In this document: piece by piece, positions 1 to 64,000 of the stretch
Layout: each line of letters opens with the position of its first letter
Numbering within the stretch: position 1 is the stretch's first letter
The notes under the pieces: generated by a model
Databases searched by the model: none
Seen by the model: only the letters and a program-made list of their open reading frames with translations
What the model was told of the DNA's origin: nothing
From: a virus
Direction: 5' to 3' (one strand)
DNA length: 64,000 bases
IMG/VR virus record: IMGVR_UViG_3300029268_000006
Location: 1 to 64,000 of that record
Made by a program: the position numbers and the translations under genes

Positions 1-1
1 T

Positions 2-181
2 TCAGGAACTAGTGGGTCATCAAATACGTCAGGAACCAGTGGAAGTTCAGGAACTAGTGGGTCATCAAACACGTCAGGAACCAGTGGAAGTTCAGGAACT
101 AGTGGGTCATCAAAAACGTCAGGAACCAGTGGAAGTTCAGGAACCAGTGGGTCATCAAAAACGTCAGGAACCAGTGGAAAT
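2..181 (+). repeat. About 4 tandem 45-nt coding repeats (Ser/Gly/Thr linker)
   Basis: TCAGGAACTAGTGGGTCATCAAAnACGTCAGGAACCAGTGGAAGT repeated with few substitutions. Confidence 0.9.
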
Positions 182-1483
182 TCAGGGACCAGTGGAAGTT
201 CTGGTACAAATGGAACATCAGGAATTAGTGGAATTAATGGAACAACAAGTGGAACATCTGTTGAAGCATTGTGGAGTGGATCCACAACAGGAAATATATG
301 GAATTTAAACAATTTAAATGTTGGTATAGGAACAGCAGTACCACAGAATAAATTTCATGTTAAAGCTGATACTGGTGCAAATGCTTTAGTTCGTTTTGAA
401 GCATATCAATCAACACCAACTACATCATTTACATTTTATCACGCTAGGGGGACTATGGCATCACCACAATCAATGCTTAAAGATGATAGTATTGGTGGGT
501 TTGGATTTAGAGGATGTATAGATACTAGTGGAACATTTTCAAGTGGTGGTAGGGGTAATATAGTTTGTAAAGCATCTGAGGACTGGACAACATCAGCAAA
601 TGGAACATATTTTAGTTTTCACACAACATCTTCTGGGACAACTACAAATACTGAAAGAATGCGTTTAACAAGTGAAGGGATGTTAGGTATAGGTACAACA
701 AATGAAATAACAAATCCACTTACAGTATATGGACCAAGAGCTGGAGCCATTCCAAATATTCCGTTAAAATTTGTTAGAAATGTTACAACTACATCAGGAT
801 TAAATTCATCAATGATAGGTGTATCAAATACAAACGGTGATATGACGGATGGTTTTGGTGTGGGTTTATTGTTTGCCATAGAAGATAATCTTGGTGTTGA
901 AAATTATATTGCAAAATTGGGATTTTCACGTGATGGTGAGGATAATTCTGGTAAATATGAATTTCAAACATATAATAATGGAGTTAATACTACAAAAATG
1001 GTTATTAAAAAAAATGGATTAGTCGGTATAGGTACAACAGAACCAAGTCAATTATTAGTATTATCTGGTGGTACTATTCAAATTGCAAATGGAAATCAAG
1101 GAACAAATAAAATATTAACATCTAATTCCACTGGTACTGGTAATTGGTCTTCTGTTTTAGAAGATATAAAATTTGAATTTAGAGATGTTGATAATACACC
1201 ACAATCATACGTTTTAGATTTATATGCATATTATTCTTATAATGTATCTGGTATTACAGTTGAAGGTGATCAAGGGACATCCACTTTTAATATAGTAAAA
1301 TCTGGGACTAATATAATTGGTTTAACAAGTTTAACTGCAACATCTACACTGCAACATTTTTATTCAAGTACAGCAAAATCCACTTCTAATGTTAGTGTTG
1401 GTAATGAAATTGTATTGGATATAACAGGTGTATCTGGGACACCAAGAGTTATAAGAGGAAAATTAATGATTATTAGAACATAA
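2..1483 (+). CDS. Tail fibre-like virion protein, 5' end outside window
   Basis: The frame of ORF 269..1483 is open back to base 2 (SGTSGSSNTSGTSGS repeats). Repeated 'VGIGT' motifs are typical of phage tail-fibre beta-solenoid segments. Confidence 0.65.
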   Translation, partial: SGTSGSSNTSGTSGSSGTSGSSNTSGTSGSSGTSGSSKTSGTSGSSGTSGSSKTSGTSGNSGTSGSSGTNGTSGISGINGTTSGTSVEALWSGSTTGNIWNLNNLNVGIGTAVPQNKFHVKADTGANALVRFEAYQSTPTTSFTFYHARGTMASPQSMLKDDSIGGFGFRGCIDTSGTFSSGGRGNIVCKASEDWTTSANGTYFSFHTTSSGTTTNTERMRLTSEGMLGIGTTNEITNPLTVYGPRAGAIPNIPLKFVRNVTTTSGLNSSMIGVSNTNGDMTDGFGVGLLFAIEDNLGVENYIAKLGFSRDGEDNSGKYEFQTYNNGVNTTKMVIKKNGLVGIGTTEPSQLLVLSGGTIQIANGNQGTNKILTSNSTGTGNWSSVLEDIKFEFRDVDNTPQSYVLDLYAYYSYNVSGITVEGDQGTSTFNIVKSGTNIIGLTSLTATSTLQHFYSSTAKSTSNVSVGNEIVLDITGVSGTPRVIRGKLMIIRT

Positions 1484-3781
1484 TTATGATACTGTTGTTC
1501 CAGTTGTAGATTGAATAATATTTGTATTATAAAGATTATTTGAAGATGACCAACCAAAATCCAATTTCATTTGGAAAATAGCATCAATTCTTATATTTCT
1601 TTTTAATAATTCAATATCTTCAATTTTAACTCTTTGACAAACAAATACATTATTTTTATAATAAGAAATAATTCCAATTATACTTATTTCTTTTAATAGT
1701 GTATTTAATTGTGAATCACTTAAATTTGGTTTAGCATATATTACTAAATTTCTATAATAATCAAGTTGTCCTCTCGAATTTGGATTTATAACTGGTATAC
1801 CACTCGCGTCAAATTGTGGTGGTGGTGTGTTTTCTAAATTTGTACCACTACCAGAATTTGTATTATTACCTGTTTCACCACCCGTGTTTATTCCGGTGTT
1901 TATTATGTTAGTATTTCCAATTGCATTACTTGTTCCATTTACGGGTGTTCCTGTATTTATTCCATTTACGGGTGTTCCTGTATTTATTCCATTTACGGGT
2001 GTTCCTGTATTCGAAGTTGGTGTTCCAATTATTAATGGACCAGTATTATAAGTTGTGGTTGATCCGGTACTTGTAATTGGAAATAAATTATTATTTTTAC
2101 TAATATCTACAAATTTCATCGAATCAAAAATTTTAAATTTTCCACTATATAATAAAGTTTTTGTTTTATTTGAGTTTAGAATAATATAAAAATTATCAAA
2201 TTTATCTTTTGACATTTGTTTTAAAACTGGAACATCTTCTTGGTTAACTTTAAAAACAACAATTCCCAAATCAAATCTATTTTCATCTGTTTGATAATAA
2301 ATATCTTTTTCAATATATTTATTATCTGATTGAAAAACTAAATTTAGTTTTCCATTCATTATTATTTCACTTAAACTATAAGGTAAAATTGGACTATCGA
2401 TTGAATCTTGTTTTCCTATTTGAAATTTAATAACATTATCAAATGGTGTCAACACAATATTTAAAGTTCCCATTGATTTATAATCATTTTGATTATTAGT
2501 ATAATTACTTGCTAAAATTTTATAATTGTTAATTAGAATGGGGAAAGGTATTTTAACAATATTTTGATTATTTTGTATTTGATTTTGAATATTTGTATTT
2601 CCAAAATTCATTATTTTATCAGCTTTATAATTATATATTTTTGGTTTAGTAATAGTTGAAACATCTAATCTTGCTAATTTTTTACCATATTTTAGAAGAT
2701 TATTTGTTAAACCTATGGATGATAATCTACTAATAGAACTATTATCAATCAGATCAATAACTTTCATTTCAACATCAATTACGGCTGTTGTGTTTGAATA
2801 TTTAATTATGGGTCTATATTCTATTTTTTGAGAAAAATTTTCTGTTATCAAAAAAGTTGTTGGAAACCCACTAATCAAATTTTCTTCATATAGGGTAACA
2901 ACATATTCTATATTTATTTTTTTCCCTTTATTTTCCAATTCGTTTACGAAATTATCAAGATTTTCATTTGAATTATTATAAGTACCATAAATTTCAAAAA
3001 AATCCCAATCAGTAGATTCATTTATTGAAACACCCAATGATTGAAACTCTGGTTGTCTCGGTATTGATAATTTTGCAGTATCACCCAAATTAAAATAATC
3101 GGTTCCAAAAGTGTTAGTTTTTGATGTAACAAATGAGAATTCCAAAAATAATGGATTACTTAAACTTAATCCAATACCGTTTGTTAAATGATCATTTATC
3201 GAATCTGGTGTAACTTGATTTATATTTGTATTTATATCCCTTTGATTACTGATACTATTTATAGATGGGACATAAAATTGAATATATTTTCCCCATTCTT
3301 TTCCATTATAAAGAAAAGGTTGTCCTAAATTTATTATATATTCTGAATATTCATTAATACCATTTATAACTTGAATTCCGGTTTTGTCATAATAAAAATT
3401 ACTTAACCAAAATTTAGTTTTATTATAATAATCATAACTATAACAGGAAAAATAAAATCCAACATATGTATCAAAATTATAATTATTTGGAAAATACATA
3501 GTAACTTTATCATACATTACTGGTGAAGAAAAATAATTCTGAATTCTTAAAAAATTAAATTTTGTAGTATCAATTTTTGCATATTTTTTCAAAACCGGAT
3601 CAACAACAAACAAATTATGATTGATATCGTTATAATTAGTAGTACTTAAAAAATTTCTAGTTCCTCTAGAAATATCTGACCATACTTGATAATTTTCAGA
3701 TACATAATTAGAATTATATTCATATTCCAATAAAATATTTGGATTGATATTGATTAACTTTTTAGTTGGTGTTGCTGCCAT
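1484..3781 (-). CDS. Hypothetical protein (765 aa), probably structural
   Basis: Long ORF preceded by TAATATATA at 3804-3812. Contains NTGTPVNGI x3 repeats near the C-terminus. Confidence 0.75.
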   Translation of the reverse strand: MAATPTKKLININPNILLEYEYNSNYVSENYQVWSDISRGTRNFLSTTNYNDINHNLFVVDPVLKKYAKIDTTKFNFLRIQNYFSSPVMYDKVTMYFPNNYNFDTYVGFYFSCYSYDYYNKTKFWLSNFYYDKTGIQVINGINEYSEYIINLGQPFLYNGKEWGKYIQFYVPSINSISNQRDINTNINQVTPDSINDHLTNGIGLSLSNPLFLEFSFVTSKTNTFGTDYFNLGDTAKLSIPRQPEFQSLGVSINESTDWDFFEIYGTYNNSNENLDNFVNELENKGKKINIEYVVTLYEENLISGFPTTFLITENFSQKIEYRPIIKYSNTTAVIDVEMKVIDLIDNSSISRLSSIGLTNNLLKYGKKLARLDVSTITKPKIYNYKADKIMNFGNTNIQNQIQNNQNIVKIPFPILINNYKILASNYTNNQNDYKSMGTLNIVLTPFDNVIKFQIGKQDSIDSPILPYSLSEIIMNGKLNLVFQSDNKYIEKDIYYQTDENRFDLGIVVFKVNQEDVPVLKQMSKDKFDNFYIILNSNKTKTLLYSGKFKIFDSMKFVDISKNNNLFPITSTGSTTTYNTGPLIIGTPTSNTGTPVNGINTGTPVNGINTGTPVNGTSNAIGNTNIINTGINTGGETGNNTNSGSGTNLENTPPPQFDASGIPVINPNSRGQLDYYRNLVIYAKPNLSDSQLNTLLKEISIIGIISYYKNNVFVCQRVKIEDIELLKRNIRIDAIFQMKLDFGWSSSNNLYNTNIIQSTTGTTVS

Positions 3782-3917
3782 TACAGAATTATTTCTTTTT
3801 ATTTATATATTAAAAAAGTTAAGATGGAAATAAAAAGAAATAAATACTCAAATGTTTTTTTGAATTGAAAATTATATTATTTGGAAATGATATTTTATAG
3901 ATTTAAAAATGAAATGA

Positions 3918-4090
3918 AAAGTCAAACCAAAAACCAAATGAATGACCACTGTTATAGTGGCTTCAGGGTATTTTAACCCGTCTCTTTTAACGTTTCACAG
4001 ACAAGATGCTTCTTAGGTTTCACAGAGAAATGAAACGCATCCACAGAGCTAGCCTCCACGTTCAATAACCGATATTCCATCGGTCAGTAT
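3918..4090 (-). ncRNA. TnpB omegaRNA/reRNA-like scaffold plus putative guide (IS200/IS605 right end), no adjacent tnpB
   Basis: Near-copy of 57450-57608, including a 38-nt identical block (3985-4022 vs 57517-57554). Ends in hairpin CCACT-ATAAC-AGTGG followed by TTCA. Confidence 0.8.
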
Positions 4091-4211
4091 AATTTATATA
4101 TCGGGTTGGCACATCCTGTTATGGTAGGCTCCGAAAATTATTTTTACTTTATTGATTTTACCCGAACCAAGTTTTTAGTCCGGAACCAAATATCAAAGAA
4201 CAATATAAATC

Positions 4212-4220
4212 TATATATTA
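4212..4220 (-). promoter_or_regulatory. TAATATATA phage promoter-like motif upstream of the orphan omegaRNA
   Basis: The same nonamer lies just upstream of sheath, tube and other genes (e.g. 14718-14726, 23300-23395, 50401-50409). Confidence 0.6.
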
Positions 4221-4246
4221 ACTAATGAAAGTCCAAAAAATAAAAT

Positions 4247-4274
4247 AAAAAAGGGGAAACCACTCCCCTTTTTT
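4247..4274. terminator. Bidirectional rho-independent terminator
   Basis: AAAAAAGGGG-AAACCACT-CCCCTTTTTT. Confidence 0.8.
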
Positions 4275-4305
4275 GTCAAACTAAAACCAAAATAAAAACC
4301 AAATC

Positions 4306-4794
4306 TTATTTTTCATCTTCTATTATAATATTATTTTCTTCACGATATTTCAATTCATTTTCAAAAGATTCTTTGTATCTGTTCGAAATACTTTTTACAT
4401 TTTGTAATATGGCTTTAATATGTTCATTTGACATATTTTTTAAAAAAACCATTTTTAAAGGTTGATCCAAATTTTTTCCATATGTACCCCACAATATAAC
4501 TTCTCTTGGTTTAAAACCAAGATTTAACATTACATCCAAATCTTCGGTGTAATACCACATACCGGGAAAATTTGGAATTATTCCAGTATTTACTAAAAGT
4601 TGGGTGAATCTCCAATCAGGATTATCCAACCAAACTTTTTTTAATTCTTCATAAACATCATCCGAAATAATAATATTATTATATGTTAATTTTTCATCAA
4701 TTTCAGAAATATTTATTGATCTTTCTTTTAAAAGATCTAAATAAGGGATTATTCTTTCTACTGGTCTCATTTTATTGAATTTTATTGGATGCAT
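4306..4794 (-). CDS. Hypothetical protein
   Basis: ORF in a co-oriented run of small genes. Confidence 0.7.
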   Translation of the reverse strand: MHPIKFNKMRPVERIIPYLDLLKERSINISEIDEKLTYNNIIISDDVYEELKKVWLDNPDWRFTQLLVNTGIIPNFPGMWYYTEDLDVMLNLGFKPREVILWGTYGKNLDQPLKMVFLKNMSNEHIKAILQNVKSISNRYKESFENELKYREENNIIIEDEK

Positions 4795-4805
4795 ATTTGA
4801 AATTT

Positions 4806-5072
4806 TTATCTATAAGTTATTAATCCGATATATTTATATTGTAAAATACATTCCGGTGAAAACTCACAACTTATAAATTTGTGTTTTAAATCTTCGGTGG
4901 TTGTTGTAATTTCGTTTTTATTAACATATTGTACAATCATTTCATATTTTGGATTTGATTTAAGAAAAACTTTTTCTCCACACATAAAATTAGTTGGTGA
5001 ATGGTGTATTATTGTATATTGCCAATCAGATAATTGTAAATCACCTCGTTTGAAATTTTCTTCTTCCATCAC
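4806..5072 (-). CDS. Hypothetical protein
   Basis: ORF with tight spacing to its neighbours. Confidence 0.6.
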   Translation of the reverse strand: MMEEENFKRGDLQLSDWQYTIIHHSPTNFMCGEKVFLKSNPKYEMIVQYVNKNEITTTTEDLKHKFISCEFSPECILQYKYIGLITYR

Positions 5073-5198
5073 TTTGATTTTTTATTTTCAAGTAAATATA
5101 AATATGTTATTTTTGTTTTTATTTGGTATGGGTGAATATTTAAGTTAAAGAATTTATTTTTTTTTCGTATTTGTTGTGATTACCAGTAGAAAATATTA

Positions 5199-5474
5199 TC
5201 ATACTATAAATGAATCTTTTTCAATTTTACCATCTTTAAGTCTCATTCTAAATTCAACTTGTCTTTTAAAAGGTATTTCTTCGAATATTTCCCAACATTC
5301 GTCATAATAATTATAACACTTTCTTGTATTCACCCAATTTTCAATTATGTCGGTTACTATCCAATCAGTATATTTTTTGAAAAATATCTTCGAAAAAAAG
5401 TTCAAATTTCTTTTTTGAGATAATAAATCTTCTTTTTGTTTTGATAAAATATCGATGTATTTTTGTTCTATCAT
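5199..5474 (-). CDS. Hypothetical protein
   Basis: ORF in an operon-like run. Confidence 0.6.
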   Translation of the reverse strand: MIEQKYIDILSKQKEDLLSQKRNLNFFSKIFFKKYTDWIVTDIIENWVNTRKCYNYYDECWEIFEEIPFKRQVEFRMRLKDGKIEKDSFIV

Positions 5475-5478
5475 ATTT

Positions 5479-5685
5479 TTAAAATTTAATAGTCATATCT
5501 TCCACACTATTAATATCGATTTCATAATAACCATCTATATGTTTTCGATTAATTAGTGTACTTCTATTGTTGTTAAAACCAGCATCTTCTGGTACATAAA
5601 GTAAACAGTAATCTTCACTACGATCAGCACTACCCTGACAATAAGTTGTCACTCTGTATTTGAATAATTTATATACGAATTTCAT
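5479..5685 (-). CDS. Hypothetical protein
   Basis: ORF with ATGA overlap with the upstream gene. Confidence 0.6.
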   Translation of the reverse strand: MKFVYKLFKYRVTTYCQGSADRSEDYCLLYVPEDAGFNNNRSTLINRKHIDGYYEIDINSVEDMTIKF

Positions 5686-5951
5686 AATTTTGTTTTATTT
5701 TCATCATCTATAAATATAAATATATCTTTTGATAATCTAGCATGTATCCCATTATCAAGAAAAACAGTACCATATTGACCATATTGATCATTGATAACAT
5801 AATAACCCATATTACCATTTTTAATTTTTTCCGTAGAACCCTCAAAATTTGTTATCATTATTCTTTTCCTCATTTTGTAATGTGGAACATATTCTACTTC
5901 GAAAATTTCAAAACCATCAGGTGTAATATCACCAACTTTATAATCATTCAT
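5682..5951 (-). CDS. Hypothetical protein
   Basis: ORF starting 2 nt after the ligase 3' remnant stop. Confidence 0.65.
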   Translation of the reverse strand: MNDYKVGDITPDGFEIFEVEYVPHYKMRKRIMITNFEGSTEKIKNGNMGYYVINDQYGQYGTVFLDNGIHARLSKDIFIFIDDENKTKL

Positions 5952-5953
5952 AA

Positions 5954-5998
5954 TTAATTTTTCAAATAATTTTCCAATTGTTCAACAGTCCAAATAGT
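5954..5998 (-). pseudogene. Orphan copy of the DNA ligase 3' end (TIWTVEQLENYLKN*)
   Basis: Encodes the same 9 aa (TIWTVEQLE) as ligase 8235-8261, with synonymous codon differences. Confidence 0.8.
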
Positions 5999-6540
5999 TA
6001 AAAACCCCTGACAGCACGAATATAGTTGTAGACGTTCTTAGCGTAGTTGGTCTGATCCCCATTGGTGAAACCCTGGCCCCACGCGTCGTAGGAAGAGGTC
6101 TCCGAGGAACTCCAGTAGTAGTAGTAGGCAACGAAACCACCAACACCCGTTTTATGTAATAAATAAATTTTATTTAGTTCATCTTTTGTCGGTAATCTCC
6201 AATCGTCAAACCCACCACCTCTATAATCAGAACATAATTTATTAGCATTTTCCCAGTTGGTACAACCCAAATCAACATCTGACACAATTAATTTTTGTTC
6301 AATTAGTAACTTATTTGATTCGATATTTAAATTTAAAACATCGTTATCTATTATCCAATTATTATATAATTCATAATCTCGTAATATTTTATCTTCAAAG
6401 AAATCACAATTCCAAGATAAATCATATATAATTTCACCATTCTTATTTTCATAAACATCTTTTATAAATGGATAAGATGGCCACATTGAGTCATTAGACT
6501 TTTTTAATTTTAATTTTGTTCCGATTTCTAATTTTTTCAT
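5998..6540 (-). CDS. DUF1566/Lcl-type C-type-lectin-fold protein, DGR target
   Basis: WENANKLC..Y.GGGFDDWRLPTKDEL and YWSSSE...AW...F..G.......K.....IRAVR motifs. Confidence 0.85.
   Translation of the reverse strand: MKKLEIGTKLKLKKSNDSMWPSYPFIKDVYENKNGEIIYDLSWNCDFFEDKILRDYELYNNWIIDNDVLNLNIESNKLLIEQKLIVSDVDLGCTNWENANKLCSDYRGGGFDDWRLPTKDELNKIYLLHKTGVGGFVAYYYYWSSSETSSYDAWGQGFTNGDQTNYAKNVYNYIRAVRGF
6001..6150 (-). other. DGR variable region (VR)
   Basis: About 52% GC by my count (78/150) in a very AT-rich genome. 22 of 50 codons end in C and none in A, as expected for codons derived from template AAC codons. Confidence 0.8.
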
Positions 6541-6594
6541 TTTTTAATTTTAATTTTAAATATAATAATTTTATTTGTTTAAAAAAAATTTATT

Positions 6595-6780
6595 TTAAAA
6601 ATCTTTTTCGATATTTAATCCTTTTTTTTCCATATCATCTCTTATCAATTTTTCAATATATTTTGATCTATTGTTAATATCTTCATTTTTGATGTGTTCA
6701 TCAAAAATCTTTAATAATTTATCAGTAATGGAAAATGAAAATTTTCTTTTCTTTTTTTCTTCTGGTTTCTTTTTATTCAT
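6595..6780 (-). CDS. Ribbon-helix-helix (CopG-like) DNA-binding protein
   Basis: KFSFSITDKLLKIFDE...NRSKYIEKLIRDDM pattern. Confidence 0.7.
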   Translation of the reverse strand: MNKKKPEEKKKRKFSFSITDKLLKIFDEHIKNEDINNRSKYIEKLIRDDMEKKGLNIEKDF

Positions 6781-6853
6781 AAAATTTTATTACTAATTTA
6801 TCACTTTTTGACCTTTATACTTTAATATATACTAAAAAAGAATAATAGTTTAT

Positions 6854-7012
6854 ATGAAAAGAAAAAAAGAAAAAGTGGTTGTTTCCATTTCAATTGATAA
6901 AAAACTTTGTTTATACATGGATGAATTGTTTTCTAATAAATCAAAATATCTCGAATGGTTAATATACGAAGATTTATCGAAAATAAAAAATTTAGAAAAA
7001 ATAATTATTTAA
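6854..7012 (+). CDS. Second RHH protein (52 aa, below ORF-track cutoff)
   Basis: Manual translation: MKRKKEKVVVSISIDKKLCLYMDELFSNKSKYLEWLIYEDLSKIKNLEKIII. Confidence 0.65.
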   Translation: MKRKKEKVVVSISIDKKLCLYMDELFSNKSKYLEWLIYEDLSKIKNLEKIII

Positions 7013-7014
7013 AT

Positions 7015-8223
7015 ATGAAAAAGAGAAAACAAAGAGGTTATTGGACGTATGAAAGATGTAAAGATGTGGCTTTAGAATGTAAGACTAAAAAGGAATTATC
7101 TGATAAATATATAAGTGTTATTGAAGTAATTCGTAAAAATAAATGGTTTGAATTAATATTACATTTTAATGAAGTACAAAAACCAAAAGGTTATTGGACA
7201 TATGATAAATGTAAAGAATCGGCACTTGAATGTAAAACTAAAATTGAAATGATTAAAAAGTATATTAGTGCTTATAACATTATTCGTAAAAATAAATGGT
7301 TTGAATTAATAGAACATTTTATAGAATTACGAAAATCCAAAGGTTATTGGACATATGATAAATGTAAAGATGTTGCTTTGAAATGTAAAAATAATAAAGA
7401 ATTAAGAAATTTTGATAGTGTATTTAATTCAATTCGTAGAAATAAATGGTTTGATTTGACATATCATTTTATCGAATTACAGAAACATCATGGTTACTGG
7501 ACATATGAAAAATGTAAAATGGAATCTTTAAAATTTAATAGTAGAATTGAAATGCGTGAAAATACATCTGCTTATTATGCAATTTGTAAAAATAAATGGT
7601 TTGATTTGTTTGAACACATGGTAAATAATTCTAATACTAGAAAAAGACTTATATATGTTTATGAATTTAGTGATAACTGTTGTTATGTTGGTTTAACAGG
7701 GAATATAAAAGTGAGAAATAATAGACATTTAAAAATAGAAAAAACAAGACCAATATTTAAACATATGTCCAAAACAAATTTAATTCCCAATCTTAATATA
7801 AAGACGGATTATTTACCAATTGAAGATGCTAAAAAATTAGAAAATGATTTTATTAATATGTATCGAAAAAACGGATGGATTGTTTTAAATAAAATAAAAG
7901 GCGGGACATTAGGTGGTAATATAGTAAAATGGAATAAAGAATCTTGTGAAAAAGATGTTAAAAAATATAATAAATTGTCAACTTTTAGAAAAAATTCTCA
8001 AAGTTCTTATTATTCTATATTAAAAAATGGTTGGTTTGATGAAATTTGTAGTCATTTAAAAAGATCTAAAGTTAAGAATGGATATTGGAATAATAAAGAA
8101 TTATGTAAGTTTGAATCTGAAAAATATAAAAATAAAACGACTTTTTTTAAAAAATGTGGATCGGCTTATGAACATTCTAGAAAAAATGGTTGGTTAAATG
8201 AATTTTTTCCAAAAAATTATTAA
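7015..8223 (+). CDS. GIY-YIG homing endonuclease with tandem GYWTYEKC repeats
   Basis: LIYVYEF...CYVGLT...R..RH motif and repeated ~43-aa modules. ATG 7015 directly follows the RHH stop (track start 6955). Confidence 0.8.
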   Translation: MKKRKQRGYWTYERCKDVALECKTKKELSDKYISVIEVIRKNKWFELILHFNEVQKPKGYWTYDKCKESALECKTKIEMIKKYISAYNIIRKNKWFELIEHFIELRKSKGYWTYDKCKDVALKCKNNKELRNFDSVFNSIRRNKWFDLTYHFIELQKHHGYWTYEKCKMESLKFNSRIEMRENTSAYYAICKNKWFDLFEHMVNNSNTRKRLIYVYEFSDNCCYVGLTGNIKVRNNRHLKIEKTRPIFKHMSKTNLIPNLNIKTDYLPIEDAKKLENDFINMYRKNGWIVLNKIKGGTLGGNIVKWNKESCEKDVKKYNKLSTFRKNSQSSYYSILKNGWFDEICSHLKRSKVKNGYWNNKELCKFESEKYKNKTTFFKKCGSAYEHSRKNGWLNEFFPKNY

Positions 8224-10178
8224 CTTAAGAATGATTCAAGTTGTTCGACTGTCCAAATAGTCATTCCGTATTCTAAAGCTTTCTTTTCTTTTGAAGAACC
8301 ACTACCGATGGATTTCATAATCAAATTTGTGCAGTTTCTACTTATTGAATCCACTACTTTTCCACTTTCTTGTTGAATTTTTTGCTCTAAATCCTTACGC
8401 CTTATACCCGTAAAAATGAAAGTCATACCAATACATTTACTTCCAGTTGGTGTAAAAGGTTCATCTTTTTTTATTGTGATTGGAAGTGTAGACAACCATT
8501 TAAAGAAACGATCATAATTACTACAATAAATAATAGCCGATGTTTCTTCGAAACCTTTTATTTTTTTAACGTCAGTAACTGAAGGTTTTTGTGTGAAGTG
8601 TTCTAACAGAATAAGTTTTTTACTTCCTAAACTGAAACCACTTGTTGGGTCAGTAAAGAATCCTGATGCGTGTTGTAATTTTGATAACGTAATTCCATCA
8701 ATTTTAGAATGAATATCATCGTAGATATTTGATGATTTAGTATCGCCCATTCGTTCTAATTTTCTGAAATCATCAATTGACATATCAATAATTTTTTCAA
8801 TTGTATCATATCCTGAATTGAATAACTGTCGAAAAGTGGTCTCCCTCACATTTTCAACACCAAGAATATCAAAAAAAGACGTAATCTGTTTTATTATTTT
8901 GTCAGAGCAATTATTATTAGTACACATTAAATGTGTGTTGGTATCATTCCAAATTAATGTAGTGTTACAACAAGGACAATTTGATGGTAATGATAATTGT
9001 TTATCTGATTTTTTTACAACGTCAATTATAAGAGGTATAACACTTCCACTTCTACAAATTCTTACTCGTGTTCCAGTACCACCTAACTTAATAACATTTT
9101 TTATATTATTACAAGTTACATTACTAACCAATGCACCATCAAGCATAATTGGTTCTACTTGGGCAACTGGTATTAGGAAACCCATTTTCGATATTTCAAA
9201 TGTAATATTAAGAATTGTGGTTTCTTTCACTTCTTCAAAGGATGCTTTATAAGCTCTCGCATAACCCGGATTCATCACAAGTGGGTTATCTTTGGTTGAT
9301 CTTTCTGAATTAATACTTTTTCTTAAATCTTTATCATTTACTTCAATAACAAGTCCATCAATTTCGAAATTTTTATTCCATTCATCAAAAACACATCTTA
9401 AATATTCAGCATTCAAATTATCAATAGTTTGAAGAATATAAGGGACTTGAAAGTTGTCATCATTGAAATATTGATTTAAAATATCAAGTTGTACACTTTT
9501 ATCCAAATCCATACCACAATGAAAACTATATCTCATATAAACAACATCATTAAATGCTGGTTTATTTTCTTTTTTATATTTGTTGAAAAGGCCACCAACA
9601 CGATTTCTACCATTATCAAATCCATTTTCATCGCCCAAAGCTTTTTTTGAATGTTTTTTCAGAAACACATCTTTTGTTATAAGTGCTTCACCAGTGGTAT
9701 AAATAAATGGTGCGTATTGATATGATTGTAAAAAAGATTCAATTTTATCTTTTGAATATTTTTCCATCACATCCTTAAAATGTGGATCAGAATTTTGACC
9801 AATTGCACCATCACCTCTTGTCCAAGCTTTCGATGCTTTAACATCATTTAAAATAGAAAGACCGTCATATTTTGGTGTAATACAAAGAACGGTATCGAGA
9901 GGAATCCCCTTTTTAATCATCCAAGCTTTTAATTCTTCATAAGATTTAACCTTATTCATTGATGCCATAATCAATGGAAGATTTTCTTTACGATCATCAT
10001 CTGGTGGCGTTTCACCAACTTTTGTAACTCTTTTATTATCAGGATCTAAATCGTCTAATTCTTCAATGTGTGAATCATAAACAGAATCAGGGACGATTTG
10101 TTTACCTTCAAATCTGTAAGAATAATTCCATTGATCTAAAAGGATTTCTAATTCTTTAATTCTTTCGGTGTTTTCCAT
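8220..10178 (-). CDS. ligA: NAD-dependent DNA ligase
   Basis: KYDG adenylation motif, IDGLVI, zinc finger CPCC, C-terminal BRCT (FIFTG). Start placed at M10 because a promoter box overlaps the track start. Confidence 0.95.
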   Translation of the reverse strand: MENTERIKELEILLDQWNYSYRFEGKQIVPDSVYDSHIEELDDLDPDNKRVTKVGETPPDDDRKENLPLIMASMNKVKSYEELKAWMIKKGIPLDTVLCITPKYDGLSILNDVKASKAWTRGDGAIGQNSDPHFKDVMEKYSKDKIESFLQSYQYAPFIYTTGEALITKDVFLKKHSKKALGDENGFDNGRNRVGGLFNKYKKENKPAFNDVVYMRYSFHCGMDLDKSVQLDILNQYFNDDNFQVPYILQTIDNLNAEYLRCVFDEWNKNFEIDGLVIEVNDKDLRKSINSERSTKDNPLVMNPGYARAYKASFEEVKETTILNITFEISKMGFLIPVAQVEPIMLDGALVSNVTCNNIKNVIKLGGTGTRVRICRSGSVIPLIIDVVKKSDKQLSLPSNCPCCNTTLIWNDTNTHLMCTNNNCSDKIIKQITSFFDILGVENVRETTFRQLFNSGYDTIEKIIDMSIDDFRKLERMGDTKSSNIYDDIHSKIDGITLSKLQHASGFFTDPTSGFSLGSKKLILLEHFTQKPSVTDVKKIKGFEETSAIIYCSNYDRFFKWLSTLPITIKKDEPFTPTGSKCIGMTFIFTGIRRKDLEQKIQQESGKVVDSISRNCTNLIMKSIGSGSSKEKKALEYGMTIWTVEQLESFLS

Positions 10179-10202
10179 TTTATATTGTTTTGATTTATGA
10201 TA

Positions 10203-10210
10203 CAAAGATA
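10203..10210 (-). promoter_or_regulatory. Bacteroidota-type -7 box TAnnTTTG (TATCTTTG)
   Basis: The same consensus occurs at 12749-12756, 14432-14439, 32951-32958 (minus) and 59163-59170, 59227-59234 (plus), each just upstream of a gene start. Confidence 0.7.
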
Positions 10211-10239
10211 CGATGATTATGTGACATAAAAAAATTTAT

Positions 10240-10479
10240 TTAAATATAATCCTTGAAATTTTTAAACATTTCAGGTGTCATACCTTTCTTTATTAACTTC
10301 ATAGTAAATATTAATTTATCTAACTTTCTATCATCAGCTAAAAACCCACATTTTTTACACCTAAAATAAGCTGCACCGTTCTTATCTTTCCAATTGTGTT
10401 CACAATTGGATTGTTTTTTAATTCTTTTAATTGTGGGATTAAAAAGTTGAATTATTCGTTGTTTTATTTTATCTTCCAT
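10240..10479 (-). CDS. Hypothetical protein with a small zinc-ribbon motif
   Basis: CEHNW...CKKCG. Confidence 0.6.
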   Translation of the reverse strand: MEDKIKQRIIQLFNPTIKRIKKQSNCEHNWKDKNGAAYFRCKKCGFLADDRKLDKLIFTMKLIKKGMTPEMFKNFKDYI

Positions 10480-10691
10480 TATTCATCATCAATTAATCCA
10501 AAATATTCACATACTTTTTCTTTACCAATTTGTTCCAAAATATCATTTATATTAAAATGTGATAAAATTTCATCAATTGTGAATTGGTCTAAAATATTAC
10601 CATTTTCAACATCTTCTAATGATACTTCTAACATCCTATATCCCAAAGGGATTATTTTAGTACTTGATGTTTCTATTTTTAAATCTTTCAT
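10479..10691 (-). CDS. Hypothetical protein
   Basis: ATG at 10691 (MKDLKIE) follows the upstream stop. Confidence 0.55.
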   Translation of the reverse strand: MKDLKIETSSTKIIPLGYRMLEVSLEDVENGNILDQFTIDEILSHFNINDILEQIGKEKVCEYFGLIDDE

Positions 10692-10693
10692 AT

Positions 10694-11056
10694 TTAATTC
10701 CTCCACCACCAATAAGCTAAAACTAAAACGACTACACACCCAATTAAGACACCAGAATAATCTGTTTTTTGATTGGCTTCGTTGGAATCTTTTAGTCTAA
10801 CTGGTTCATATAATTCCCACCCAGTTAAAATAACAGGAACGATGACAGTTTCACTAAAAATGATGGACAAAATAACATTTCCAGCATTAACTTCATAAAC
10901 GACTGTATCTTTCATTTGGGAATTTTCATTTGCCCACCCGAAAGGTTTAGCGGTGAATTCATTACCAGATTTGTCTTTAAATGATTTAGGTTCAGCACAA
11001 GATGTAAATAATGATGTCAAAATAAGACATAAAAATAAAATTTTAATTGTTCGCAT
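10694..11056 (-). CDS. Lipoprotein with C-terminal membrane anchor
   Basis: Signal peptide with lipobox LFTSC and further hydrophobic segments. Confidence 0.7.
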   Translation of the reverse strand: MRTIKILFLCLILTSLFTSCAEPKSFKDKSGNEFTAKPFGWANENSQMKDTVVYEVNAGNVILSIIFSETVIVPVILTGWELYEPVRLKDSNEANQKTDYSGVLIGCVVVLVLAYWWWRN

Positions 11057-11153
11057 TGTTTTTCGATTTTAATTGATTTTTCTAATATTTCTATTTGATG
11101 TTGTTTTTAAGATTAAAGTAAATATAATAAAAATAATTGATATAAAAAAATTT

Positions 11154-12077
11154 TTATCTTCTTCCACCACCACTTCTAATACTTCCACCACTCCCACCAC
11201 TTCGTGATGGTGAAGAATAACTCGGTGAACTTCTTTGTGGGGAATAATAACTCGGTGAACTCCTTTGTGGGGAATAACTCGGTGAACTCCTTTGTGGGGA
11301 ATAACTCGGTGAACTCCTTTGTGGGACACTTCTTTGATATCCCGGATTGGTTGTTCTTTGTGATGGTGTTGAATATCCCGGATTGGTTGTTCTTTGTGAT
11401 GGTGTTGAATAACCCGGATTTGTAGTTCTTTGTGATGGTGTTGAATAACGAGAATTTTGTGTATTTGTTTGTCTTACACTTGGTTGCACACTTCTATAAT
11501 ATTCTTGACTACTTTTAGCTTGTCGATATATTGGAGATGTATAATTTTGTGATTTAGATGTTCTTGAATATTTAGGTTGATTTATTTTGGAATTTTTTTG
11601 GTTTGGTCTGATATAATTGTATTTGGAATTTCTTTGATTTGGTTGTGAATATTTATGATTTAAATTATTCAATCCTTGATGATTCCAATTGTGATGATTA
11701 TGATAATTCCATCCATAATTCCAATAACATCCATAATAAGGATAATAGTAATACGGGTAATAATATGGATAATATGGAAATCCCCAATAATAAGAATAAA
11801 AATAATATGGATAAAATGAATATGGGTTCCACAAATAATATTCAGGACTCCAATAAGAATAGGTTGGTAAAATATTCAAATTGTAATAAGGGACATTGTT
11901 ACTAGAATTAATATAATCATCGTAAAATGTTTGGGATATTTTTATTGTATCTGTTGATTTTGATTTAACAGAATCCACTTCAATCAAATTCCAATCTTTG
12001 TCAATTTTAGTCATGTGTTTTGTGGATGTACAACTTACTAAAATTAAAAGAGTGATATAAAGGAAAAATTTTTTCAT
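11154..12077 (-). CDS. Lipoprotein with Tyr/Pro-rich block and S/P/R/Q repeats
   Basis: Lipobox LVSC; repeats YSTPSQRTTNPG x3 and PQRSSPSYS x4. Confidence 0.75.
   Translation of the reverse strand: MKKFFLYITLLILVSCTSTKHMTKIDKDWNLIEVDSVKSKSTDTIKISQTFYDDYINSSNNVPYYNLNILPTYSYWSPEYYLWNPYSFYPYYFYSYYWGFPYYPYYYPYYYYPYYGCYWNYGWNYHNHHNWNHQGLNNLNHKYSQPNQRNSKYNYIRPNQKNSKINQPKYSRTSKSQNYTSPIYRQAKSSQEYYRSVQPSVRQTNTQNSRYSTPSQRTTNPGYSTPSQRTTNPGYSTPSQRTTNPGYQRSVPQRSSPSYSPQRSSPSYSPQRSSPSYYSPQRSSPSYSSPSRSGGSGGSIRSGGGRR
11218..11440 (-). repeat. 27-nt and 36-nt coding tandem repeats
   Basis: CTCGGTGAACTCCTTTGTGGGGAATAA and CCCGGATTGGTTGTTCTTTGTGATGGTGTTGAATA units, in frame with 11154..12077. Confidence 0.85.
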
Positions 12078-12114
12078 AATTAATAATATTATTTTTCCTT
12101 TATATCAACAAATA

Positions 12115-12744
12115 TTATACCACTTTCAATCCATTTTTAACTATTTTTTCATATTTCCAATGTGAACTGGTTTTTACATGTTTTTCACGCACCCATTTAC
12201 ATACATATTTTTGAAAATCATTATAAGAAAATTCATTTGAAATACGAATAACAAAACCTTCGTTTCTTTCTGTATCTAATTCATTGGCAATTTTAATTAA
12301 GATGTTTTTATCGAATATACCACGATAAATAACTGGAACATGAGTTAATCCCAAAAGATTACACCAAGTAATAGTATCATCATAGGAAAGACAATTGTTA
12401 TTTTCATCCCAAATATTAAATACCATGAAATAAGTTGGTAATTCATTATACACAACGCTGTGGACTGCATATAAATTTTCACCACAAATTCTCCAGTTTT
12501 CTGGAATATCATGTTTTATACTACCCCATAAACCTTTTAACCAATGATTAGATGGATGATCTGTACTATCCAATGAACGGGCATAAATATAATCACGCAT
12601 CAAACTCGAATTTTCACCGTCAAGTTTCAAACTTACAATTATTTCCTTATTTAAAAAGAAATCTAAAGTTTCTATAATTTTATCACCCCTAGTCAAACCT
12701 TTTGAAAAGGGAAGATGCTTTGTTTTTGGATATTTTACTTTCAT
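12115..12744 (-). CDS. ATP-dependent RNA ligase
   Basis: Nucleotidyltransferase motifs KLDGEN, ICGEN, EGFV and KWVR. Confidence 0.9.
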   Translation of the reverse strand: MKVKYPKTKHLPFSKGLTRGDKIIETLDFFLNKEIIVSLKLDGENSSLMRDYIYARSLDSTDHPSNHWLKGLWGSIKHDIPENWRICGENLYAVHSVVYNELPTYFMVFNIWDENNNCLSYDDTITWCNLLGLTHVPVIYRGIFDKNILIKIANELDTERNEGFVIRISNEFSYNDFQKYVCKWVREKHVKTSSHWKYEKIVKNGLKVV

Positions 12745-12823
12745 AATACAAAATTACAAATAATTTTTGAACTAAAAAAATGGAAATATATCAATTTTTT
12801 TAGTTTATATATAAATAAAAATA

Positions 12824-13828
12824 ATGATTGTTTTTATGATATGTCCTTTTTGTAAAAAATTTATTAATAATATGAATACCAAACATATTTATCAATGTGA
12901 TGAAAAACCAAATGAAAATAAAAAAGAATTGAAATATTTGTATGTTTCATATAATTATCCCGAAATAAGTATCAAAGATATATTATTTAAAAAATATCAA
13001 ATTGATTTATGTAGTTTACCTGATATAGAAAAACAATATGGGATACCATATAGTAACACCCTTTTCCTATTAGATTATTTTAATATTAAAAAAAGAACAC
13101 ATGTAGAAAGTGCAAATCTTATAACCACTGTTAAATATAAAAAAACATGTTTATCTAAATATGGTGTTGATAATTTATCGAAACTTGAAAGTGTTAAGAA
13201 TAAAAAAAAACAAACATTCATTAAAAATTACGGTGTTGATAATATTTGGAAAAGTAAAGAATATTATGAATGGTTACACAAATATATGTTTGATACATAT
13301 GGAAAAAAATCATTACCTAATAGATATGGTAAAATGAATGAATATTATGATAGATTATCAGAATATGAAATAAAACACAAGATGGATAAAGCGAGATCGG
13401 CATATATTAAATATTGGTACAATTTAACTGATGAACAAAAAACAGAATTAATTCAAAAAAGATGTACATTCAAATCTAAATTAGAAACAACAATATCAGA
13501 TTGTTTAAATAAATTGAATATATCTTTTCGTTCTCAATATTGGGTTGGTAGAAAATCTTTTGATTTTAAAATAGAACCTAATATTCTTATAGAAGTGAAT
13601 GGAGATTTTTGGCATGGGAATCCTGAAATTTACAAAGATGATGATATAATTCAACAACCATTTAAAAGTGTTATAGCTAAAGATTTATGGATTAAAGATG
13701 AAAATAAAAAATTAATGGCTGAAAATAAAGGATATAAAGTAGTATATTTTTGGGAAAGAGAATTGAAAGAAAACAAAAACAGTATTTTAGATTTCGTTAC
13801 AGATAGATTGGGTCAATATTTTTTGTAA
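12824..13828 (+). CDS. Homing endonuclease-like (Vsr/PD-(D/E)XK) with KYGVDN repeats
   Basis: FDFK..PNILIEVNGDFWHGNP nuclease motif and CLSKYGVDN repeats. Confidence 0.8.
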   Translation: MIVFMICPFCKKFINNMNTKHIYQCDEKPNENKKELKYLYVSYNYPEISIKDILFKKYQIDLCSLPDIEKQYGIPYSNTLFLLDYFNIKKRTHVESANLITTVKYKKTCLSKYGVDNLSKLESVKNKKKQTFIKNYGVDNIWKSKEYYEWLHKYMFDTYGKKSLPNRYGKMNEYYDRLSEYEIKHKMDKARSAYIKYWYNLTDEQKTELIQKRCTFKSKLETTISDCLNKLNISFRSQYWVGRKSFDFKIEPNILIEVNGDFWHGNPEIYKDDDIIQQPFKSVIAKDLWIKDENKKLMAENKGYKVVYFWERELKENKNSILDFVTDRLGQYFL

Positions 13829-13848
13829 TTTTCTATTTCTTGTAAAAT

Positions 13849-14186
13849 TTATGTACTGTTCTTCCGACATCCATATACAACTTTTACCATCAAATACCAA
13901 AAAATTATCTGGATTATTATATAGAGATGACCCATTAATTTATATCCATATTCATTAACCTCAATATTTGGTTCACCATCTATTAATTCACATGGATCTT
14001 TTTCACCAAAACGAAAAACATCATAATATCGATCAACAGTTTTATTTTCCATATTTAATAAATAATACAAATCCCAACCATATAAAACTGAAATAAAGTT
14101 TATGGACAAAATGTGGTTTTTTCCAAAGTATAAATCACCTTTGGTTTGAATGAAAACTTTGGTGATTTATGAATTGGTATTTTCAT
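13849..14186 (-). pseudogene. Frameshifted small gene
   Basis: ATG 14186 (ATGA overlap) gives 28 aa. Removing 2 nt at about 14130 joins it to ORF 13849..14109. Confidence 0.4.
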
Positions 14187-14407
14187 ATTTCTTTTATTTC
14201 TTTAATTCTTCTGTAAGAATATTTAGTATTTTCACTCACTTCCAAGTAATTACCAAATTTCATTGAATATTTTGGTATAAATATTTCTTGATAATCCGCT
14301 GGTCTATTACGGCCACCAAATTTCCCTCTTGATCTTTGATAAACAATAATATGATCTTTAAAAGTATCTATTTTAATGTTATCCCATTCTTCTTTTTTCA
14401 TAAACAA
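14183..14407 (-). CDS. Hypothetical protein
   Basis: ORF preceded by a TAATTTTG box. Confidence 0.6.
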   Translation of the reverse strand: MFMKKEEWDNIKIDTFKDHIIVYQRSRGKFGGRNRPADYQEIFIPKYSMKFGNYLEVSENTKYSYRRIKEIKEI

Positions 14408-14538
14408 TAGTTAATACTTTTCTATTTTATACAAAATTAAACAAAAAAGATTTATGAAAAAAATTATATATAGTTATAATGTAAAAAAAAAATTGAAAAA
14501 AAGATTTAATATATAAATAAAAAATAAGAAAAATTAAC

Positions 14539-14688
14539 ATGAAAAAATTAGAAAACTTATTAGATTTTGAAGATTTCAAATCGAGTTGGAAAGAAAAAGA
14601 ACAAAAGAAAACAAAGAGAACCGAAATTGGATTGGATATTGTTGAAGAAAATGTTGAAAATATTGAATTTAAAAATGATAAAAAATGA
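14539..14688 (+). CDS. Small protein (49 aa) with LLDFEDF motif
   Basis: Manual translation MKKLENLLDFEDFKSS...; TAATATATA lies upstream. Confidence 0.5.
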   Translation: MKKLENLLDFEDFKSSWKEKEQKKTKRTEIGLDIVEENVENIEFKNDKK

Positions 14689-14748
14689 AAATTAACAAAA
14701 AAGTGAGTTTTTTGTTTTAATATATACTTAAAAAATAATTAAAATAAT

Positions 14749-17700
14749 ATGCCAATAGAAAATAAAAACTTAGGTAAATACAAAAGACCGGGTATATATA
14801 TCAATGAAATTGATCAGTCAATTCTTGAACTTCCTATTCAAGATGTTTTGATAAATTTGGTTCCGGGTTTTTCAAAAAAAGGACCTTTTAACAGACCAGT
14901 AAGAGTTGATAGTCCAGCAGAATTTGAAGCTATTTTTGGAACCATTGATAAAAATTTAGAAAATAAGGGATCATTTTTCCATAGAACAGTTGAAGATATG
15001 TTGAATACCGGTCCAATTTGGGCATTAAGTTTATTGAAAACTGATCCGAATAGGGATACGTTAGAATGGGAATCCATATCAACAGCTGCAAAATATGATA
15101 ATGGACTAAAAAATACAGCCCCATATGAAAGATTTTTCAATAGACAAGATTTTTGGGAAAGGGATTCGGAATCTTTTGGTGATATTGTTACTGGTGAATA
15201 TATTGATCACCCAACTATTCAACCGAACCCAAATAATGATATATTTAGTATAACAAATATTGGAAATATACGTTCAACTATTTGGTTATTTAAATCAAGT
15301 ATCACCGGATTTGATGTTACCGCAGAAAGTTGGTATGGTGGTTCTGAAAAAGTTCCATTATTTATGAATCCGAAAGATTTGATGTCAGATTATATTATTT
15401 CAGTTTTGGCAGTGGGTGGTGATTGGACACAAAATGAAACCTTGTCTGTCGATTCATATTGGGGGAAATATTTCAATAGTAATGGTCTTATCAAATCACA
15501 AGTTTCTAATTTCTGGAACGATTCATTAACTAATACAATAGCATATTATGATGTTTCTTTAATTCCAAATTTTAGAGATTTAAATGATGTTGATATGTAT
15601 ATAAAGGATGTCATCAATAGTCAAACAGACAAAACTGGTTTGTTCTGTTATTTTAATGAAGAAGCTTTATTGAGTTCTGATTTTTATAAAGGAAATATTG
15701 ATTTAATTGGACAAACATTGGTCGGTTCATCCAAAAAATCAATTGATTTTCTTTCATATAATGGAAGTATAAGCGAAACACAAATATATTCTGAAAAGAA
15801 TTTAGATGGATTAAATAGTCCAACTAATGTTTTTGGAAATTTAAATTCCACATTTCCAAGTGGTAGAACAGCAACATATACAAACTGGTATACAAATATT
15901 TCACCAAGTGGTAATACAATGGCTGGTAAAAATGATACCTATGTTTATAATATATCATCAATTGATGATTCATATAATATTACACTCACTGACACACCTG
16001 CATTAATGTCAGTTGATGATATTATTTATTTTAATAAATCATTTAGTGAAGTTGATACAACAACCCCATATTACATTTTATCCATAGATACGACAAAAAT
16101 AAAAATTTCTGAAACAAAAGGTGGACCAATTGTCCCACTTATAAGTGGAACTATCACAAATGTTTTCATTTATTGTTTAAAACAAAATTTTGTTGATTCG
16201 AGTAGTGAGATAGCTGATCAATGGTCATATATTATTGGTCAAACCAAATATAGTGGTGATACAAAATTAACATCACATAATTTATTTTTTGATCCGTTCG
16301 CTATTTATCAAAGTGGTGCAACATATTCAAGATATGATGTTCTTTATTTGGATAGTGATTATTCAACTGTTCATACTTTAAAAGGTAATCAGTCTATTGG
16401 AATTGATCCAACATTACCAAATTATTTGTTGAGTAACGAAACTACTATTTTATTGGGATATGTCAAATTACAATATAATAGTGGATTGACTTCAGATCTT
16501 ATAAATTTCGGATATACATATACTGGAATTTCTGTTACTGCCGGAAATAGTTACAAACAATTATCTGGTGGAACTGATATAACAGCATTAAGTGGTACAA
16601 CTACAAATGGTATTAAATATTTAGATTTAATATTTGTTGATACAAAGGGTTCGACTGTTTATACCAATTATAATAAAATGAGAAAAATAAAAATCTTTAA
16701 TGAAATTTATACTAATTTATTAAACAATAAAGGTGTTATTATAAGTGGTGGTTGGTCTTCGGGTGGTGGTTACGGTGATAAATTTCCAATAACATCACCA
16801 ACTATTTATGCACAAACAACAACTACTGATGCTTATATAAGAATCTATTTCAATACAACAGATACAGTTTATCCGTTTGATTATTTTAAAACAGCAGATG
16901 GAAGTTTCTTAATTTATTATATTGATAATGAATTTGTAATGCCACTTATTAATCCTGTTAATACATTAATTACAACAAATCTACCATTGAGTGGTGTACC
17001 ATCAAAGACTGGTATTGTTGCAAAATGGAGTAATTTATATCAAGATTATTATAATGGTGTAATTAACAATGGTGATTATTTTTATATCGATAATGTAAGT
17101 GGTGATACAATGCAAAAAGTGTTTTTAAAGATGTATTTGATAGACGATGTTGATGGTGTTGAAAATTTGACTATTAAATTTGTTGATGAAAACGGAGAAA
17201 CTGTTGAGATTAGTCAATGGGAGAATAGTTATTTATCTAAACTTATTATTTATTCTGATAAGGCAAATTTAAAAGAAACTATTGAAATTGAAAATCCAGA
17301 TGATATCACAGATACAACAAATACTCGTTGGATTTATGTTGATAAAACTAGATATTCACATATCAAAAGAGGATTATATTTAGAAGCATATTATGATACT
17401 ACATATTATGATGATCCTACTGGAGAAGGTTATTTGGCAGGAATGGTTCCAAGAAAACTTGTTAGAATTATAGATATAAAGAATGATACGGTTGATACAA
17501 CTAGAAAAATTTTATATGCCGATGGTTCTATTAAAATTTCTAATAATGGTACTACCTTAGATCCTGATTATTATACTACTGTTTATACTTCAATAGATAA
17601 TTATTTTACTGAATATAAAGGTTTGACAATGAAACCATTTACAGTTCACGTAGATTCTATTCCAAATGGAACAGATGATCGTCAAATGGAAATTTTATCA

Positions 17701-18657
17701 GTAGTAGATAAAACAACAAATTTAGCTAAGGGTTTGGCCAATAAAAATAGAATCAGTTGGAGATACTTAGTTGATGGTTTTGGTTTAGGTTTAACACATA
17801 ACTCAAAACAAGAATTTGTTGATCTTTGTGGTTTGAAACTTAATTGTCTTGGTTTCTTAAATATGCCGAGTGTTCGTCAATTAAAAACATCATTAAATCC
17901 TTCGTTTATTAATGATGATAGAACCTTAAACACAGAATATTTGAAAGAAGGGGGAAATCAAGATACAAATCCTAGTTTCTTATATAGTTTTGGTGAAGGT
18001 GATGGTAGATCAACTGTTGGATATTTCTTCCCATATGTTAAGGATGTTAATGATGTCACAAAATTCATTCCACCATCAGCCAAAGTTGCGAAAGCTTATA
18101 TGAGTAAGTTTCTCACAACAACAGCTGGTATATATCCTTGGACTATTGTAGCCGGATCTATTTTGGGTAAATTACCAGATGTTGGTTCAACTGAAATGAG
18201 ATTCACTGACGATAATTTGTTGGATTTAATGGAAATGGGTTCAAATCCGATTGATTTTACTCAACAAAGAGGATACTATATTAATTCGGAAAATACCGCA
18301 CAAGTGTTCCCATATAGTTCATTAAGTGTAATTCATAGTCGTGAAGTTCTTATTGAACTTGAAAATAGATTATATGACATGTTGTTAAATTATCAATGGA
18401 GGTTTAATACCTCAGAAATAAGAAATGAAATCAAAAGTAGAGCAGATCAAATTTGTAAAGAATTATTAGACGCTAGTGCTTTATACGATTTCAAAAATAT
18501 TATGGATAAATCAAACAATACCAACTACATAATCGATTTACAGATGGGTGTACTTGATACATATTGTGAGGTGATCAAAGGAATGGGTGTTATTGTGAAC
18601 AATATTACAATATTGAAAAAAGGTACAATTTCATCGTCCGGTTTCTTACCAAAATAA
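14749..18657 (+). CDS. gp18: Contractile tail sheath protein (1302 aa, large central insertion)
   Basis: N-terminal RPGIYINEID...GFSKKGPFNRPV; C-terminal PPSAKVA, GSNPI and REVLIELE conserved sheath segments. Confidence 0.9.
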   Translation: MPIENKNLGKYKRPGIYINEIDQSILELPIQDVLINLVPGFSKKGPFNRPVRVDSPAEFEAIFGTIDKNLENKGSFFHRTVEDMLNTGPIWALSLLKTDPNRDTLEWESISTAAKYDNGLKNTAPYERFFNRQDFWERDSESFGDIVTGEYIDHPTIQPNPNNDIFSITNIGNIRSTIWLFKSSITGFDVTAESWYGGSEKVPLFMNPKDLMSDYIISVLAVGGDWTQNETLSVDSYWGKYFNSNGLIKSQVSNFWNDSLTNTIAYYDVSLIPNFRDLNDVDMYIKDVINSQTDKTGLFCYFNEEALLSSDFYKGNIDLIGQTLVGSSKKSIDFLSYNGSISETQIYSEKNLDGLNSPTNVFGNLNSTFPSGRTATYTNWYTNISPSGNTMAGKNDTYVYNISSIDDSYNITLTDTPALMSVDDIIYFNKSFSEVDTTTPYYILSIDTTKIKISETKGGPIVPLISGTITNVFIYCLKQNFVDSSSEIADQWSYIIGQTKYSGDTKLTSHNLFFDPFAIYQSGATYSRYDVLYLDSDYSTVHTLKGNQSIGIDPTLPNYLLSNETTILLGYVKLQYNSGLTSDLINFGYTYTGISVTAGNSYKQLSGGTDITALSGTTTNGIKYLDLIFVDTKGSTVYTNYNKMRKIKIFNEIYTNLLNNKGVIISGGWSSGGGYGDKFPITSPTIYAQTTTTDAYIRIYFNTTDTVYPFDYFKTADGSFLIYYIDNEFVMPLINPVNTLITTNLPLSGVPSKTGIVAKWSNLYQDYYNGVINNGDYFYIDNVSGDTMQKVFLKMYLIDDVDGVENLTIKFVDENGETVEISQWENSYLSKLIIYSDKANLKETIEIENPDDITDTTNTRWIYVDKTRYSHIKRGLYLEAYYDTTYYDDPTGEGYLAGMVPRKLVRIIDIKNDTVDTTRKILYADGSIKISNNGTTLDPDYYTTVYTSIDNYFTEYKGLTMKPFTVHVDSIPNGTDDRQMEILSVVDKTTNLAKGLANKNRISWRYLVDGFGLGLTHNSKQEFVDLCGLKLNCLGFLNMPSVRQLKTSLNPSFINDDRTLNTEYLKEGGNQDTNPSFLYSFGEGDGRSTVGYFFPYVKDVNDVTKFIPPSAKVAKAYMSKFLTTTAGIYPWTIVAGSILGKLPDVGSTEMRFTDDNLLDLMEMGSNPIDFTQQRGYYINSENTAQVFPYSSLSVIHSREVLIELENRLYDMLLNYQWRFNTSEIRNEIKSRADQICKELLDASALYDFKNIMDKSNNTNYIIDLQMGVLDTYCEVIKGMGVIVNNITILKKGTISSSGFLPK

Positions 18658-18676
18658 AAATGTTTGATAACTACAT

Positions 18677-18708
18677 AAAAAAGGGGATTTATTTCCCCTT
18701 TTTTTTTT
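18677..18708 (+). terminator. Rho-independent terminator
   Basis: AAAAAAGGGGA-TTTATT-TCCCCTTTTTTTTTT. Confidence 0.8.
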
Positions 18709-18751
18709 ATTTATTAAACTTTATATTTTTTATTTAATATATTGATTATAT

Positions 18752-20305
18752 ATGAATTACATAGAAATAATAAGAAAAGAAAACGGACCATCTGGTAGAA
18801 TGTATGTGGAAAAATACATAAAAAGAATTTATCCAGAATTACATTTAGAAATTATTAGTTATTGTAATGAAAAATTAAACGATATTTCATTTAAAGAAAA
18901 AGTTTATCATTATGTACATGATATTAAAGAAAAAATATTATGTTGTAATTCAAATTGTAATAACGAAGTAAAATTTAGAAATTCAACTTTGGGATATTAT
19001 AATTATTGTTCAAATAAATGTATAAGTAGTGATCAGAAAATAAAAGATATTAAAGAAAAGAAATCTTATGAAAAATTTGGAACTAAAGCACCATCAATGA
19101 ATATTGATGTTAAAAGAAAAATGATAAAAACGAATCAAGAAACATATGGTTACAATTCACCTTTACAAAATGAAAATATAAAAAGAAAATCCAAAAAAAC
19201 ATTATTTGAAAATTATAATGTTGATAATCCAAATCAATCTCGAATATTGGTAGAAAGAAGAATTAAAAGTTATAGTAAAAATATCAAGAAAAAATATTTA
19301 AATCTATATAAATCGATAGGTGTATATGATATTGATTATAAAAATAGAAAAATGTTTTTAAAATGTGAAAAGGGTCATTTTTTTGAATTGGAATTGGATT
19401 TGTTTCATAATAGAAGAAGAACAAATACATTATTATGTACTGTATGCAATCCAATAAATAAACATATATCTGGATGTGAATTGCAGTTACAAGATTTTAT
19501 AGATAAAAATTTTAATTTCTTTAAAATTTTAAATGATAGAAAAATTTTAAAGCCATATGAAATTGATATTTATTTACCGGATTTGAAACTAGGGTTTGAA
19601 TTTAACGGCCTTTTTTATCACTGTGAAAAACGAATTGAAAATAATTATCATTTAAAAAAAACTGAATTATCCGAAAAATTAGGAATAAAATTAATTCAAA
19701 TTTATGAAGATGAGTGGATATATAAACAGGAAATAGTTAAATCTTATATTTTAAATTTATTGAATAAATCACCAAATAAAATATTTACAAGAAAATGCAT
19801 TGTAAAAGAAATATCAGATAATAAATTAGTTGGTGATTTTCTTGAAAATAATCATTTACAAGGTTTTGTTGGTTCAAGAATTAAACTTGGTTTATTTTAT
19901 AATAATGAATTGGTTTCTTTGATGATTTTTAAAAAATGTAAAAACAATACTTATGAAATGCTAAGATTTTGTAATAAATTAAATACAAATATTATTGGGT
20001 CTGAAAATAAATTATTTAAATATTTCATTAAAAAATACAATCCGATTGAAGTGATTAGTTATGCTGATCGTTCATTGAGTCGAGGCGAATTATATTATAA
20101 ATTAGGATTTAAATTGATTTATAAAATAAAGCCAAATTATTATTATGTTATAAATAGAACAAGAAAATGTAGATCTCTTTATAAGAAAAATATTTTGATA
20201 AATCAAGGCTTTGATCAAAATAAAACGGAAAAAGAAATCATGTTGGACAGAAAAATATATCGTATTTATGATAGTGGAAGTTTGAAATTTATATGGAAAA
20301 AATAA
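18752..20305 (+). CDS. Homing endonuclease-like (Hef-type/Vsr-like)
   Basis: EIDIYLPDLKLGFEFNGLFYH nuclease motif, GY..YCS..C zinc motif and C-terminal FL..NHLQG domain. Confidence 0.8.
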   Translation: MNYIEIIRKENGPSGRMYVEKYIKRIYPELHLEIISYCNEKLNDISFKEKVYHYVHDIKEKILCCNSNCNNEVKFRNSTLGYYNYCSNKCISSDQKIKDIKEKKSYEKFGTKAPSMNIDVKRKMIKTNQETYGYNSPLQNENIKRKSKKTLFENYNVDNPNQSRILVERRIKSYSKNIKKKYLNLYKSIGVYDIDYKNRKMFLKCEKGHFFELELDLFHNRRRTNTLLCTVCNPINKHISGCELQLQDFIDKNFNFFKILNDRKILKPYEIDIYLPDLKLGFEFNGLFYHCEKRIENNYHLKKTELSEKLGIKLIQIYEDEWIYKQEIVKSYILNLLNKSPNKIFTRKCIVKEISDNKLVGDFLENNHLQGFVGSRIKLGLFYNNELVSLMIFKKCKNNTYEMLRFCNKLNTNIIGSENKLFKYFIKKYNPIEVISYADRSLSRGELYYKLGFKLIYKIKPNYYYVINRTRKCRSLYKKNILINQGFDQNKTEKEIMLDRKIYRIYDSGSLKFIWKK

Positions 20306-20361
20306 TAAGGAAGAAGAAAAAAGTAAATCGAAACATTTAAAGGAATGGAAAGAATTTAAAA

Positions 20362-21006
20362 ATGATATTTAATGATAATTGGACAAAATTGGATAACGAT
20401 TTTTATCGTCAATTAATTAGAGAAGGAAAATCTATTGATGATATAATTAGAATAATTGGTATGGACAAATTGAAATATCATCCGAAAGGTAGATATTTAT
20501 CCAGTTTTAGTGATTTTTTAATAAAAGAAATAAAATGTACACCGGAAGAAACTAGATTTAAAATGGAAATAAAAGATTCTGAACATTTTAAAAATGAATC
20601 TGATTTTCAATCAACATTTAAAACTAAATCTGAAACAACATATATTATTGATTTTGTTTATATGAAAGATACGATTGGACCATTTCCAAATAAAGATCTT
20701 TTTAATTTATCTTTTACTACATTATATCAACACGATTTAAATGATGAAATAATATATGAAAATCCAACAAATAAGAATGAACATATAGAATTAATGAAAC
20801 GATTAATTTATATTATTGAAAAATTTGACGTTTATATAAGACAATTAAAAAAAGAAGTTATATATTTTATAGGACAAACCAATGATACTAAAAAAATAAA
20901 TTTTTACAGAAGTGTAATTAAAGATAGTTTTGATAATGTTGAAGAAATTGAAGGTGAAAGTTCATTTAATAAATTAAAATATGGATTTTATTATAAAATA
21001 TTATAA
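20362..21006 (+). CDS. Hypothetical protein
   Basis: ORF only. Confidence 0.65.
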   Translation: MIFNDNWTKLDNDFYRQLIREGKSIDDIIRIIGMDKLKYHPKGRYLSSFSDFLIKEIKCTPEETRFKMEIKDSEHFKNESDFQSTFKTKSETTYIIDFVYMKDTIGPFPNKDLFNLSFTTLYQHDLNDEIIYENPTNKNEHIELMKRLIYIIEKFDVYIRQLKKEVIYFIGQTNDTKKINFYRSVIKDSFDNVEEIEGESSFNKLKYGFYYKIL

Positions 21007-21012
21007 TGTAAT

Positions 21013-22041
21013 TTAAACCAGCCAATGTTTTCTATAATCTTCTTTTGGTAGGATGGATATAAATTTAGGTGGTATATTTTCAAAAGTATAATAACCAAAT
21101 CTTCTAGAATCGATGTCAGAATAAAGTTTAATATCCAAATTATTTGCTAATATTTTTAGTATTTCACATTCTTGATTGGTGGTTCTTTCCAATTCTTTTT
21201 TCATCCCCCAAGCCAATTCTAATTCGTCAGTTAAATTAATTTTCGGTTTGGGTGTCAATCCTATTTTTAATATTTTATCTACATTTTTTACTGGTGTAAT
21301 ATAATATAAAATACTTGGTTTTATATCAATGTTTCTGATAGAGTCAAATATTGGTTTTAAAACAATATCATCAAATGACATTTCAAAAAATTCTTTTTTA
21401 TTAAATTTATATGGTGAATAATCAATATTTCCATGTGATATATACCAACCCAATTGATTGCATATTATAAAAATATCCTTAATATTATCACTAACGTGTT
21501 CTTTTCTACCAGCACTTATTTCTATTTCACCATTTGGAAGAATACTTATATAATAATCAGGAAATTTTCTTTTTAAAATTTTAACGGTTTTTTTTGTTGA
21601 GAAAGTAGATATTAAACCTTCTTCTATAAAAATATCTTTATATTCTTTGTAAGCTATTTTTTCAGCCAATTCCATAGTTAATTTTTTCCATATATTTCCT
21701 ATTTTAATTTGGAAATCACCGATAATTGGTTTTTTACTATACCAATCGGAATCAGATTCATCATCAAATATTAATTTATTTGAATCTATTTGAATTCTTA
21801 AAATTACGGAAAAAGATGGATAATTAATCATTTTACTATACATTATAGCATTAGATAATGCATCTGTTACAAAAATTTTCCCTTTACTCCATTTACCTAA
21901 TTCATCACTCCAGTTTGTTTTTCTATCTATATTTGGTGTTAAACCGAATTTTACAATTTCTGGTAAATATTCGGGTTTAGTTGCGTGATAAAATATTCTT
22001 TTGTTTTCACTTTGTTCAAATATTTGAAATTTCGTTATCAT
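21013..22041 (-). CDS. Putative ADP-ribosyltransferase-fold protein (two YHxT...I...GLxP modules)
   Basis: FYHATKPEYLPEIVKFGLTP and LYYITPVKNVDKILKIGLTP; N-terminus MITKFQIFE. Confidence 0.5.
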   Translation of the reverse strand: MITKFQIFEQSENKRIFYHATKPEYLPEIVKFGLTPNIDRKTNWSDELGKWSKGKIFVTDALSNAIMYSKMINYPSFSVILRIQIDSNKLIFDDESDSDWYSKKPIIGDFQIKIGNIWKKLTMELAEKIAYKEYKDIFIEEGLISTFSTKKTVKILKRKFPDYYISILPNGEIEISAGRKEHVSDNIKDIFIICNQLGWYISHGNIDYSPYKFNKKEFFEMSFDDIVLKPIFDSIRNIDIKPSILYYITPVKNVDKILKIGLTPKPKINLTDELELAWGMKKELERTTNQECEILKILANNLDIKLYSDIDSRRFGYYTFENIPPKFISILPKEDYRKHWLV

Positions 22042-22081
22042 TTATTTATATATAATTTTATTGAAATGAAAAATATTAAAT

Positions 22082-22723
22082 ATGAAAACATTTGAACAAT
22101 TTATAAATGATGATAAATTTTCGATAATTAGTTTTACCAATGATAAAAAATTTATCAATAAAGATATATTTGAATTGGATGTTTGTAAAGATTATTTTTA
22201 TAAAAATGAAAGTGTTTTTAATATAATAAAGGATAATACAAACAAAAAAACATACTTTGTTATTGTTGTTTTAAAAAATACAAAACAAGTTGTTGGTTAT
22301 TTCTGGAAATCTGAATATAAAGAACAATCGGAATATTTCAATAAATTTATGGGTAGATATGAAACTGATGAAAATTATAGAAAACAGGGTATTAGTAAAT
22401 TATTCACAAAACAAATGTTATTTTTCTTGAAAAAAATGTATGGTACAGTATTTTTTACTAATTTGAAATCATTAAAGACACAAATAAGTAGTGGTGCTAA
22501 AATAATTGATTCAGATAATCATTATCAACCAGATTTTTATTTTATTGTTGGTGATAAAAAAATTAAATTTGATAATTATAAAGAAGTGACAAATATGTTA
22601 AAAAACAACGAATTAAAAAATATCATTTTGGAATGTAATGGTAAAAAATATCAAAATATTCATGATAATTGGAATGAAATAAAAATTCCAATTGATGGAA
22701 AATATGTATTATTGATACAATAA
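22082..22723 (+). CDS. GNAT-family acetyltransferase-like
   Basis: ETDENYRKQGISK acetyl-CoA-binding motif; N-terminus MKTFEQFIN. Confidence 0.6.
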   Translation: MKTFEQFINDDKFSIISFTNDKKFINKDIFELDVCKDYFYKNESVFNIIKDNTNKKTYFVIVVLKNTKQVVGYFWKSEYKEQSEYFNKFMGRYETDENYRKQGISKLFTKQMLFFLKKMYGTVFFTNLKSLKTQISSGAKIIDSDNHYQPDFYFIVGDKKIKFDNYKEVTNMLKNNELKNIILECNGKKYQNIHDNWNEIKIPIDGKYVLLIQ

Positions 22724-22727
22724 AATT

Positions 22728-23018
22728 ATGAAAACATTTGAACAATTTATAAATGAATCTTTGAAAGGGGGAGATTTACCAGTTATACAAAAATGGTTAA
22801 AAGATAATGGGTTTGAATTGGCCAATTATGATTTGGATAATCCAACAAATATTGCCGGGAATCCACTTGTTAGGGATGGTTTAGATGGTATAAGGGCATC
22901 ATATCACAAAAGAAGAGATGAATTAAATATATGGTTTACCAATTTATATCAAGATTCAAATAATGAAACAAGACAAAAGGTTGAAAATTTTTTATTGGGT
23001 TTAAAAAATAATATATAA
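22728..23018 (+). CDS. Putative internal head protein
   Basis: N-terminus MKTFEQFINE. Confidence 0.6.
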   Translation: MKTFEQFINESLKGGDLPVIQKWLKDNGFELANYDLDNPTNIAGNPLVRDGLDGIRASYHKRRDELNIWFTNLYQDSNNETRQKVENFLLGLKNNI

Positions 23019-23071
23019 TGAAATAAAAAGATTTATTCTCACAATTGGAATGAAATAAAAATAAATAAATT

Positions 23072-23287
23072 ATGAAACATTTAAACGAATTTAAATTAAA
23101 CGAAATGAACGATGATAAATTTTATAATGTTTGGAAAACATTATCCGCAATTTGTAACGGAAAAAATTCAAAAGGTCAATCATATTTATCTGATTCTTGG
23201 AATGAAAGTGGTGAAAAAGATCCAGAACTTATGAAAAAATTAAGAAATTTAAAATTTTATTTGAATCAACTTGAAGATTTAGGATGA
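23072..23287 (+). CDS. Putative internal head protein
   Basis: N-terminus MKHLNEFKLNE. Confidence 0.55.
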   Translation: MKHLNEFKLNEMNDDKFYNVWKTLSAICNGKNSKGQSYLSDSWNESGEKDPELMKKLRNLKFYLNQLEDLG

Positions 23288-23298
23288 AACGAACCAAT

Positions 23299-23395
23299 AT
23301 TAATATATAATATTAGAAACTGAAAAAACCAGTTTTAAAGATTAATATATAATATTAGAAACTGAAAAAAACCAGTTTTAAAAATTAATATATAA
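23299..23395 (+). repeat. Tandem 42/43-nt repeats giving three TAATATATA motifs upstream of the tail tube gene
   Basis: ATTAATATATAATATTAGAAACTGAAAAAA(A)CCAGTTTTAAA x2, then ATTAATATATAA. Confidence 0.9.
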
Positions 23396-23416
23396 TTAAA
23401 AAATAAGATAAATAAT

Positions 23417-23992
23417 ATGCCATTAGCACATTTTACAAACATCGAAACTGCAATGAATTTACATGAACCGATTTACAAAAATTTGTTTGAAGTTCGTATT
23501 AAATTGCCGACAGCTCTTACTGCAAATAACCCACCTGATATAGCTACAAAATTATTAATGGAAAATGCTATTAAAGTGAGTTTACCAATTTATCCGGATT
23601 TGGCTGTTCAAACCCAGAGATTTAAATATTCAACACGTTTATATCCAACAACACCAGAAGAAACATCTCTTAAAGCACAAGAAATCCAATTCAACTTAAA
23701 TCAAGATAAAACATCAAATTCTGTTTTTGTTTTTAGAATGTTGAAGGATTGGTACGATTTAGTATGGAATAATGAAACTGGACAATTATCTTATAAGAGA
23801 AATCTTATGTCACCAATGGTGACAATTGATGTCCATGATAGAGAAGGTCGTGTTATTAGACGTGTTAATTGGATAAATGTTTGGATTGTTAATTTTACAG
23901 GTTTTGAAGATTTTGATTGGTCAACTGGTGATATTCAAAATCCGTTGACAGCAAAGTTCGCTGTTGATTATTGGAACGACTTATACTATTGA
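23417..23992 (+). CDS. gp19: Tail tube protein
   Basis: EPIYKNLFEV...LKDWYDLVWN..TG....KR...DVHDREG...W...F.VDYW; size and position downstream of sheath. Confidence 0.85.
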   Translation: MPLAHFTNIETAMNLHEPIYKNLFEVRIKLPTALTANNPPDIATKLLMENAIKVSLPIYPDLAVQTQRFKYSTRLYPTTPEETSLKAQEIQFNLNQDKTSNSVFVFRMLKDWYDLVWNNETGQLSYKRNLMSPMVTIDVHDREGRVIRRVNWINVWIVNFTGFEDFDWSTGDIQNPLTAKFAVDYWNDLYY

Positions 23993-24092
23993 TAAGTTGA
24001 TTATAAAAAAAATGATTAAAAAATTCACAAAAATTTTGTGAATTTTTTTTTTATTTATTTCGTGGTTGATTATTTAAAAATAAATTAAAATT

Positions 24093-25013
24093 ATGAATAC
24101 GAAATTATGTAGAATATGTGGAAAAATTAAAAACAACAATGAATTTAGAATAGACAATTTAATGAAAGATGGTTATCGAAATGAATGTAAAAAATGTTCA
24201 AATGAAATATATTATAATGGTGAGAGAAGAAGAGAATTGAATCTCGAAAAAGATATAAAAAATGAAGGAAGTAAAAAATGTAGAATTTGTGATGAATCAA
24301 AAGATATAAATGAATTTCATTTAAAAAGAGGAACAAAGGACGGACATCGTAGTGAGTGTAAAGATTGTGTTAAAAATTTTTTTAAAAAATATAAAGAAGT
24401 TCCAGATTTTAAAGAAAAACAAAAAGAATATGATAAAGAAAGATATCAAAAATTGAAAGACGAAACTATTGATAGAATGAAACAATATAGAATTGATAAT
24501 AAAGAAGAAGTTAATAAAAAGGCGAGAGAAAAAAGAAAATTACCACGTGTTAAACAAAGATATACTGAATATAATAAAAAATATATGTTTGAACACAAAG
24601 AAGAATTAAAAGAATATAGAAATAAAAATAAAAAAATGTTGGCTGAAATACAAAGTAGATATAGAGAAAATAATCCACATGTTATAGCTTGGAGATCTAT
24701 TCTTCATTCTACATTAGATAGACTAGAAACTAAAAAAGAAGGACATACTATTGATTTATTGGGTTATTCAGCATTAGAATTGAAAGAGCATTTAGAAAAC
24801 AAATTTACAAATGGTATGTGTTGGGATAATTATGGTGAGTGGCATATAGATCATCATATTCCGGTTGTATCTTTTTCAAAAGATACTGATGTTAAAATAG
24901 TTTGTGCTTTATCCAATTTAAAACCGATGTGGTCAACTACAAGAATTATTGATGGAATTCTTTATGAGGGTAATTTGAATAAAGGAGATAAGATTCCTGA
25001 TATAATTTTTTAG
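24093..25013 (+). CDS. HNH homing endonuclease with zinc-finger repeats
   Basis: CRIC...DG.R.ECK.C x2; WDNYGEWHIDHHIP...CALSNLKPMW. Confidence 0.85.
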   Translation: MNTKLCRICGKIKNNNEFRIDNLMKDGYRNECKKCSNEIYYNGERRRELNLEKDIKNEGSKKCRICDESKDINEFHLKRGTKDGHRSECKDCVKNFFKKYKEVPDFKEKQKEYDKERYQKLKDETIDRMKQYRIDNKEEVNKKAREKRKLPRVKQRYTEYNKKYMFEHKEELKEYRNKNKKMLAEIQSRYRENNPHVIAWRSILHSTLDRLETKKEGHTIDLLGYSALELKEHLENKFTNGMCWDNYGEWHIDHHIPVVSFSKDTDVKIVCALSNLKPMWSTTRIIDGILYEGNLNKGDKIPDIIF

Positions 25014-25051
25014 AGACCCGGCTATCTGTAATATATAAAAATAAAAACAAT

Positions 25052-25477
25052 ATGCCGTTAGCACATTTTGGTACTTATAAATTAAATGAAGATTTTTATA
25101 AATTATCTGGTAGAACCGAAGGTTGGGAACCAGTTTGGAATAATTTGGCACAAATAAATTTTACACCAGTTTATTTAAATGATAAATTATCTTATCAATT
25201 ATTTAGAATTGAAGAAGATGTAATGTTTTTTAATTTAAATTGGGATATAGACAAAAAAGAAGTTATTCCATTAAAAACAATTGTAGATTGGTTGAATAAA
25301 CCATTACAAGCTGAAGTTGTTTTTCACGATGTTGAAAATGTTATTATGTATAAAGTAGAATTGATTAATTTGATGTTTATTGAAATATTAGAACCTTTTT
25401 ATTTTAATTGGGAAGATCACTCAATAAAACAATTGGTTGTTAAATTTAAATATGATTCAGTAAAAATAATAGTTTAA
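25052..25477 (+). CDS. Diverged tail tube paralogue
   Basis: Starts MPLAHF like the tube; EPVWNNL aligns with EPIYKNL; C-terminal F.W......L.VKFKYD. Confidence 0.6.
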   Translation: MPLAHFGTYKLNEDFYKLSGRTEGWEPVWNNLAQINFTPVYLNDKLSYQLFRIEEDVMFFNLNWDIDKKEVIPLKTIVDWLNKPLQAEVVFHDVENVIMYKVELINLMFIEILEPFYFNWEDHSIKQLVVKFKYDSVKIIV

Positions 25478-26203
25478 GTGATTTATAAAAAAATTGAAGA
25501 TTTTGAAAGTGCAATATGTGAGGGATTGATTCATACTCATAATATAGAATCTTCAGTACATATGTTAAGTAATTGGTATGAAGTTATGACGAAATATTTT
25601 CACATTGATATTTTAGATAATGATACTTTTAAAATTATAATAAAAGATATTATTACAACAAGTTTATTTAAAGTTTTGATAAGAGATATAAATAATTTGG
25701 GTTATTTTTCATCTTTAATATATTTAGAAAATGATGGTAATATGATTAATCGTTTTGAATATAATTACGATAAAATTAATAATATCATAATGAGTAAAAA
25801 CATAATTGGAATTGAAATTATATGTGAAAAAAAATTTGATGATGAAATAAAAATATTAAATAAATTGTATCATGTTTGTAGAAAACAAAGTATAGAAAAA
25901 ATATTAAAAAATGGGTTATGTCCAAAATCAAAAAAAAGAATTAGTAATCATCCAGAAAGAATTTATTTTTGCTTAGATATACAAAGTTGTGAGGATTTAA
26001 TAAATAGATTCGAAATGAATGATACAATTAAAAAATTACCAGAACAAAAATATAAAATTTTGGAAATAGATATACCAAAATTGAAATCAGATTATTTTGA
26101 AATAAATAAAGAAATTATATTTAGAAAAGATCCAAATATGAATAAAAATGGAATTTATACTTATGATAATATTCCAAAGGAATATGTAAAAATAAATAAA
26201 TAA
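25478..26203 (+). CDS. ART-fold-like protein, paralogue of the C-half of 21013..22041
   Basis: EGLI.T and LYHVCRKQSIEKILKNGLCPK...PERIYF. Confidence 0.5.
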   Translation: MIYKKIEDFESAICEGLIHTHNIESSVHMLSNWYEVMTKYFHIDILDNDTFKIIIKDIITTSLFKVLIRDINNLGYFSSLIYLENDGNMINRFEYNYDKINNIIMSKNIIGIEIICEKKFDDEIKILNKLYHVCRKQSIEKILKNGLCPKSKKRISNHPERIYFCLDIQSCEDLINRFEMNDTIKKLPEQKYKILEIDIPKLKSDYFEINKEIIFRKDPNMNKNGIYTYDNIPKEYVKINK

Positions 26204-26208
26204 AAATT

Positions 26209-27156
26209 ATGACAGAAGAAAAAATTAAACAAGAAGATCCTTTAACAAAGTATTTACAACAAGAAACAACAACAAAAACGGAATCAGTTCCAATCGATTC
26301 GGTTGATTACGAAATGTCAAATGAGAATTTATTAGATTATTTGACTGTTGATTTAAACGCTTTACCAGCTGGAGTGTTTTACAAGCCCGGAACTAAAATT
26401 ATGATAAGAGCGGCAAGTGTTTCTGAAGTTCAGGCGTATTCTGCGATTGTAAATGAAAATTTAGTGGATGTTACAGAAAAAATGAATGAAATGTTATCAC
26501 GTTGTATTCGTATTAAATTTCCAAATGGGTTATTGGGATCATATAAAGATTTAAGGGATAATGATAGAATTTTTTTAATTTTTATGGTTAGAGAATTAAC
26601 ATTTCAAAAAAATGTAAATTTAGCAAAAGATGTTAAATGTGGTGAATGTGATCACGAATTTAAAATTCAATATCGTGCAACACCAAATAAAGAATATCCA
26701 AAAACATTTGTTAATCATGAAACTAATAATGATTTAAAACAATTTTTTAATACAAATGAAAGAGTTTTTGAATTTAATGTTAATGGAAAAATATGGAAAA
26801 TAGCACCACCGACAATTAGTTTACAGGAAGCGTTTTTTAAATCAATAAAAGACTCAGTTCAAAACGGAAAAACACCAAATGTTTCTTTTATGAAAATCAT
26901 TCCATATACTTTAACACATTTAAGAACAATATCAGAAGATGGAATTAAAGCGAAGGAAGAAGAATTTAAGAAGATGGATATGGAAGAGTTTCAATTTTTA
27001 AATCAAGCTGTTGAAAAATTACAATTTGGTATTAAAGAATTAGAAACAAAATGTCCATCGTGTGGGTTGGAGGTCCACACCGAATTTACGTTTCCCGAAG
27101 GAGCCTCAAGTATTTTCGTTATTCCAAGTATCTTTGACAAGTTTACGAAAAAATAA
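26209..27156 (+). CDS. Baseplate hub assembly protein (gp26-like)
   Basis: LPAGVFY...IRAASVSE...DRIFLIFMVRELT; CGEC and CPSC pairs; context after the tube genes. Confidence 0.7.
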   Translation: MTEEKIKQEDPLTKYLQQETTTKTESVPIDSVDYEMSNENLLDYLTVDLNALPAGVFYKPGTKIMIRAASVSEVQAYSAIVNENLVDVTEKMNEMLSRCIRIKFPNGLLGSYKDLRDNDRIFLIFMVRELTFQKNVNLAKDVKCGECDHEFKIQYRATPNKEYPKTFVNHETNNDLKQFFNTNERVFEFNVNGKIWKIAPPTISLQEAFFKSIKDSVQNGKTPNVSFMKIIPYTLTHLRTISEDGIKAKEEEFKKMDMEEFQFLNQAVEKLQFGIKELETKCPSCGLEVHTEFTFPEGASSIFVIPSIFDKFTKK

Positions 27157-27382
27157 ATTTGAATTCATGTATCAAATGAGACAACCAACATCTGTTGTTG
27201 ATAGTTGGCCTTATTATGAATTTGAAGATTATATAAATTTATTAAATGAAAGACACGAAGAAGAGAAAAAACATAGAGATAAACAGGAAACAGAACAAGG
27301 AAAAGGTGTTCCAAATTTTGGAAACTTATCCAATTTGACAAAATCTTTTAATCCTAGTAGTTTTAAACTTCCAAAATTCTAA
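27134..27382 (+). CDS. Small baseplate hub chaperone (gp51-like)
   Basis: KNKFEFMYQ...VDSWPYYEFEDYINLL overlapping the end of the hub gene. Start is TTG 27134 or ATG 27167. Confidence 0.55.
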   Translation: MTSLRKNKFEFMYQMRQPTSVVDSWPYYEFEDYINLLNERHEEEKKHRDKQETEQGKGVPNFGNLSNLTKSFNPSSFKLPKF

Positions 27383-27394
27383 AATGATTATGAA

Positions 27395-28282
27395 ATGATG
27401 ATTAAGAATTTAAAATATTTGAAAAAATTTGAAAATTTTCAAGAAAAATCTGTTCCGATTTTGTTGAAAAAAATTTCATTGATTATAAGAAAAGATATTG
27501 TTGATAGTGGTAATAAATCTTTTAAAAAATCATATTCAATAGATGGTATTGATTTTATTATAATTGTAAATTATAAGTTTGGTGAACATCAACCATATTA
27601 TTCAAATGTTAATATTTATAGTATATTATCAGATCCCGAAAAATATATTGAAATACCGATTAATGTGGTTGATAATGATATAAATATTGATTATTTAATG
27701 TCAATTATTTTACACGAATTAAGACATATATATGATATTTATACTGTGGTGGATGATATTGAAATGAATGAATTTTTAAAAATTTATGGATTTGATAAAT
27801 TTAAAGGAACTGATTTTTCTTATTTTACAAATTTAATATATTTATCATTAGAACACGAACTTATTGCACGTCATAATATGTTATATGAATTATTTAGATG
27901 GATTAATATTACAGATAAATTATATGAGATATTTAAAAAATCTTACACTTATGTTGCATTAAATAATTTTAATCATGTAAAATTTATAAATATGTATAAT
28001 TTTTCACAATTACTTATTTTCACCGAAAATTTTATAAATCATATAAAAGGTGATGAAATAATAAATAATGAAAATGATTTGATTTTATATTATAAAAAAT
28101 GGGAAGAATTTTTTATAAATAAATCAAACGAATTTATGATATATGTAGATGAATTATTAAATGATGTTATTGATGATGTTGTTAATGATAAAGTTTATGA
28201 AAGATTATGTGGTTATGTTTCATATAATGAAGATATTAATAATAAAGTTTCATTAAAAATGTTTGAAAAAATGATAAAATAA
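27395..28282 (+). CDS. HExxH zinc metallopeptidase-like protein
   Basis: ILHELRHIYD with downstream EHELIAR; N-terminus LKYLKKFENF. Confidence 0.55.
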   Translation: MMIKNLKYLKKFENFQEKSVPILLKKISLIIRKDIVDSGNKSFKKSYSIDGIDFIIIVNYKFGEHQPYYSNVNIYSILSDPEKYIEIPINVVDNDINIDYLMSIILHELRHIYDIYTVVDDIEMNEFLKIYGFDKFKGTDFSYFTNLIYLSLEHELIARHNMLYELFRWINITDKLYEIFKKSYTYVALNNFNHVKFINMYNFSQLLIFTENFINHIKGDEIINNENDLILYYKKWEEFFINKSNEFMIYVDELLNDVIDDVVNDKVYERLCGYVSYNEDINNKVSLKMFEKMIK

Positions 28283-28330
28283 AAATGAATATCATTTTTT
28301 AATATATAATGGAAATATAAATGATATTAA

Positions 28331-29197
28331 ATGAATAAGAAGATAGTTTTCTTTGATTTGGACGGTTCTTTGTGGAATAATGATAACGATATATGGATCA
28401 TAGACAAAGAACGTCCTAGCAAACCTGTGGTGGTTTTAAACCCAATTGAATTTGCATTAATTAAAAGGGGACATTATAAGAAAGATAATATTGTTTTGGA
28501 TTATAATGGTCAATGTTTTTATATTAGTGAAGAATTATCAAAACGTATCCAGAAAAAAGTCAAAACAGAAAATATGGAACGTTTTGGTATATCTTTAATG
28601 CCATTTGTTAGTAAAGAATTGCTTAATAAATCAAAAATTGAATTTCTATTAAAAAATATAGAACATTTAAGATTTGATAAATTTGTTGATATTGGAATAT
28701 TAACAGCAAGATCCAATCAAAGAACCAGTTCAGATCAATTAAACAAATTAAGATTGGAATTAAAAAACATAAATATTGATTTGAAAAAAATTTATTTTGT
28801 TGGTACTAGTGTTAATACCGGACAAAATTACATGAATAAAATAAATATTTTACTTGAACATTTAATTGGTTTTAAAATTAAAACAGGTAAATTTGTATCA
28901 TTGAAACAAGATTGGTATCCCAATGTTAGTTTTTATGATGATGATACCCAAAACATTTTTTATGCAAATGATATTCAAAAATTCTTCGAAGAAATAATAA
29001 GAAAAACTGATGATGAAATGTTACATCTGATAATGGAAAGATTAGATACAGTTAAAATTCAACTGGATAATTATTTAGTAACTTCAAACGATATAAATAG
29101 ATTTGTTAAATCAACAGTAATATTACAAAAACCAATGAGATTTCCTATAAGAGAAAGAATGAAATATATTAAGGATTTTAAAGGTTTTAAATTGTGA
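28331..29197 (+). CDS. HAD-superfamily phosphatase-like
   Basis: VFFDLDGSLW (motif I), ILTAR (II) and FYDDD (IV). Confidence 0.7.
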   Translation: MNKKIVFFDLDGSLWNNDNDIWIIDKERPSKPVVVLNPIEFALIKRGHYKKDNIVLDYNGQCFYISEELSKRIQKKVKTENMERFGISLMPFVSKELLNKSKIEFLLKNIEHLRFDKFVDIGILTARSNQRTSSDQLNKLRLELKNINIDLKKIYFVGTSVNTGQNYMNKINILLEHLIGFKIKTGKFVSLKQDWYPNVSFYDDDTQNIFYANDIQKFFEEIIRKTDDEMLHLIMERLDTVKIQLDNYLVTSNDINRFVKSTVILQKPMRFPIRERMKYIKDFKGFKL

Positions 29198-29260
29198 ATT
29201 CAAAAGAAATCTACGACATCTTTAGTAAATGAATTTTGATGAAATGGTCTTTAAATAATT

Positions 29261-29509
29261 TCATATCGTGAATTCTATTCCAAGTTCATCGTACTTTTCA
29301 ATCCAAAGTAGTGTTAGAAAATCATTAAGTTTTTTATATTTTTCATCAATAAATTTGTTTTTACATATCGGTTTAAACATTTTAAAATATAAATCTATGA
29401 GTTTTCTGGAATTTTTAAGATGTTCTTCTTTTACACATGAATCAATAGTATCTACAATTTTATAAAATGATTCAAATTCGTTTGGTTTTTTATTACTTGA
29501 TATTTTCAT
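29261..29509 (-). CDS. Hypothetical protein
   Basis: ORF coupled to the upstream gene. Confidence 0.6.
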   Translation of the reverse strand: MKISSNKKPNEFESFYKIVDTIDSCVKEEHLKNSRKLIDLYFKMFKPICKNKFIDEKYKKLNDFLTLLWIEKYDELGIEFTI

Positions 29510-29510
29510 T

Positions 29511-30065
29511 TTAAGCCAATTTTTTACCGTAAATTAATTCTTTCAATTTTGCGTTTTGTTGTCCACCAACAAGATGAACCCAACTTAAAAATTCTGTATT
29601 CAAGTTTTCAGATTCATCATATGGTGGTTCCATTTCTTTTTCATCGTCAGATAAATGATAAAACTCAGAAACCCATTTAATAAAAGGTGGATATGTTTCC
29701 CAATCAAAAACTTTTTCATCACAAATGAAACAAAGAGATGAAAGTGAATTGTTTAAATCAGGTTCACGAAAAGATGAAAATGGGATTTTATTATCAATGA
29801 GATATCTTTCGTATAATTCCATTGTTCCCAATTTGGATTCATCAATATAAATATTTTTATCACCGTGAACAATTCCATCATTACTTACGCCACCATTGAG
29901 TAAAATAAAAGTTTTATGGTTATTAAACCAATCCTTATATAATTTGGTTTTTCCAAATTGATTTGAATATTCTTGTGAACAATGTCCGGCTTGTATCCCT
30001 TTATCAATTGTTCCAATGTTTCCCATAACAAAAAAATACATTCTTAATTCTTTTTCTTTTTTCAT
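29511..30065 (-). CDS. Peptidyl-tRNA hydrolase 2-like protein
   Basis: RMYFFV...KGIQAGH...W...HKTFILLNGG...FREPDLN..LSSLCF. Confidence 0.65.
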   Translation of the reverse strand: MKKEKELRMYFFVMGNIGTIDKGIQAGHCSQEYSNQFGKTKLYKDWFNNHKTFILLNGGVSNDGIVHGDKNIYIDESKLGTMELYERYLIDNKIPFSSFREPDLNNSLSSLCFICDEKVFDWETYPPFIKWVSEFYHLSDDEKEMEPPYDESENLNTEFLSWVHLVGGQQNAKLKELIYGKKLA

Positions 30066-30105
30066 TTATTTATACTTATAGTATGATTGTGAATACAAAA
30101 TTAAA

Positions 30106-30489
30106 CTATTCTTCAAAATTTTCAAATAAAACAGAAATTGCTTCTCTGATGGTTGGTTTCCAATTATCTTTTTCTACAAAAAAGGTAAGACTACAATCTG
30201 ATGGTACTGTTGATACAGAACTGTATCCATCTGTTCCCATAGCAAAGTTTCCATTATCATCGTATAAAATAGAAGCATCACCACCCAATTTTGTCAATGT
30301 TTCAAGAATGAAATCGACTGGTAAGTTTTTATGATGTAGTGATAATAAATCGTGAATTTCTTCACCCAATTCATCAATTTCTTTTGGTTCTTCCATATCG
30401 TAATCCAGTGTTTCTTCGTTCCAACTATTTTCGTATTGGTTAAGAAATGATTCACGAATTTTTAATTTATTTTCTATAATATTTATCAT
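30106..30489 (-). CDS. Hypothetical protein
   Basis: ATG 30489 follows the upstream stop. Confidence 0.6.
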   Translation of the reverse strand: MINIIENKLKIRESFLNQYENSWNEETLDYDMEEPKEIDELGEEIHDLLSLHHKNLPVDFILETLTKLGGDASILYDDNGNFAMGTDGYSSVSTVPSDCSLTFFVEKDNWKPTIREAISVLFENFEE

Positions 30490-30503
30490 AATTATATTAT
30501 TTT

Positions 30504-31874
30504 TTATTTTTGATAATCTAAACCACATTCCAAAGTGGAATTCAGTTCTTTTTTAATATAATCCAAATACCATTTTCCAAAATCGGATTTGATGTCATCA
30601 GAATTTGTATCTTTAAAAAATTGTTCATTTTTTTCTTTACGATATTCAGTAATAACATTACCCAATTCTTTTCCTTTTAATCCAGACCATTCCATCACCA
30701 ATTCACCATTGAATTTAGCCCTTATCTTTTGATTATCTTCATCTTTCTTTTTCAAAATTTCAATTTGTTCAAGAAAATGAACTTCCGGAAAACTGGAATC
30801 GATTAAATTCAATACATCATTTGTTAATTTTTCATTATCGAATTGAAAATCTTTAATATATTCCAAAAATTTATTAAAAGTTGGACGTTTCTTGTTTCTT
30901 TTTCTATCATCTTGATTTAAATTTTCCAAGAAAAATATTTGTGGTTTAAAATATTTACATGAAATAATCCAATCATAAATTTCTTCTAATGTTTCAAATC
31001 CATTATATTTACGATTAATGTCCAATCCCATAAATGGAAACATTTTATTTATATCTTTTGTGATTAAAATTTCACCCAATTTATTAGACAGTGATTTATT
31101 GAAAATGATAGCATATAATCCATCTGGTCTATATTTTAAATATCCACGAATAGTATTATCATATTTTTTAATTAATCCCATTTTATATCCTTTTTTTGTA
31201 TAACTTTCAATTTCTTTTTTTAAAACGTATAAATTTTTATTTCCGTTATTCATCCAAGTTTTACCATAAGATGAATTATCATTTCCACAATTTTTACCTT
31301 TTTTTGATAATGATAATTTATTTTTTGTTTCTTCTGACATTGGTATATTTTTGTTCCAAGGTATATTACCGATGTTTTTTCCTTTTGTTGCTTTTGATAT
31401 TTTTATACGAGTTTCTTCTGATGTTAAATGTCCTGTTTGTGTTTTAAATTTATCTTTTTGTTCTTGAGTCCATTTTTTACCTTTATTATATTCGGATAAT
31501 TTTAATTTTGTAATATCAGATAATTTTTTCCCTTTATGTTTTTTAGATATTTTTTCTTTTGTTTCATTAGAATGTTTATACCATTTTCTATTTTCTATTG
31601 TTTTTTTATATATTTCATTCTTTTTTTCTTCTGAATATCCTTTGATAACATTTCCACCATCACCACCTTTTGCTATATTATAAAATTGATTCGATTCACA
31701 TGCTTTGTAAAAATCAATCCAATATTTTTCTTTTTCCTTTAATTCTTCCGATGTATTACAATGTTCAATTATTTCTTTTTTGAAATTTTCTTTACCATAT
31801 TTTTTTACAGATCTAGTTAAATGTATTCCAGAACCAAAATAATTTGAATCATTTTTTTCATCTTAAATTACCAT
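30504..31874 (-). pseudogene. GIY-YIG/NUMOD3 endonuclease (5'-deleted, stop at codon 4) fused in frame to the C-half of a nucleotidyltransferase
   Basis: Manual reading: MVI* DEKNDSNYFGSG...KKEIIE..., open without stops into YDNTIRGYLKYRPDGL... Confidence 0.75.
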
Positions 31875-31907
31875 TATGATTTTTATTTTTATATATAAAA
31901 ATCATAA
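31874..31907 (-). promoter_or_regulatory. 13-bp hairpin containing a TATATA promoter-like core and abutting the endonuclease start
   Basis: TTATGATTTTTAT ... ATAAAAATCATAA inverted repeat. Confidence 0.65.
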
Positions 31908-31921
31908 GGTTCGTTATCGGG

Positions 31922-32332
31922 TCATTCTTCAAATTTTATAGATCTAAATAATTTTCCCAACAAATTACTTGTTGGGTCGTAATCCATCCAAAATTTAGTG
32001 GATTCCCAAACAGATTCAGCGACCGGAATTAAATCAATTTGAAATTGTTCAAAATCAAAAGTTGTTGTTCCATCATTTACCACAATTTCATTTGGTGATA
32101 AATGTTTATCGATTTCTTTACGAATATTTATACCTTTATTATAAAACTGATTATCTACTTTCAATAGAATATCCATATCACCATGATCCGGTTTGGTATG
32201 GTAAAATTTCAGAACATAAATTTCAGTTCCAAAAATTTCTTTCAATTTCGGAATTAAACGACTTTGAATGTCATAAAACTGTTCTGTCGTTTTACGCTCG
32301 GTGAATGTATGCTTTAACGCCTTTCCTCCCAT
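31922..32332 (-). CDS. Nucleotidyltransferase, N-terminal half
   Basis: MGGKAL...HGDMDIL...QIDLI polymerase-beta-type motif. Ends abruptly at the insertion. Confidence 0.7.
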   Translation of the reverse strand: MGGKALKHTFTERKTTEQFYDIQSRLIPKLKEIFGTEIYVLKFYHTKPDHGDMDILLKVDNQFYNKGINIRKEIDKHLSPNEIVVNDGTTTFDFEQFQIDLIPVAESVWESTKFWMDYDPTSNLLGKLFRSIKFEE

Positions 32333-32625
32333 TATTTCAAAAGTTTTATTTGTTTCATATATTTTTTGAATATTTTTATGTCAGGTGTTGTGATCCAATC
32401 CTTATTGTTTTGTAAATCATCTTCACTATTATAAATATAATATATGGTTTGATGTGAAAATAATAATGTATTGTTTTTTTGTCTTTTATATTTATTCCAC
32501 AATTTTTTATCCGATGTTATTAAACAAGGGATTTTATCGTTTGCTAAATCTGATTCACTTCTATAAACATAGAATGTGGTTTGAGCTAAAAAAATTTTAC
32601 CGTTTATTATTTCACGAACTACCAT
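32332..32625 (-). CDS. Hypothetical protein with internal duplication
   Basis: ATG 32625 follows the upstream stop; two Y.Y.SE.DL.N.K modules. Confidence 0.6.
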   Translation of the reverse strand: MVVREIINGKIFLAQTTFYVYRSESDLANDKIPCLITSDKKLWNKYKRQKNNTLLFSHQTIYYIYNSEDDLQNNKDWITTPDIKIFKKYMKQIKLLK

Positions 32626-32626
32626 T

Positions 32627-32923
32627 TCACCCCCATTGACTTCTAAGTTCGTCCCCTGCATCATCATCCCCATCTAACCAATTGGCTGCCATTGTAGCGG
32701 AATTATTCATATCATAAACTTCATCCGGATTCCATTGATCATAAACTTCATCCGGATTCCATTGATCATCAACTTGATCGGTGTCCATTTCTTCTTCAAT
32801 GACTTGAATTTGAGCATCAAGTTGTGCATGATTATCTTCCCCAAAAAAATTAAAGTGTGGGGCCTTTTCTTTTTGTCCTTCTAATAAGGAAACCATTTCA
32901 TTTCTTTCGGCAAGTGTTCTCAT
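32627..32923 (-). CDS. Acidic hypothetical protein
   Basis: ORF preceded by a TAGTTTTG box; in-frame 27-nt duplication at 32711-32764. Confidence 0.65.
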   Translation of the reverse strand: MRTLAERNEMVSLLEGQKEKAPHFNFFGEDNHAQLDAQIQVIEEEMDTDQVDDQWNPDEVYDQWNPDEVYDMNNSATMAANWLDGDDDAGDELRSQWG

Positions 32924-33013
32924 AATATTTTTATATTTTTATTTGAATTACAAAACTACAACAAACTTTTGAAATAAAAAAATAATATATAAAATAAATC
33001 AAATTAATTTAAT

Positions 33014-33436
33014 ATGAAAAATTATAAGAATTTCATTAACGAAGAAATGGTAAGTTTCGATACCGTTTTTAAAACAGAAGTTAGTGATGTAACAATATAT
33101 GGATTGGAAGAAACATTATCTAATAGTCCAGATGATGTGGATATAAGTCCAAGTAATGCAATTGTAACTTGGAATTTACAACCGGATATGAGACAAGATA
33201 GAATAAAATCTATGGATTTAGTTGTTACAAGAATAGAATGTCAAATTGAATGGAGTATTTATAAAGAAGGTTTGAATAATGCTAGACTTAAAGATAATTA
33301 TATTTATTTTGATACTGATTCACAAGATTTTAAAGATTGGGAAATAGATCCACATATAGATTTTGAAACAGATGGTGGTGTTTGTCCAGATTGTGTGGAA
33401 ATTGATTATAATTACAAAAAGATTACTATTACTTAA
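33014..33436 (+). CDS. Putative internal head protein
   Basis: N-terminus MKNYKNFINEE; TAATATATA upstream. Confidence 0.6.
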   Translation: MKNYKNFINEEMVSFDTVFKTEVSDVTIYGLEETLSNSPDDVDISPSNAIVTWNLQPDMRQDRIKSMDLVVTRIECQIEWSIYKEGLNNARLKDNYIYFDTDSQDFKDWEIDPHIDFETDGGVCPDCVEIDYNYKKITIT

Positions 33437-33562
33437 TTTTCTGATTTTACAAATGAAAGTCCAGAATTAATTACAGAAATTTTCAAATCAATTTTTATTT
33501 TAAATCCGGGATAATGATTTGATTAAAAATGAAGTCATAGACGAAAAAGAATTTTATATAGT

Positions 33563-34558
33563 ATGATATTAGATGAATTTGTTTTAATGTATTGGAATAA
33601 TTATGATAAAAAATATTATGTTGATAAAGGATATGTTTTCACAAAAAGATTTGATAAATTTGAAGTAAATATTAAAGATTTAATGTTGTGTAGTAACTTG
33701 AAGATAAATGTTAAATGCGATATTTGTGGTAAAGAAAAACTATTATCATATCGTAAATATTTAAAAAATATGAATAATGGTGATTATTATTCTTGTTCTC
33801 AGAAATGTTCTCATAATAAATCTAAACAAACTAGTTTAAAAAATTATGGAGTGGAACATTATTTACAATCTGATATTGGTATAAAAAGAATACAAAATAC
33901 ATGTTTGGAAAGATATGGATTTGAAAATGTATCTAAAAACAATGAAATAAAAAAAAGGAAAAAACAAACTTGTTTAAAAAATTATGGAACTGAATATCCA
34001 AGTCAATCGAAAGAAATACAAGAAAGATATAAACAAACTTGTTTAAAAAAATATGGTTGCGAATGGCCTTGGTTAAATATAGAAGTGAAAGAAAAAGTTG
34101 AAAATACTATGTTAAAAAAATATGGAACAAAAAACCCAACACAAAACATAAATATAATGAATAGTATAATTCAAACACAAATAGATAAATATGGTGAAAT
34201 TTGGAAAAATCATGTTCCTAGATATAATCCAAATTCAATAATGTATTTAGATTTAATATCAAAAAAATTAAATATACCAATTCAGCATGCTTTAAATGGT
34301 GGTGAAAAGAAATTCATAAAATATTGGATAGATGGATATATTGATAAATATAATATATGTATTGAATGGGATGAAGAATGTCATAATTTAGAAAATGATA
34401 AAAAAAGAGATGAATATTTAAAAGATAATTTTAATTGTAAAATGATAAGAATTAGACAAAAAACATTTCTTAAAAATATAGATATTGAAATTGAAAAAAT
34501 AGTTGATGAAATAAATGATTATATTTTATCATTAAAATCGTATGAAAAGAAAAAATAA
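33563..34558 (+). CDS. Homing endonuclease-like (PD-(D/E)XK) with CL.KYG repeats
   Basis: YWIDGY...ICIEWDE..H nuclease motif and repeated TCL.KYG. Confidence 0.8.
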   Translation: MILDEFVLMYWNNYDKKYYVDKGYVFTKRFDKFEVNIKDLMLCSNLKINVKCDICGKEKLLSYRKYLKNMNNGDYYSCSQKCSHNKSKQTSLKNYGVEHYLQSDIGIKRIQNTCLERYGFENVSKNNEIKKRKKQTCLKNYGTEYPSQSKEIQERYKQTCLKKYGCEWPWLNIEVKEKVENTMLKKYGTKNPTQNINIMNSIIQTQIDKYGEIWKNHVPRYNPNSIMYLDLISKKLNIPIQHALNGGEKKFIKYWIDGYIDKYNICIEWDEECHNLENDKKRDEYLKDNFNCKMIRIRQKTFLKNIDIEIEKIVDEINDYILSLKSYEKKK

Positions 34559-34590
34559 AAAAGGGATGAAAATAAATTTCATCCCCTTTT
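34557..34590. terminator. Bidirectional terminator
   Basis: AAAAGGGATGAAA-ATAAA-TTTCATCCCCTTTT between convergent genes. Confidence 0.8.
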
Positions 34591-34644
34591 GTTCATTTTT
34601 TTCATCTGTTCATTGATAATGAACAGTAGATTAAAATGAACAGT

Positions 34645-36252
34645 TTAGATTTCAACTGCTTCAATCTTGTGAATCAAAGCCTGACGATCTTGTTCCAACA
34701 TTTTCATTAAATCGAAAACTTTATCTGAAAATCCAGCCAAAGCGTAAACTTTGTTTTCTGGGAATTGTAAAGTTCCGTAACCTTTAAGGTCAATAGAATA
34801 GATATGAGACTGACATTTATACTTTTTACAGTATTCTTTGAAAGTTGTTGTTGGTGCGTGATATCCAACCCAACCTTGTTCATCAGATAAAATAATTATT
34901 CTATCGTAAGCTTTATTGGCTTTTTGAAAGATACTATGGAAATTAGTACCAGCACAAGCGAACTTGTAAATGTTTGTAATAGTCATCAAACTATCAGATG
35001 GGTTATAGTTTTTGTATTCTGCATGATCATCAAATCTCATCAAATCACAACCATTACGTTTTGCGATAGCGGCTGCGAATTGTGCACCAGCTTCAGCACA
35101 ACTAATTGTACTTTTTGCTACTTTATTTGATGTCATAGAACCAGATGTATCTAAAACAACCAATGTTTCACCATCAAATTTCGGAATATTATTAAGTGAA
35201 ATTTCAGTAGCTTCGTTGATGGCAGTTAGAACTTTTCTGTATTTAGAATCCGAAGTACCAAGACTTTGTAATTCTTTGTAAGCTACAAGAAATCTGAATG
35301 GTAAAACCAATGATTTCTTAATTAACTTTTCATCAGTTAAAAGTTCACAAGCGACATCAATCATTTCCGGTGCTTGTTCAACAATGTTTCTTAGGTTACG
35401 AAGTAAAGCGAAGTAACCGATTTTACGTTCACTAAGAAGCTTTGTCCAAGCGTCTTTTTTAAGGTCTTGTTTTTCATCTTCATTGTTAGCTATTTGACCA
35501 GCTTTTGACAATTCAGATTCCCAAGTGTCTTTACTACGAAGTAAATCAATTACAAGTGCTTCAAGAGCGTGAATTTTGATAGTTCCACCTTCTTGTGATT
35601 TAACCCAATTAAGTTTCTTTTCAATTTCTTTCTTATCTTCAGCTTTCTTTTTCAAAGATAATTTCTTGTTAAGTATGTCAATGTATTCTTGACGATTAAC
35701 AGTTACCAAAAATTTATCACCCTGTGTTGGTACTGGGTGTACCAAGTTGGCAATATCAACTAATTTGAAGTCTTTACCTTCACCTCTCCATTTTCCAAGT
35801 TGGTATGCATCGAATCTTGAAATAGCTTCAGCGAAGCCTTTTTTCATCGAATTGGTAATTTTGTTGTCTTTCTTTTTCATGTAGTAAGCCAAGATTTCCA
35901 TCATATCATCCGGTCTACGGACAATTTTGTTATAGAAATTTTTTGCCCAAGGTAAGTTGGACAAATATTTAGCCAATTCAGCAGCTGTAATATGTGATAT
36001 GGATCTCATACCAAATTCATTACGGGCATAAAGTGCAGATTTAGCTACAAAATCCGGTTGTGTCTTACCAATAAGATCAATCAATCTGTTATTGGTTTGT
36101 TCTTCAGTTTCGTAAAAAGAATTCTGTACAAAGGATGTTAACAAAATAGAAACTAATTCTAATTTATTTGATTCTTTGTAGGCTTCACCACCTGCTAAGT
36201 TAACAGTTTTTTCTGCTTTGTAAGCAACTTTTTTTTCATTGAATTTTGACAT
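34645..36252 (-). CDS. rsr: Ro60 / TROVE-domain RNA-binding protein with vWA domain
   Basis: NLAGGEAY, ALYARNEFGMRS, FDAYQLGKWR, ALLRNLRNI, LPFRF and VVLDTSGSM (MIDAS). Confidence 0.95.
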   Translation of the reverse strand: MSKFNEKKVAYKAEKTVNLAGGEAYKESNKLELVSILLTSFVQNSFYETEEQTNNRLIDLIGKTQPDFVAKSALYARNEFGMRSISHITAAELAKYLSNLPWAKNFYNKIVRRPDDMMEILAYYMKKKDNKITNSMKKGFAEAISRFDAYQLGKWRGEGKDFKLVDIANLVHPVPTQGDKFLVTVNRQEYIDILNKKLSLKKKAEDKKEIEKKLNWVKSQEGGTIKIHALEALVIDLLRSKDTWESELSKAGQIANNEDEKQDLKKDAWTKLLSERKIGYFALLRNLRNIVEQAPEMIDVACELLTDEKLIKKSLVLPFRFLVAYKELQSLGTSDSKYRKVLTAINEATEISLNNIPKFDGETLVVLDTSGSMTSNKVAKSTISCAEAGAQFAAAIAKRNGCDLMRFDDHAEYKNYNPSDSLMTITNIYKFACAGTNFHSIFQKANKAYDRIIILSDEQGWVGYHAPTTTFKEYCKKYKCQSHIYSIDLKGYGTLQFPENKVYALAGFSDKVFDLMKMLEQDRQALIHKIEAVEI

Positions 36253-36300
36253 AATAATCCTTTCTTTTTTATTTTTTGTTTGTTTGTAATTTAAAGTTAA

Positions 36301-36342
36301 AAAAAAAAGGGACTATCGAAATAAATTTCAGTAGCCCCTTTT
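36301..36342 (-). terminator. Rho-independent terminator between the RNA cluster and Ro60
   Basis: Minus strand GGGGCUA...UAGUCCC followed by U8. Confidence 0.75.
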
Positions 36343-36375
36343 GGTGACATTCATTTCTGAATGTCTTAATCTATA

Positions 36376-36612
36376 GATGAAGAAAACGATAAGTGAGATG
36401 TGAAATTTAGGTTTTCACTAAAATGAAAGATTTATCATCTTTCATATTCAACCCCGATTTTGGGTTAATTGGAACCTTGACTTTTTGGATGTCAAATCCT
36501 CGGTTTTAGGTAGAACCGAACCACCTGTTATCACCTTATTGGTGATAACGTTTCTGATGCCCGAAGGCTTCTTCCATAATTGTCGAAGTAACACTCAATC
36601 TTACTATCATCA
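36376..36612 (-). ncRNA. Y-RNA-like RNA 3 (multi-hairpin, ~240 nt)
   Basis: 5'/3' ends pair; UACUUCG at 36584-36590; seven internal hairpins including two perfect 9-bp stems and a cUUCGg loop. Confidence 0.75.
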
Positions 36613-36621
36613 GTAAATATT

Positions 36622-36688
36622 ATAAGGAGTAAATCTAAAATAACTTTTTTTCATTTCCTACGAAGTAAGTTATTTTATCACTACCTTT
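36622..36688 (-). ncRNA. Y-RNA-like RNA 2 (minimal stem-loop)
   Basis: UAAAAUAACU/AGUUAUUUUA 10-bp helix plus AAGG/CCUU bulged helix; UACUUCG at 36661-36667. Confidence 0.65.
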
Positions 36689-36757
36689 TTTAAAAATCAT
36701 TAAAATTAAGAACGTTTGTTTTATTTATATTTCAAAAAAACATAAAAGTTTAAAAAA

Positions 36758-36865
36758 TTGTAAAGATATTTTTTTAAGAGTTTTGATAAAAAGCGACTTT
36801 TTGGTGCTTTCTATTGGAGTCGAACCAATTAGAACCGAAGTATCTCTTAAAATTGCTATTACAAC
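36758..36865 (-). ncRNA. Y-RNA-like RNA 1 with tRNA-like T-arm (YrlA-like)
   Basis: UUGUAA/UUACAA and UUUUAAGAG/CUCUUAAAA terminal helices; UACUUCG at 36836-36842; AUUGG-UUCGACU-CCAAU T-arm. Confidence 0.75.
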
Positions 36866-36955
36866 ATTTATTTTATATATTTGTCAAAAAAAGTCTATTT
36901 TTTCCATTTTTGATAAATATACATCTTTTTTATTAAGAAAAAAATAAAAAGTTTA

Positions 36956-39382
36956 TTAAATATTATATTTTTTTGGCCAAAATTGTTTTTTTTGTGAATT
37001 TGGCCAAAATAATGGATTTTTATTTTCATCATCATTTTTTCTAAATGGGTCAGGTTCTCTCCAAGGATTTCGTTTAAATATTTCGTTTGAATCATCTTCT
37101 CTCCAAGGATTATTTGGTTTAATAGAATTTATTTGTGACATCACATCAACTTTATTTATGAATTGTTTTCTAGCTAATCTGAATGATTTGTAGTTTATTG
37201 TATTTTCAAGTGGTGCAGTTTCTAAGAAATTTTTAACAATTTCTTTTTCTATATCTGTTGCATTAAAGTCAATATAAGTGTCAATTATATTTTTCCAATC
37301 AATATGACTATAAATAGTTGCCAAGTTTATAATTGACATCACACAGTCATCAGTACCACTTTGAGATTTATATGTCACTTCACCATTTGCCAATTCTTTT
37401 TTGGAGAATGAACTTAATTCTATTATGGTTCCACTGTGATGTAATACCATCGCGTCTTTTTTGATACAATCTTGAAAATCTTTTATCATTAGTTTCTTGC
37501 CTTTTTCTCCACTTTTCACAAGGAAACCAACAGTTAGGTAAGTATCAGTTTCATTTTGTTTGTAACGAACAAATACCGAATCACCATAATTGTTGATATC
37601 ATTAAATACATGTTTCATATTATCTAGAAGTCTATCACCCAGATTTTTATTTTTTTCAAGAACTATTTTTACTTTTTCAGAATCGAATAATTCAAATCCT
37701 ATTAAATATAATATATGTGATATTTCATTTGCGTTATAAATATTATTTTGAAAAACACCAATTTGTTCCAATTTAAATAAATCATATTTGCTTTCATACA
37801 TTAGTCTTTTTCTATTTATAATATCTTTATCTTTCATCATTAATCTAAAAATATTTATCACAGTGTAATTTTGTGCAAGTCCTTCACCCATGTCAATTCC
37901 TATAAATATATTATAATTTTTTACTTGTCTAATATCAAATAGATCCGGTCTATTTTTTATCCATTTTAAATCTGTATAAGGAAATTTTAATTTATTTTCA
38001 AATTGTGGTATTTCTTTATATTCAAATGGTGTTTCATTATTAGTTAAACTTTCAAATATAATACTATCAAATAATAAATTTTGATCTGTTATAAATTGAA
38101 GTCCGTATTCTTGTTTGAATTTATCTTCACCACCTATAAGATTTGTTTCTTCTTCTTCCCAATTAGAAATATATGCAATTTCAGTAAAAGGAATTTCACT
38201 TTCAAATTCCATATTGTCATCTCTTGTTTCTAAATTTGTTGCAATTCTTAATGAACGGATACTGGAAATATCAGATTGAAGTGATGGGGTTATTTCATCA
38301 TCTTCGTAAAATTTAATATGATGTATAGCTATACCATCAAGTACCTTATCATAAAGTTTATAACCCAATTCATTTCTCAAATAATTCAAAACATAACCTT
38401 CAGTTAATCCGTGTTTTTTGAGTTTGTCGTCAATGAATTTTATTTTAGTATCCCTCCTACCTTTTATTTGATACCAATAAACTTTAAGTGCTTTATATGG
38501 GTTTTTATGTGGATCACCTTCTGGTAATTCGGCATCTCTTAATAATTCAAAGAATAAATTTCTACCGTCCGGGGTTGATGTAATAATAATTTTTGAATTT
38601 GTAATTGATGATACAGTTGGTACAACGGATGAATAATAAGCTCTAATTATATTATCTGGAATTTTAGCAAACTCATCGAGATATAGTAAATCTATTGTAA
38701 AACCAATGGCCGGTTCTTTGGATCTATTTTGTGTTTGTATTCTACTACCATTTTCAAAAGATAGTGATCTTTCGTTCCAGTTGTTTATACCGGCCTTTAA
38801 GTAGAATGGTAATAATTTATATATGTCTTTTATTTTTCTTATAATTTCTTTAACAGTATTAGATACGTTAGCAACAACCATAACCCCTTTATCTTTATTA
38901 AATAAAACAGTCCACAACATTACAATTGCAGCACTAACTGTATTTAAACTTAAAATATCATTTGTATAATAACTATGTTCATTGGATTGAATTGATAAAT
39001 CGAACATAGAAACTTTATAGTTTTGTTTAATAATAGATTTTATTTTTGATGGACCCCTTTTGGTTAAAACTATATCATCGTGTGTTAAATCTTTAACAAA
39101 TTTAATTATATGATTTTCACAAAAAACACCATGAACATCCGCACAATTTAATTTAATACCATTTTCCAATTTTAGTGTATAAAATGTATATGGTTGTGTT
39201 AAATTAATTTCTTCAATTGGAACAAAACCATAATCTGTTTCGACTAATAAATTTTCTAATGGTAAAAAATTTAATATTTTTTTTGTTTCATCATTTTCAT
39301 CTAAATCTATGTTTCTATATTCATAATTTTCTAATTTTTCAATTAAAAAATATATAATATTTCTTAATATTTTCTTAAACAT
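36956..39382 (-). CDS. terL: Large terminase C-terminal part with N-terminal C-intein
   Basis: Walker B LYLDEFA, ITSTPDG and RuvC IGIDMGEG; first 147 aa are intein-like, ending ILSLN/T. Confidence 0.9.
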   Translation of the reverse strand: MFKKILRNIIYFLIEKLENYEYRNIDLDENDETKKILNFLPLENLLVETDYGFVPIEEINLTQPYTFYTLKLENGIKLNCADVHGVFCENHIIKFVKDLTHDDIVLTKRGPSKIKSIIKQNYKVSMFDLSIQSNEHSYYTNDILSLNTVSAAIVMLWTVLFNKDKGVMVVANVSNTVKEIIRKIKDIYKLLPFYLKAGINNWNERSLSFENGSRIQTQNRSKEPAIGFTIDLLYLDEFAKIPDNIIRAYYSSVVPTVSSITNSKIIITSTPDGRNLFFELLRDAELPEGDPHKNPYKALKVYWYQIKGRRDTKIKFIDDKLKKHGLTEGYVLNYLRNELGYKLYDKVLDGIAIHHIKFYEDDEITPSLQSDISSIRSLRIATNLETRDDNMEFESEIPFTEIAYISNWEEEETNLIGGEDKFKQEYGLQFITDQNLLFDSIIFESLTNNETPFEYKEIPQFENKLKFPYTDLKWIKNRPDLFDIRQVKNYNIFIGIDMGEGLAQNYTVINIFRLMMKDKDIINRKRLMYESKYDLFKLEQIGVFQNNIYNANEISHILYLIGFELFDSEKVKIVLEKNKNLGDRLLDNMKHVFNDINNYGDSVFVRYKQNETDTYLTVGFLVKSGEKGKKLMIKDFQDCIKKDAMVLHHSGTIIELSSFSKKELANGEVTYKSQSGTDDCVMSIINLATIYSHIDWKNIIDTYIDFNATDIEKEIVKNFLETAPLENTINYKSFRLARKQFINKVDVMSQINSIKPNNPWREDDSNEIFKRNPWREPDPFRKNDDENKNPLFWPNSQKKQFWPKKYNI
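38942..39382 (-). mobile_element. Split intein C-fragment (TerL), 147 aa
   Basis: Contains block B (CADVH) and blocks F/G (MFDLS...YYTNDILSLN); +1 residue is Thr. Confidence 0.85.
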
Positions 39383-40520
39383 TTTTATTTTTTATTAATT
39401 TTAAAATAATAGATTTTATATATTTATTATTATTTTTCCATTCTTTTTCCCATACATGTATTAAATTGATATTTTTATTTTTACAATTATTTGTTTTATC
39501 ATTATGATAATTTTCATTTTTATAGATATTACTATGCCAATAATCACCGTTATATTCAAATGCTAAATTTAAATCTGGTAAATAAATGTCTAATTCTTTA
39601 CCATTTAATATTTTTCTATCATTTTTAATTATTACCCCTTTATAATTTTCTTTTATGAATTTAAATAATTTTCTTTCACCGTCTGATGTTAAAGAATGTT
39701 CTGGATAACATATTGTACATGTTGTTATGTTATGTGACAACCTATTATGAAATAAATTAATATTTATTTCATAATTATGTCCTTCTTCACAACAACAGAA
39801 ATATTTTTTATTTTCGTAATCTATTTTTTTAATAAATAAATATTTAGATAACATTTTTTTATTATAATATTTTTGTGTTTTTTCTTTATGTTCTGGTAAT
39901 TGTGATACATTTTCAATATTATATTTTGTTTTACATGTTTTTTTAATTTTTATAATGTTATTGTAATTTTCATTATCATATTTTTTGTTTTTTGTATTTT
40001 TCGCTTTTTCAACAAAAAATGAATTTTGTGCTGGTCTATCACAATTGTATTTTTCATTATTTGTTTTTATAGATTTTTGTAAAATTTCTTTATTTTGTTG
40101 TGGATAGTCACAATCATATTTTTCATTATTTGTTAATTTAATTTTATTTTTAATTTCTTCATTTTGAAAAACATTTTCAAATCCATAAATTTCCAAATTT
40201 GTTTTTTTACATTTATTTCTATTATTATAAGTTTTATTATTATATTTTTTTTGACATGTTAATTTGTTTTTAATGGATGAACATTTGTGACAAGTATATA
40301 AATTATATTTATTAAAATTATTATTATAACTTTGATAAGATATAATTTTTTCACATCCACAAATATCACAAATTCCTGTTATTTTAACATGTGATTTTAA
40401 TGAGACGTGTTCTATTTTTATTAAAATTTCATCATTTAAATTACAAACATAACCAAAATTTCTAAATTTTTTAATTGTTTTGTCTGCAATTTTGATGTTT
40501 ACTTCTTTTTCTTTTATCAT
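39375..40520 (-). CDS. Free-standing homing endonuclease-like gene inside terL
   Basis: ELDIYLPDLNLAFEYNGDYWHS; stop overlaps the terL-C start. Confidence 0.85.
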   Translation of the reverse strand: MIKEKEVNIKIADKTIKKFRNFGYVCNLNDEILIKIEHVSLKSHVKITGICDICGCEKIISYQSYNNNFNKYNLYTCHKCSSIKNKLTCQKKYNNKTYNNRNKCKKTNLEIYGFENVFQNEEIKNKIKLTNNEKYDCDYPQQNKEILQKSIKTNNEKYNCDRPAQNSFFVEKAKNTKNKKYDNENYNNIIKIKKTCKTKYNIENVSQLPEHKEKTQKYYNKKMLSKYLFIKKIDYENKKYFCCCEEGHNYEININLFHNRLSHNITTCTICYPEHSLTSDGERKLFKFIKENYKGVIIKNDRKILNGKELDIYLPDLNLAFEYNGDYWHSNIYKNENYHNDKTNNCKNKNINLIHVWEKEWKNNNKYIKSIILKLIKNKNV

Positions 40521-40528
40521 TTTTTATT

Positions 40529-41506
40529 TTATTTTAAAAATTTTAAACATTTTTGAATTGTTTTTTCTGGATCGTTTTTATAATCCGATTCCCATATGAT
40601 CAAAATGCTAAAATTTTTCTTTTCGGCTGCTAATATTTTTTCTTTATCGTGTTTCCAAATATCTTCGGATTTTAACCATTTTCTATATGGGTGTGGATTA
40701 TCATTATTTTTCCATTTGATTGGATTTGCGTGATACATATCACTATTAAATTCGATTATCTTTTTTTTATTTTTATCAGTAAAATCATATTGATAAAATT
40801 TATTTTTTTCAGATAAATTTTCATTTTTTTCAGATATGAAATATTCTTTGTTTTTAGTTGCAAAATAAACATTTATTCTATCTTTAATTTCATATTGTTC
40901 TAAAATATCATAGAAAAGTTTTTGAGATATTTTAGAGAACCCACATTTTAAATTTCCATTTTCCAATAAAGATTTTTGCCATTTATTTTGACGTTCATTC
41001 CATATTTTTAAACCATCAATTTCACCGTGTTTTTCTATATATTTTTCTAAAGTAAATGTTCTTTGTCTTTCAGATAATTTTTGTTTTGCATCAATTTCAT
41101 TGTATCCTTTCTTTAACCAATATTCAATTCTGGTAGATTGTTGTTCTGGTGTTATATTTTCATGAACCTTTTTTGAAAATTCAATAGCTTCATTTTCATT
41201 TTCATACTTTATAAAATTTTTTGAAAAAGGACTTCTCTGTTTTCTTTGTTCTTCTGTTGTTTTTGATTTACTGTTTGGATTTTTTTGTCCTGTTATTTTG
41301 TCTGAAAATAATTTTTTATATTTTTCTTGTTTCATGTGTAATCCACCATTTTTAGTTGTTTCTTTATAATCGGATTCTGAATATAAAGGTTCACCGGGAT
41401 ATAACTTTAAATATTCGTCTGATGTTAAACCATGTTTTTTTAAATGTCTACCATATATTCTGGTTGATTTTTTTCCACATATTTTACAAGTAATTAAATT
41501 TTCCAT
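40529..41506 (-). CDS. Second free-standing endonuclease-like gene inside terL
   Basis: CKICG..H zinc finger; YDF...KIIEFNSDMYHANP...IIWE.D Vsr-like motif. Confidence 0.85.
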   Translation of the reverse strand: MENLITCKICGKKSTRIYGRHLKKHGLTSDEYLKLYPGEPLYSESDYKETTKNGGLHMKQEKYKKLFSDKITGQKNPNSKSKTTEEQRKQRSPFSKNFIKYENENEAIEFSKKVHENITPEQQSTRIEYWLKKGYNEIDAKQKLSERQRTFTLEKYIEKHGEIDGLKIWNERQNKWQKSLLENGNLKCGFSKISQKLFYDILEQYEIKDRINVYFATKNKEYFISEKNENLSEKNKFYQYDFTDKNKKKIIEFNSDMYHANPIKWKNNDNPHPYRKWLKSEDIWKHDKEKILAAEKKNFSILIIWESDYKNDPEKTIQKCLKFLK

Positions 41507-41555
41507 TGTTGTTTTTATTTTTATATATTAATAGCAAGCGGACAAAATGGGATAT

Positions 41556-42089
41556 TTATTCTACATATTTTAGAATTTTATAAAGAAATAATTTAGTTTT
41601 TTCAATAATGGTTAATTTTCTATATTTTTTAAGCGTTTCGTAATATAATTCACCAATTGAAATTTTAAAAATATATCCATTTTCATCTTTTAAATTTGCT
41701 AACGTATTGAAAATTAAGCACTTACCGGATTGTCTACTAGCCATTAGTATCGAATATCTGTTTTCAGTATATAATTTTATAATATCTTTTTGGTATTCAC
41801 GAAGTTTCATTTGTCCGATGCTACCATCTTCCAATTTAATTTTACAGTAGTGTTCCGCGAAGTAATATACAGATAATTTACATCTGACATATTCACGTAT
41901 CTCTTCTTCTGTCATAGCGAATTTTAATCCCGGTCTTCTAATACCCGGATTATTCTTAAACCACAGTCTTTCAGTTAGTTTAAGTGGTAATGCTAATCTT
42001 TCTTTCTCTTGAATTTCTTTAACTTTTTCAGTAGTTAATATGTGACTTTGATCAATATTTTTATTTTTGGGTGATGTTGTTTTTGCCAT
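41556..42089 (-). CDS. terL: Large terminase N-terminal part ending in N-intein
   Basis: T4 gp17-like LREYQKDII...MASRQSGK followed by CLIFNTL. Confidence 0.9.
   Translation of the reverse strand: MAKTTSPKNKNIDQSHILTTEKVKEIQEKERLALPLKLTERLWFKNNPGIRRPGLKFAMTEEEIREYVRCKLSVYYFAEHYCKIKLEDGSIGQMKLREYQKDIIKLYTENRYSILMASRQSGKCLIFNTLANLKDENGYIFKISIGELYYETLKKYRKLTIIEKTKLFLYKILKYVE
41559..41720 (-). mobile_element. Split intein N-fragment (TerL), 54 aa
   Basis: Block A CLIFNT follows Walker A GK. Confidence 0.85.
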
Positions 42090-42193
42090 AATTGTATTTA
42101 TTTCTTTTTCAACGTATTATATATATTAAATTTTTAATGTCATTTTTTTAAACTTAATTTCATATTTTATTTATAAAAAAATAAAAATTATTA

Positions 42194-43015
42194 ATGAATA
42201 GAACAGAAATTTTAGGAACTGGAAATAAAAATATTTTAGTATTAACTGGTGTTCATGGAAATGAAATATCACCAGTTTATGCTGGATATATATTAAAGAA
42301 ATTTGATTTTGATAAATCTAAATTTAAAAAATTAACAATTTTAAATGCTGTAAATACTGATGGAATAAAAAACAATATAAGGGAAATTCCAAATGATAAT
42401 ACTAGTGATTTAAATAGAATGTTTAAAGTTGATTTTGATAATAATATATCTATTGATGAATTAACAAAATTATTTAATGATAATGATATTATTATTGATG
42501 TACATTCATCTCCAAGATGTTGTGAATTTATATTGTTAAATCAGGATGAAACAACAAATTCGTATGTTGAATTTGCATTAAAACATGATATTAAATATCT
42601 TATTCGTTATTCTGATTCAAATACAATTAAGAAATACGGTTTAGATAAAGGGAAGATTAGTTTTACAATTGAAATAAATCAAATGAATTATATTGATTAT
42701 GATAGTGCAAAAAGATGTTCCGAATTGATAATTAATATTATAAATAATTGTGATGATTTTAAATTAACTTTATGTGAACCCAAATACGATGAATTTTTTG
42801 AATTTTTCACTTATAAAGATGGATTATTTTTACCTAAAGTAAAAATTGGTGATATTATATCAGAAGGTGATTGGTTGGGTGAATTGTTGGATCTAACTAC
42901 TTTTGATACAGAAAAGATTTTTTATAGAAAAGATAGAAAGTCTAGAATTATATGTAGTGGTGAAAGTCAATATGTATCCGCTGGGAGAAGTATGTTCTTT
43001 TTACAACCAGTTTAA
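42194..43015 (+). CDS. M14 / succinylglutamate desuccinylase-aspartoacylase family hydrolase
   Basis: GVHGNE, DLNR, IDVHS and catalytic FTIEI motifs. Confidence 0.8.
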   Translation: MNRTEILGTGNKNILVLTGVHGNEISPVYAGYILKKFDFDKSKFKKLTILNAVNTDGIKNNIREIPNDNTSDLNRMFKVDFDNNISIDELTKLFNDNDIIIDVHSSPRCCEFILLNQDETTNSYVEFALKHDIKYLIRYSDSNTIKKYGLDKGKISFTIEINQMNYIDYDSAKRCSELIINIINNCDDFKLTLCEPKYDEFFEFFTYKDGLFLPKVKIGDIISEGDWLGELLDLTTFDTEKIFYRKDRKSRIICSGESQYVSAGRSMFFLQPV

Positions 43016-43340
43016 ATTATATATACTAAAAATAAATATATTTTTATGAAACACATAAAGGAATAGAAATGAATACGATCCTAATACATATAAAGAAACT
43101 GGTTGGAAGAAATTACAAAAAAGATGGTGGTGTGGATTTTTTAGATTTTTAAAAATTATATTAAAAAATGAATGAAGATATTTTAATTGGATCATCATTT
43201 TTTGCACCTTGGATGTTAATGGATTATATTACGGATGGATATGTTATTGTAAGTATGAGTGATGTTTATTATAAGACCGCAAAGGGATTGCTGATAGAAT
43301 GGGTTTTGCATTACCAAAAATAAAATTTCACAAATTTTAA

Positions 43341-44231
43341 TCATTCTCTTTTATTAGTGTCATAAATTTGAAATATTTCGTTCAAATGATCAACCATATC
43401 TGATTCTGCGTTATCTATTAAAATATTTCTTATATCGTTATTATCTTTTATTTTAATATCCTTTTCAATTTTTGTACTTTCAGTAAAGTACACATTATGA
43501 AAATCATTTTTTGATATAAAAATATCCACTTTATTTTTATTTTCAGTTTTTTCTACAACTTTAGAATTTATAATTAAATCGACAAAATCATTAGATATTT
43601 TATCTATTTCATTCAATTGAGAAATATCATCAATATATATTTCTTTGAATTTAGGACTGTAATTATTTTCAATAAATCTAACTTCATTTTGTTTTAAACT
43701 AAAAGCATAAAACCCATGTGGTGATGTTGTATAATCTTTATTTAATTGATAAGGTGATGTAATATTTATATTTATATCACTACCTTTTTCATTGTCGTAA
43801 AACCCGTTAAATGTTTTTTTGATATCTTTTATTTCTTTTGGTGTGTTATTATAAAATAGATATTCAGTATCATTGTCTGGCATTAAAAAATTACCATTTG
43901 GTATGAACATTAAATTTTTAACTTTTTTGGTTTCTTTAAATATTTTTATATTCTTTCTATTGAATAAATCTATTGATAAATCATCATTAGACCCTTTCAG
44001 AACGAATATTTGTATAAAGGTGGATAGTTCATCAAATATATCAAAGACATCCCTCAAAACCTTAAAATGTGTAGATTGTTTGTTATAAAATATGTTTCCG
44101 GTATGAACAAGAATATCACCTTCACGATATACTTTTTTCAAGTATGGTATGAAAGAATTTTTAAAATAATTAATTTGAATGTCGAACATTTTCGGGTATC
44201 CAAATAGTGTGTTCCCTATAATATATATCAT
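43341..44231 (-). CDS. gp47/Mre11-like nuclease homologue with degenerate metal ligands
   Basis: Motif spacing retained (IIGNTLFG, VHTGNIF, KGSND) but the D/H ligands are substituted. Confidence 0.6.
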   Translation of the reverse strand: MIYIIGNTLFGYPKMFDIQINYFKNSFIPYLKKVYREGDILVHTGNIFYNKQSTHFKVLRDVFDIFDELSTFIQIFVLKGSNDDLSIDLFNRKNIKIFKETKKVKNLMFIPNGNFLMPDNDTEYLFYNNTPKEIKDIKKTFNGFYDNEKGSDININITSPYQLNKDYTTSPHGFYAFSLKQNEVRFIENNYSPKFKEIYIDDISQLNEIDKISNDFVDLIINSKVVEKTENKNKVDIFISKNDFHNVYFTESTKIEKDIKIKDNNDIRNILIDNAESDMVDHLNEIFQIYDTNKRE

Positions 44232-44276
44232 GTATATTTTATAATATTTTTAGTTAAAAGTTTTAATTCATGGCAC

Positions 44277-44302
44277 AAAAAACCCCGTCCTGTCGGCGGG
44301 GT
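44277..44302 (-). terminator. Rho-independent terminator
   Basis: Minus strand ACCCCG...CGGGGU followed by U-run. Confidence 0.75.
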
Positions 44303-44317
44303 AATATTTAATTTAAA

Positions 44318-45169
44318 TTATTTTGATAAAAGGACAATTAGACCATTTCTTATTAAATCGTATAAATCTTTTGGGATATTTGATATAATAGAAAAATTAT
44401 TGTTTCCTTTAATTTTTATTTGTGATGAATTTTCATTTAATTTTTTATTTTTAATTTGAATTTCCATGAAACTTAATACAAAAGGTTGAATTTTGAAACC
44501 TTTATCATTATTTCTAATAACGTGAATTTCATCATTTTTTTCAGAAACCATATACCAACATTTTTCCTTGATACCTTTTGTTGTTAAAAAATCTTCAACA
44601 TCTTGAAGTTTCAATCCTGTATAATGTGTAACTTTTCCAATGACTTTAATTTCCTTCTTCGAATCTAACATTTCGTTTGTTGGGTTTGAATTATCTGGAT
44701 TTTTTTCAATTTCCTCTTTTTCGAGTTTTTTCGGATCAGTTAAAACTTTTTGTGGTTGTTCTCCCTTATCTACTTTATGTGATGGTTTTTCTGGTTCTAC
44801 TTTATTTTCTATTATGGATTTTATTGGAACTTTATTTTCCACTTTTTTTACGGGTGGTTTTAATATTTGTTTCGGTTCTTCTTTTCGAACAGTTTCGAAC
44901 TTATTATTTTTTGGATAATGTTCTAAAATATTTTCAAATTTAACAGATATTATTGTTTGACCCACTTTAACGTCATAGGTTTCAATTCCGTTTTTTTCAT
45001 ATGTTTTACAAATTTCACCCCTAAACTCACGTCCTTTGAATTCAGTAACAACTATATCACCATCTTTTATCATACTAACAACTTTTTGTGGTTGTTGTTG
45101 AATGGGTATTTGTGGAGATAAATTATTATCTTCAAATAGTTTATACAAATCTTTAATATCTAATTCCAT
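44318..45169 (-). CDS. Hypothetical protein
   Basis: ATG 45169 follows the upstream stop; the longer track ORF overlaps the neighbour. Confidence 0.65.
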   Translation of the reverse strand: MELDIKDLYKLFEDNNLSPQIPIQQQPQKVVSMIKDGDIVVTEFKGREFRGEICKTYEKNGIETYDVKVGQTIISVKFENILEHYPKNNKFETVRKEEPKQILKPPVKKVENKVPIKSIIENKVEPEKPSHKVDKGEQPQKVLTDPKKLEKEEIEKNPDNSNPTNEMLDSKKEIKVIGKVTHYTGLKLQDVEDFLTTKGIKEKCWYMVSEKNDEIHVIRNNDKGFKIQPFVLSFMEIQIKNKKLNENSSQIKIKGNNNFSIISNIPKDLYDLIRNGLIVLLSK

Positions 45170-45182
45170 ATTTAATATATTT

Positions 45183-45677
45183 TTATTGTTCAGTTGCTGG
45201 TATTTGTTGTGCTGTTTGTTGAGGATTTGGTTGTCCTGATGTTGCCGGTGGACTTTGAATTTGCTGTCCTTGTCCACCTTGTGATGTTTGTGCTGGTGGT
45301 TGTGATTGAATTTGTGCTGGTGGTTGAGCAATTTGAGCTTGAGTAGATTGAGCAGATTGAGCTTTTTGTTCACCTTCAGTTCCAGTTGCAATTGATACTG
45401 GAAAATTCTCAATTATCATTAAGTGTGAAGTGGATGTGGCATAATCAACTAAAGTTCTAGCAATTAAATCATCTGACCATATACCACCTTTGGCTATATC
45501 TTTACCTGTTTCATCCAGTACTTTTTTAATAAAACTTTTTACTAAGGCCAAAGGAAAATTTACCATTTTGACTATTGGTATTGAATCCATTTGTGATTGT
45601 GAAGCTTCAATAATTTTAGATTCATTAGTAGATTTTTTTTCACGAAAATCTTCGAAATTTGTTAAGTTTTTTGCCAT
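45183..45677 (-). CDS. Hypothetical protein with Gln/Pro-rich tail
   Basis: N-terminus MAKNLTNFEDF; TAATATATA upstream. Confidence 0.7.
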   Translation of the reverse strand: MAKNLTNFEDFREKKSTNESKIIEASQSQMDSIPIVKMVNFPLALVKSFIKKVLDETGKDIAKGGIWSDDLIARTLVDYATSTSHLMIIENFPVSIATGTEGEQKAQSAQSTQAQIAQPPAQIQSQPPAQTSQGGQGQQIQSPPATSGQPNPQQTAQQIPATEQ

Positions 45678-45786
45678 AATATTTTTTAATTATTTTTCTA
45701 GTATATATTAAAGTAAAAAACTCATTTTTAAATGAGTTTTTTACAGGTAATTTCTATATATTAAAAAATAAAGGACTAAAATTGAT

Positions 45787-46611
45787 TTATTTCTTTTTAC
45801 CGAATCTCCATTGAAGAATGTCATAATGTATAGAAAATCCCATACTCCAACCAAATCTGGGATTTGCTAAATTATAATCTGTATTTAAACCAAATCCAAT
45901 ATATGGTCCTATTGCCCAATTTTTTGATTTATCTATTAATGGTTGTGGTGCTTTTTTGTAGAAAAAACCACCATCTAATTCTATCAATTTTATTTTTGGT
46001 GATTCTGATATGGCGAAAACTCTATATTTGTCATCTAAATCTTTTAATCCGTATGTTATTTTTATTGTTGTTAAATTAGTATCAATTATAGTAATATCTG
46101 GTTGTATTGTCCATTTTTTAGTTATTTCATTTGGTAATAAATAAAATCTACTAGAACCGACAAGTTTTTGTTCAAAACCTTTATCTTGATAAAATGATTT
46201 AAATTTTAAACCATATTGAAATTTAGTAGAGTCGATAGTGATTAATTCATTGGATGTTTTAATACCACCCAAATCACCTTGAACTTTTGAATTTATTGCA
46301 GCTATAATATCACCTTGAACTTTTTTAAGTTTATCATATAATACTTTATTATAATTTTCTAAATCTTTCAATTGTTCCAAAACATAATTATCTTTTGAAA
46401 ACTCATATGCTTTTAATTTTTCATTAAATTCCACTCTAATACTATCTGTCATAGCACTTATATTTTGAGTTCTAATTTTTTCTTGAAAAACTCTATCTTC
46501 ACGTTCTTTTTTTAAATTTGAACACGTTTGAAATAAAAAAACGGATAAAACAAGTATGATGCCGAATAATATTATCGAATAATATTTCTTAATGAATTCT
46601 AAAATTTTCAT
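45787..46611 (-). CDS. Membrane-anchored coiled-coil protein (possible spanin-like)
   Basis: N-terminal TM helix, coiled coil and C-terminal amphipathic beta strands. Confidence 0.45.
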   Translation of the reverse strand: MKILEFIKKYYSIILFGIILVLSVFLFQTCSNLKKEREDRVFQEKIRTQNISAMTDSIRVEFNEKLKAYEFSKDNYVLEQLKDLENYNKVLYDKLKKVQGDIIAAINSKVQGDLGGIKTSNELITIDSTKFQYGLKFKSFYQDKGFEQKLVGSSRFYLLPNEITKKWTIQPDITIIDTNLTTIKITYGLKDLDDKYRVFAISESPKIKLIELDGGFFYKKAPQPLIDKSKNWAIGPYIGFGLNTDYNLANPRFGWSMGFSIHYDILQWRFGKKK

Positions 46612-46664
46612 AATTTTAATTTTAATTTAATTTATGTTTTATATAAATAAAATATTTTTTTGTT

Positions 46665-48773
46665 TTATAAATTATAAGTATTTATTGCTGTTTTATTAGA
46701 TATTTGATAATTTTTTTTAATGGACAGTGTTATGATTTGATTTGTCCAATTATAACCCCCAAAATAACCATTTATCCATTGTCCACCCAAATAAACACCA
46801 TAAAAATATCCTTCGTGAAATACACCATTAAAAAACGCACCACTTGATGGAATGTTTGTAGTTAAACCATAACGATTATTATAAAATTTTCCACCGTAAA
46901 AATCACCATTATACCAATTTATTATTGATGGTGTTAATGTATAACTTGATTCCGGTTCTGGGTTAACATCAGTTGAAATATTATCAGAATTACCAAAAAT
47001 ACCATTATTAAATGTTCCGCCACTCCAATTGATTTGGGGTGGATCATACAAAATTGATGATGATATTTTCATTTTTATGCCCATTGTACCATTATTAAAT
47101 GTTCCATTATACCAATTAACTGCATGAAATGTGGAATCGTTGACAATACCATTTTTCCAAATACCATAAAGCCAAACCGAATTATTAAAATTACCATAAT
47201 TAAAAGTTCCACCACTCCACATACTATTTGTGAAATTACCACCATTAAATATTCCATTTAACCAAAAAGAATTTACAAAATTACCACTATTAAATGTACC
47301 ATTTTTCCATTGCTGTGTAATTCCAGATGATAGAAAAACATTTGTATTATTAACACCTGTATTGAAAATTCCATTATTGAAAATTCCATTATACCAAGTA
47401 CTATTTTCAAAAGTTCCATTATTAAATGTCCCACCTGACCAAATACTATCTTTAAAAATTCCATTATTAAATGTCCCACCACTCCACATACTATTGTCAA
47501 AAGTTCCATTATTAAAAGTTCCATCTGACCATATTGATGACTCTAAAAAATTTTCACCATTAAAACAACCACCCAACCAATTGGAATTGAAAAATTTTCC
47601 ACCATTGAAAGTTCCACCACTCCAATTACTGAAAGAAAAATCGGGATCATCCGGATCTTTAAAAATACTACTATTTCCATTAAATATACCACCCAACCAA
47701 GTACTATATTCAAAAATTCCATTATTAAAAATTCCAGTTACCCATGTTTTTCCATTAAATACCCCCTCATTCCAAATTCCATTATACCATATATTTGGAC
47801 CAAAATTTGTAGTTAAACCACTACCGTACCAAATACCATATTTCCATATTGATTTATTATCTATATTACAATTTATAAAATTACCATATTCAACTGTTAA
47901 TCCCTTAAAATCACAATTTATAAAATTCCCGTTATATATCGTTCCACCAGAAAATGTACAATTTGAATAATATCCATTATTTATTATTGAACAAAAGAAT
48001 TTTGTGTATGATATATAAGTGTAACCATATAAATTATTATTTTTCGTATAATAACTAGTTACAGGGTTTTCTGTTTTTATATTATAATCATATTTTTTAT
48101 ATTTATATGGATTTATAGAAATTGGTGATTTTTTTGTTAAAGATGATAATTGAGAATTAACAGATGTATATTGTGTATCATATTTATCTTTAATATCAAT
48201 ATAATAAGCATTATAAACATTTCCTAAAAGAACACTCGAATTGGTTCCACCACTTAATATAATACACTGTTTAATATCAATATCAATATAAGTATCTGTT
48301 TGACTATTCAAATCTACAGATCTAAAACAAACACCATCGACCCAACCACCATAAAAATTTATTTTATTTATATATATTTTACATAAATAGTGATTATTTA
48401 ATTGAATATTATCCAAATTTGAATTATAATATCGTTTAATTGTTATTTCATTGTTTGATTCGTTGGTGTTCAAAACTTCATAACCTTGACTTGATTTTAA
48501 ATAAATCCAATTTGTATTTCCACTATATTCATAATAATTATCTAATATTGTTTGTCCGGTTCCACTATATCCATTATCATCAAACATTATAAAAACATAA
48601 TCACCTTTATTAATTGACATATTTGTTTCAGTATATAACTTAACATAATTATTATCATTTGATATTACGGGTAATAATTTGACAGAATTTGGTGAAATTG
48701 AATATTTTGTATTATTATTTATATTTAATATTTCTCCAAATTTTTGATTGGATACATTTGTTTGGGTTGTCAT
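46665..48773 (-). CDS. Beta-helix-like protein with W-x-x-G-x-F-x-x-G-x-F repeats
   Basis: More than 20 units such as WSGGTFNNGIF. Confidence 0.75.
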   Translation of the reverse strand: MTTQTNVSNQKFGEILNINNNTKYSISPNSVKLLPVISNDNNYVKLYTETNMSINKGDYVFIMFDDNGYSGTGQTILDNYYEYSGNTNWIYLKSSQGYEVLNTNESNNEITIKRYYNSNLDNIQLNNHYLCKIYINKINFYGGWVDGVCFRSVDLNSQTDTYIDIDIKQCIILSGGTNSSVLLGNVYNAYYIDIKDKYDTQYTSVNSQLSSLTKKSPISINPYKYKKYDYNIKTENPVTSYYTKNNNLYGYTYISYTKFFCSIINNGYYSNCTFSGGTIYNGNFINCDFKGLTVEYGNFINCNIDNKSIWKYGIWYGSGLTTNFGPNIWYNGIWNEGVFNGKTWVTGIFNNGIFEYSTWLGGIFNGNSSIFKDPDDPDFSFSNWSGGTFNGGKFFNSNWLGGCFNGENFLESSIWSDGTFNNGTFDNSMWSGGTFNNGIFKDSIWSGGTFNNGTFENSTWYNGIFNNGIFNTGVNNTNVFLSSGITQQWKNGTFNSGNFVNSFWLNGIFNGGNFTNSMWSGGTFNYGNFNNSVWLYGIWKNGIVNDSTFHAVNWYNGTFNNGTMGIKMKISSSILYDPPQINWSGGTFNNGIFGNSDNISTDVNPEPESSYTLTPSIINWYNGDFYGGKFYNNRYGLTTNIPSSGAFFNGVFHEGYFYGVYLGGQWINGYFGGYNWTNQIITLSIKKNYQISNKTAINTYNL

Positions 48774-48871
48774 TAAATTGGTTACACTTTTTATTGTATA
48801 TATTAAAAAGTGTTTGTTAAATTAAACTTTTTTTATTTTGATAAGTATATTAGAAAAATAATATTTATTGA

Positions 48872-49198
48872 ATGATTAGTCAATCTGAAGAAGAATATAA
48901 AAAATTTCTAACATCTATTTTTGTTGAAAAAAGGGATATTTTTAAAAAAATGATAATTGAAGTTAATAAGGCATTGAAAGATTCCATGAAATTGGATTTT
49001 CAATATAATTATGATGATTTTTGTACAGATTATATGACTGTTTTTATATCTTTTTTTAAAAGACACCCGGATGTGGATTATCTGGATATGAATATGGTAA
49101 CGTTTTATACAAATATTATTTTGGGGGAGATTTTTTTAAAAATAAAAATTAAGTATTCTAACAATGAAGGAAGAAATGTTGATAATGTTGACAAATGA
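48872..49198 (+). CDS. Hypothetical protein
   Basis: Shares Y(D/N)(D/E)FC motif with the next ORF. Confidence 0.6.
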   Translation: MISQSEEEYKKFLTSIFVEKRDIFKKMIIEVNKALKDSMKLDFQYNYDDFCTDYMTVFISFFKRHPDVDYLDMNMVTFYTNIILGEIFLKIKIKYSNNEGRNVDNVDK

Positions 49199-49502
49199 TT
49201 TAGTTGAAAATAGAGAAAAATTTAAAGAAATGAAAGATGATGTTTCTAAATTGGTTGAAAGATATGATGGAAAAGGTATCGATTGGTCATATGATGAATT
49301 TTGTATAAAATTCATCAATAATTTAAAAAGAAAAAATATAAAAACTAATTTTACAGTTGAACAAATGAAAATGGTTTTTCTAGATTGCATGGTGGAAATC
49401 GGAGTTGAAGAATTACACTACCGGGGGAAAGAAAGTGAATCTGAAATATTGTATAGAATATTGAAAAATAAAGAATATGATTATGAAAAATCCAGTATTT
49501 GA
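49164..49502 (+). CDS. Hypothetical protein, probable tandem paralogue
   Basis: WSYDEFC motif. Confidence 0.6.
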   Translation: MKEEMLIMLTNDLVENREKFKEMKDDVSKLVERYDGKGIDWSYDEFCIKFINNLKRKNIKTNFTVEQMKMVFLDCMVEIGVEELHYRGKESESEILYRILKNKEYDYEKSSI

Positions 49503-49507
49503 AAAAA

Positions 49508-50333
49508 TTATAATTTCAATTTAATATTTGATATATCAAATTCAGAATTATTTTGTTTAATAATCCAAAAATTTCTTTTTACGAATCTATAATTTTTTAT
49601 CGCATCATATACATTTCTTGTACATATACCAACAAATTTTGAACATTCTTCAACATTATTAAAATTATTAATTATTTCTAAATTTTGATTTAATAGATAT
49701 AATGGTGTTTCATGACTTCTAATACCTAAGTGAGATTTACTTATTTTTTCTTTGGTAATATCTGAATGTTTTCTTCCTGTTTGTGATATACTCATTTTTT
49801 TCTTCGTTTCATTGGAAATTTTCCCCCCTACTTTTCCAAGATTCAATCATTTTTGATTTGGTTTCCATAGAATGTTTTTTACCATAAAAATGATTATTAT
49901 TACCGATTGTAGAATTTCTAATTTTTTCAATTGTTTTATTTGAAACTTCTTTATTTAAATTTATTTGTCTTAGTTTTTCTTTTGTAATATCACTAACTTT
50001 ACTATTTTTTCCTCCGGGTCTAATATTATATCCAATTTTTTTATCTGTTGATTTATAAAATTCTATATAATATAATTCTTTTTCATTTAATTCTTCAATT
50101 GAATTTGCATAATATAAAATTTCACACTGAAAATTTTTATATCCATATTTGTGAATAGATTTCGATATTATTTGTTTGGAATTTTTTTTGGAATTTTTGT
50201 GTTTATTTAGTCTTGATTTTAAATTTATTGATTGTCCAATATATATTTTATTATTGATATTATTTTTTAATAAATAAATTGTAAAATTTGTTTTATTTTC
50301 TAATAAAAAATTATCAATTAAACTTATCATCAT
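49508..50333 (-). pseudogene. GIY-YIG/NUMOD3 endonuclease split by a 1-nt frameshift in a G6 run
   Basis: TIY...KIYIGQS; removing one G at 49823-49828 joins 49809..50333 to 49508..49846 (SRGKISNETKKKM). Confidence 0.75.
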
Positions 50334-50550
50334 AATATTTATATATTAAAAAATAAATTGAAAATAAATTAAAAAAACACCAATTTGGACCGATTAAATT
50401 TAATATATAAAAAAGCCTATTATAATTTTTAAACTTTTTTGTTTTGATGTTATAAAAGGTTTTGAAAGGCAATTTTTAAATTTTTAGGATTAATTGGCTT
50501 AACGAAAGACTTCACATTTAAAGGCTTTCTAAAAAACAATCAAAGCATGT

Positions 50551-51558
50551 ATGGAATACAAGGAATTTGATGACAAATTTTTGTTCGAATCTGACGCAGA
50601 TCAACAAAAAGAAGAAATGAGTTTTCTTAATAAGAAAACTAAAAACCAAGACGGTATTTATCGTCCAACACTCGAAGAAGCCGCTGATGTAAAAGTGGGC
50701 TACAAATCAAAAATTCGTTTTCTTCGTAATTTAACTAGAGGTGGTAAATTAGGACCAGCTTCAGTTGAAAAACATGTGCATTATGTTGCACGTGGACCAT
50801 TTGACAATCATCCTGATTTAATCGGGTATTATGATTGTGAACGTAATTTTAAAGAAAAATGTGATCTTTGCACAATGTTTTGGAAATTGAAAAAATCTAA
50901 AAATCAAGCTGATGTTGAAAAGGCAGAACTGTTGAATAGGAATACTAAATATTACAGTTATGTTGAAATAATTGAAGATGTTCAACACCCAGAATTGGTT
51001 GGAAAGATTTTAGTTTTCCCTTACGGGTACAAAATTAAAGAGAAGATTAATCTCGAAATGACAGGTGAAGTTACCGGAACGAAGTGTAATATTTTTGATT
51101 TCGCGAAAGGAAAAGATTTTATCTTAATCATTAAAGAAAGAAAAACGGCAGTTGGTACTTTCCCAGACTATGATAATAGTACATTTTTGGAATCATCACC
51201 ATTAAAAATCTATAACGAAAAATCACAAAAATTTGTGGCAGTTCAATTAGATGAAAATAATGAAATTTCTGATAAGAAATGGCAATCAAAAATTAGAGAA
51301 GTTCTTTTGGGTCGTGATGAAAAAGTAAATATTGAAGATCATATTCCCAACAAGGAATGGACTGATGAAGAAAGAGATAAAGTTGGTAGGATTATCAATG
51401 TGTTAAATGGATCTGATGTATTTGCAGCAGAATCGGCAACCAGAGAAGTACGTAATACTAACCCATCCACAACATCAAAACCACAATCACAATCAGTTGT
51501 GGCTGATGCTGAACTTGACGATTTTTTTAATTTCGCAGAAGCTGAAGATGAAAAATAA
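50551..51558 (+). CDS. gp32: Single-stranded DNA-binding protein (gp32-like)
   Basis: KIRFL, C..C zinc ligands, KYYSYV.II.D..HPE..GKI.VF.YG.KI, G.DF.L, PDYD.S.F; acidic tail LDDFF. Confidence 0.85.
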   Translation: MEYKEFDDKFLFESDADQQKEEMSFLNKKTKNQDGIYRPTLEEAADVKVGYKSKIRFLRNLTRGGKLGPASVEKHVHYVARGPFDNHPDLIGYYDCERNFKEKCDLCTMFWKLKKSKNQADVEKAELLNRNTKYYSYVEIIEDVQHPELVGKILVFPYGYKIKEKINLEMTGEVTGTKCNIFDFAKGKDFILIIKERKTAVGTFPDYDNSTFLESSPLKIYNEKSQKFVAVQLDENNEISDKKWQSKIREVLLGRDEKVNIEDHIPNKEWTDEERDKVGRIINVLNGSDVFAAESATREVRNTNPSTTSKPQSQSVVADAELDDFFNFAEAEDEK

Positions 51559-51581
51559 ATAAGATTATTTTTCTAAAATAG

Positions 51582-51615
51582 AAAAGGACTGAATTAACAT
51601 TCAGTCTTTTTTTTT
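51582..51615 (+). terminator. Rho-independent terminator
   Basis: GGACTGAAT-TAAC-ATTCAGTCT followed by T-run. Confidence 0.8.
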
Positions 51616-51760
51616 GAAATACGAAAAAAATTTAGTTCGTGCCGTAAGGAATTTTTAACTAAAAAAATTTTAAATATTTTTAAAACAAAAATGTAAAAGT
51701 GAAATATAATAAATTATATTTCAAAAAACCATTTAAGTTTAAAAAATAATTACAAATTTA

Positions 51761-52456
51761 ATGATTAAACCCATCGATGAAATTGAAAAAAATGAAGAAG
51801 ATACTATATGGGATGACATAGAAAATAAATTAGACACAGTTCAAAATGAAGAAATAGAAGATATATTAATTGATAATAGTGAGATGGGGGAATTAGAACA
51901 AGATGATATAATAAGTAATATAAATGATGAATCTGAAAGTGATTTAGATATTTATTTTAAATTCGGTACAAATAATCATAAATTAGATGGAAAACATAGC
52001 TTAAAAAGAGATACAATTTTAAATGGTAAAGTGGATGAGGTGGAAGTGGAGGGAATGGAAACTTATAAACAAGATATGGATTATTTTTCATCACACGATC
52101 CAGTAGAACATGGATCAATTTTTGAAGATGAAAGTAGAAATAATGAAGAATTAGCGAATAGAAGAAATTTATCACAAGATATTTATACAATTTTAAAAGA
52201 AAAAACAAATATAGATTTTAATGTGAATCGTAGAAAACCAAATAAAATAACATTCAATTCGTATTATAAAATGTTATTAAATGACGTTGGAAAAACATAT
52301 ACTAAATCGGAAATATTTGTGGAATTGGCGTATTATTTCACAGATAATATTTTCAATATGTATAAACTTTTGGATAAGAAATATGCTATCGGTATTATTG
52401 AAGAATTAAGAGATAAGGGTTATTTATCTAATCTTAAATCAATAAATTTCATGTAA
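51761..52456 (+). CDS. Hypothetical acidic protein
   Basis: ORF only. Confidence 0.7.
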   Translation: MIKPIDEIEKNEEDTIWDDIENKLDTVQNEEIEDILIDNSEMGELEQDDIISNINDESESDLDIYFKFGTNNHKLDGKHSLKRDTILNGKVDEVEVEGMETYKQDMDYFSSHDPVEHGSIFEDESRNNEELANRRNLSQDIYTILKEKTNIDFNVNRRKPNKITFNSYYKMLLNDVGKTYTKSEIFVELAYYFTDNIFNMYKLLDKKYAIGIIEELRDKGYLSNLKSINFM

Positions 52457-53530
52457 ATGAATAAAACAGAAAATTTTATTAAAAAATCTATTGATATTCA
52501 TGGTAATTTATATGATTATTCATTGGTTGAATATATTAATAATAATACCAAAGTAAAAATTTTATGTAATGAACATGGTGAATTTAAACAAAAACCAGTA
52601 AATCATATATATTTTAAATGTGGTTGTCCTAAATGTGCAGGAAAAAATATAACTACACAAGAATTTATAGAAAAATGTAATAAAATTCATGGTAATTTAT
52701 ATGATTATTCATTGGTTGATTATAAAACAATGCACATTAAAATAAAGATAATATGTCCAGAACACGGTATTTTTGAACAAACACCATCTAATCATATTCA
52801 TCATGGATGTAAAAAATGTTTTTTTGATAAAAAGAGAAATAATGAAAAAATAATAATTGAAAAATTCAAAAAATTACATAATAATTTATATGATTATTCA
52901 TTGATTGATTATAAAACTATGAATACCAAAATAAAAATAGTTTGTTTAAAACACGGTATTTTTGAACAAACACCAGTGAATCATTTACAAGGTAAAGGAT
53001 GTTATAAATGTTCACCAAATAGTAAAAAAGATATTTTTTTAATTTTAGAAAAATTAAATGAATTACATAATAATAAATATAATTATGATATGAATTTTAA
53101 TAAAACTTCAAATAAAATTGAAATTTTATGTGACAAACACGGTATTTTTTACCAAACACTAAATAATCATTTGGATGGTCATGGGTGTCCTTTTTGTAAT
53201 GAAAGTAGTGGTGAAAAGAAAATTAATCAATATTTAAGTGAAAAAAATATAAAATTTGAAAGACAAAAAACATTTTCATCTTGTAAAGATAAAAGAAAAT
53301 TACCATTTGATTTTTATTTATGTGATTATAATTTATGTATTGAATATGATGGTGAACAGCATTTTATGATTGTGGAAGAATGGGGTGGTGAAGAAAAATT
53401 TTTAATTATTAAAAAACATGATGAAATAAAAAATGAATTCTGTTGGAAAAATTCAATAAAATTATTGAGAATTAATTATGAAGAAAAAATAGAAGAAAAA
53501 ATATCTAATTTTTTTTTAGACATTCTTTAA
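52457..53530 (+). CDS. Homing endonuclease-like with YDYS.V.Y...C..HG.F repeats
   Basis: Four repeats plus LPFDFY...CIEYDG.QH nuclease motif. Confidence 0.85.
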   Translation: MNKTENFIKKSIDIHGNLYDYSLVEYINNNTKVKILCNEHGEFKQKPVNHIYFKCGCPKCAGKNITTQEFIEKCNKIHGNLYDYSLVDYKTMHIKIKIICPEHGIFEQTPSNHIHHGCKKCFFDKKRNNEKIIIEKFKKLHNNLYDYSLIDYKTMNTKIKIVCLKHGIFEQTPVNHLQGKGCYKCSPNSKKDIFLILEKLNELHNNKYNYDMNFNKTSNKIEILCDKHGIFYQTLNNHLDGHGCPFCNESSGEKKINQYLSEKNIKFERQKTFSSCKDKRKLPFDFYLCDYNLCIEYDGEQHFMIVEEWGGEEKFLIIKKHDEIKNEFCWKNSIKLLRINYEEKIEEKISNFFLDIL

Positions 53531-53564
53531 AAATTATTATATAAATAAAAAATAAATATATTTT

Positions 53565-54746
53565 ATGGATAGAAAAAACGTATTCGACTCAACTTTGAAA
53601 TATTTTAATGGAGATACTTTAGCAGCTGATGTTTGGGTGAATAAATATTGTTTAAAAAATGTTGAAAATGGTGAAATAGTATATTATGAAAATACACCCG
53701 ATGATATGCATCGAAGAATATCAGATGAATTATATAGAATTGAAAACAAATATAAAAATCCTCTTGAAAAAGAAAAAATATTTGATTTACTTAAAAATTT
53801 TAAATATATTATACCACAGGGATCTCCAATGTCTGGTATAGGTAATAATTTTCAAATAGTGAGTTTAAGTAATTGTTTTGTCATTGGACATGAATATGAT
53901 TCATATGGTTCCATTATCATGTGTGATGAAGAACAGATTCAATTGATGAAAAGAAGGGGTGGTGTAGGACACGATTTATCACATATCAGACCAACAGGAA
54001 CCGTAGTTCAAAATTCCGCGTTGACATCAACTGGTATTGTTCCGTTTATGGAAAGATATTCAAATTCAACAAAAGAAGTGGCACAGGATGGTAGAAGAGG
54101 AGCTTTAATGCTTACAATTTCAGTCAAACATCCGGACGCTGAAAATTTTATTGATGCAAAACTAGAGCAAGGAAAAGTGACAGGTTCAAATATTTCAATA
54201 AAAATTGATGATGAATTTATGAATTGTGTTTTAAATGATACACCATATATTCAAAAATTTCCAATAAATTCAGACAATCCAAAGGTTACTAAAAGTATCG
54301 ATGCTAAAAAATTATGGAAAAAAATAATTTACAATGCATGGAAATCAGCAGAACCGGGGGTTTTATTTTGGGATACTGTTATTAGAGAATCTGTTCCAGA
54401 TTGTTATAAAGAAGATGGTTTCACTACAATCAGTACTAATCCTTGTTTATCTGGTGATTCTCTTATTACAACAACAAAGGGTGAAATATCAATTAAAGAA
54501 ATTTTTAATAATTTCAAAAATGAAAAATATCAAGTTTTAACATATAATGAAAAAAATAAAAATTTAGAATATAATAATGTATCTGATGCTATTTTAACAA
54601 AAAGAAATGCCAATATAATAGAAATTGAATTAGTTGATGGAACTACATTAAGATTAACACCAGATCATAAAGTTTATACGAAAAATAGAAAATGGATAGA
54701 AGCATCAAAATTAACAAATGATGATATATTAATAAAAATAGATTAA
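53565..54746 (+). CDS. nrdJ: Class II ribonucleotide reductase N-terminal part ending in N-intein
   Basis: SLSNCFV, GGVG, AEPG, STNP followed by CLSGDS. Confidence 0.95.
   Translation: MDRKNVFDSTLKYFNGDTLAADVWVNKYCLKNVENGEIVYYENTPDDMHRRISDELYRIENKYKNPLEKEKIFDLLKNFKYIIPQGSPMSGIGNNFQIVSLSNCFVIGHEYDSYGSIIMCDEEQIQLMKRRGGVGHDLSHIRPTGTVVQNSALTSTGIVPFMERYSNSTKEVAQDGRRGALMLTISVKHPDAENFIDAKLEQGKVTGSNISIKIDDEFMNCVLNDTPYIQKFPINSDNPKVTKSIDAKKLWKKIIYNAWKSAEPGVLFWDTVIRESVPDCYKEDGFTTISTNPCLSGDSLITTTKGEISIKEIFNNFKNEKYQVLTYNEKNKNLEYNNVSDAILTKRNANIIEIELVDGTTLRLTPDHKVYTKNRKWIEASKLTNDDILIKID
54444..54743 (+). mobile_element. Split intein N-fragment (NrdJ), 100 aa
   Basis: Block A CLSGDS; block B LTPDHKV. Confidence 0.9.
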
Positions 54747-54748
54747 TA

Positions 54749-54796
54749 AATCCATGTGATTATTTTATATATAGGTATAAAATAATCACATGGATT
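54749..54796 (+). promoter_or_regulatory. Perfect 21-bp hairpin before the endonuclease start, with TATATA in the left arm and loop
   Basis: AATCCATGTGATTATTTTATA-TATAGG-TATAAAATAATCACATGGATT. Confidence 0.85.
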
Positions 54797-55562
54797 GATG
54801 GAAAAAATATTATCCTTTTTTAATGATGTAAAATTAAAAAAATTTAAAACAAGAAATGGTGGTTCAATTTATCATGATAAAGACAAAATAAAATCAGATA
54901 TTAGATATGATTTGGTTAAAGAATTTATAGAAAAAAATTATTATACTAATGGTATGGGAATAAAATCAATTATTAAAAAATATAATTTACCAATTACATA
55001 TTCTATTTTAAGATTTTATTTTATAAATTTTTTTAAAATTAAAATTAGAGATAATAAAGAAATAACAGATTTTATAAGAAAATCAAGAAGAGAAAAGGCA
55101 ACATATGAACGAGATAATAAAATTGGGTTTTTTAATCAAAATTTACAAGATAACCTTAAAATTAGAAATAGTACAATAAGAGGGATACAAGGTTATTATT
55201 TTAATATTTCATTAAATAAATATGTATGGTTGAGAAGTTCTTGGGAATATATTTTTGCGAAATGGTTAGATAAAAATAATTATAAATGGGATGTCGAAAT
55301 TAAAACTTTTGAAATTTCGAATAATAAAAAATATAGACCCGATTTTTTTATATTTGATAATAATGATAATATTATTAAAATAATAGAAGTTAAAGGTTAT
55401 TGGAAAGATAAACTTTATAAATTTGTAGAACTAAAAAATATGTTAAATAAATCTAATATTGAATTTATTTTGGTTGATAAAATAAAAACATATTCATATA
55501 ATGGATTTAAACAAGATTTGAATAATTGGAAAAGAGAAAGAATTTTGGATTTAAAAAAATAA
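54795..55562 (+). CDS. Free-standing PD-(D/E)XK endonuclease inside nrdJ
   Basis: WLRSSWE...YRPDFF...IIEVKGYW. Confidence 0.85.
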   Translation: MMEKILSFFNDVKLKKFKTRNGGSIYHDKDKIKSDIRYDLVKEFIEKNYYTNGMGIKSIIKKYNLPITYSILRFYFINFFKIKIRDNKEITDFIRKSRREKATYERDNKIGFFNQNLQDNLKIRNSTIRGIQGYYFNISLNKYVWLRSSWEYIFAKWLDKNNYKWDVEIKTFEISNNKKYRPDFFIFDNNDNIIKIIEVKGYWKDKLYKFVELKNMLNKSNIEFILVDKIKTYSYNGFKQDLNNWKRERILDLKK

Positions 55563-55569
55563 TTTTAAT

Positions 55570-55680
55570 ATGAAAGAGATAAAAATTAAAAAAATAAACA
55601 TTAAACAAAATGATGATGTATATGATTTAAAAATAGAAAATAATCATAACTTTTTTGCAAATAAAATATTAGTTCACAAC
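55570..55680 (+). mobile_element. Split intein C-fragment (NrdJ), 37 aa
   Basis: Terminal HN; +1 is the Cys of NPCGE. Confidence 0.9.
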
Positions 55681-57333
55681 TGTGGTGAGATTCCATTATG
55701 TCCAAATGATTCTTGCCGCTTATTGGCAATAAATTTATATAATTTTGTAAAAAATCCATTTACTAAAGATCCAATTTTTGATTGGGAATGGTTTAAAAAA
55801 TGTGTTTTGTATGCAGAAAGATTCATGGATGATATTATAGATTTGGAAATTGAAAAAATTGAAAAAATTATTGAAAAAATAAAATTAGATCCAGAACCAG
55901 AATATATGAAAAAAGTGGAAATGGAAGTTTGGAATAAAATTATGAATATGACTAAAAAAGGTCGTAGAACTGGATTGGGTGTTACAGCAGAGGGAGATAT
56001 GTTAGCTGGTATGGGTTTAATTTATGGAACCCCGGAAGCAACTGAATTTTCAACTAAAATTCATAAAACACTCGCAATCGAAGCTTATCGTTCATCCTGT
56101 ATTTTAGCTAAAGAAAGAGGTACATTTCCTATATATGATTACAATAAAGAAATAAATAATCCATTTATTAGCAGATTAAAAAATGATGATCCAGAATTGG
56201 ATGAAATGTTAAAAAAATATGGAAGAAGAAATATATCATTACTTACAATTGCACCAACCGGCAGTGTGAGTATTTTAACACAAACGACATCAGGTGTCGA
56301 ACCTGTTTTTCTTGTGTCTTATAAAAGAAGAAGAAAAATAAATCCATCAGATAAAGATATGATGGTGAATTTTGTTGACGATGAGGGAATTAAATGGCAA
56401 GAATATAATGTATTTCATCATAAATTTGAAGTTTGGTTGAAAAACAATGGATATAATATCGATGAAGTGAAACTTATGAAGGAAGAAGATTTGAAAGAAA
56501 TAATCAAATTATCACCTTACTATAAAGCAACATCAAATGATGTTGATTGGGTTGAAAAAATTAAAATGCAAGGTAGTATTCAAAAATATGTCGATCATTC
56601 TATTTCAGTAACAGTAAATTTACCGAAAACTGCAACAGAAGAAATGGTTTCCCAAGTGTATGAAACCGGATGGAGTAGTGGGTGTAAAGGCGTTACTGTA
56701 TATAGAGATGGTTCAAGACAGGGTGTTATTATTTCTAATGAAAGTAAAGATAAAAAAACATCAACAAATAATATTCCAAAAAGGCCAGTAAAATTACAAT
56801 GTGATGTACTTAGATTTGTAAGTAGAGGTAATAAATGGGTTGGTTTTGTTGGTTTAATGGAAGATACTGATGAAACCTATCCATATGAAATGTTTACTGG
56901 ATTGGCTGATGATTTTGTTATTCCTAATTATGTCGAAAAGGGTTTTATTAGAAAGGAAAAAATAAAAGATAGTGAAAACAATTTAATTTCCAGATACGAT
57001 TTTATTTACCATGATAAAGATGGATTTGAAGTGACAATGCAGGGTCTTAATCGTGCATTTGATAGAGAATATTGGAATATTGGTAAATTATTAAGTGGTT
57101 TACTTCGTCATAGAATGCATTTTCCATCAATTATAAAAATCATAGAATCTTTAAAATTAGACGGTGATACTTTGGGTACTTGGAAAAAAGGTGTTATCAG
57201 AATTTTAAAAAGATATATCAAAGAAGGTGAGATGGAAACTGATGAAGAATGTCCAATTTGTAAATCTAAAAATTTGGTTCATAAAGAAGGTTGTGTTTCA
57301 TGTTTGGACTGTCAATGGTCGAGATGTTCTTGA
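55570..57333 (+). CDS. nrdJ: Class II RNR C-terminal part beginning with C-intein
   Basis: 37-aa IntC (VYDL...NFFANKILVHN), then CGEIPL, IAPTGS and C-terminal zinc ribbon. Confidence 0.95.
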   Translation: MKEIKIKKINIKQNDDVYDLKIENNHNFFANKILVHNCGEIPLCPNDSCRLLAINLYNFVKNPFTKDPIFDWEWFKKCVLYAERFMDDIIDLEIEKIEKIIEKIKLDPEPEYMKKVEMEVWNKIMNMTKKGRRTGLGVTAEGDMLAGMGLIYGTPEATEFSTKIHKTLAIEAYRSSCILAKERGTFPIYDYNKEINNPFISRLKNDDPELDEMLKKYGRRNISLLTIAPTGSVSILTQTTSGVEPVFLVSYKRRRKINPSDKDMMVNFVDDEGIKWQEYNVFHHKFEVWLKNNGYNIDEVKLMKEEDLKEIIKLSPYYKATSNDVDWVEKIKMQGSIQKYVDHSISVTVNLPKTATEEMVSQVYETGWSSGCKGVTVYRDGSRQGVIISNESKDKKTSTNNIPKRPVKLQCDVLRFVSRGNKWVGFVGLMEDTDETYPYEMFTGLADDFVIPNYVEKGFIRKEKIKDSENNLISRYDFIYHDKDGFEVTMQGLNRAFDREYWNIGKLLSGLLRHRMHFPSIIKIIESLKLDGDTLGTWKKGVIRILKRYIKEGEMETDEECPICKSKNLVHKEGCVSCLDCQWSRCS

Positions 57334-57386
57334 TTTGAGAACAAAATTTTTGGGATAATTATGTCCAAATTTTTGTATACATATCA

Positions 57387-57608
57387 TGGGTGTGTTCGGT
57401 TTGTGGTGAAAAACATGATCGTGATGTAAATGCAGCAAAAAATATAAAAAATTGGCCGATGGAATGTCGGTTGTTGAACGTGGAGGCCGGCTCTGTGGAC
57501 GAACGTTTCATTTCGATGAAACCTAAGAAGCATCTTGTCTGTGAAACGTTAAAAAAGATGGGTTGAAAACCCAGAAACCACTACATCTTTAGTGTAGTGG
57601 TAATTCAT
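57387..57608 (+). mobile_element. tnpB: IS200/IS605 remnant: TnpB C-terminal zinc ribbon plus omegaRNA/right end
   Basis: WVCSVCGEKHDRDVNAAKNI with no start codon; hairpin ACCACTACA-TCTTTAG-TGTAGTGGT followed by AATTCA. Confidence 0.85.
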
Positions 57609-59130
57609 ATGGTTCCATTTGATTATCTATTCTATCCATTAAACTATAAATATCGGGAATCCCAATTTTTTTAGAATAATCATCAATATTTTGAATTAAT
57701 TCATTATACATATCATAAAAGTCACAAGGTGATGGTAAATATACAACGAATTTATACATGTGTGTGACTGGTTTTTTAAAGTCTATGATGATATAAACAT
57801 GACCACCTAATGCGTAATCATTCCAAAATTCATAGCTTTCACGAGCGAAACACCACAAAGTATTATTACCAAGGGTGATCATATCCCGATTACTACCAAC
57901 CAAAATTATCATAACTTTATTTTTTTCATATACAATATTTGACGATTTACAATATTTAACTTCTTCCCTAATTTGAACTGGTGTTATATCATTTACTAAA
58001 AAATTTTTAATGTCTTTTAAATGTAGTAAAACAGAATCAATTGTTTTATTTTTACTGGAAAATGCCTTTTTAAATATTTTATCAGAATAAACAGGATTGA
58101 TGGTTTTTAATGTATTGAATTGAGACCTTAAATCTTTCATTTTTTGAAATAATTGAACAAATTCCCATCTTGTTCTTGGTTTTCTTATATCATCTCTTAT
58201 ATTACGAAGATAAATACGATCAAAATTTTCTCTAACAAAACCAACAACATATGATCTGTCTTGTAATGCTTCTAATAATTCTAAAATATGTAATTTTGGT
58301 TTCACAATATTATTTGGATCATAATCCACAATAGGGAAAAAATTATTATCATAATCCTTAATATATTCGTACATTTTTTTCATCATCCGGATTGAATTCG
58401 GATTCCAATCATCTTTGTCTTGTTCAAATTGTTTAAAATGATGAAAAGCGTCAGCTATCAATTTTGTATAATTATCTCCACCAGTAATAGATAAAATTAG
58501 TTTTTTATCATTATCAGTAAGTTCACCAGTTTTGAAATATAATTTATTTGCCAATTGAAGATTTTCAGATAATACTAATTTTTTGTTTTGTACTTTTTCA
58601 ATATGATTTTCAATTTTATCAATAATATAATTATCAAATCCATAACTTATCAAATCATATAAATTACTAATTTGTAAATCAATATTATTTGCTGACCAAG
58701 CTTCAATTTTAATATTATTATAAATTGTAAATGTGATGCATAATTTAGATAAATTTACAAAATCATCATCTTCCATTAATTTTTCTAATCTTTCTTGTTC
58801 TTTTTTTGTTAAATCTTCACCATCTTCTTTTTTCTTATTCAAGTAATAATATAATTCGGAATTTTTTTCATTTCTACTAGTTATTTTATCTTTTTTGATT
58901 AAAATAATTAATCCAGTATCACTATATTCATCATTTGGGACATTATCACTATCCCATATTTCTATATATGAACCGTCTGAAACACTAGTACACCAATGTG
59001 TAAAAGCACCATATTTCATGGAAGCTTTTGCGGTTAATGGTGCAACTAAAATATATTTGTTGTCCCTAAAAATATCTATTCTTTCAGATGATTTAACGGA
59101 ACCTTCGAAAATTTTAAAATTAGTAATCAT
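57589..59130 (-). CDS. Hypothetical modular protein
   Basis: N-terminus MITNFKIFE; two G..T.WC modules; last codons lie in the IS end. Confidence 0.7.
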   Translation of the reverse strand: MITNFKIFEGSVKSSERIDIFRDNKYILVAPLTAKASMKYGAFTHWCTSVSDGSYIEIWDSDNVPNDEYSDTGLIILIKKDKITSRNEKNSELYYYLNKKKEDGEDLTKKEQERLEKLMEDDDFVNLSKLCITFTIYNNIKIEAWSANNIDLQISNLYDLISYGFDNYIIDKIENHIEKVQNKKLVLSENLQLANKLYFKTGELTDNDKKLILSITGGDNYTKLIADAFHHFKQFEQDKDDWNPNSIRMMKKMYEYIKDYDNNFFPIVDYDPNNIVKPKLHILELLEALQDRSYVVGFVRENFDRIYLRNIRDDIRKPRTRWEFVQLFQKMKDLRSQFNTLKTINPVYSDKIFKKAFSSKNKTIDSVLLHLKDIKNFLVNDITPVQIREEVKYCKSSNIVYEKNKVMIILVGSNRDMITLGNNTLWCFARESYEFWNDYALGGHVYIIIDFKKPVTHMYKFVVYLPSPCDFYDMYNELIQNIDDYSKKIGIPDIYSLMDRIDNQMEPYELPLH

Positions 59131-59248
59131 ATATATTATTTTTTTATTTTATATAAATTTTGTAATTTTGTATCAAATTAAATAATCATATCATATATAT
59201 TATTTTTTTATTTCATATAAATTTTGTAATTTTGTATCAAATTAAATA
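59126..59248. repeat. 59-nt direct repeat (1 mismatch) duplicating a divergent promoter region
   Basis: 59126-59184 vs 59190-59248, each containing TAATTTTG. Confidence 0.9.
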
Positions 59249-59249
59249 T

Positions 59250-61370
59250 ATGTCAGATTTAGAAAAATATTCGGGAAATTTAGGAAAAGAAATCGAAATT
59301 ATAAAATCATTTCTTGAAAAAGTTTTGGGATCAGATGTTTTAGAAATAGGTGATATTTTTATACAACCATCTTCATCTTATATCGCTGTTAAAGTTACTA
59401 ATATAACATATAAAGAAAATGACAATAAGAATCAAGATCATCTGGGATATAAAGTTATAGTAACTTATAAAAGAGCCTCAAATTGGGAATTGAGTGATTG
59501 GGAAGATGAACATAATTCAGATTTCAATAATTTTAATAGTACTTGGATTAGAAATTCAACAAAGGTTAAACACGGTGAAAATATTTCAGACTATTTAGAC
59601 AAAGCAAAAAAGATTATTTCCGGTGAAATAGATATTGAATCATTAAATGATAATAACGATGATGATACAAATACAGAAACATCACTTATATCAAAAAACT
59701 CAAAAACCAATCTTTTGACACTTCAAAATGATTTAGAAGAAAAAAGGAAAAATGCGGAACTGATTAAATCCTTCGTTTCTATTGAAATGGAGAAAAAGAA
59801 AAGAGAACTTGATAAGATAAGACAAAAATTAAACGGGGTAATCGATATTTTTAAGAAAAAAATAGTCAAAATAATGAAAGTTATCACTACCATTGAATTA
59901 TATCTTGGTATTGATGAAGAATTATTTCAAATTCAAGATGGTGAATTAGCACCAAAAGATACCCCAATATCATTTCGTCAAGCAGTTCTTTATATGGATG
60001 AAGAAATTGGTCATTGGGAAAATGGTGGGTTGGATTTTACAAATATTGACTGGTTTGATCAATGGTTGATAAAAGATAATAATTATAAAAAATTATTACC
60101 TGAAGAAAAAGGGTTGGTTGTTTTCAGACCTAGAAGATATGAAAAGGATTATGGTGGTGATCCTAGATATAATAGTGCAATGAATCAGGAAAATAAATAC
60201 AGAACTTATCTTCTCATAAGAAATGGTGAATGTCTTTATAGGGTTTATACTGAAAATATTGTAATCTTACCTAGATTGTTTCCTAAACGTGATGAGTTAC
60301 AGAAATTGATGAATGAAATTCAAAAAGAAAATTTGAGTTCGTGGAGTGAAGAAAAAAAGCAAGAAAATGTTGAAGATTTGGTTTATCAGTATAAAAAAAG
60401 AGCAATATTACTTCAAGGATTAGTTGATAGAACTGAAGTTTTTCATCCATTACCAGTTGATAAGATAAATATTTTTGATATGACAAATCTTGAAGGAAAA
60501 GTAAATTTCATTTATGATGATGAATATTTATTACCATCCGATAGATTATCATTTTGGGATTGGCATAAAGAAATAAATAGGAAAATAGGAAAAGGTAGTA
60601 GGATATTATTAACTGGATTTCATGATGGTAAACATGGTGTTCGAGATAGAATTTATTATTATTGTAGTGAATATCGAATACCTGATAGACCATCCGTTGG
60701 AATTTATGAAGTCGAAGAATATTTACAGGAAGAAAAAAAGGATATGAAAATGTCCGATTTTGAAGAACTGAAAAAAGTATGGGATGAAAGAGGAATTAAA
60801 TATGAAATAAAAGAAACTCGTAAAAATCAATATCATATAAATTGGGAAAGTAATTTTTCACGTGAAAAAGATTATGTTCCAATATATGAAGATGGTGTTA
60901 TAGTAAAAAGTACATTCATACATTTAACCATTCTTTATAATCCAAAAGATGAAGTTTATGGGCCTTGGGGAACATATGATCCACATGATCGTAAGAAAAG
61001 AATTCGTTTAAGAATATATCCATCTGATGATTTTGTTTTAAATTATGATCAAATAAGTCTGAATGATATTGAATTTTATCTTACGAGTAGGGTGGATAGA
61101 CCTAACTATTTGAAGATGTTACCAATGTTGAATGATATGAAAAAATGGAGAATTCAGGAATTGGAAAATGAAAAGAATTTTACCAAACTTATTTATTCTC
61201 AAGTTTATAAAAATTTCAAAGGAAAATCCGAAGAATATATTTATAATAAAATATGGGAAACTATCGATTGGTGGAAATATAAAAATATGTGGAAAAGACC
61301 TATCGATAAGGATGATACCAAAGCTTTACGAATGATTGTAAAAAAATTGAAAGGTACAACAAATGATTAA
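59250..61370 (+). CDS. Hypothetical protein (~706 aa) with coiled coil
   Basis: Long ORF; ATG 59250 preferred over track TTG 59232. Confidence 0.75.
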   Translation: MSDLEKYSGNLGKEIEIIKSFLEKVLGSDVLEIGDIFIQPSSSYIAVKVTNITYKENDNKNQDHLGYKVIVTYKRASNWELSDWEDEHNSDFNNFNSTWIRNSTKVKHGENISDYLDKAKKIISGEIDIESLNDNNDDDTNTETSLISKNSKTNLLTLQNDLEEKRKNAELIKSFVSIEMEKKKRELDKIRQKLNGVIDIFKKKIVKIMKVITTIELYLGIDEELFQIQDGELAPKDTPISFRQAVLYMDEEIGHWENGGLDFTNIDWFDQWLIKDNNYKKLLPEEKGLVVFRPRRYEKDYGGDPRYNSAMNQENKYRTYLLIRNGECLYRVYTENIVILPRLFPKRDELQKLMNEIQKENLSSWSEEKKQENVEDLVYQYKKRAILLQGLVDRTEVFHPLPVDKINIFDMTNLEGKVNFIYDDEYLLPSDRLSFWDWHKEINRKIGKGSRILLTGFHDGKHGVRDRIYYYCSEYRIPDRPSVGIYEVEEYLQEEKKDMKMSDFEELKKVWDERGIKYEIKETRKNQYHINWESNFSREKDYVPIYEDGVIVKSTFIHLTILYNPKDEVYGPWGTYDPHDRKKRIRLRIYPSDDFVLNYDQISLNDIEFYLTSRVDRPNYLKMLPMLNDMKKWRIQELENEKNFTKLIYSQVYKNFKGKSEEYIYNKIWETIDWWKYKNMWKRPIDKDDTKALRMIVKKLKGTTND

Positions 61371-61521
61371 TTTCGATAACATTGATGATTCAGTCGATCT
61401 AAAAAGAAGATATACCCAAGAACAATTACTGAAGATATGGGATGATACATATCCTAAATTATCAGAAATTAGTAGTGATAAAATTATTATAACAATTACA
61501 CCACCTGAAAGGTGTTTATAA
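61363..61521 (+). CDS. Small hypothetical protein (52 aa)
   Basis: Manual translation; overlaps the upstream stop. Confidence 0.4.
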   Translation: MINFDNIDDSVDLKRRYTQEQLLKIWDDTYPKLSEISSDKIIITITPPERCL

Positions 61522-62610
61522 TTTTCCTGTTCCCTCTAAGTTATCATTTTCAATGGATAAATATCTTGGATGAAAATCGAAACCAATTATTTCACCTTTA
61601 TGATCACCGTCGCGAAGTTTAAGAATTTTTAAACGATATTTGTTATTCTTTCTCATTTCGTTATTTCTGATAATAGCCCATACACAATCCGCTGTTTCAG
61701 CGACAGCTTTACTTTCTGGAATATCCGCCAACTTAATATCATTTGCACCCCAAACAGATTTATCGGTTTGTGTAGCTGTTATCATAGCAACGTTGTATTT
61801 GTCTGCTAAATACCTTAATCCTTCTGCCAGATGTTTTCCTTTTAAGAAAAGGTTGTTACCCATTTCTTTATGTAATTTATCAACAGACATGAGATTAATG
61901 TAGTCAATAATAATCATATCGAATTTAACATTTCTAACTTCAATATATTTATTTATAAGATTATCCAAATCATCGATTGTACATTGACCAGTATTGAATT
62001 TTTTGACCCAAATTTTTCCAATTTTCCCATTATTAAATAAACCTAGATTTGTTGTGTTTTTTAATTGTGATATTTTTGATTTAATAAAATTTGGATCTTT
62101 ACTTAATTCGTCATATTGATCTGCATCAATTTTTAATCTCATTGCACCTAAACGTTTCATAACTTTTCTCTTAGATAATTCGACTGAAACTACTAATACG
62201 TTCGCACCACTATCTGCTGCGTTTTTTGCAGTATTATATAACCACATTGAATTATGACTCAAAATATCATTTGTCCAAAATCTATGATTTTCATCGTTTA
62301 GTTGAAAATCAAACATATTTGATTTTTTATCATGAATATCTTTATAACATTTACAAACAACTTCCACACCATTTTTTGTTTGTATTTTATCACCTGATAC
62401 TAAGTCTTTAACAAAAACTTCGTTCATATTTTCATCAAAAACAATATGGGTATCTGCACATATTAATTCAGATGTTTGTGTTATTAAAACCCATTCATCA
62501 TATTCTATTGTTTTACCTATTGATTTGATATCTGACCAACCATTATCGGTTTCTATTTGCCATTCATCTATTTCTACTGTATCTATAAATTTTCTTTCAA
62601 AATCTAACAT
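61516..62610 (-). CDS. gp41: Replicative helicase C-terminal part beginning with C-intein
   Basis: 120-aa IntC ending ILSHN/S, then SVELS, IIIDYINLM, ITATQ and ILKLRDG DnaB-family motifs. Confidence 0.9.
   Translation of the reverse strand: MLDFERKFIDTVEIDEWQIETDNGWSDIKSIGKTIEYDEWVLITQTSELICADTHIVFDENMNEVFVKDLVSGDKIQTKNGVEVVCKCYKDIHDKKSNMFDFQLNDENHRFWTNDILSHNSMWLYNTAKNAADSGANVLVVSVELSKRKVMKRLGAMRLKIDADQYDELSKDPNFIKSKISQLKNTTNLGLFNNGKIGKIWVKKFNTGQCTIDDLDNLINKYIEVRNVKFDMIIIDYINLMSVDKLHKEMGNNLFLKGKHLAEGLRYLADKYNVAMITATQTDKSVWGANDIKLADIPESKAVAETADCVWAIIRNNEMRKNNKYRLKILKLRDGDHKGEIIGFDFHPRYLSIENDNLEGTGKL
62251..62610 (-). mobile_element. Split intein C-fragment (helicase), 120 aa
   Basis: CADTH block B; MFDF...FWTNDILSHN. 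Confidence 0.9.
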
Positions 62611-62628
62611 TTTTTATTTTATTCTTTT

Positions 62629-63657
62629 TTAACCATTCAAAAAATCTATACACGTTTGAATAGTTTTTTCTTTATGAAATTTATAATCACATTCCCATAC
62701 AATTAAAATATTATATCCAACATCTTTTATAGAATCAATTTTCAATTTATCTTTTTCCCAAATTTCATATGCAAACATTTGGAGATATTTATGAAAATAA
62801 TTTTTATTATATGTTTTAGGATTACAGTGCCAGTAATCACCGTTGAATTCTATTATTTTTTTATTATATACAAAATCATATGAGAATGTTTTTCCCAATT
62901 CTTTAAAATGTCTAAAAAATTGTTTTTTTCCGTAATGAACATTTTCTAATTTTATTTTTTCCAAAATATTTTCAAATAATTCTAATTCTGGTCCGGAATA
63001 ATTATCATATTTAAATTTTACAAAATCACCATTTTTATATTTGGCTTCTATTTTTTCACTCCATTTATTTTGTCTATTATTCCATATTTCTAGACCTTTA
63101 ATTTCACCATATTTTTCTATACATTTTTCTAATGTGAATGTTTTTTGTCTTTCCGATACTTTATTTTTAGATTCATCTTCCGTGAATCCTTTTTTCATCC
63201 AATATAATTTTTGTGTTGGGTTTACATCAGTATATAAGTGTTTATTATCGTGTCTTTTTTTTATTGCTTTTTTAGATATATCATTTTGTATATTTTTTAT
63301 TATTTTTAATGAATCTTCATTATTAAATCCTCTTTTCAACCAAAATTCGATACTTTGTCTGGATTTTTCCTTAAAAAAATTCTTATTTTTTTCGAATGAT
63401 TTTTGTAATCCAATTGTAATTTTTTCACCTCTGTTTAATGCTCTATCATTCATTAAATCAATAGCATCTTTTTTTGATAAACCATATTTATACATAAGAA
63501 ATTCATACGTTCCTGTGGCTCTAGTTTTTCCCAAACACTCTTTGGAATTACATATCCTATGATACCCCCCACTTATATTAAAAAAAATTGAAGGGTTTCC
63601 ACAGTAATAACAAGTACCTTCATTTTCCTTTTTAAAGTGTTTATCATAGTATTCAAA
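62629..63657 (-). CDS. Free-standing Vsr-like endonuclease inside the helicase gene, 5'-truncated
   Basis: YDFV...IIEFNGDYWHCNP. The frame is open to 63657 (FEYYDKHFKK..CYYCG) with no ATG. Confidence 0.75.
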   Translation of the reverse strand, partial: FEYYDKHFKKENEGTCYYCGNPSIFFNISGGYHRICNSKECLGKTRATGTYEFLMYKYGLSKKDAIDLMNDRALNRGEKITIGLQKSFEKNKNFFKEKSRQSIEFWLKRGFNNEDSLKIIKNIQNDISKKAIKKRHDNKHLYTDVNPTQKLYWMKKGFTEDESKNKVSERQKTFTLEKCIEKYGEIKGLEIWNNRQNKWSEKIEAKYKNGDFVKFKYDNYSGPELELFENILEKIKLENVHYGKKQFFRHFKELGKTFSYDFVYNKKIIEFNGDYWHCNPKTYNKNYFHKYLQMFAYEIWEKDKLKIDSIKDVGYNILIVWECDYKFHKEKTIQTCIDFLNG

Positions 63658-64000
63658 TTACAGTTTTAGATAATTGAAAAATTCACCAATTGTAATTTCC
63701 TTTATTTCTTTGGTTTTTTTATTTTTAATTTTTATGTGAGTATTTGATTTACAGCACTTACCAACTCCAGTTTCACCAAGAAATACATTGAATGTTGATT
63801 TATCCCATCCACCGTGCAAAAGTGTGTCTACACTAGACCAACCGGATGTTATTTTATTTTTGGAAACTTCTTGTTTATGTGATTCTGGATCATCAAAATC
63901 GTCACCCAAATCTTCTTCATCTTCAAGTATTGATATATTACTAAATACTGTTTTTACTTTAGATAAAACATCGACAACATTATCATAATCTATTTCTTTC
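63658..64000 (-). CDS. gp41: Replicative helicase N-terminal part ending in N-intein (5' end outside window)
   Basis: ITSGWSSVD..L.GGW...FLGETGVGK then CCKSNT; frame open to the window edge. Confidence 0.9.
   Translation of the reverse strand, partial: KEIDYDNVVDVLSKVKTVFSNISILEDEEDLGDDFDDPESHKQEVSKNKITSGWSSVDTLLHGGWDKSTFNVFLGETGVGKCCKSNTHIKIKNKKTKEIKEITIGEFFNYLKL
63661..63756 (-). mobile_element. Split intein N-fragment (helicase), 32 aa
   Basis: CCKSNTHIKIKNKKTKEIKEITIGEFFNYLKL*. Confidence 0.85.

Follow-up and report, generated by a model that had tools for sequence, protein, structure and literature searches.

The DNA analysed here, referred to as the window, comprises 64,000 nucleotides and makes up the initial 64 kb of an IMG/VR virus record of 132 kb, whose completeness is estimated at 19%. 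The record represents a tailed phage of high AT content that encodes Ro60, a T4-type large terminase, an NAD-dependent ligase and a ribonucleotide reductase containing an intein. A giant-virus origin, and with it a Fanzor reading of the locus, was considered and ruled out by the T4-type terminase, the NAD ligase and other phage genes, and AAAATTGA shows no enrichment. Between positions 3782 and 4305 there is no open reading frame of 40 aa or more. The minus strand of this interval is occupied by an ordered series of non-coding features that runs from the end of an upstream gene to a predicted guide sequence (Table 1). The segment 3918–4236, designated copy A, is a left-end-truncated, protein-less mini-element of the IS200/IS605 type and is PATE-like. 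A second occurrence of its omegaRNA scaffold, copy B, lies on the opposite strand of the window.

Table 1. Features of copy A and its surroundings, in the order of transcription, together with copy B
Feature	Coordinates	Strand	Remarks
Segment R1, in the 3' UTR after the stop of ORF 4306–4794	4275–4305	minus	Diverged duplicate of guide segment R2
Intrinsic terminator of the upstream gene	4247–4274	minus	Ancestral to the locus and outside the element; terminator scan
IS left-end remnant with tnpB-type promoter	4204–4236	minus	TTAATATATA at 4212–4221; subterminal hairpin absent
Conserved 5' module, 63 nt	4141–4203	minus	Covariance model R1, 75 bits, E 2e-14
Linker between module and scaffold	4117–4140	minus	AGCCUACC(A/U)UAAC block also in L004 and L191; looser in L069
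TnpB omegaRNA scaffold	3938–4116	minus	From the tnpB 3' end and the IS right end; ends in TTCAT
Predicted guide, flank-derived	3918–3937	minus	TTGGTTTTTGGTTTGAC (3921–3937) = segment R2
Copy B: TnpB C-terminal stub, then omegaRNA scaffold and right end	57384–57608	plus	Reference copy

The original prediction, made from the letters of the window, had reported a distant copy of the scaffold, and this copy was recovered: 3918–4100 on the minus strand matches 57442–57614 on the plus strand with 81% identity (E 3e-41). In copy B, a stub encoding the Zn-finger and the RuvC-III region with its HDRDVNAAKNI motif is found upstream of the scaffold. An ORF of 513 aa on the minus strand (57589–59130) has its stop and last codons inside the terminal hairpin of the copy B right end (57589–57608), and the insertion of copy B may have replaced the original C-terminus of this ORF. 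Copy A had been described as devoid of any tnpB coding remnant. This is accurate in that no ORF is present, but the scaffold still reads as TnpB residues 358–394, with 76% identity and one TGA. Nucleotides 4108–4116 (GGATGTGCC) align by eye with the RuvC-III DRDVNAA codons of full-length copies.

The scaffold of copy A can be aligned with those of full-length and mini copies from GGAUGUGCC (4116) to UUCAU (3938). Among all copies similarity stops right after (G/A)TTCAT, and the guide is thereafter provided by the flank. A family alignment of 13 sequences analysed with RNAalifold displays five helices, with compensated changes in 22 of the 30 scaffold pairs, and copy A retains every helix of the family consensus. 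The earlier remark that stem changes preserve pairing is correct as regards the pairing itself, yet between the two copies in the window the changes are one-sided replacements of A–U by G–U. Compared with copy B and with scaffolds that accompany an intact tnpB (L011 and L012, two of the related viral loci), the scaffold of copy A is 81–88% identical. It is the most diverged of its class, the others showing 87–94% identity among themselves, and this divergence could reflect relaxed constraint.

Related viral contigs were retrieved with a scaffold 26-mer and a fragment of the TnpB stub, and a sequence search with the left-end hairpin provided 27 further loci. The family left end, preceded by TTTAT, has the form ..GTCAAAGAAAAC-hairpin-GATGAATTTGAC..TTAATATATA, and the right end is GAAAC-hairpin-GTAGTTCAT. 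In some members tnpB comes straight after the promoter; full-length elements are present in L011 (394 aa), L012 and L051. Many others are complete protein-less mini-elements of ~250–470 bp, and complete left and right hairpins together with the 5' module are seen in L067, L071, L077, L080, L082, L163, L176 and others. In L011 a complete mini-element with another scaffold class (2203–2537, minus strand) is located ~330 bp upstream of the full-length tnpB element (2860–4223, plus strand), in inverted orientation.

The whole architecture of copy A, from TTGGACTT..TTAATATATA via the 5' domain to ..ATTCAT, recurs in L004 and L006, and a metagenome scan led only to these two contigs, which were already known. 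The genes around the two units have no homologues in the record except for one weak match, and the flanks are unrelated. GenBank phages searched with blastn gave no match. In L006 the mini-element copy lies in a tRNA cluster, its start being ~50 nt past a phage gene for tRNA-Leu(UAA) (L006:1420–1504).

These protein-less elements in unrelated contexts largely bear out the idea of a non-autonomous element, which the original prediction had set against its own proposal of a stand-alone guide-RNA gene. The companion idea, that the 5' domain is simply an IS left end, has to be modified, as this domain is a separate conserved module that is absent from the full-length elements examined. Truncation has removed the left end of copy A up to a point immediately 3' of the hairpin, and at the right end the hairpin that TnpA would recognise has been trimmed, with a short hairpin remaining. 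The two ends with subterminal hairpins that characterize PATEs are therefore found in the relatives and not in the window copy. With the left-end hairpin gone and the right-end hairpin reduced, copy A cannot transpose by means of TnpA and represents an immobilised derivative rather than an intact PATE member.

The signals proposed to flank the 5' part of the RNA were both recovered. The hairpin at 4247–4274 is terminator-like, in a region of 800 nt that contains three such sites against 0.2 expected, and its sequence is also present at the syntenic locus in L205. The possibility that this terminator is a variant left-end hairpin was ruled out, given that the same terminator is ancestral at the L205 locus. 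The promoter motif, TAATATATA at 4212–4220, belongs to a genuine series: the window contains 17 occurrences of TTAATATATA, where 2.4 would be expected, and the 132-kb record has 43 sites for TAATATATA, most of them 14–30 nt upstream of an ORF ATG, with a commonest spacing of 22 nt. The site in copy A is among the few without an ORF behind it.

The motif had been taken as evidence for a phage promoter belonging to the RNA itself. As a motif it is authentic, but it was not independently acquired from the phage, being the left-end promoter of the IS family. Positions 4205–4233 match, at 86%, the left end of the tnpB copy that the record itself contains (131834–131862), and the promoter box of copy A (GGACTTT..ATTTAATATATAG) is carried by the full-length elements L011 and L012 and also by L070 and L057. 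The sharing of this box by copy A, the full-length elements and the tnpB left end of the record identifies the promoter as the transposon's own. The predicted left-end promoter is built on the phage consensus.

Downstream of the promoter lies the 5' module, which recurs in ~30 mini-elements from related phage contigs and spans 63–75 nt in the family. Its parts follow one another in the order (A)GUUCUUUGAU, a variable insert, UGGUU, a 9-bp hairpin with the loop AAAC or AAUC, GUAAAAUCA and (A)UAAAAGUA. In copy A they are represented by GUUCUUUGAU, UGGUU, a hairpin in which 4175–4183 pair with 4162–4170 (loop AAAC), GUAAAAUCA and AAAGUA. The module of copy A is 92–98% identical to those of L004 and L006 and is thus better conserved than the scaffold.

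Covariation across 28 distinct homologues supports the hairpin. When 20 copies are aligned with MAFFT, both sides change in seven of the nine pairs (41 cells), and the covariation score is 0.370 as against 0.101 for shuffled alignments; none of 500 shuffles reached the observed value, and slid partners scored at most 0.095. In a model-fitted alignment eight of the nine pairs covary, and across the two alignments the scores are 0.37–0.43 compared with 0.10–0.11 in shuffles. Across the window and the related loci, covariance model R1 recognizes 30 copies, exactly one of which is in the window (4141–4203), and gives no match inside any tnpB gene examined. When applied to 866 kb of other phage loci that fit a loose DNA pattern, the model matched only L192 and L120, with high scores. 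Both are real copies, which attests to the specificity of the model.

The module is located upstream of at least five omegaRNA scaffold classes, two of which match, by eye, the right ends of full-length tnpB loci (L027, L066/L068). Its stems have wholly diverged while the single-stranded blocks are invariant, a pattern that argues for sequence-specific recognition beyond shared ancestry. Judging from sequence comparison, selection acts on the module. The sequence that follows the promoter was also compared with the interior of four full-length elements: local alignment was no better than shuffles, and the view of the 5' region as a decayed tnpB or a left-end UTR remnant was ruled out on these grounds. 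Many mini-elements, among them those of L082, L163, L069, L119, L067 and L071, have a further conserved hairpin directly 3' of the module, with CGA(A/U)AACCAAG as its loop; the window copy, L004 and L191 are devoid of it. A pseudoknot linking the module to a second hairpin loop through UGGUU and AACCA was considered by eye and dropped, since it is not universal among the copies.

A different fold had been put forward originally, namely an H-type pseudoknot within the ~120 nt at the 5' end, regarded as an additional domain of the omegaRNA. Both helices can be drawn in the sequence of copy A, but their 5' strands, GGUUCCGG (4180–4187) and UCGGGU (4160–4165), sit in the two arms of the single hairpin that covariation supports. 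Their 3' partners are not conserved in the closest relatives, as L004 lacks ACCCGA and L006 lacks both. Moreover, the folding energy of the region is ordinary: with z = −0.39, the 115 nt at the 5' end gain no stability over shuffled sequences, which also speaks against the pseudoknot. The comparative data refute the pseudoknot, and the conserved hairpin module takes its place.

Rfam scans with gathering and E-value thresholds (E ≤10 in the region, E ≤1 in five relatives) yielded nothing relevant to the module, and an exact 22-mer scan of genome contigs did not find it. The sole pattern match in bacteria, from Paenibacillus vini, lacks the hairpin and was dismissed as chance. The module is apparently undescribed, and it alone looks new, omegaRNA-only mini-elements having been published. 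Tentatively, and with the odds somewhat against it, the module may be regarded as a functional RNA domain specific to protein-less guide-RNA cassettes, which would make the omegaRNA a self-sufficient expression unit. It would then act in cis, by stabilising or processing the RNA, by antitermination or by sensing a ligand or protein, and would have recombined with at least five scaffold classes in very large lake phages; this elaboration is equally speculative.

An omegaRNA without an adjacent gene depends on TnpB encoded elsewhere, as the original prediction had proposed, and the 132-kb record does close with the beginning of such a gene. Positions 131834–132133 comprise a left end that includes its subterminal hairpin, followed by the TTAATATATA promoter and by 76 initial codons of tnpB. 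The N-terminal 76 aa (131906–132133) are 87% identical to a full-length relative, and only these 76 codons are visible. Contigs L005 and L007–L010 likewise break inside the tnpB repeat; the breakage of the record and of related contigs in the same repeat suggests multi-copy elements that fragment assemblies. The TnpB of L011 matches that of ISDra2 with an E value of 2e-72, and related TnpBs keep the RuvC-III HDRD motif. A search for the Y1 transposase TnpA (PF01797) was negative in this record and in five relatives, all of them fragmentary. In L053, which is part of the same record as L004, a 5' stub of tnpB (1490–1730; residues 2–73, 78% identical) ends abruptly and is followed by the TTAATATATA promoter of the next gene, a mirror image of the 3' stub in copy B.

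The guide offers insight into the history of the locus. In the 132-kb record TTGGTTTTTGGTTTGAC matches its own site and the paralogous segment R1, with no other good match (the best others have at least 3 mismatches in 16 nt). The guide segment is a duplicate of the sequence just after the stop codon of the upstream gene, that is, of segment R1. This segment reads GATTTGGTTTTTAT followed by TTTGGTTTTAGTTTGAC, the first part being also written GGTTTTTAT, and consists of the family left-flank motif TTTAT and then the guide sequence with 3 mismatches. Relatives of the locus were sought by a pattern search with the 162-aa upstream gene, which gave none, and through the 765-aa gene, which led to L204 and L205.

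L205 is syntenic with the window, the flanking genes being 71% and 80% identical. It harbours a single-copy version of the segment (1060–1080), ..CTGAT followed by TTGGGTTTTTGGTTTGAC, directly before the shared terminator, and carries ATTTGGGTTTTTGGTTTGAC. This site has one extra G relative to the guide and is preceded by CTGAT, not by the TTTAT or TTTAA of intact left ends. A perfect empty site was not found in viral contigs with the exact 20-mer of the guide. The L205 data mark the terminator as ancestral, and the near-identical segment indicates that the guide is native locus sequence, as a homing model requires. L205 also contains a full-length tnpB (1040–2470; 412 aa, 40% identical to the L011 TnpB) in the loop of the conserved terminator hairpin, and this insertion is bordered by the 7-nt repeat TGGTTTC. 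The occurrence of two different TnpB-type elements at the same intergenic spot points to a hotspot for TnpB elements. By way of reconstruction, we infer that element-free and element-bearing copies of the locus were joined by illegitimate recombination, with loss of the left-end hairpin.

An origin of this kind might have left behind nothing but decaying debris: a non-functional leftover, stranded by illegitimate recombination, that looks intact since it is recent. The missing left-end hairpin, the shortened right-end hairpin and the most diverged scaffold of the class fit such a view, as does the absence of a target elsewhere in the record. The position of the element inside a local 3' UTR duplication (R1, R2) suggests rearrangement rather than clean insertion. 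However, the changes that copy A has accumulated leave all consensus helices of the family intact, and the promoter box and module are nearly identical to those of L004 and L006. In addition, L004 exhibits the same trimming of the right end with a short stem kept, which fits a loss of TnpA dependence with retention of the RNA fold. Debris, in the form of slow decay, is on this evidence an unlikely explanation, though the main rival of the best reading.

The opposite possibility is that the RNA has been domesticated as a stand-alone guide, for TnpB- or TldR-like regulation of a phage or host gene or for attack on a host or competitor sequence. The claim of a stand-alone guide gene holds to the extent that copy A is an orphan behind a genuine promoter motif of the gene-proximal type, and the locus is immobilised and yet structurally kept. 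Two relatives, L098 (10650–11083, minus strand) and L198 (6383–6800, plus strand), contain a module and a scaffold of a class like that of L082 and L163 that end in terminator-like hairpins with no IS right-end hairpin, and suggest that fixed, domesticated guide-RNA genes may exist in this lineage. For copy A, domestication as a regulator is not indicated: the guide is flank sequence that matches only its own site and segment R1 in 132 kb, the related TnpBs keep HDRD and are close to the active ISDra2 nuclease, and there is no dedicated effector gene nearby. Domestication is accordingly judged improbable.

The best reading of the locus, with a probability of roughly 0.6 on the sequence evidence assembled here, is a guide-RNA cassette that belongs to a selfish element and acts in trans; copy A would be an immobilised mini-element that probably still expresses a guide RNA for TnpB supplied in trans. 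We infer transcription, loading, cleavage and a role for the module along the following lines. The left-end promoter, whose motif precedes many phage genes, would start a non-coding RNA of ~290 nt comprising the stem-loop module, then the complete omegaRNA scaffold and then ~17–20 nt of flank as guide. TnpB produced from full-length copies elsewhere in the genome would bind this RNA in trans and would probably trim its 5' part, as it does with its own mRNA. The loaded TnpB could cut element-free versions of the locus in co-infecting relatives, and such cutting would bias the inheritance of the cassette and its neighbourhood through homing or allele exclusion. The module would most likely act in cis on stability, on processing or on read-through to the guide, and would replace what a translated tnpB mRNA gives to full-length elements.

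Mini-elements that consist of an omegaRNA alone demonstrate that the guide RNAs of TnpB can persist and propagate independently of the gene for the nuclease, and the phage cassettes could constitute two-part RNA-guided gene drives at co-infection. If the module determines how stable a natural single-guide RNA is, how it is processed or whether it is transcribed to completion, it would disclose something that omegaRNAs need in order to act in trans, and it could also provide a compact natural part for the expression of TnpB guides. Failing this, the locus amounts to a commonplace remnant of a selfish element.

Comparison with known systems places the cassette among several TnpB-related arrangements. 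The ISDra2 TnpB (Karvelis 2021; PDB 8EXA, 8BF8, 8H1J), to which the L011 protein is close, likewise uses an RNA derived from the 3' end of tnpB and the right end, with the flank as guide. In contrast, copy A has no adjacent tnpB and would form a short transcription unit of its own with an added 5' module, and the intact left ends of its family are bordered by TTTAT or TTTAA, not by TTGAT. IStrons (PMC10690162), which combine a group I intron with TnpB and omegaRNA, share the presence of a structured 5' RNA domain and an omegaRNA in one element-encoded transcript. The module, however, is at 63–75 nt far too small for a group I intron and has no intron match in Rfam, and the unit has its own promoter in place of being spliced out of a host gene. 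The guide RNAs of TldR proteins (PMC10705468) resemble copy A as TnpB-type guide RNAs that are no longer part of a mobile unit; they differ in that copy A has no nuclease-dead effector adjacent to it and its guide matches no promoter or gene in the record.

The closest parallel is provided by PATE-like elements, which often encode omegaRNAs and need TnpB in trans, as described in Geobacillus stearothermophilus (Meers et al. 2023; PMC10055086). Common to both are the lack of an ORF, IS ends with an omegaRNA used in trans and copies in unrelated contexts. The elements described here differ in residing in very large AT-rich lake phages, in possessing an internal promoter of the phage's gene-proximal type and in carrying a conserved 5' module of 63–75 nt, for which no description was found; the window copy differs further in having lost the left-end hairpin. 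What is new with respect to PATEs is the internal phage-type promoter and, above all, the 5' module.

Follow-up and report, generated by a model that had tools for sequence, protein, structure and literature searches.

The target gene and the cassette that carries it

The window, by which we mean the whole 64,000-nucleotide stretch analysed, carries near its start a small minus-strand gene whose 180-aa product ends in ...AYYYYWSSSETSSYDAWGQGFTNGDQTNYAKNVYNYIRAVRGF (Table 1). It belongs to a 132-kb contig from a very large lake-water phage with a genome of 26% GC. A Pfam profile search identifies an Lcl_C domain (PF07603, DUF1566) at residues 94-178 (E 3e-13; score 50.5 bits, cut-off 34.9); the match spans profile positions 22-117, and the first ~21 profile positions are missing. 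A paralogue, P0004, has IGSK.HGG, the motif that heads the Lcl_C domain in relatives. The C-terminal part of the protein is lectin-like and the N-terminal ~90 of its 180 residues have no known fold, in line with an AlphaFold pLDDT below 50 for residues 1-24 and 44-78 and of 77-94 for residues 80-180. The best PDB match of the model in Foldseek is the C-terminal domain of Legionella Lcl (8q4e; E 1e-8, 35% identity); many C-type lectins rank next, among them snaclecs and the CTLDs of NK receptors. The exact protein occurs on three public contigs and is the sole member of its 90% identity cluster; a single allele was found among 15 billion sequences and in all public assemblies.

The protein probably still works as a binding module of fixed specificity, for which the most plausible role would be that of a virion-associated or host-surface adhesin. 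Signal peptides are absent from phage virion proteins in any case. The preliminary description, noting the short length and the missing signal peptide, had supposed that the ligand may be intracellular; this is not supported, as roughly half of the DGR targets in the DUF1566 class are likewise short and domain-only (PMC5758913), and 4.5 kb from the gene lies another that matches tail-fibre PHROGs.

The target gene comes last in an inserted cassette, right at its edge. Besides it, the cassette holds a gene for a repressor-like protein of 61 aa, another for a GIY-YIG-like repeat protein of 422 aa, and a recoded end that replaces that of the DNA-ligase gene. The 422-aa ORF matches PHROG 20046 (E 2e-44), a family of unknown function, and has two paralogues at 115-116 kb and 126-127 kb of the genome; it is probably the mobility gene of the cassette. 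The last 14 ligase codons (8220-8261) are the replacement end brought by the cassette, and the remnant of the original end begins within the stop codon of the target gene, in the place that the VR flank usually occupies. Among the loci compared, we found no relative with an uninterrupted ligase. The contig is linear and ~19% complete by CheckV, and so covers part of a huge phage genome. The assembly breaks 6 kb downstream of the target gene, within a repetitive tail-fibre-like gene (PHROG tail-fibre matches, E 6e-9 and 6e-7).

Table 1. Features of the locus, with window coordinates, strand and basis of assignment
Feature	Position	Strand	Basis
Contig end: tandem Ser/Gly/Thr-coding repeat (1-300) running into tail-fibre-like gene (269-1483)	1..1483	(+)	Sequence; PHROG
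Displaced original 3' end of DNA-ligase gene (TIWTVEQLENYLKN, then stop)	5954..5998	(-)	Translation; alignment to ligase C-terminus (TIWTVEQLESFLS, then stop)
Target gene	5998..6540	(-)	ORF
Inserted cassette, about 2.26 kb	5999..8261	(.)	Ligase end duplicated at 5954-5998 and 8220-8261
IMH-like 3' end of VR (CGT GCT GTC AGG GGT TTT)	6001..6018	(-)	Homology to family VR ends
VR core, 117 nt (TAC TAC TGG AGT TCC TCG GAG ... AGG GGT)	6004..6120	(-)	Codon alignment to family VRs and TRs
Lcl_C / DUF1566 domain, C-type-lectin fold	6007..6261	(-)	Residues 94-178; Pfam and fold match
GC-rich 5' extension of VR (ACG GGT GTT GGT GGT TTC GTT GCC TAC TAC), with part of YYYY run	6121..6150	(-)	GC step
Gene for 61-aa repressor-like protein	6595..6780	(-)	PHROG 4738 'transcriptional repressor', E 5e-6
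GIY-YIG-like endonuclease gene, repeats of about 45 aa	6955..8223	(+)	ORF; GIY-YIG by motif reading, no Pfam match
DNA-ligase gene (assigned by reading of sequence)	8220..10205	(-)	ORF; duplicated end

The variable region and its template family

Base composition changes abruptly at the end of the target gene. GC content is 0.52 over 6000-6149 and 0.15-0.30 in the flanks on either side; the last 50 codons have 52% GC against 24% in the gene body, and a GC3 of 0.66 against 0.17 in the remaining gene. Their third bases are C in 22 codons, T in 17, G in 11 and A in none, so that our recount agrees exactly with the preliminary description (about 52% GC, 22 of 50 codons ending in C, none in A). We scored 36,367 in-frame 50-codon segments from all ORFs of at least 100 aa on the 132-kb contig. 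A-ending codons averaged 20.1 per segment, a single segment had none (6001..6150, minus strand), and no other locus had two or fewer. As the sole segment without A-ending codons among 36,367, the tail is far beyond chance and unique in the contig.

The VR comprises a core, a 5' extension and an IMH-like 3' end. Its core holds ~22 NNC/NNT codons amid the fixed scaffold codons GCG TGG, CAG, TTC, GGG, CAG and AAG, and the bases of the extension are also kept in a truncated paralogue at 104,752-104,795 of the genome. The 3' end is homologous to the invariant end of family VRs, GTG CGT GCT GTT CGG GCT TTT; several family templates have GCA GTT CGA at that position instead.

Codon by codon, this tail matches a large family of DGR VRs from aquatic Bacteroidota and AT-rich phages, and its length and scaffold codons are common to the VRs of many AT-rich phage contigs. 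Metagenomes yielded more than 120 matching stretches, among which, in the matches listed, about ten have A throughout their variable sites and are therefore taken as template repeats. A DGR RT lies directly beside the TR in eight TR-bearing contigs among the matches listed (E about 1e-70, motifs IGNLTSQ and YVDD), and Avd lies upstream of the TR in all five family cassettes inspected. The family template reads TAC TGG AGT TC..CG GAG AAC.AT AAC AA. AAC GCG TGG AA. CAG AAT TTC AAC AAT GG. AA. CAG AAC AAC AAC AAT AAG ... CGT GC. GT..GG. The template that the preliminary description had predicted from the VR alone is the same as real metagenome template repeats at 56 of 63 bases.

Differences between the window VR and its nearest TR among the matches listed (L211) are concentrated at template adenines: 84 positions agree, and 23 of the 47 template adenines but 10 of the 70 remaining bases are changed (odds ratio 5.75, Fisher p 6e-5). 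Because 10 mismatches fall outside adenines, the VR's own template belongs to a different, unsampled sub-lineage (TCC TCG, GGG, GTC AGG GGT). Among the matches listed, 48 of 126 distinct VRs have at most two non-A mismatches to a sampled TR. Variation confined to the VR is seen directly in relatives. Five tandem VR copies on one phage contig (L039) differ solely at the NN of NNC/NNT codons, and P0003 and P0016, which are alleles of one sister gene, agree throughout 111 aa and diverge at 15 of the final 30 residues. The Lcl_C match and the codon-for-codon register with family VRs and TRs thus uphold the initial reading of the tail as a DGR-type VR in a target with a C-type-lectin fold. The shared template scaffold makes Bacteroidota the likely host group.

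The gene resembles known DGR targets most closely in the DUF1566/DUF823/Fib_succ_major class (category 'd', CLec2 VRs; prototype Legionella pneumophila LdtA; Wu et al. 2018, PMC5758913), with which it shares the Pfam domain, a C-terminal VR ending in VRAVRxF, AAC/AAT template logic and the fold likeness to Legionella Lcl 8q4e. It differs from that class in the absence of TR, RT and Avd from its DNA and of a lipoprotein or signal sequence from its product, in residing in a huge phage of 26% GC rather than a bacterial chromosome, and in having a ligase remnant for a VR flank. Since DUF1566-class DGR targets are well known, the window gene itself is not new biology. Aquatic Bacteroidota cassettes of the order target - Avd - TR - RT (L122, L123, L160, L200, L211, L212 and L235) have the same scaffold (TGG AGT TC., GCG TGG, CAG, TTC, GG., CAG, AAG, CGT GC. 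GT..GG); unlike the window gene, they are cellular, encode secreted targets, and keep an ATTTAwy flank and often a ACCGCGTAAGCGGT hairpin.

Downstream flank and searches for a retroelement

The motif ATTTA[ATC][CT] follows 69-87% of family VRs and is present in at least two units in 83 of 121 family flanks, compared with 3 of 604 control 90-mers. The flank of the window VR (5954..5998) contains zero units and no hairpin (MFE -0.9 kcal/mol, z +1.8, with 199 of 200 shuffles folding at least as well). The window VR thus has the IMH-like end among DGR target-site signals and lacks the downstream element, which is gone because the cassette junction falls in the stop codon of the target gene. Efficient homing in Bordetella phage BPP-1, whose downstream element is a hairpin or cruciform, needs 24 bp just downstream of the VR (Mtd; Guo et al. 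2011, PMC3240598), whereas the window VR is followed by foreign DNA without secondary structure. The two systems share a phage protein of C-type-lectin fold with a C-terminal VR and a GC-richer, IMH-like 3' end; they differ in subclass (Mtd there, Lcl_C here) and in the position of TR and RT, which are adjacent in BPP-1. That the template family requires its flank we infer from conservation and from BPP-1, since arrays of the L039 type were diversified without a GC hairpin.

No RT or template lies nearby, as had been noted at the outset, and the same holds for the entire 132-kb contig. Neither blastn at word size 7 nor a scan tolerating mismatches at template adenines found a template repeat there. 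The whole record gave 0 candidates for an RVT_1 domain. Two DGR RTs used as phmmer queries, and the family RT profile run through hmmsearch --max, reached a best E of 1.9 on the contig (the positive control works); the Avd profile of the family, searched against all six reading frames, reached 1.2.

The exact cognate TR of the window VR was absent from the contig and from the viral and metagenome collections scanned. Viral contigs contained neither the A-free stretch GGTGTTGGTGGTTTCGTTGCCT nor the inferred L039-type template, the degenerate pattern of VR base or A at each position recovered no template from them, and the window-specific scaffold recovered none from metagenome contigs. No TR of the sub-lineage was found in IMG/VR or in 185,579 species genomes. 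The sub-lineage pattern TGGAGTTCCWC..CGTNCWGTCAGG matched decayed VRs alone in viral contigs (L001/L002 and L313), which are the other VRs of this sub-lineage in IMG/VR; in species genomes it matched VRs of Bacteroidota MAGs, one TR-like copy without an adjoining RT (L323) and, by chance, two further sites in Dehalococcoidia. No RT turned up in related phage fragments or in the records with VR arrays.

Three broken VR relics lie in the same genome, at 102,109-102,153, 104,567-104,609 and 104,752-104,795. Apart from the target gene, the sister phage contig L001 has one shared gene only. We rejected the paralogue region at 104.7 kb as a template: its identity ends after TCCTCGGA, and later mismatches are not restricted to A. 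An alternative genetic code explains nothing, as translation table 11 already gives 90% coding.

A probable stranded copy and its alternatives

The last ~140-165 nt of the target gene are a genuine DGR VR encoding the ligand-binding face of the Lcl_C domain, and we propose that, at its present site, this VR is probably stranded and frozen. We regard stranding as the most likely account of the locus, and place our confidence in the proposal as a whole at about even. The VR stretch was at one time overwritten by cDNA from a family template repeat, with adenines randomised; such an origin accounts for the foreign GC content, the NNC/NNT codons and the absence of third-position A in a genome of 26% GC. 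The gene travels as cargo in the ~2.26-kb GIY-YIG-type cassette, which went into the ligase gene at its 3' end. At the junction, the AT-rich downstream recognition flank was stripped away, which probably left the VR cut off from its retroelement and frozen.

The terminal place of the target gene in its cassette and the loss of the VR's conserved 3' flank favour a stranded copy. The abutting ligase relic, the lack of flank motif and hairpin, a contig free of TR, RT and Avd, the relics elsewhere in the genome, the decayed VRs of the sub-lineage and the single allele all speak for stranding. Against it stand the ~19% coverage of the genome and a contig end 6 kb downstream, beyond which an intact TR-RT may lie. 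The VR is also crisp, with all scaffold codons intact and no third-position A, which fits recent or ongoing homing and argues against stranding.

The main rival is less probable: the gene may be an active remote target whose own Avd-TR-RT lies in the unassembled ~80% of the genome, or just past the contig end, and still rewrites the VR. The contig is a fragment whose end, 6 kb downstream, falls in a repeat; a TR-RT could be just past that break, far off or nowhere. An active target is also consistent with the 0 of 50 codons with third-position A, an intact ORF with an intact 3' end (CGT GCT GTC AGG GGT TTT), and sister-gene alleles that differ in the VR alone. There is a phage precedent for distance. 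The complete 554-kb genome of phage G018 has a single TR/RT, at ~355 kb, and four matching VRs at 6.9, 8.1, 218 and 529 kb, with 16 of 19, 18 of 20, 22 of 29 and 22 of 30 VR mismatches at template A; this genome proves that the RT of a huge phage can act on Lcl_C targets 137-348 kb away. Treponema denticola has up to seven remote targets, apart from their TR-RT as the window gene may be (Wu et al. 2018, PMC5758913). The same survey counts against an active remote target in a phage: phage-associated targets were nearly always <50 kb from the RT, and remote ones (>100 kb) occurred in non-phage DGRs only and are unexpected for phages (PMC5758913). The replacement of a flank motif kept after 69-87% of family VRs, the lack of TR, RT and Avd in 132 kb, the broken relics, the one allele in all public assemblies and the missing sub-lineage TR also weigh against it. 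The preliminary description had taken the gene for a remote target acted on in trans. With a contig ~19% complete that ends 6 kb downstream, this is not shown, and the cassette edge and lost flank favour a stranded copy.

An improbable alternative is that phage VRs are rewritten in trans during infection, by a DGR of the same template family in the Bacteroidota host or in a co-infecting element. Scaffold-family templates among the matches listed are all in cellular-looking Bacteroidota cassettes (signal-peptide targets; neighbours MFS, TPR and endonuclease I), and 2.9 million viral contigs contained the scaffold in eight stretches, none of them a template. G003, a 327-kb phage record that is 92% complete, has at least eight VR-like Lcl_C genes and no RT, Avd or TR, but it may miss 8% of its genome. 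For BPP-1, avd, TR and brt are cited as working in trans from a plasmid (cited in PMC5758913). The template comparisons point the other way: among the matches listed, every VR within two non-A mismatches of a sampled TR is on a cellular contig, and on this ground we rejected service of phage VRs by a host template. Phage VRs, including that of the window, have 10-15 non-A mismatches to the best TR among the matches listed, and for none of them can a known host template be shown to act. Beyond the metagenome matches listed, phage templates may also be simply unsampled. Other phage Lcl_C arrays (L039/L035/L013/L019/L037 and G003) are similar to the window gene in their AT-rich large phages, small DUF1566-only proteins, scaffold family and lack of a detected RT; they differ in having tandem, mutually diversified copies with the flank kept, against one intact copy with relics and a lost flank in the phage analysed. 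It is doubtful, to the same degree, that large aquatic phages carry 'client' VR genes without a retroelement of their own (the window gene, the L039-type arrays and G003), rewritten in trans by a DGR of the Bacteroidota host or a co-infecting element; were this true, a virus would be borrowing the hypermutation machine of its host.

Least probable, and very unlikely, is that no DGR made the GC-rich tail, which would instead be a recombination or horizontal-transfer patch from a homologue of higher GC, or a product of selection on amino-acid composition: the gene moves in a mobile cassette, homologous tails occur in Bacteroidota genomes of 35-45% GC and no cognate TR was found, but amino-acid selection is unable to strip A from synonymous third positions, the composition step falls at the family template boundaries, differences from real templates cluster at the adenines of the template (p 6e-5), and in relatives the variation among paralogues and alleles is confined to the NN of NNC/NNT codons. 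Even a patch gained by transfer would have been written by a DGR in the donor.

Returning to the stranded copy, the locus shows how a VR gene can part from its retroelement, as cargo of a cassette that loses the recognition flank at its junction. The compositional signature alone, a GC step with zero third-position A, located a true VR and got all but 7 of 63 template bases right, which validates signature-based target discovery for fragments without an RT. Taken with this locus, the relics, the RT-less arrays and G018 suggest that scattering, gain, breakage and stranding of DGR targets are much commoner in huge phages than the classic 'cassette' picture would have it.

The composition and fold of the target gene tail

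We identify, at the 3' end of the target gene, a variable region (VR) that was very probably made by a DGR. The GC-rich, A-free tail noted in the preliminary description is confirmed: third bases of the last 50 codons are C in 22, T in 17, G in 11 and A in none, GC reaches 0.52 across window 6000-6149, up from 0.15-0.30, and GC3 is 0.66 in these codons versus 0.17 in the remainder of the gene. We scored 36,367 in-frame 50-codon windows, covering all contig ORFs of at least 100 aa, for A-ending codons (mean 20.1 per window). Only one, 6001-6150 (-), has zero, and no other contig locus has two or fewer; the composition signature is beyond chance.

The Lcl_C domain (PF07603, formerly DUF1566) covers residues 94-178 of the target protein (E 3e-13, exceeding the curated Pfam cut-off). 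An AlphaFold model using ten homologues is confident over residues 80-180 (pLDDT 77-94) and poor over the N-terminal ~80 residues. Its top solved-structure match is the C-terminal domain of Legionella pneumophila Lcl (8q4e; E 1e-8, 35% identity), followed by a long series of C-type-lectin-like domains. The IMG/VR record carrying the gene is linear, 132,134 bp long, 26% GC and 19% complete by CheckV; its first 64 kb are the window. Because its genes include those for a T4-type large terminase, a ribonucleotide reductase and a Ro60/TROVE protein, and the standard genetic code reads it well, this contig is a piece of a very large tailed phage genome; public runs containing its DNA are lake-water metagenomes. 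The Ro60/TROVE protein, at window 34645-36252 (-), also has a vWA domain. The large terminase and ribonucleotide reductase, the pair at 36956-39382 (-) and 55570-57333 (+), both give weak Intein_splicing matches, below the Pfam cut-off, and possibly contain inteins.

Template family and sub-lineage of the VR

The window VR is a member of a real DGR family. A viral-contig pattern search for target-gene relatives returned 80 loci, whose Lcl_C genes mostly lack the A-free/NNC signature; it is present in a subset from AT-rich phage contigs (loci L013, L019, L035, L037, L039 and L040). Aligned by codon, the tails of this subset match the window tail in length and share with it the fixed scaffold codons TGG AGT TC., GCG TGG, CAG, TTC, GG., CAG, AAG and CGT GC. 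GT..GG, between which only the first two bases vary, giving NNC or NNT. At L039 (9451-11024; also L113 and L169), five tandem Lcl_C genes of ~115 aa are near-identical upstream and differ only at the NN of NNC/NNT codons; no reverse transcriptase (RT) was found in this 88-kb record. In the related phage contig L019 (10717-11393), the VR gene is followed at once by three tRNA genes, for Glu, Gln and Leu.

Collection scans, which are exact-pattern searches, extend the family to metagenome contigs, where, among the matches listed, more than 120 stretches fit the scaffold pattern with N at variable sites. About ten of those listed are template repeats (TRs), with A at all 18 tested variable bases: ...TAC TAC TGG AGT TCT ACG GAG AAC GAT AAC AAT AAC GCG TGG AAA CAG AAT TTC AAC AAT GGT AAT CAG AAC AAC AAC AAT AAG AAC AAC ACA AAC AAT GTG CGT GCA GTT CGA GCT TTT... 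The template predicted earlier from the VR alone is identical to this real TR at 56 of 63 bases. In eight TR-bearing contigs a DGR RT-matching ORF adjoins the TR (~1e-70, with an RVT_1 match and the motifs IGNLTSQ and YVDD). A gene for the accessory protein Avd (114-119 aa) immediately precedes the TR in 5/5 contigs inspected. In at least three contigs containing both a VR and a TR, the VR is the upstream one, at a distance of ~660 nt. Among the matches listed, 48 of 126 distinct VRs have at most two non-adenine mismatches to some sampled template, and a second group has 6-10. A Bacteroidales MAG contig (L323, JAQICB010000028.1) encodes a secreted DUF1566 protein with a VR and has, 690 nt downstream of that VR, a TR-like all-AAC copy (861-968 and 1550-1657). 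Mismatches number 22 at A and 7 at non-A bases, and the ORF following this copy is not an RT.

The best template for the VR core (117 nt, 6004-6120), among all DNA compared, is that of L211/L122, with 84 matches. Mismatches fall on 23 of the 47 template adenines and on 10 of the 70 remaining positions (odds ratio 5.75, Fisher p 6e-5). These ten non-A differences, including TCC for TCT, GGG for GGT and GTC AGG GGT for GTT CGG GCT, run mostly toward G/C, against the AT bias of the genome, and therefore indicate that the template belongs to a separate sub-lineage, so far unsampled, and that the VR has not simply decayed. In viral contigs the sub-lineage pattern occurs in three records, two with an identical gene sequence from a sister phage (L001/L002; terminase 77-78% identical) and L313; their VRs are all eroded. 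Across the 185,579 species genomes scanned, it occurs in VR-bearing DUF1566 genes of Bacteroidota MAGs, which points to Bacteroidota as the probable host group. The closest protein relatives (P0002, P0003 and P0005) have the same C-terminal end, ...VRAVRGF, and two alleles of one of them, P0003 and P0016, agree at each of the first 111 residues but not at 15 of the final 30, a DGR population signature in a sister gene.

An inserted cassette and the VR flank

From inside the target stop codon, the minus strand reads ACT ATT TGG ACT GTT GAA CAA TTG GAA AAT TAT TTG AAA AAT TAA. The DNA-ligase gene thus has its final 14 codons present twice, flanking the intervening DNA, and from this second copy of the ligase C-terminus we infer that ~2.26 kb (5999-8261) is inserted in the ligase 3' end. 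The insertion is a gene-end-replacing mobile cassette. Besides the target gene and a recoded replacement ligase end, it carries genes for a repressor-like protein of 61 aa and for a GIY-YIG-like repeat protein of 422 aa, the latter with two paralogues at other places in the contig. The VR therefore adjoins foreign DNA.

Family VRs usually have ATTTAwy (ATTTA[ATC][CT]) units, arrayed in AT-rich DNA, 3' of them, and sometimes a hairpin, e.g. ACCGCGTAAGCGGT. At the listed metagenome loci L119-L238, 83 of 121 distinct VR flanks contain at least two units, versus 3 of 604 control 90-mers, and 105 of the 121 contain at least one, among the matches listed. TR 3' flanks instead read CAAACTTTCTT... and then a GGCGGCA-TTTTT-GCCGTC hairpin. 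The window VR has no ATTTAwy units 3' of it and no secondary structure in its flank (MFE -0.9 kcal/mol; of 200 shuffled versions, 199 fold equally well or better). For the prototype BPP-1, efficient retrohoming needs the 24 bp directly downstream of the VR (PMC3240598). The heptamer ACTATTT is common to the family flank TTTTTAACTATTTA... and to the ligase ATG ACT ATT TGG at the cassette junction, and may be microhomology used by the insertion event.

Beyond the window, the contig holds three broken VR pieces, all on the minus strand. Paralogue P0004 retains ~90% DNA identity up to TCC TCG GA and is then truncated (WSSSEIIF, stop); the ATTTAwy flank missing from the intact VR is kept at the other two relics.

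Features of the target gene, the ligase junctions and the VR relics (window positions; relics in contig positions)
Feature	Position	Strand	Detail
Target gene	5998-6540	-	intact ORF, 180 aa
Displaced ligase-end relic	5954-5998	-	translates to TIWTVEQLENYLKN, stop
Working ligase C-terminus	8220-8261	-	TIWTVEQLESFLS, stop
VR piece in truncated paralogue P0004	104,752-104,795	-	108 aa
Collapsed VR, two ends only	104,567-104,609	-	TGGAGTTCTTCTGAGTACAAT joined to TTGTGCTGTTCGGAGTTTTTAA
Bare VR tail	102,109-102,153	-	full flank motif

A stranded copy or a remote target

The earlier statement that no RT or template lies near the target gene holds across the 132-kb contig. We found no TR there, either by blastn of the VR (word size 7) or when scanning with mismatches tolerated solely at the adenines of a candidate template, and no Avd or RVT_1 domain; neither two DGR RTs nor an unfiltered family RT profile gave a match (best E 1.9), in a search that recovers its positive controls. 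This absence can be stated for the contig only, because about four-fifths of the genome is unsampled and the contig start, toward which the target gene is directed, is only 6 kb away. That start falls in the tandem-repeat part of a tail-fibre-like gene (window 1-300; ~45-nt units, TCAGGAACTAGTGGGTCATCAAA.ACG TCAGGAACCAGTGGAAGT, Ser/Gly/Thr-coding) that runs into a gene with tail-fibre PHROG matches. Tandem repeats are typical sites of assembly breaks, and this one is the likely cause here.

We put at about even the chance that the target gene VR is a stranded copy, frozen and cut off from its retroelement: it would have been separated as cassette cargo, with the family 3' flank lost at the ligase junction. 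Counted toward stranding are the loss of the family flank, the location in a cassette, the three relics, the eroded VRs elsewhere in the sub-lineage, the failure to find a matching template, and the single allele of the target protein, exactly one in a 15-billion-protein collection, on three contigs. An active remote target, still rewritten by a distant TR/RT, we regard as possible but doubtful; in its favour, the VR is crisp, only a small part of the genome is sampled, and we verified a precedent. This is G018 (IMGVR_UViG_3300045988_166570, the record behind L285), a 553,716-bp, 100% complete, TAG-recoded huge phage with a single DGR (TR/RT near 355 kb) and four Lcl_C VRs at 6.9, 8.1, 218 and 529 kb (L305-L308), 137-348 kb from the RT; 16/19, 18/20, 22/29 and 22/30 of their mismatches fall at template adenines. 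That host DGRs serve phage VR genes in trans is highly improbable, since phage VRs stand 10-15 non-A mismatches from the sampled cellular templates, none of them close, although all templates recovered among the matches listed sit in cellular-looking Bacteroidota cassettes and large phage records lack RT, Avd and TR. Among these records is G003 (IMGVR_UViG_3300044644_001125, behind L056/L065/L078; 327,256 bp, 92% complete), with at least eight small Lcl_C genes bearing VR-like NNC tails on the common scaffold (e.g. 230.4-240.3 kb and 324.6-325.8 kb) and no RT, Avd or template found in its 327 kb.

The target gene is of a known class in an unusual setting, because the DGR survey of Wu et al. 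assigns DUF1566 targets to its category 'd' (CLec2 VRs), because in that survey phage-associated targets lie nearly always <50 kb from the RT and remote targets are unexpected in phages (PMC5758913), and because FGS-type C-type-lectin domains were reported absent from 224 jumbo phages compared (PMC7824862). The G018 targets, in contrast to that survey, lie at a distance thought absent in phages.

The VR encodes residues ~139-173 and gives the lectin-fold domain ~22 variable codons. Judging from Mtd, LdtA and similar CLec variable proteins, it would form a ligand-binding surface. Nothing favours the intracellular ligand proposed earlier from the lack of a signal peptide, as phage structural proteins have none. 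Short DUF1566-only DGR targets are also common (PMC5758913). The target gene is 4.5 kb from a gene with tail-fibre PHROG matches. We propose that the target protein most likely has a fixed specificity and acts as a small adhesin or as an accessory in receptor binding.

Follow-up and report, generated by a model that had tools for sequence, protein, structure and literature searches.

The 64,000-nt stretch analysed here (the window; positions 1 to 64,000 of IMG/VR virus record IMGVR_UViG_3300029268_000006) comes from a giant lake-water phage, and in it the 3' end of a DNA ligase gene is present twice, the two copies being separated by a block of about 2.2 kb that carries four genes of its own (Table 1). 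The questions raised by this locus are which of the two ends the ligase originally possessed, and how the intervening block came to lie between them.

Table 1. Features at the ligase 3' end of the window
Feature	Position (nt)	Strand	Basis or remark
89-aa gene, probable former downstream neighbour of the ligase	5682..5951	minus	homologue P0123
Orphan native ligase tail, TIWTVEQLENYLKN and stop	5954..5998	minus	repeat copy 5972-5998
DGR-type target gene, 180 aa	5998..6540	minus	Pfam Lcl_C (DUF1566), 50.5 bits
Ribbon-helix-helix gene, RHH(-)	6595..6780	minus	divergent from the RHH(+)/GIY-YIG operon
Phage promoter-like motif, TTTAATATATA	6821..6831	plus	23 nt ahead of the RHH(+) ATG
Small ribbon-helix-helix gene, RHH(+)	6854..7012	plus	leads the nuclease operon
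Free-standing GIY-YIG endonuclease gene, 402 aa	7015..8223	plus	Pfam GIY-YIG, phrog_20046
Resident ligase tail, TIWTVEQLESFLS and stop	8220..8261	minus	direct reading, BLAST; repeat copy 8235-8261
NAD-dependent DNA ligase, LigA type	8220..10205	minus	Pfam DNA_ligase_aden, OB, BRCT

Two copies of the ligase end

The ligase ORF terminates in GMTIWTVEQLESFLS and a stop (direct reading and BLAST), and these last codons and stop share a 4-nt overlap with the stop of the GIY-YIG gene. Translation likely begins at the ATG at nt 10178, giving a protein of 652 aa, which scores 208 bits against the NCBIfam LigA model (curated cut-off 369). The second, orphan copy begins directly at the end of the DGR-type target gene, the first A of its ACT being the final A of the TAA stop of that ORF. 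The two copies are identical at 23 of 27 nt, and all four differences are synonymous (ACT/ACA, GTT/GTC, TTG/CTT). Beyond the repeat, the orphan frame runs on as ENYLKN to a stop at nt 5954-5956, 2 nt ahead of the ATG (nt 5951) of the 89-aa ORF; the orphan sits where a gene end formerly stood. When the last 20 aa of the ligase were aligned with the orphan, the BLOSUM62 score was 58, while the best score elsewhere was 27 (about 5 kb in three frames) and controls at other loci gave 28-32; the match is therefore far above chance. Direct reading and BLAST bear out the first-pass annotation, which had described the ligase tail with a recoded second copy downstream; the close spacing between the orphan stop and the next ATG, also described there, was confirmed by direct reading.

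The recoding itself had been taken as the sign of a cleavage-resistant replacement end. This did not hold, as the 4 differences in 27 nt equal the divergence between ordinary alleles of the same stretch (3-5 of 27; window versus L024 and L005) and provide no evidence of selection for resistance.

Evidence for a cassette-less ancestor was found among related ligases. One of 22 close relatives, P0006, ends exactly with the orphan tail (14 of 14 aa). The 89-aa gene has only two homologues, one of them P0123 (73%), from a 10,707-bp ENA contig. The contig of P0006 agrees with it in length and source, and no GIY-YIG homologue from such a 10,707-bp contig was present among the best 120 matches. Of the predicted relative with an orphan-type tail beside a homologue of the 89-aa gene, the tail was found, and the neighbour is placed with it only by the matching length and source of the contigs. 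Comparison of these sequences supports the view that the block between the tails was inserted into an ancestor that lacked the cassette, and that it supplies the present end of the ligase. Such an insertion with a replacement end had been proposed before, and it is upheld by the P0006 tail, by the mosaic structure of the ligase (see below) and by the tails of the cassette-bearing L024 and L006, where an ESFL/EEFLS-type end abuts or overlaps the GIY-YIG stop. In L006 the junction is the same, TTAAGTTAA (FLS and stop), in a ligase only 37% identical to that of the window.

Nuclease and ribbon-helix-helix genes

The gene content between the two tails, a GIY-YIG nuclease, two RHH proteins and a DGR-type target, matches that given in the first-pass annotation. 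The true start of the nuclease gene is the ATG at nt 7015 rather than at nt 6955. Its catalytic domain is central (about aa 205-295). Helical repeats of about 50 aa each (GYWTYEKCK...NKWF), four N-terminal to this domain and two C-terminal to it, presumably bind DNA. When aa 201-305 alone were searched, PF01541 gave 22.9 bits (cut-off 22.6). Among 29 homologues, Y214, Y224, G226, R234, E276 and N292 are invariant and H238 is nearly so. An AlphaFold model (pLDDT 83) had as its top seven PDB matches the GIY-YIG domains of I-TevI and UvrC proteins, with a target TM of about 0.59-0.69 and weak whole-protein E-values (0.24-1.8). Judged by residue conservation and the modelled fold, the catalytic domain is intact.

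The RHH(-) product matches RHH_1 (20.6 bits, cut-off 20.5), phrog_4738 (transcriptional repressor) and the NikR N-terminal domain. That of RHH(+) is without a Pfam match and is 42% identical to the other RHH protein over 38 aa. Within the 73-nt divergent intergenic region (nt 6781-6853) lies the motif TTTAATATATA, which occurs 12 times in the window against an expectation of 1.4 and is inferred to work as a promoter.

The DGR-type target gene

The target, a hypervariable-type binding protein, has a unique N-terminal part of 80 aa, and its C-terminal part is an Lcl_C domain with 14,899 relatives. The variable region (VR) is the last ~140 nt of the gene (about nt 5998-6140) and lies at the C-terminus of a protein of the C-type-lectin fold (Lcl_C/DUF1566). 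It is GC-rich and rich in NNC codons, ends in VRAVRGF and the stop, and stands out as a patch of 52% G+C (about nt 6000-6150) in a genome of ~24% G+C. Small homologues of the target retain the scaffold (DWRLPT..., YWSSSE, VRAVRGF and stop) and vary at interspersed positions. No reverse transcriptase (RVT_1) was matched in the 132-kb record, itself an estimated 19% of the genome; a template repeat was found neither in these 132 kb (with A-to-N changes and, in addition, 6 mismatches per 50 nt tolerated) nor, by anchored pattern, in IMG/VR, and there is no hairpin 3' of the VR. Two decayed copies of the VR end are present elsewhere in the genome, and all three target-gene ends carry GTTTTT..AAC(T/C)ATTT 3' of the stop. 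The target gene is now co-oriented with the downstream operon.

Distribution of the cassette among other phages

L006 and L012/14/17 share the core RHH(-)/RHH(+)/GIY-YIG arrangement at the 3' end of the ligase gene, the RHH(+) gene being kept upstream of the nuclease gene in both L006 and L012; in L010/11 the GIY-YIG gene, again at the ligase 3' end, is preceded by a different small gene. The ligases of these phages are 34-37% identical to that of the window, and their nucleases 40-48%. A closer homologue, 64% identical over the available part, is found in L024, where it is convergent on a P0002-type ligase gene with overlapping stops. The cassette is absent from the ligase ends of L004, L005, L029, L030, LR756502 and LR745206, and L004 has another nuclease gene at this site, so the GIY-YIG gene shows presence/absence polymorphism at a single site among relatives. 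In the ligase tree the cassette bearers fall into two separate clades.

The cassettes of L006, L010 and L012 carry neither a DGR target nor an orphan tail, and the latter was found at no other cassette-bearing locus examined (L006, L010, L012). Since the core is found at ligase ends without the DGR gene, this comparison of loci supports the block in the window as a homing-endonuclease cassette of ligase ends, with the DGR-type gene apparently its hitchhiking cargo. By the same comparison, the DGR target is no fixed component of the element. The target gene could have arrived in a second, separate event.

A mosaic ligase gene

The window ligase is composed of tracts of different affinity: aa 2-305 are P0006-like, aa 322-564 P0002-like and aa 566-640 again P0006-like, while the last residues are of the cassette type. 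The 137 informative sites (agreeing with either P0002 or P0006) form 34 runs, and none of 100,000 shuffles was as clustered. For most of aa 322-560 the nucleotide identity to L024 is 86-94%, falling in places to 80-84%; in the rest of the gene it is 66-87%. This level of identity indicates that L024 is not itself the donor. A single simple conversion tract fits poorly, because the P0006-like patch at aa 566-640 separates the donor-like tract from the cassette; the interruption calls for patchy repair, a mosaic donor or more than one event.

Origin of the block

On balance, the segment from ~5999 to 8234 is probably foreign to the recipient, having been copied from a related phage through a ligase-end homing cassette. 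The recipient would have had a ligase ending in TIWTVEQLENYLKN and a stop, its translation coupled to that of the 89-aa gene. The donor would have been a related phage in which the cassette (the divergent RHH pair and the nuclease) was already convergent on the ligase gene and overlapped its stop, a DGR-type target gene having been added in that lineage on the far side. During co-infection the nuclease may have cut the cassette-less ligase allele, and donor-templated repair, using ligase homology on one side, would have co-converted aa 322-564 together with the ESFLS tail. Because these phages carry different genes downstream of the ligase, the far end would have been joined illegitimately, presumably at ACTATTT, which occurs both in the native 3' flank of the target gene and, as the codons ACT-ATT-T, in the ligase. 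The 14 terminal codons of the recipient ligase would be left behind as the orphan, and the ligase would have stayed intact because the cassette provides a homologous end.

Much of this could be had without a nuclease-made break, by ordinary recombination in co-infected cells with one crossover within the ligase gene and an illegitimate one at ACTATTT, the nuclease being a passive passenger in a plasticity zone. The sequence downstream of the ligase does differ in each relative examined (L004, L005 and the window), and repeated homologous exchange would fit the patchy mosaic. We nevertheless regard this as unlikely, since the same nuclease family with its RHH partners, in the same place and orientation, recurs beside ligases of only 34-37% identity, in two separate clades, and is there more conserved than the ligase, all of which points to a site-specific homing gene and not random cargo. 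That two strains were mis-joined at the repeat during assembly is barely credible: metagenomic data are open to such errors at repeats, but a repeat of 27 nt with 85% identity has neither the length nor the similarity to mislead an assembler, and the orphan abuts the stop of an unrelated gene, with no second full gene end. Moreover, 91% of sampled 31-mers of nt 5300-8900 are present in a run of one independent lake-water study, and on this k-mer evidence the arrangement is probably not a one-off assembly join.

Two further readings concern the far junction, which the first-pass annotation had placed exactly at the VR 3' end, among DGR homing signals. The position was correct, the junction falling at the VR stop; nothing ties it to the signals. 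Template-primed cDNA integration at the VR 3' end (IMH region) might have fused the target to the ligase tail, and the location of the junction together with the two decayed VR-end copies would suit such an event. It is nonetheless very improbable, given that the 132 kb yielded neither reverse transcriptase nor template repeat and that the VR is not followed by a hairpin; VR sequence is replaced in retrohoming, which to our knowledge does not join foreign flanks. On the sequences compared, the junction appears better explained by the simpler ACTATTT microhomology of the native flank. Alternatively, the orphan could be no one-off scar: in a self-contained WHO-like element it would serve as the right-hand homology arm, a functional recombination site, as does the downstream fragment in WHO, which is rebuilt after homing from the recipient's former 3' end (PMC7282813). 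The orphan is indeed intact and identical in protein sequence to the tail of the cassette-less P0006. The homology spans just 27 nt, however, and such a fragment is missing from the cassette-bearing L006, L010 and L012 (the L024 sequence ends before the expected place), which makes a functional arm decidedly improbable.

Beyond the copying event favoured here, it is conceivable, if doubtful, that RHH/RHH/GIY-YIG is a WHO-like homing element dedicated to ligase ends in giant freshwater phages, with a resistant end and arbitrary far-side cargo, that spreads a DGR variable-protein gene independently of reverse transcriptase and template. If so, homing could be a route by which phages gain remote DGR targets, joined at the conserved VR 3' flank.

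Comparison with known systems

No described element of this kind had been known to the first-pass annotation, yet the design has precedents in mORF gene hybrids (PMC3630166) and WHO elements (PMC7282813). These fungal mitochondrial hybrids and yeast elements are the closest analogues. The mORF hybrids, reported for atp6 of Allomyces macrogynus and for atp6, atp9, cox2 and nad3 of Glomus sp., have an in-frame foreign C-terminal end, an endonuclease ORF (GIY-YIG in atp9) and, downstream, a native C*-terminal remnant that matches the closest element-free relative, and the differences between the copies are largely synonymous (PMC3630166). In the window, too, a foreign substitute end in frame is followed by a nuclease gene and then by the stranded native end. 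The window departs from the mORF hybrids in its host, a dsDNA giant phage, and in its target, a DNA ligase gene; its nuclease gene lies on the opposite strand and converges on the host gene, a pair of RHH genes and an unrelated cargo gene are added, and the duplication is very short, at 9 codons.

WHO elements home into an essential gene, swapping its 3' end each time and leaving the former 3' end downstream, so that the target becomes a 5'/3' chimera with discordant phylogenies (PMC7282813). At yeast FBA1 the replaced end was shown to confer nuclease resistance (Coughlan et al. 2020, PMC7282813). In contrast to the window, WHO proteins are intein-like, of LAGLIDADG/zinc-finger type, act in a eukaryotic nucleus and have been shown to cleave allele-specifically (PMC7282813). 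The window fragment is only 45 nt long.

Among phages, the Seg genes of T4-like phages are likewise free-standing GIY-YIG genes beside conserved DNA-metabolism genes, with co-conversion of flanking markers and a patchy presence among relatives (PMC2988022; PMC2330249). Seg genes, by contrast, lie between genes and are not reported in these accounts to take over the end of a gene and leave its former end stranded (PMC2988022; PMC2330249); the RHH pair and helical repeat modules of the window cassette are no features of Seg genes. One-sided homing in T4 with illegitimate repair at microhomologies, as recounted in review, provides an experimental precedent (Parker et al. 1999, reviewed in PMC2988022). 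In ICP1-like HEG islands, nucleases with repetitive DNA-binding modules are encoded at the bounds of exchanged segments and bring cargo genes (Barth, Dunham and Seed 2023, PMC10448857); the window differs in that its cargo is a DGR-type variable-protein gene and its segment ends inside the last codons of the ligase. Fungal mitochondria and yeast thus already offer examples of the gene-end-replacing design, and what is unusual in the cassette described here is its extra cargo.

Two ends of the ligase gene

The first-pass annotation described two ends for the NAD-ligase gene, with the second lying downstream of a cassette, and this was confirmed by reading of the sequence. The resident tail (the present end of the ligase) and the orphan tail (its probable former end) are identical at 23 of the 27 nt that code for TIWTVEQLE, and all four differences are synonymous. 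When the 20-residue ligase tail was scanned over about 5 kb in three frames it scored 58 at the orphan and not more than 27 elsewhere; scores in three other loci, used as controls, reached 28–32. The orphan tail begins on the final base of the stop codon that closes a 180-aa gene resembling the target of a diversity-generating retroelement (DGR), and its own stop lies 2 nt ahead of the ATG of an 89-aa gene. At the other border, the stops of the ligase and of a convergent GIY-YIG nuclease gene overlap by 4 nt. The TIWTVEQLE pattern had no matches in IMG/VR.

Features of the cassette and related sequences (window coordinates, or those of G000, the whole viral record; L002 and L003 are pieces of that record)
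Feature	Position	Strand	Description
89-aa gene	5682..5951		
Orphan ligase tail	5954..5998	minus, as ligase	TIWTVEQLENYLKN, then stop
Target gene, 180 aa	5998..6540	minus	C-terminal Lcl_C/DUF1566 domain, 50.5 bits
Ribbon-helix-helix (RHH) gene	6595..6780	minus	one of two divergent paralogues
RHH gene	6854..7012	plus	one of two divergent paralogues
GIY-YIG gene, 402 aa	7015..8223	plus	central GIY-YIG domain, Pfam 22.9 bits when scanned alone
Resident ligase tail	8220..8261		
NAD-ligase ORF	8220..10205	minus	ends TIWTVEQLESFLS, then stop; adenylation, OB and BRCT domains
VR-end relic, 35 nt	G000 102126-102160 (L003:1500-1535)		VRA-RGF with a 1-nt deletion, plus flank TTTTTAACTATTT
Original VR end of truncated target paralogue	G000 ~104560-104600		...ICAVRSF, then stop
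Truncated target paralogue	G000 104742-105080 (with its VR end, L002:1300-1830)	minus	85% over aa 81-147
GIY-YIG paralogue	G000 114886-116136	minus	repeat-rich; 37-38% identity (range of the two)
GIY-YIG paralogue	G000 125956-127305	plus	repeat-rich; 37-38% identity (range of the two)

The resident tail had also been regarded as recoded. This is not supported, as the difference from the orphan (4/27 nt) is comparable to those seen between lineages, namely 3/27 to the tail of locus L024 and 4/27 to that of L005, two relatives described below. The changes are of the kind that purifying selection lets build up between two lineages, and Glomus atp6 is a parallel case (PMC3630166). Given the precedent of the yeast WHO elements (PMC7282813), it is a reasonable expectation that the substitute end would resist the nuclease of its cassette.

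Related ligases and a putative empty site

Ligase relatives numbered 22 (64–83% identity), and their tails vary, those of P0002, P0003, P0016 and P0017 being of ESFL type. One of the 22, P0006, ends with exactly the 14 residues of the orphan. A search of 5.8 billion clusters gave the 89-aa gene only two homologues. The contig of one, P0123, comes from ENA and is 10,707 bp long, and the single contig of P0006 agrees with it in length and source. None of the best 120 matches to the GIY-YIG protein came from such a 10,707-bp contig. These comparisons suggest indirectly that a cassette-less, empty site exists in a phage of P0006 type. In L005 the ligase (74% identity) is uninterrupted, ends IWTVEQLENFLNK before the stop, and has no cassette. 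The L024 ligase, of P0002 type (82%), ends ESFLNLN, its stop overlapping that of a convergent GIY-YIG homologue (64% identical over the part of the gene compared). Of only four loci obtained by scanning metagenomes with the ligase, three were short or truncated; an alignment-based scan of IMG/VR added only distant ligases, all without the cassette.

A different endonuclease-like gene (294 aa; L004:9988-10872), with KIHGNKYDYS...CPKHG repeat modules, overlaps the ligase stop in L004, where the end of the ligase has likewise been rewritten. Repeat modules of 189 nt, like those of the L004 nuclease, are also found at 52460-53190 of the window.

There are 137 sites at which P0002 is unlike P0006 and the ligase of the window has the residue of one or the other. 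The window protein is P0006-like over aa 2-305, P0002-like over 322-564, P0006-like again over 566-640, and P0002-like in its last residues. The number of runs among the 137 sites is 34, and clustering this strong arose in 0 of 100,000 shuffles. In the middle tract, DNA identity to L024 is mostly 86–94% and falls to 80–84% in places; outside the tract it is 66–87%. The block is thus bordered at each end by sequence of P0006 kind, by the 5' part of the ligase at one end and by the orphan tail with the 89-aa gene at the other, and it differs from this sequence in kind, as does part of the ligase. The block therefore appears to be an insertion accompanied by exchange of ligase sequence.

The nuclease and RHH genes

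A GIY-YIG nuclease and two RHH genes between the tails had been annotated, and Pfam, an alignment of 29 nuclease homologues and the paralogy of the RHH genes agree on this. Tyr214, Tyr224, Gly226, Arg234, Glu276 and Asn292 are invariant in that alignment, and His238 nearly so. The AlphaFold model of the nuclease has a pLDDT of 83, and its seven best PDB matches are the GIY-YIG domains of I-TevI and UvrC (target TM 0.59–0.69), although whole-protein E-values are weak. Helical repeats, each about 50 aa long, flank the domain; of the six, four are N-terminal and two C-terminal.

The 73-nt spacer between the RHH genes, at 6781-6853, holds one copy of TTTAATATATA, a sequence present 12 times in the window against 1.4 expected (e.g. 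at 6821, 14505, 14716, 28298, 42120 and 45702). It is typically positioned 20–30 nt ahead of a start codon and is probably a phage promoter element.

The cassette core in other phages

The order RHH(-), RHH(+), GIY-YIG(+), ligase(-) is repeated in loci L006 and L012/14/17, and in L010/11 the GIY-YIG gene is accompanied by a different small upstream gene. Identity to the window in these loci is only 34–37% for the ligase and 40–48% for the nuclease. L006 shares the junction ...TTAAGTTAA with the window, and so its ligase likewise ends in FLS. Neither a DGR-type gene nor an orphan tail was present in the L006-, L010- and L012-type core loci, and a search for the orphan tail in L006, L010, L012 and L004 gave nothing above background. 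The ligases of L029, L030 and the uncultured phages LR756502 and LR745206 have no cassette, and the cassette bearers form two separate, well-supported groups on the ligase tree. Other members of the nuclease family are found in unrelated genomic contexts. The core appears older and wider than the insertion event of the window, in whose lineage the DGR-type gene would be extra cargo. As the distribution is patchy but faithful to the site, it is consistent with a homing endonuclease gene, and this is the role we infer for the nuclease.

The DGR-type target gene

The last ~140 nt of the target gene are 52% G+C and full of NNC codons. Its small homologues keep a scaffold (DWRLPT, YWSSSE, and VRAVRGF before the stop) in which interspersed positions vary, and by this pattern the 3' part looks like a DGR variable region (VR). 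Neither a reverse transcriptase nor a template repeat was found in the 132 kb record, an estimated 19% of the genome. An anchored template-repeat pattern gave 0 matches in IMG/VR; a pattern made fully degenerate (A or X) was uninformative, as its only matches were poly-A-like stretches. Neither IMG/VR nor the GenBank phages contained a close relative of the target gene or the 89-aa gene. In the truncated target paralogue the VR is interrupted by ~150 nt of AT-rich DNA between two copies of TGGAGTTCYTCKGA, and the original VR end persists downstream. The 35-nt VR-end relic lies in the spacer of two convergent genes.

Proposed origin of the insertion

The far junction had been tied to DGR homing signals. 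There is no hairpin following the VR in the DNA, and nothing links the junction to retrohoming. All three copies of the target-gene end in the genome have GTTTTT..AAC(T/C)ATTT directly after the stop, and ACTATTT is therefore part of the native 3' flank of this gene. The same 7 nt occur in the ligase (ATG ACT ATT TGG), so that the junction falls in a microhomology, and a microhomology junction is plausible. When homology is one-sided, homing in T4 ends with an illegitimate repair step that uses microhomologies (reviewed in PMC2988022), and the far end here may have been joined in this way, by one-sided repair at ACTATTT. This is plausible because each relative examined has different genes downstream of the ligase. 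The donor-like ligase tract and the cassette are not contiguous, so one clean conversion tract would not account for them. The reading of the RHH and nuclease genes as a toxin-antitoxin or defence system is unsupported, because the PADLOC defence families gave no match to the cassette genes.

Genome setting

The record is 132,134 bp long, the window being its first 64 kb, and has an estimated completeness of 19%, for a genome of roughly 0.6–0.7 Mb. The G+C content is about 24% and endonuclease genes are numerous; DNA of the window is present in three lake-water metagenomic runs. The ligase shares 39–41% identity with those of the 635–642 kb phages LR745206 and LR756502. A 200-nt intergenic patch at 3935-4140 has a raised G+C content (38–40%, genome 24%) and several hairpins (minus strand z = -1.55); it had no Rfam match at E <= 0.1 and is possibly a small RNA. 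No Rfam families were found across 3700-10400. At 1-312, tandem repeats of 45 nt that encode SGTSGSS-type units open a large structural-looking ORF, and a 307-aa lipoprotein-like ORF (11154-12077) carries repeats of 27–36 nt (YSTPSQRTTNPG, SPQRSSPSY).

Comparison with known systems

A limited literature search found no DGR target linked to a homing cassette and no phage gene end replaced like that of the window ligase. The first-pass annotation knew of no described element that combines these features. The layout is in fact known: a foreign gene end, an endonuclease gene and the native end stranded downstream define the mORF gene hybrids of fungal mitochondria (PMC3630166), and the WHO elements at yeast FBA1 are arranged likewise (PMC7282813). 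Homing by free-standing GIY-YIG nucleases with co-conversion is classical in T4 (PMC2988022), and ICP1-like phages have nuclease-bounded islands that carry cargo (PMC10448857).

The ligase end in the window is a natural, fairly fresh insertion scar of homing type in a giant phage. With the old gene end and its substitute both still present, it illustrates how a selfish nuclease gene can lodge in an essential gene when neither an intron nor an intein is involved. The data point to a ligase-end-specific family, a GIY-YIG nuclease with an RHH pair, conserved over very divergent huge phages, which offers a defined substrate for tests of cleavage specificity. They also suggest that hypervariable (DGR-type) binding-protein genes can travel as cassette cargo; if true, this would be one route to DGR targets that lie at a distance from the reverse transcriptase. 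Fungi and yeast already provide examples of the general design, and the advance is incremental, not fundamental. The structure at the ligase end is real and well preserved, and represents a known type of element in a host new to it, alike in layout to the mORF hybrids and WHO elements but with two new features of its own, the RHH pair and the DGR-type cargo gene.

What the first reader, a model, noticed from the sequence alone, without database searches (positions are those of the whole stretch)
34645..36865. Phage Ro60 with a cluster of three architecturally different Y-RNA-like RNAs
Seen: upstream of and co-oriented with Ro60 are three elements, each with paired 5'/3' ends and the identical heptamer UACUUCG right after the 5' strand (36836-42, 36661-67, 36584-90). 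Their payload domains differ: T-arm module, bare loop, and seven-hairpin module. Promoter-like AAATATATA (~36875-83) and TATAAATA (36722-29) precede them. Known: Y RNAs bind Ro60 through a terminal stem and tether it to effectors through a second module, and Ro60/YrlA pairs occur in some phages. Inference: a modular RNP system with one protein and interchangeable RNA adaptors. This is the best candidate for a new system here.
Basis: partly seen in the sequence, partly recalled or inferred. Interest (0 to 1): 0.9.

Follow-up and report, generated by a model that had tools for sequence, protein, structure and literature searches.

The report
Phage Ro60 with three Y RNAs
An uncultured freshwater phage encodes the ring-shaped RNA-binding protein Ro60 and, just upstream, three small partner RNAs (Y RNAs) that share one conserved handle but carry different cargo domains; this is a new variant of a known protein-RNA system, not a new system.

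Summary
Three co-oriented RNAs lie upstream of a true Ro60 gene (TROVE + Ro60-vWA). Each is closed by its own stem and carries UACUUCG.

All three have UAG(C/U)(A/G)A exactly 16 nt before UACUUCG, inside a bulged two-part stem.

A covariance model built only from relatives finds elements 2 and 1 and nothing else in the 132-kb record. It finds 162 same-strand copies in front of Ro60 in 84 related loci, with strong covariation.

These are Y RNAs of a large lineage that Rfam's YrlA model misses.
- Element 1: a YrlA-like tRNA mimic with no D arm.
- Element 2: a YrlB-like hairpin.
- Element 3: two hairpins plus, probably, four abutting H-type pseudoknots rather than seven plain hairpins.

Short contigs from four RNA libraries cover element 3.

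Phage Ro60 with upstream Y RNAs that bind host PNPase is already published (Thermus phage phiLo, 2025). Modular Y RNAs are the accepted model. This scan has already noted pseudoknot cargo in Y-like RNAs of other giant phages.

Verdict: a real, new variant of a known kind, of moderate interest.

The parts
34645..36252 (-). Ro60 (Rsr) gene, 535 aa
   Evidence: Pfam TROVE 2.8e-20 and vWA_Ro60 8.7e-11. The closest solved structure is Thermus phage phiLo Ro60, 9KOP/9L5Y, E 2.7e-28. More than 4000 homologues were found.
34558..34590 (-). Intrinsic terminator after Ro60
   Evidence: 14-bp stem followed by a T run.
36874..36910 (-). Conserved AT-rich block (AAAATGGAAAAAA..GAC..TTTTTT..AATATATAA) upstream of Y RNA 1; promoter-like, untested
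   Evidence: Present in all seven phage-clade loci. The sigma-70 scan is not above shuffles.
36752..36864 (-). Y RNA 1 (YrlA-like, no D arm). Basal stem UUGUAA/UUACAA, UAGCAA 36858-36853, upper stem, UACUUCG 36842-36836, module, 3' strand 36780-36758, U tail to 36752
   Evidence: R1 model hit of 34.4 bits, E 2e-6 in the 64-kb window. Eight of 24 pairs show compensatory changes in seven loci.
36813..36829 (-). T-arm mimic AUUGG-UUCGACU-CCAAU in Y RNA 1
   Evidence: 5-bp stem and 7-nt UUCRANY loop with a G-C closing pair. Invariant in the clade; the outer pair switches A-U to U-A in two loci.
36788..36812 (-). Acceptor-stem-like hairpin AGAAAGC...GCUUUUU directly after the T arm
   Evidence: RNAfold. 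The distal part covaries across loci: GGU-GAAA-ACC, GC-GAAA-GC, CGC-GAAA-GCG.
36700..36750 (-). Conserved block AAACTTTTAT..TTGAAATATAAATAAAAC..GTTCTTAATTTTAATGA between Y RNA 1 and 2 (includes TATAAATA 36729-36722); promoter-like, untested
   Evidence: Conserved in six of seven phage-clade loci.
36624..36687 (-). Y RNA 2 (YrlB-like hairpin). AAGG/CCUU basal stem, UAGUGA 36683-36678, 9-bp upper stem, UACUUCG 36667-36661, 22-nt A-rich loop
   Evidence: R1 hit of 56.8 bits, E 2e-12. The upper stem covaries across loci: UAAC/GUUA, GAG/CUC, AAGG/CCUU. Fold z = -3.3.
36376..36611 (-). Y RNA 3 (large-module Y RNA, 236 nt). GAUGA/UCAUC basal stem, UAGUAA 36606-36601, UACUUCG 36590-36584, about 190-nt module
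   Evidence: Fold z = -7.2. The same handle is seen in six loci. Contigs from four RNA libraries cover it.
36559..36568 (-). Hairpin 1, GCC-UUCG-GGC
   Evidence: RNAfold. The stem sequence differs in L001, L035 and L092 while the hairpin is kept.
36527..36549 (-). Hairpin 2, 9-bp stem
   Evidence: RNAfold. Kept with changed sequence in relatives.
36500..36525 (-). Predicted pseudoknot d (S1 GGU/ACC, S2 UCGGU/ACCGA)
   Evidence: S1 is GUG/CAC in L001, AUG/CAU in L035 and GGUU/AACC in L092.
36477..36499 (-). Predicted pseudoknot e (S1 GGAU/AUCC, S2 UUGAC/GUCAA, L3 AAAAA)
   Evidence: S1 is GGUU/AACC in L001 and UGG/CCA in L092. S2 is CUGGC/GUCAG in L092.
36454..36476 (-). Predicted pseudoknot f (S1 GGUU/AACC, S2 CCAAU/AUCGG with one A.C mismatch)
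   Evidence: Variants in RNA-library contigs turn the A.C mismatch into G-C. S2 is CUGAC/GUCAG in L035.
36400..36453 (-). Predicted pseudoknot g (S1 GGU/ACC, S2 GUGAAA/UUUCAC) with a nested hairpin at 36425-36443
   Evidence: The nested hairpin changes sequence completely between loci. S1 and S2 are invariant within this subgroup; L010 and L090 have GGUC/GACC or GGU/ACC with GAGAAAA/UUUUCUC.
36295..36365 (-). Small hairpin (36346-36365), then an intrinsic terminator (stem 36305-36342, U run to about 36295) between the Y RNA cluster and Ro60
   Evidence: RNAfold. A terminator at the same place is present in L001, L035, L090 and L092.

Best explanation
The 700-nt gap between the terminase and Ro60 genes encodes three Y RNAs, the dedicated RNA partners of the phage's own Ro60.

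Each RNA has the same handle:
- a basal stem;
- a bulged, partly non-canonical helix that carries UAG(C/U)(A/G)A on the 5' strand and a U-rich run on the 3' strand. This is the lineage's version of the GNCGAA/CGAA Ro60-binding motif;
- an 8-9-bp upper stem;
- the single-stranded UACUUCG that opens the cargo domain.

Ro60 most likely grips the bulged helix. The cargo points away from it and decides what the particle touches.
- Y RNA 1 shows a T arm stacked on an acceptor-like hairpin, a tRNA 'top half' with no D arm.
- Y RNA 2 is a plain hairpin with an A-rich loop, the YrlB type. It may simply occupy or gate Ro60.
- Y RNA 3 carries two hairpins and a rod of four abutting H-type pseudoknots.

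By analogy with Deinococcus, Salmonella and Thermus phage phiLo, the particles most likely couple Ro60 to host 3'-5' exoribonuclease (PNPase) or to tRNA-recognising enzymes during infection.

Shown here (by computation): synteny, the conserved handle, covariation of the stems, and presence of Y RNA 3 in RNA libraries.
Inferred: Ro60 binding, the pseudoknot rod and the partners.
For: Ro60 identity.

Handle in the window: the same spacing of UAGYRA and UACUUCG in all three elements. 200 distinct relatives give the consensus (G)GUAGYGA-N10-(GRGU)UACUUCR.

Model search: model R1, built from 40 relatives without the window, hits element 2 (56.8 bits, E 2e-12) and element 1 (34.4 bits, E 2e-6). It hits nothing else in the 132-kb record. 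All 162 hits in 84 loci lie on the Ro60 strand.

Covariation over 125 distinct sequences: 83% of cells paired against 61% in shuffles; 535 double-change cells against 168; upper stem 94.6% paired; every slid control is far lower.

Link to known Y RNAs: relatives with a full T/acceptor/D module match Rfam YrlA at 32-48 bits.

Phage clade: the same three RNAs are present with compensatory changes.

Pseudoknots:
- 25 units in six RNAs keep S1 complementarity through GGU/ACC, GGAU/AUCC, GUG/CAC, AUG/CAU, UGG/CCA, GGG/CCC and GGUC/GACC.
- 16 of 19 hairpins have an S1, against 3.1 +/- 1.4 after shuffling.
- The three central units abut without a spacer in W, L001 and L035.

RNA libraries: contigs of 151-368 nt from four metatranscriptomes of three studies cover 36335-36640 at about 95-98% identity. 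The three variants that fall in module stems keep or restore pairing.

Published precedent: PMC4201824 and PMC12135203.
Against: - No binding, Northern or end-mapping data exist. RNA-library contigs can contain DNA, and the runs were chosen with this very stretch.
- None of the window's copies has the canonical CGAA; they read GCAA, GUGA and GUAA.
- Rfam YrlA does not match any window element even at E = 10.
- Element 3 is not recovered whole by the model, because the insertion is too long.
- The pseudoknot S1 helices are only 3-4 bp, and 15 of 25 are the same GGU(U)/(A)ACC. When upstream segments are permuted among hairpins, 11.4 +/- 1.4 of 19 still pair. So most of the signal is a constant motif rather than covariation. 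Only six element-3 sequences are available.
Confidence: 0.72

Rival explanations
1. Element 3's module is a string of simple hairpins. On this view the recurrent GGU before each stem and ACC in each loop are sequence motifs, for example for a protein, and not base pairs.
For: The RNAfold MFE shows plain hairpins. Fifteen of 25 S1 helices are the same GGU(U)/(A)ACC. Permuting upstream segments among hairpins still gives 11.4 of 19 with an S1.
Against: Seven units have other S1 sequences and all stay complementary: GGAU/AUCC, GUG/CAC, AUG/CAU, UGG/CCA twice, GGG/CCC, GGUC/GACC. Loop 3 is A-rich and 2-7 nt long, and units abut exactly, as in known H-type pseudoknot rods.
Confidence: 0.28
2. The elements act in cis as a leader or attenuator of the Ro60 mRNA, for instance through Ro60 autoregulation at the terminator, rather than as free trans-acting RNAs.
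For: They lie in the 5' region on the same strand. A strong terminator stands between them and the start codon.
Against: Each element is closed by its own stem, and element 1 ends in a U run. Related loci hold one to five or more such units. Known Y RNAs are cut from precursors next to rsr (PMC4201824). Contigs of 255-259 nt from RNA libraries match element 3 alone. The two roles are not mutually exclusive.
Confidence: 0.1
3. The RNAs work without Ro60, for example as decoys for host tRNA-targeting or RNA-degrading enzymes, and are merely linked to the gene.
For: The T-arm mimic could be recognised by tRNA enzymes on its own. Earlier scan notes describe tRNA-mimic RNAs with partners other than Ro60 (unchecked).
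Against: The handle is found in front of Ro60, on the Ro60 strand, in 84 of the loci searched and nowhere else in the 132-kb record. Its bulged helix matches the type of site that Ro60 binds in solved and biochemical work (PMC12135203).
Confidence: 0.08

Closest known systems
Thermus phage phiLo Ro60 with Yrl1/Yrl2 (PMC12135203; PDB 9KOP, 9L5Y)
   Same: A phage-encoded Ro60 with Y-like RNAs directly upstream on the same strand, built as stem, bulge, stem. It is the closest solved protein (E 2.7e-28). A RYPER-like complex with host PNPase has been shown for it.
   Different: phiLo has two RNAs with a CGAA bulge. This locus has three RNAs with a UAGYRA...UACUUCG handle, one tRNA-top-half cargo and one roughly 190-nt pseudoknot cargo. 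No biochemistry exists here.
Bacterial YrlA (Rfam RF02553; Chen et al. 2014, PMC4201824)
   Same: Encoded beside rsr and closed by a long stem. The cargo runs in the order T arm, then acceptor-like hairpin. There is a 5'-strand G.CGA-type motif and a YUAY-like UUAC at the start of the cargo. Relatives of this lineage score 32-48 bits.
   Different: Element 1 has no D arm and no Rfam match. The whole lineage lies below the gathering score of 69 bits. The handle has a different spacing and an added invariant UACUUCR.
YrlB / Yrn2-type short Y RNAs (PMC4201824)
   Same: Element 2 is a second Y RNA at the same locus and folds as one long hairpin.
   Different: Its loop is A-rich with a conserved GAAAAAA, not pyrimidine-rich.
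Tandem H-type pseudoknot rods: tmRNA PK2-PK4 and the tobamovirus upstream pseudoknot domain (from general knowledge, not tested here)
   Same: Three to four short H-type pseudoknots abut and would stack into one quasi-continuous helix. The third loops are A-rich.
   Different: There is no sequence relation and no tag reading frame. Here the rod is the cargo of a Ro60 handle.

Membership tests
Ro60/Rsr (TROVE) protein | TROVE HEAT-repeat ring plus a C-terminal vWA domain | tested here: met
   PF05731 at 73 bits and PF25045 at 42.5 bits, both above their cut-offs. PDB Ro60 chains match.
Y RNA (Ro60 partner RNA) | Encoded within a few kb of Ro60, on the same strand | tested here: met
   The elements lie 124-612 nt upstream on the same strand. 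All 162 model hits in 84 loci are on the Ro60 strand.
Y RNA (Ro60 partner RNA) | The 5' and 3' ends pair into a long stem interrupted by a conserved bulge or internal loop | tested here: met
   On A5, the upper stem is 94.6% paired with double changes at all 8 pairs. The basal stem shows double changes at 4 of 4 pairs. The middle helix has one position that never pairs.
Y RNA (Ro60 partner RNA) | Ro60-binding motif on the 5' strand (GGUCCGA in animals; GNCGAAN0-1G / CGAA in bacteria and phage) | tested here: inconclusive
   The lineage consensus UAGCGA(A/U) contains GCGA. The window copies read UAGCAA, UAGUGA and UAGUAA.
Y RNA (Ro60 partner RNA) | Physical binding to Ro60 and Ro60-dependent stability | not testable with these tools
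   This needs RIP or EMSA. The complex predictor takes proteins only.
Y RNA (Ro60 partner RNA) | Expressed as a discrete small RNA | tested here: inconclusive
   Contigs from four RNA libraries cover element 3. Contigs show neither ends nor strand and may derive from DNA.
YrlA (Rfam RF02553) | Match to the covariance model at the gathering score of 69 bits | tested here: not met
   No hit in the window at gathering or at E = 10. Relatives reach 32-48 bits.
YrlA (Rfam RF02553) | tRNA-like module with a T arm, an acceptor-like stem and a D arm | tested here: not met
   The T arm and acceptor-like hairpin are present. No D arm exists: only 7 nt lie between the hairpin and the 3' strand. The same holds in all seven phage-clade loci.
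H-type pseudoknot | Loop nucleotides of a hairpin pair with the segment just 5' of it, supported by covariation | tested here: inconclusive
   25 units were found; S1 takes 9 sequence types and is always complementary. The constant GGU/ACC type dominates, and the permutation control is high.

The most novel reading that the evidence does not exclude
Y RNA 3 represents a class of Ro60 partner RNA whose cargo is not a tRNA mimic. Instead it is a rigid rod of four to five coaxial H-type pseudoknots, conserved in architecture but not in sequence across the phage clade.

Such a rod would give phage Ro60 a distinct partner. One possibility is the S1/KH domains of host exoribonucleases or ribosomal protein S1. 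Another is that the rod acts as a nuclease-proof spacer.

Together with the D-arm-less T-arm RNA, the locus would carry on separate Y RNAs the same two kinds of structural part that tmRNA combines, a tRNA top half and a pseudoknot array.
Probability: 0.35. Interest if true: 0.65.

Novelty: new variant of a known kind. Interest (0 to 1): 0.5.

Why it matters
Y RNAs remain poorly understood. In bacteria essentially one cargo type, the tRNA mimic, has been studied in any depth.

This locus belongs to a very large Ro60 clade whose Y RNAs are invisible to Rfam. The clade spans freshwater phages, jumbo phages and MAGs labelled Verrucomicrobiales, Saprospiraceae, Anaerolineaceae and others. It has a sharply defined handle and at least three cargo classes, among them a probable pseudoknot rod.

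The result gives three things:
- a ready covariance model for annotating hundreds of Y RNAs;
- defined mutations for Ro60-binding tests (the UAGYRA bulge versus UACUUCG);
- a natural set of one protein with three cargos, suited to asking what Y RNA modules recruit during phage infection.

It does not reveal a new kind of system.

Tried and rejected
- Rfam: nothing at gathering score over the 64-kb window. At E = 10 over 36200-37000 only chance hits appeared, with no YrlA, Y_RNA or tRNA. ARAGORN found no tRNA or tmRNA in the window.
The contigs of the closest Ro60 proteins P0002-P0011 could therefore be reached only through the search for related loci.
- A 16-nt pattern scan of viral contigs for element 3's 5' end gave 73 loci, but only the five contigs already known carry the RNA.
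- Model R1 cannot span element 3's 190-nt insertion. With filters off it finds only the 5' half, at 12 bits and with a wrong partner.
- RNAalifold on the MAFFT alignment of element 2 chose a local GGUAG/UUACU pairing instead of the covarying long-range stem. I treat that as an alignment artefact or a possible alternative conformer.
- A generic pseudoknot-chain score (216 against 68 +/- 17 in shuffles) also counts ordinary hairpins, so I do not use it as specific evidence.
- Pfam and PHROGs on ten neighbouring ORFs showed homing endonucleases, a hydrolase and a split polymerase-like or nucleotidyltransferase gene. They showed no clear RNA-repair genes.
- Read laying: the rest of 34400-37400 (Ro60 ORF, elements 1-2, terminase end) has almost no cover in the four RNA-library runs. 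With contigs this proves nothing and is not used as evidence.
- Host assignment from Ro60 relatives failed. The nearest genomic relatives, at 40-49% identity, come from several phyla.
- Two review papers (PMC10870794, PMC6542706) and the supplements of Chen 2014 are not held.
Full report
**What is there**

The window is part of a 132-kb uncultured virus record. Runs that hold this DNA are labelled lake and freshwater metagenomes.

The ORF 34645-36252(-) is a genuine Ro60: Pfam TROVE 73 bits and Ro60-type vWA 42.5 bits. Its closest solved relative is the Ro60 of Thermus phage phiLo (9KOP/9L5Y, E 2.7e-28).

Upstream lies a terminase large-subunit gene that ends at 36956. The 700 nt between the two genes are non-coding.

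TACTTCG stands at the three stated places on the Ro60 strand. The window has 11 copies against 2.4 expected, and 0 of 100 shuffles reach 11. Four further copies lie inside the Ro60 ORF in different reading frames. They are absent from the 79%-identical homologue L001, so I take them as chance or codon usage.

**The shared signature is a full handle**

In all three elements, UAG(C/U)(A/G)A begins exactly 16 nt before UACUUCG: 36858/36842, 36683/36667 and 36606/36590.

Each RNA is built in this order:
- basal stem;
- UAGYRA opposite a U-rich 3' segment;
- 8-9-bp upper stem;
- UACUUCG;
- cargo;
- return strands.

Boundaries: Y RNA 1 is 36864-36758 with a U run to 36752. Y RNA 2 is 36687-36624. 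Y RNA 3 is 36611-36376. A small hairpin and a strong intrinsic terminator (36342-36295) follow, before the Ro60 start.

**Comparative evidence**

Ro60 homologues number in the thousands. I fetched 166 loci from viral and metagenome contigs.
- TACTTCR occurs at 1.69 per kb in the 1 kb upstream of Ro60 on its strand, against 0.20 per kb elsewhere. Most loci have two or three copies.
- Two hundred distinct contexts give the consensus (G)GUAGYGA-N10-(GRGU)UACUUCR.

From 40 short, hairpin-type relatives I built covariance model R1; no window sequence was included.
- In the 64-kb window it finds Y RNA 2 (56.8 bits, E 2e-12) and Y RNA 1 (34.4 bits, E 2e-6), with nothing else significant. The same holds for the whole 132-kb record.
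- Over 84 loci it gives 162 hits, all on the Ro60 strand. Per locus there are one (28 loci), two (26), three (12), four (6) or five (2) hits. This is a lower bound, because large-cargo RNAs are missed.
- On 125 distinct aligned sequences the structure is 83% paired against 61% in shuffles, with 535 double-change cells against 168. Every slid control is far lower. The upper stem is 94.6% paired. The middle helix contains one position that never pairs, plus a bulge. That is the kind of bulged helix Ro60 recognises (as cited in PMC12135203).
- The same core sits upstream of Ro60 in MAGs labelled Verrucomicrobiales, Anaerolineaceae and others.

**Relation to known Y RNAs**

Chen et al. 2014 (PMC4201824) describe these features:
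- YrlA RNAs lie beside rsr in 254 bacteria and 22 phages.
- A GNCGAAN0-1G motif sits on the 5' strand.
- A YUAY motif opens the cargo.
- The module mimics tRNA, with T arm, acceptor-like stem and D arm.
- At least one further, hairpin-type Y RNA exists per species.

Members of the present lineage that have a full T/acceptor/D module match Rfam YrlA at 32-48 bits (E 1e-3 to 6e-8). They always fall below the gathering score of 69.

So this is a divergent Y RNA lineage that Rfam does not capture. Its UAGCGA(A/U) plausibly corresponds to GNCGAA, and the UUAC of U-UACUUCR to YUAY. Both equivalences are inferences.

A phage Ro60 that binds two upstream phage-encoded Y-like RNAs and forms ternary complexes with host PNPase has been shown for Thermus phage phiLo (PMC12135203).

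**The three cargos**

Six related phage loci (Ro60 63-82% identical) carry the same RNAs. L008 lacks the third.

*Y RNA 1.*
- It has a T-arm mimic, AUUGG-UUCGACU-CCAAU. The loop fits UUCRANY, and the outer pair switches A-U to U-A in two loci.
- An acceptor-like hairpin follows immediately. Its tip covaries: GGU-GAAA-ACC, GC-GAAA-GC, CGC-GAAA-GCG.
- Only 7 nt then remain before the 3' strand, so no D arm exists.
- The handle stems covary: 8 of 24 pairs show compensatory changes.
- T-arm RNAs without a D arm also occur in a few other loci. Several of these carry GG right after UACUUC, while none of the 24 RNAs with both a T loop and a D arm (by regex) does. I note only as an idea that this GG could replace the D-loop G18-G19.

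*Y RNA 2.*
- It is a 64-nt hairpin.
- Its upper stem changes from UAAC/GUUA to GAG/CUC or AAGG/CCUU in relatives.
- The A-rich 3' half of its loop is conserved.

*Y RNA 3.*
- It folds far better than shuffles (z = -7.2).
- After two simple hairpins, each further hairpin is preceded by 3-4 nt complementary to the 5' part of its own loop and is followed by an A-rich stretch. This is the H-type pseudoknot pattern.
- In the window, L001 and L035, three such units abut without a spacer. A fourth encloses a variable nested hairpin.
- I curated 25 units in the six RNAs. All S1 helices are complementary. The types are GGU/ACC (10), GGUU/AACC (5), GG/CC (3), UGG/CCA (2), and one each of GGAU/AUCC, GUG/CAC, AUG/CAU, GGG/CCC and GGUC/GACC. 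S2 sequences differ freely.
- Sixteen of 19 hairpins have an S1 of at least 3 bp, against 3.1 +/- 1.4 after shuffling. When upstream segments are permuted among hairpins, 11.4 +/- 1.4 still pair. Much of the signal is therefore a constant motif, and I put the pseudoknot reading at about 0.7.
- L010 and L090 have quite different module sequences but the same architecture.

**Expression**

Four metatranscriptome runs from three studies hold short contigs that lie on Y RNA 3:
- 259 nt on 36393-36640;
- 368 nt on 36391-36640, at depth 11.5;
- 255 nt on 36335-36586;
- two of 151 nt.

Identity is about 95-98%. Fifteen variant positions were listed. The three that fall in module stems keep or restore pairing (A-U to G.U; the A.C mismatch of pseudoknot f to G-C; C-G to U.G). 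Nine lie in loops or linkers of the module.

Contigs cannot show ends or strand. RNA libraries can contain DNA, and the runs were selected with this stretch. This is supportive evidence, not proof.

**Mechanism**

Most likely Ro60 binds the bulged UAGYRA helix of each RNA, and the cargo addresses or gates the particle. Candidate partners are host PNPase or other S1/KH-domain nucleases and tRNA-recognising enzymes, by analogy with the Deinococcus/Salmonella RYPER complex and phiLo. These steps are inferred.

The Y RNA cluster ends in its own terminator. Conserved AT-rich blocks precede Y RNA 1 and Y RNA 2, so the RNAs are probably made from one or two phage promoters and trimmed to the closing stems.

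**Novelty and verdict**

The 'new system' claim is not supported. The concept, the phage setting and the upstream arrangement are all published, and multi-RNA clusters are common in this clade.

What appears new:
- the defined handle of a large lineage that is not annotated in Rfam;
- the D-arm-less tRNA top-half cargo;
- the probable pseudoknot-rod cargo.

Earlier notes of this scan (unchecked AI notes) already report tandem or triple pseudoknot cargo in Y-like RNAs beside Ro60 of other giant phages, and handle-sharing RNA arrays beside phage Ro60 genes. I reached the pseudoknot reading before seeing them, but they are not independent proof.

Noticed in passing
L099-L126 (e.g. L104:2189-2420): Jumbo-phage contigs of 90-480 kb, with Ro60 about 50% identical, carry a different large-cargo Y RNA. 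It has a conserved handle built on the same UAGCGA-N10-UACUUCG core and a conserved 165-230-nt module. A short hairpin-type Y RNA lies next to it.
   Followed up: partly
window 36700-36750 and 36874-36960; same places in L001, L010, L035, L090, L092: An AAACTTTT box followed by an ATATAA-type box recurs upstream of Y RNA 1 and of Y RNA 2, and is conserved across the phage clade. It may be a phage-specific promoter. It does not fit the sigma-70 scan.
   Followed up: partly
window 35251-35543 (-): Four more TACTTCG copies lie inside the Ro60 ORF in three reading frames (two are TTA CTT CGT = LLR). They are not conserved in the 79%-identical L001 gene, so they are probably chance or codon usage.
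   Followed up: yes
L066, L084, L076, L045: Some metagenome loci hold four to five or more model hits in a row upstream of Ro60. L017 has a true tRNA gene (2019-2093) between Y RNAs.
   Followed up: no
window 36956-39382 (-): The terminase large-subunit ORF is 808 aa and has a weak intein-splicing-domain signal. DUF7487 homing-endonuclease genes flank the Ro60 cassette (33563-34558 and 39375-40520).
   Followed up: no
whole record G000: CheckV rates the 132-kb record as only 19% complete. The only nucleotide match among deposited phages is a 635-kb uncultured phage (LR745206.1, 68% identity over parts of Ro60). The virus may therefore be very large.
   Followed up: no
element 2 alignment A3; family consensus: The 5' GGUAG of the handle is complementary both to the 3' strand (ACUCC) and to the internal UUACU of UUACUUCG. 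RNAalifold picked the local pairing. This could be an alternative conformer or a coincidence.
   Followed up: no
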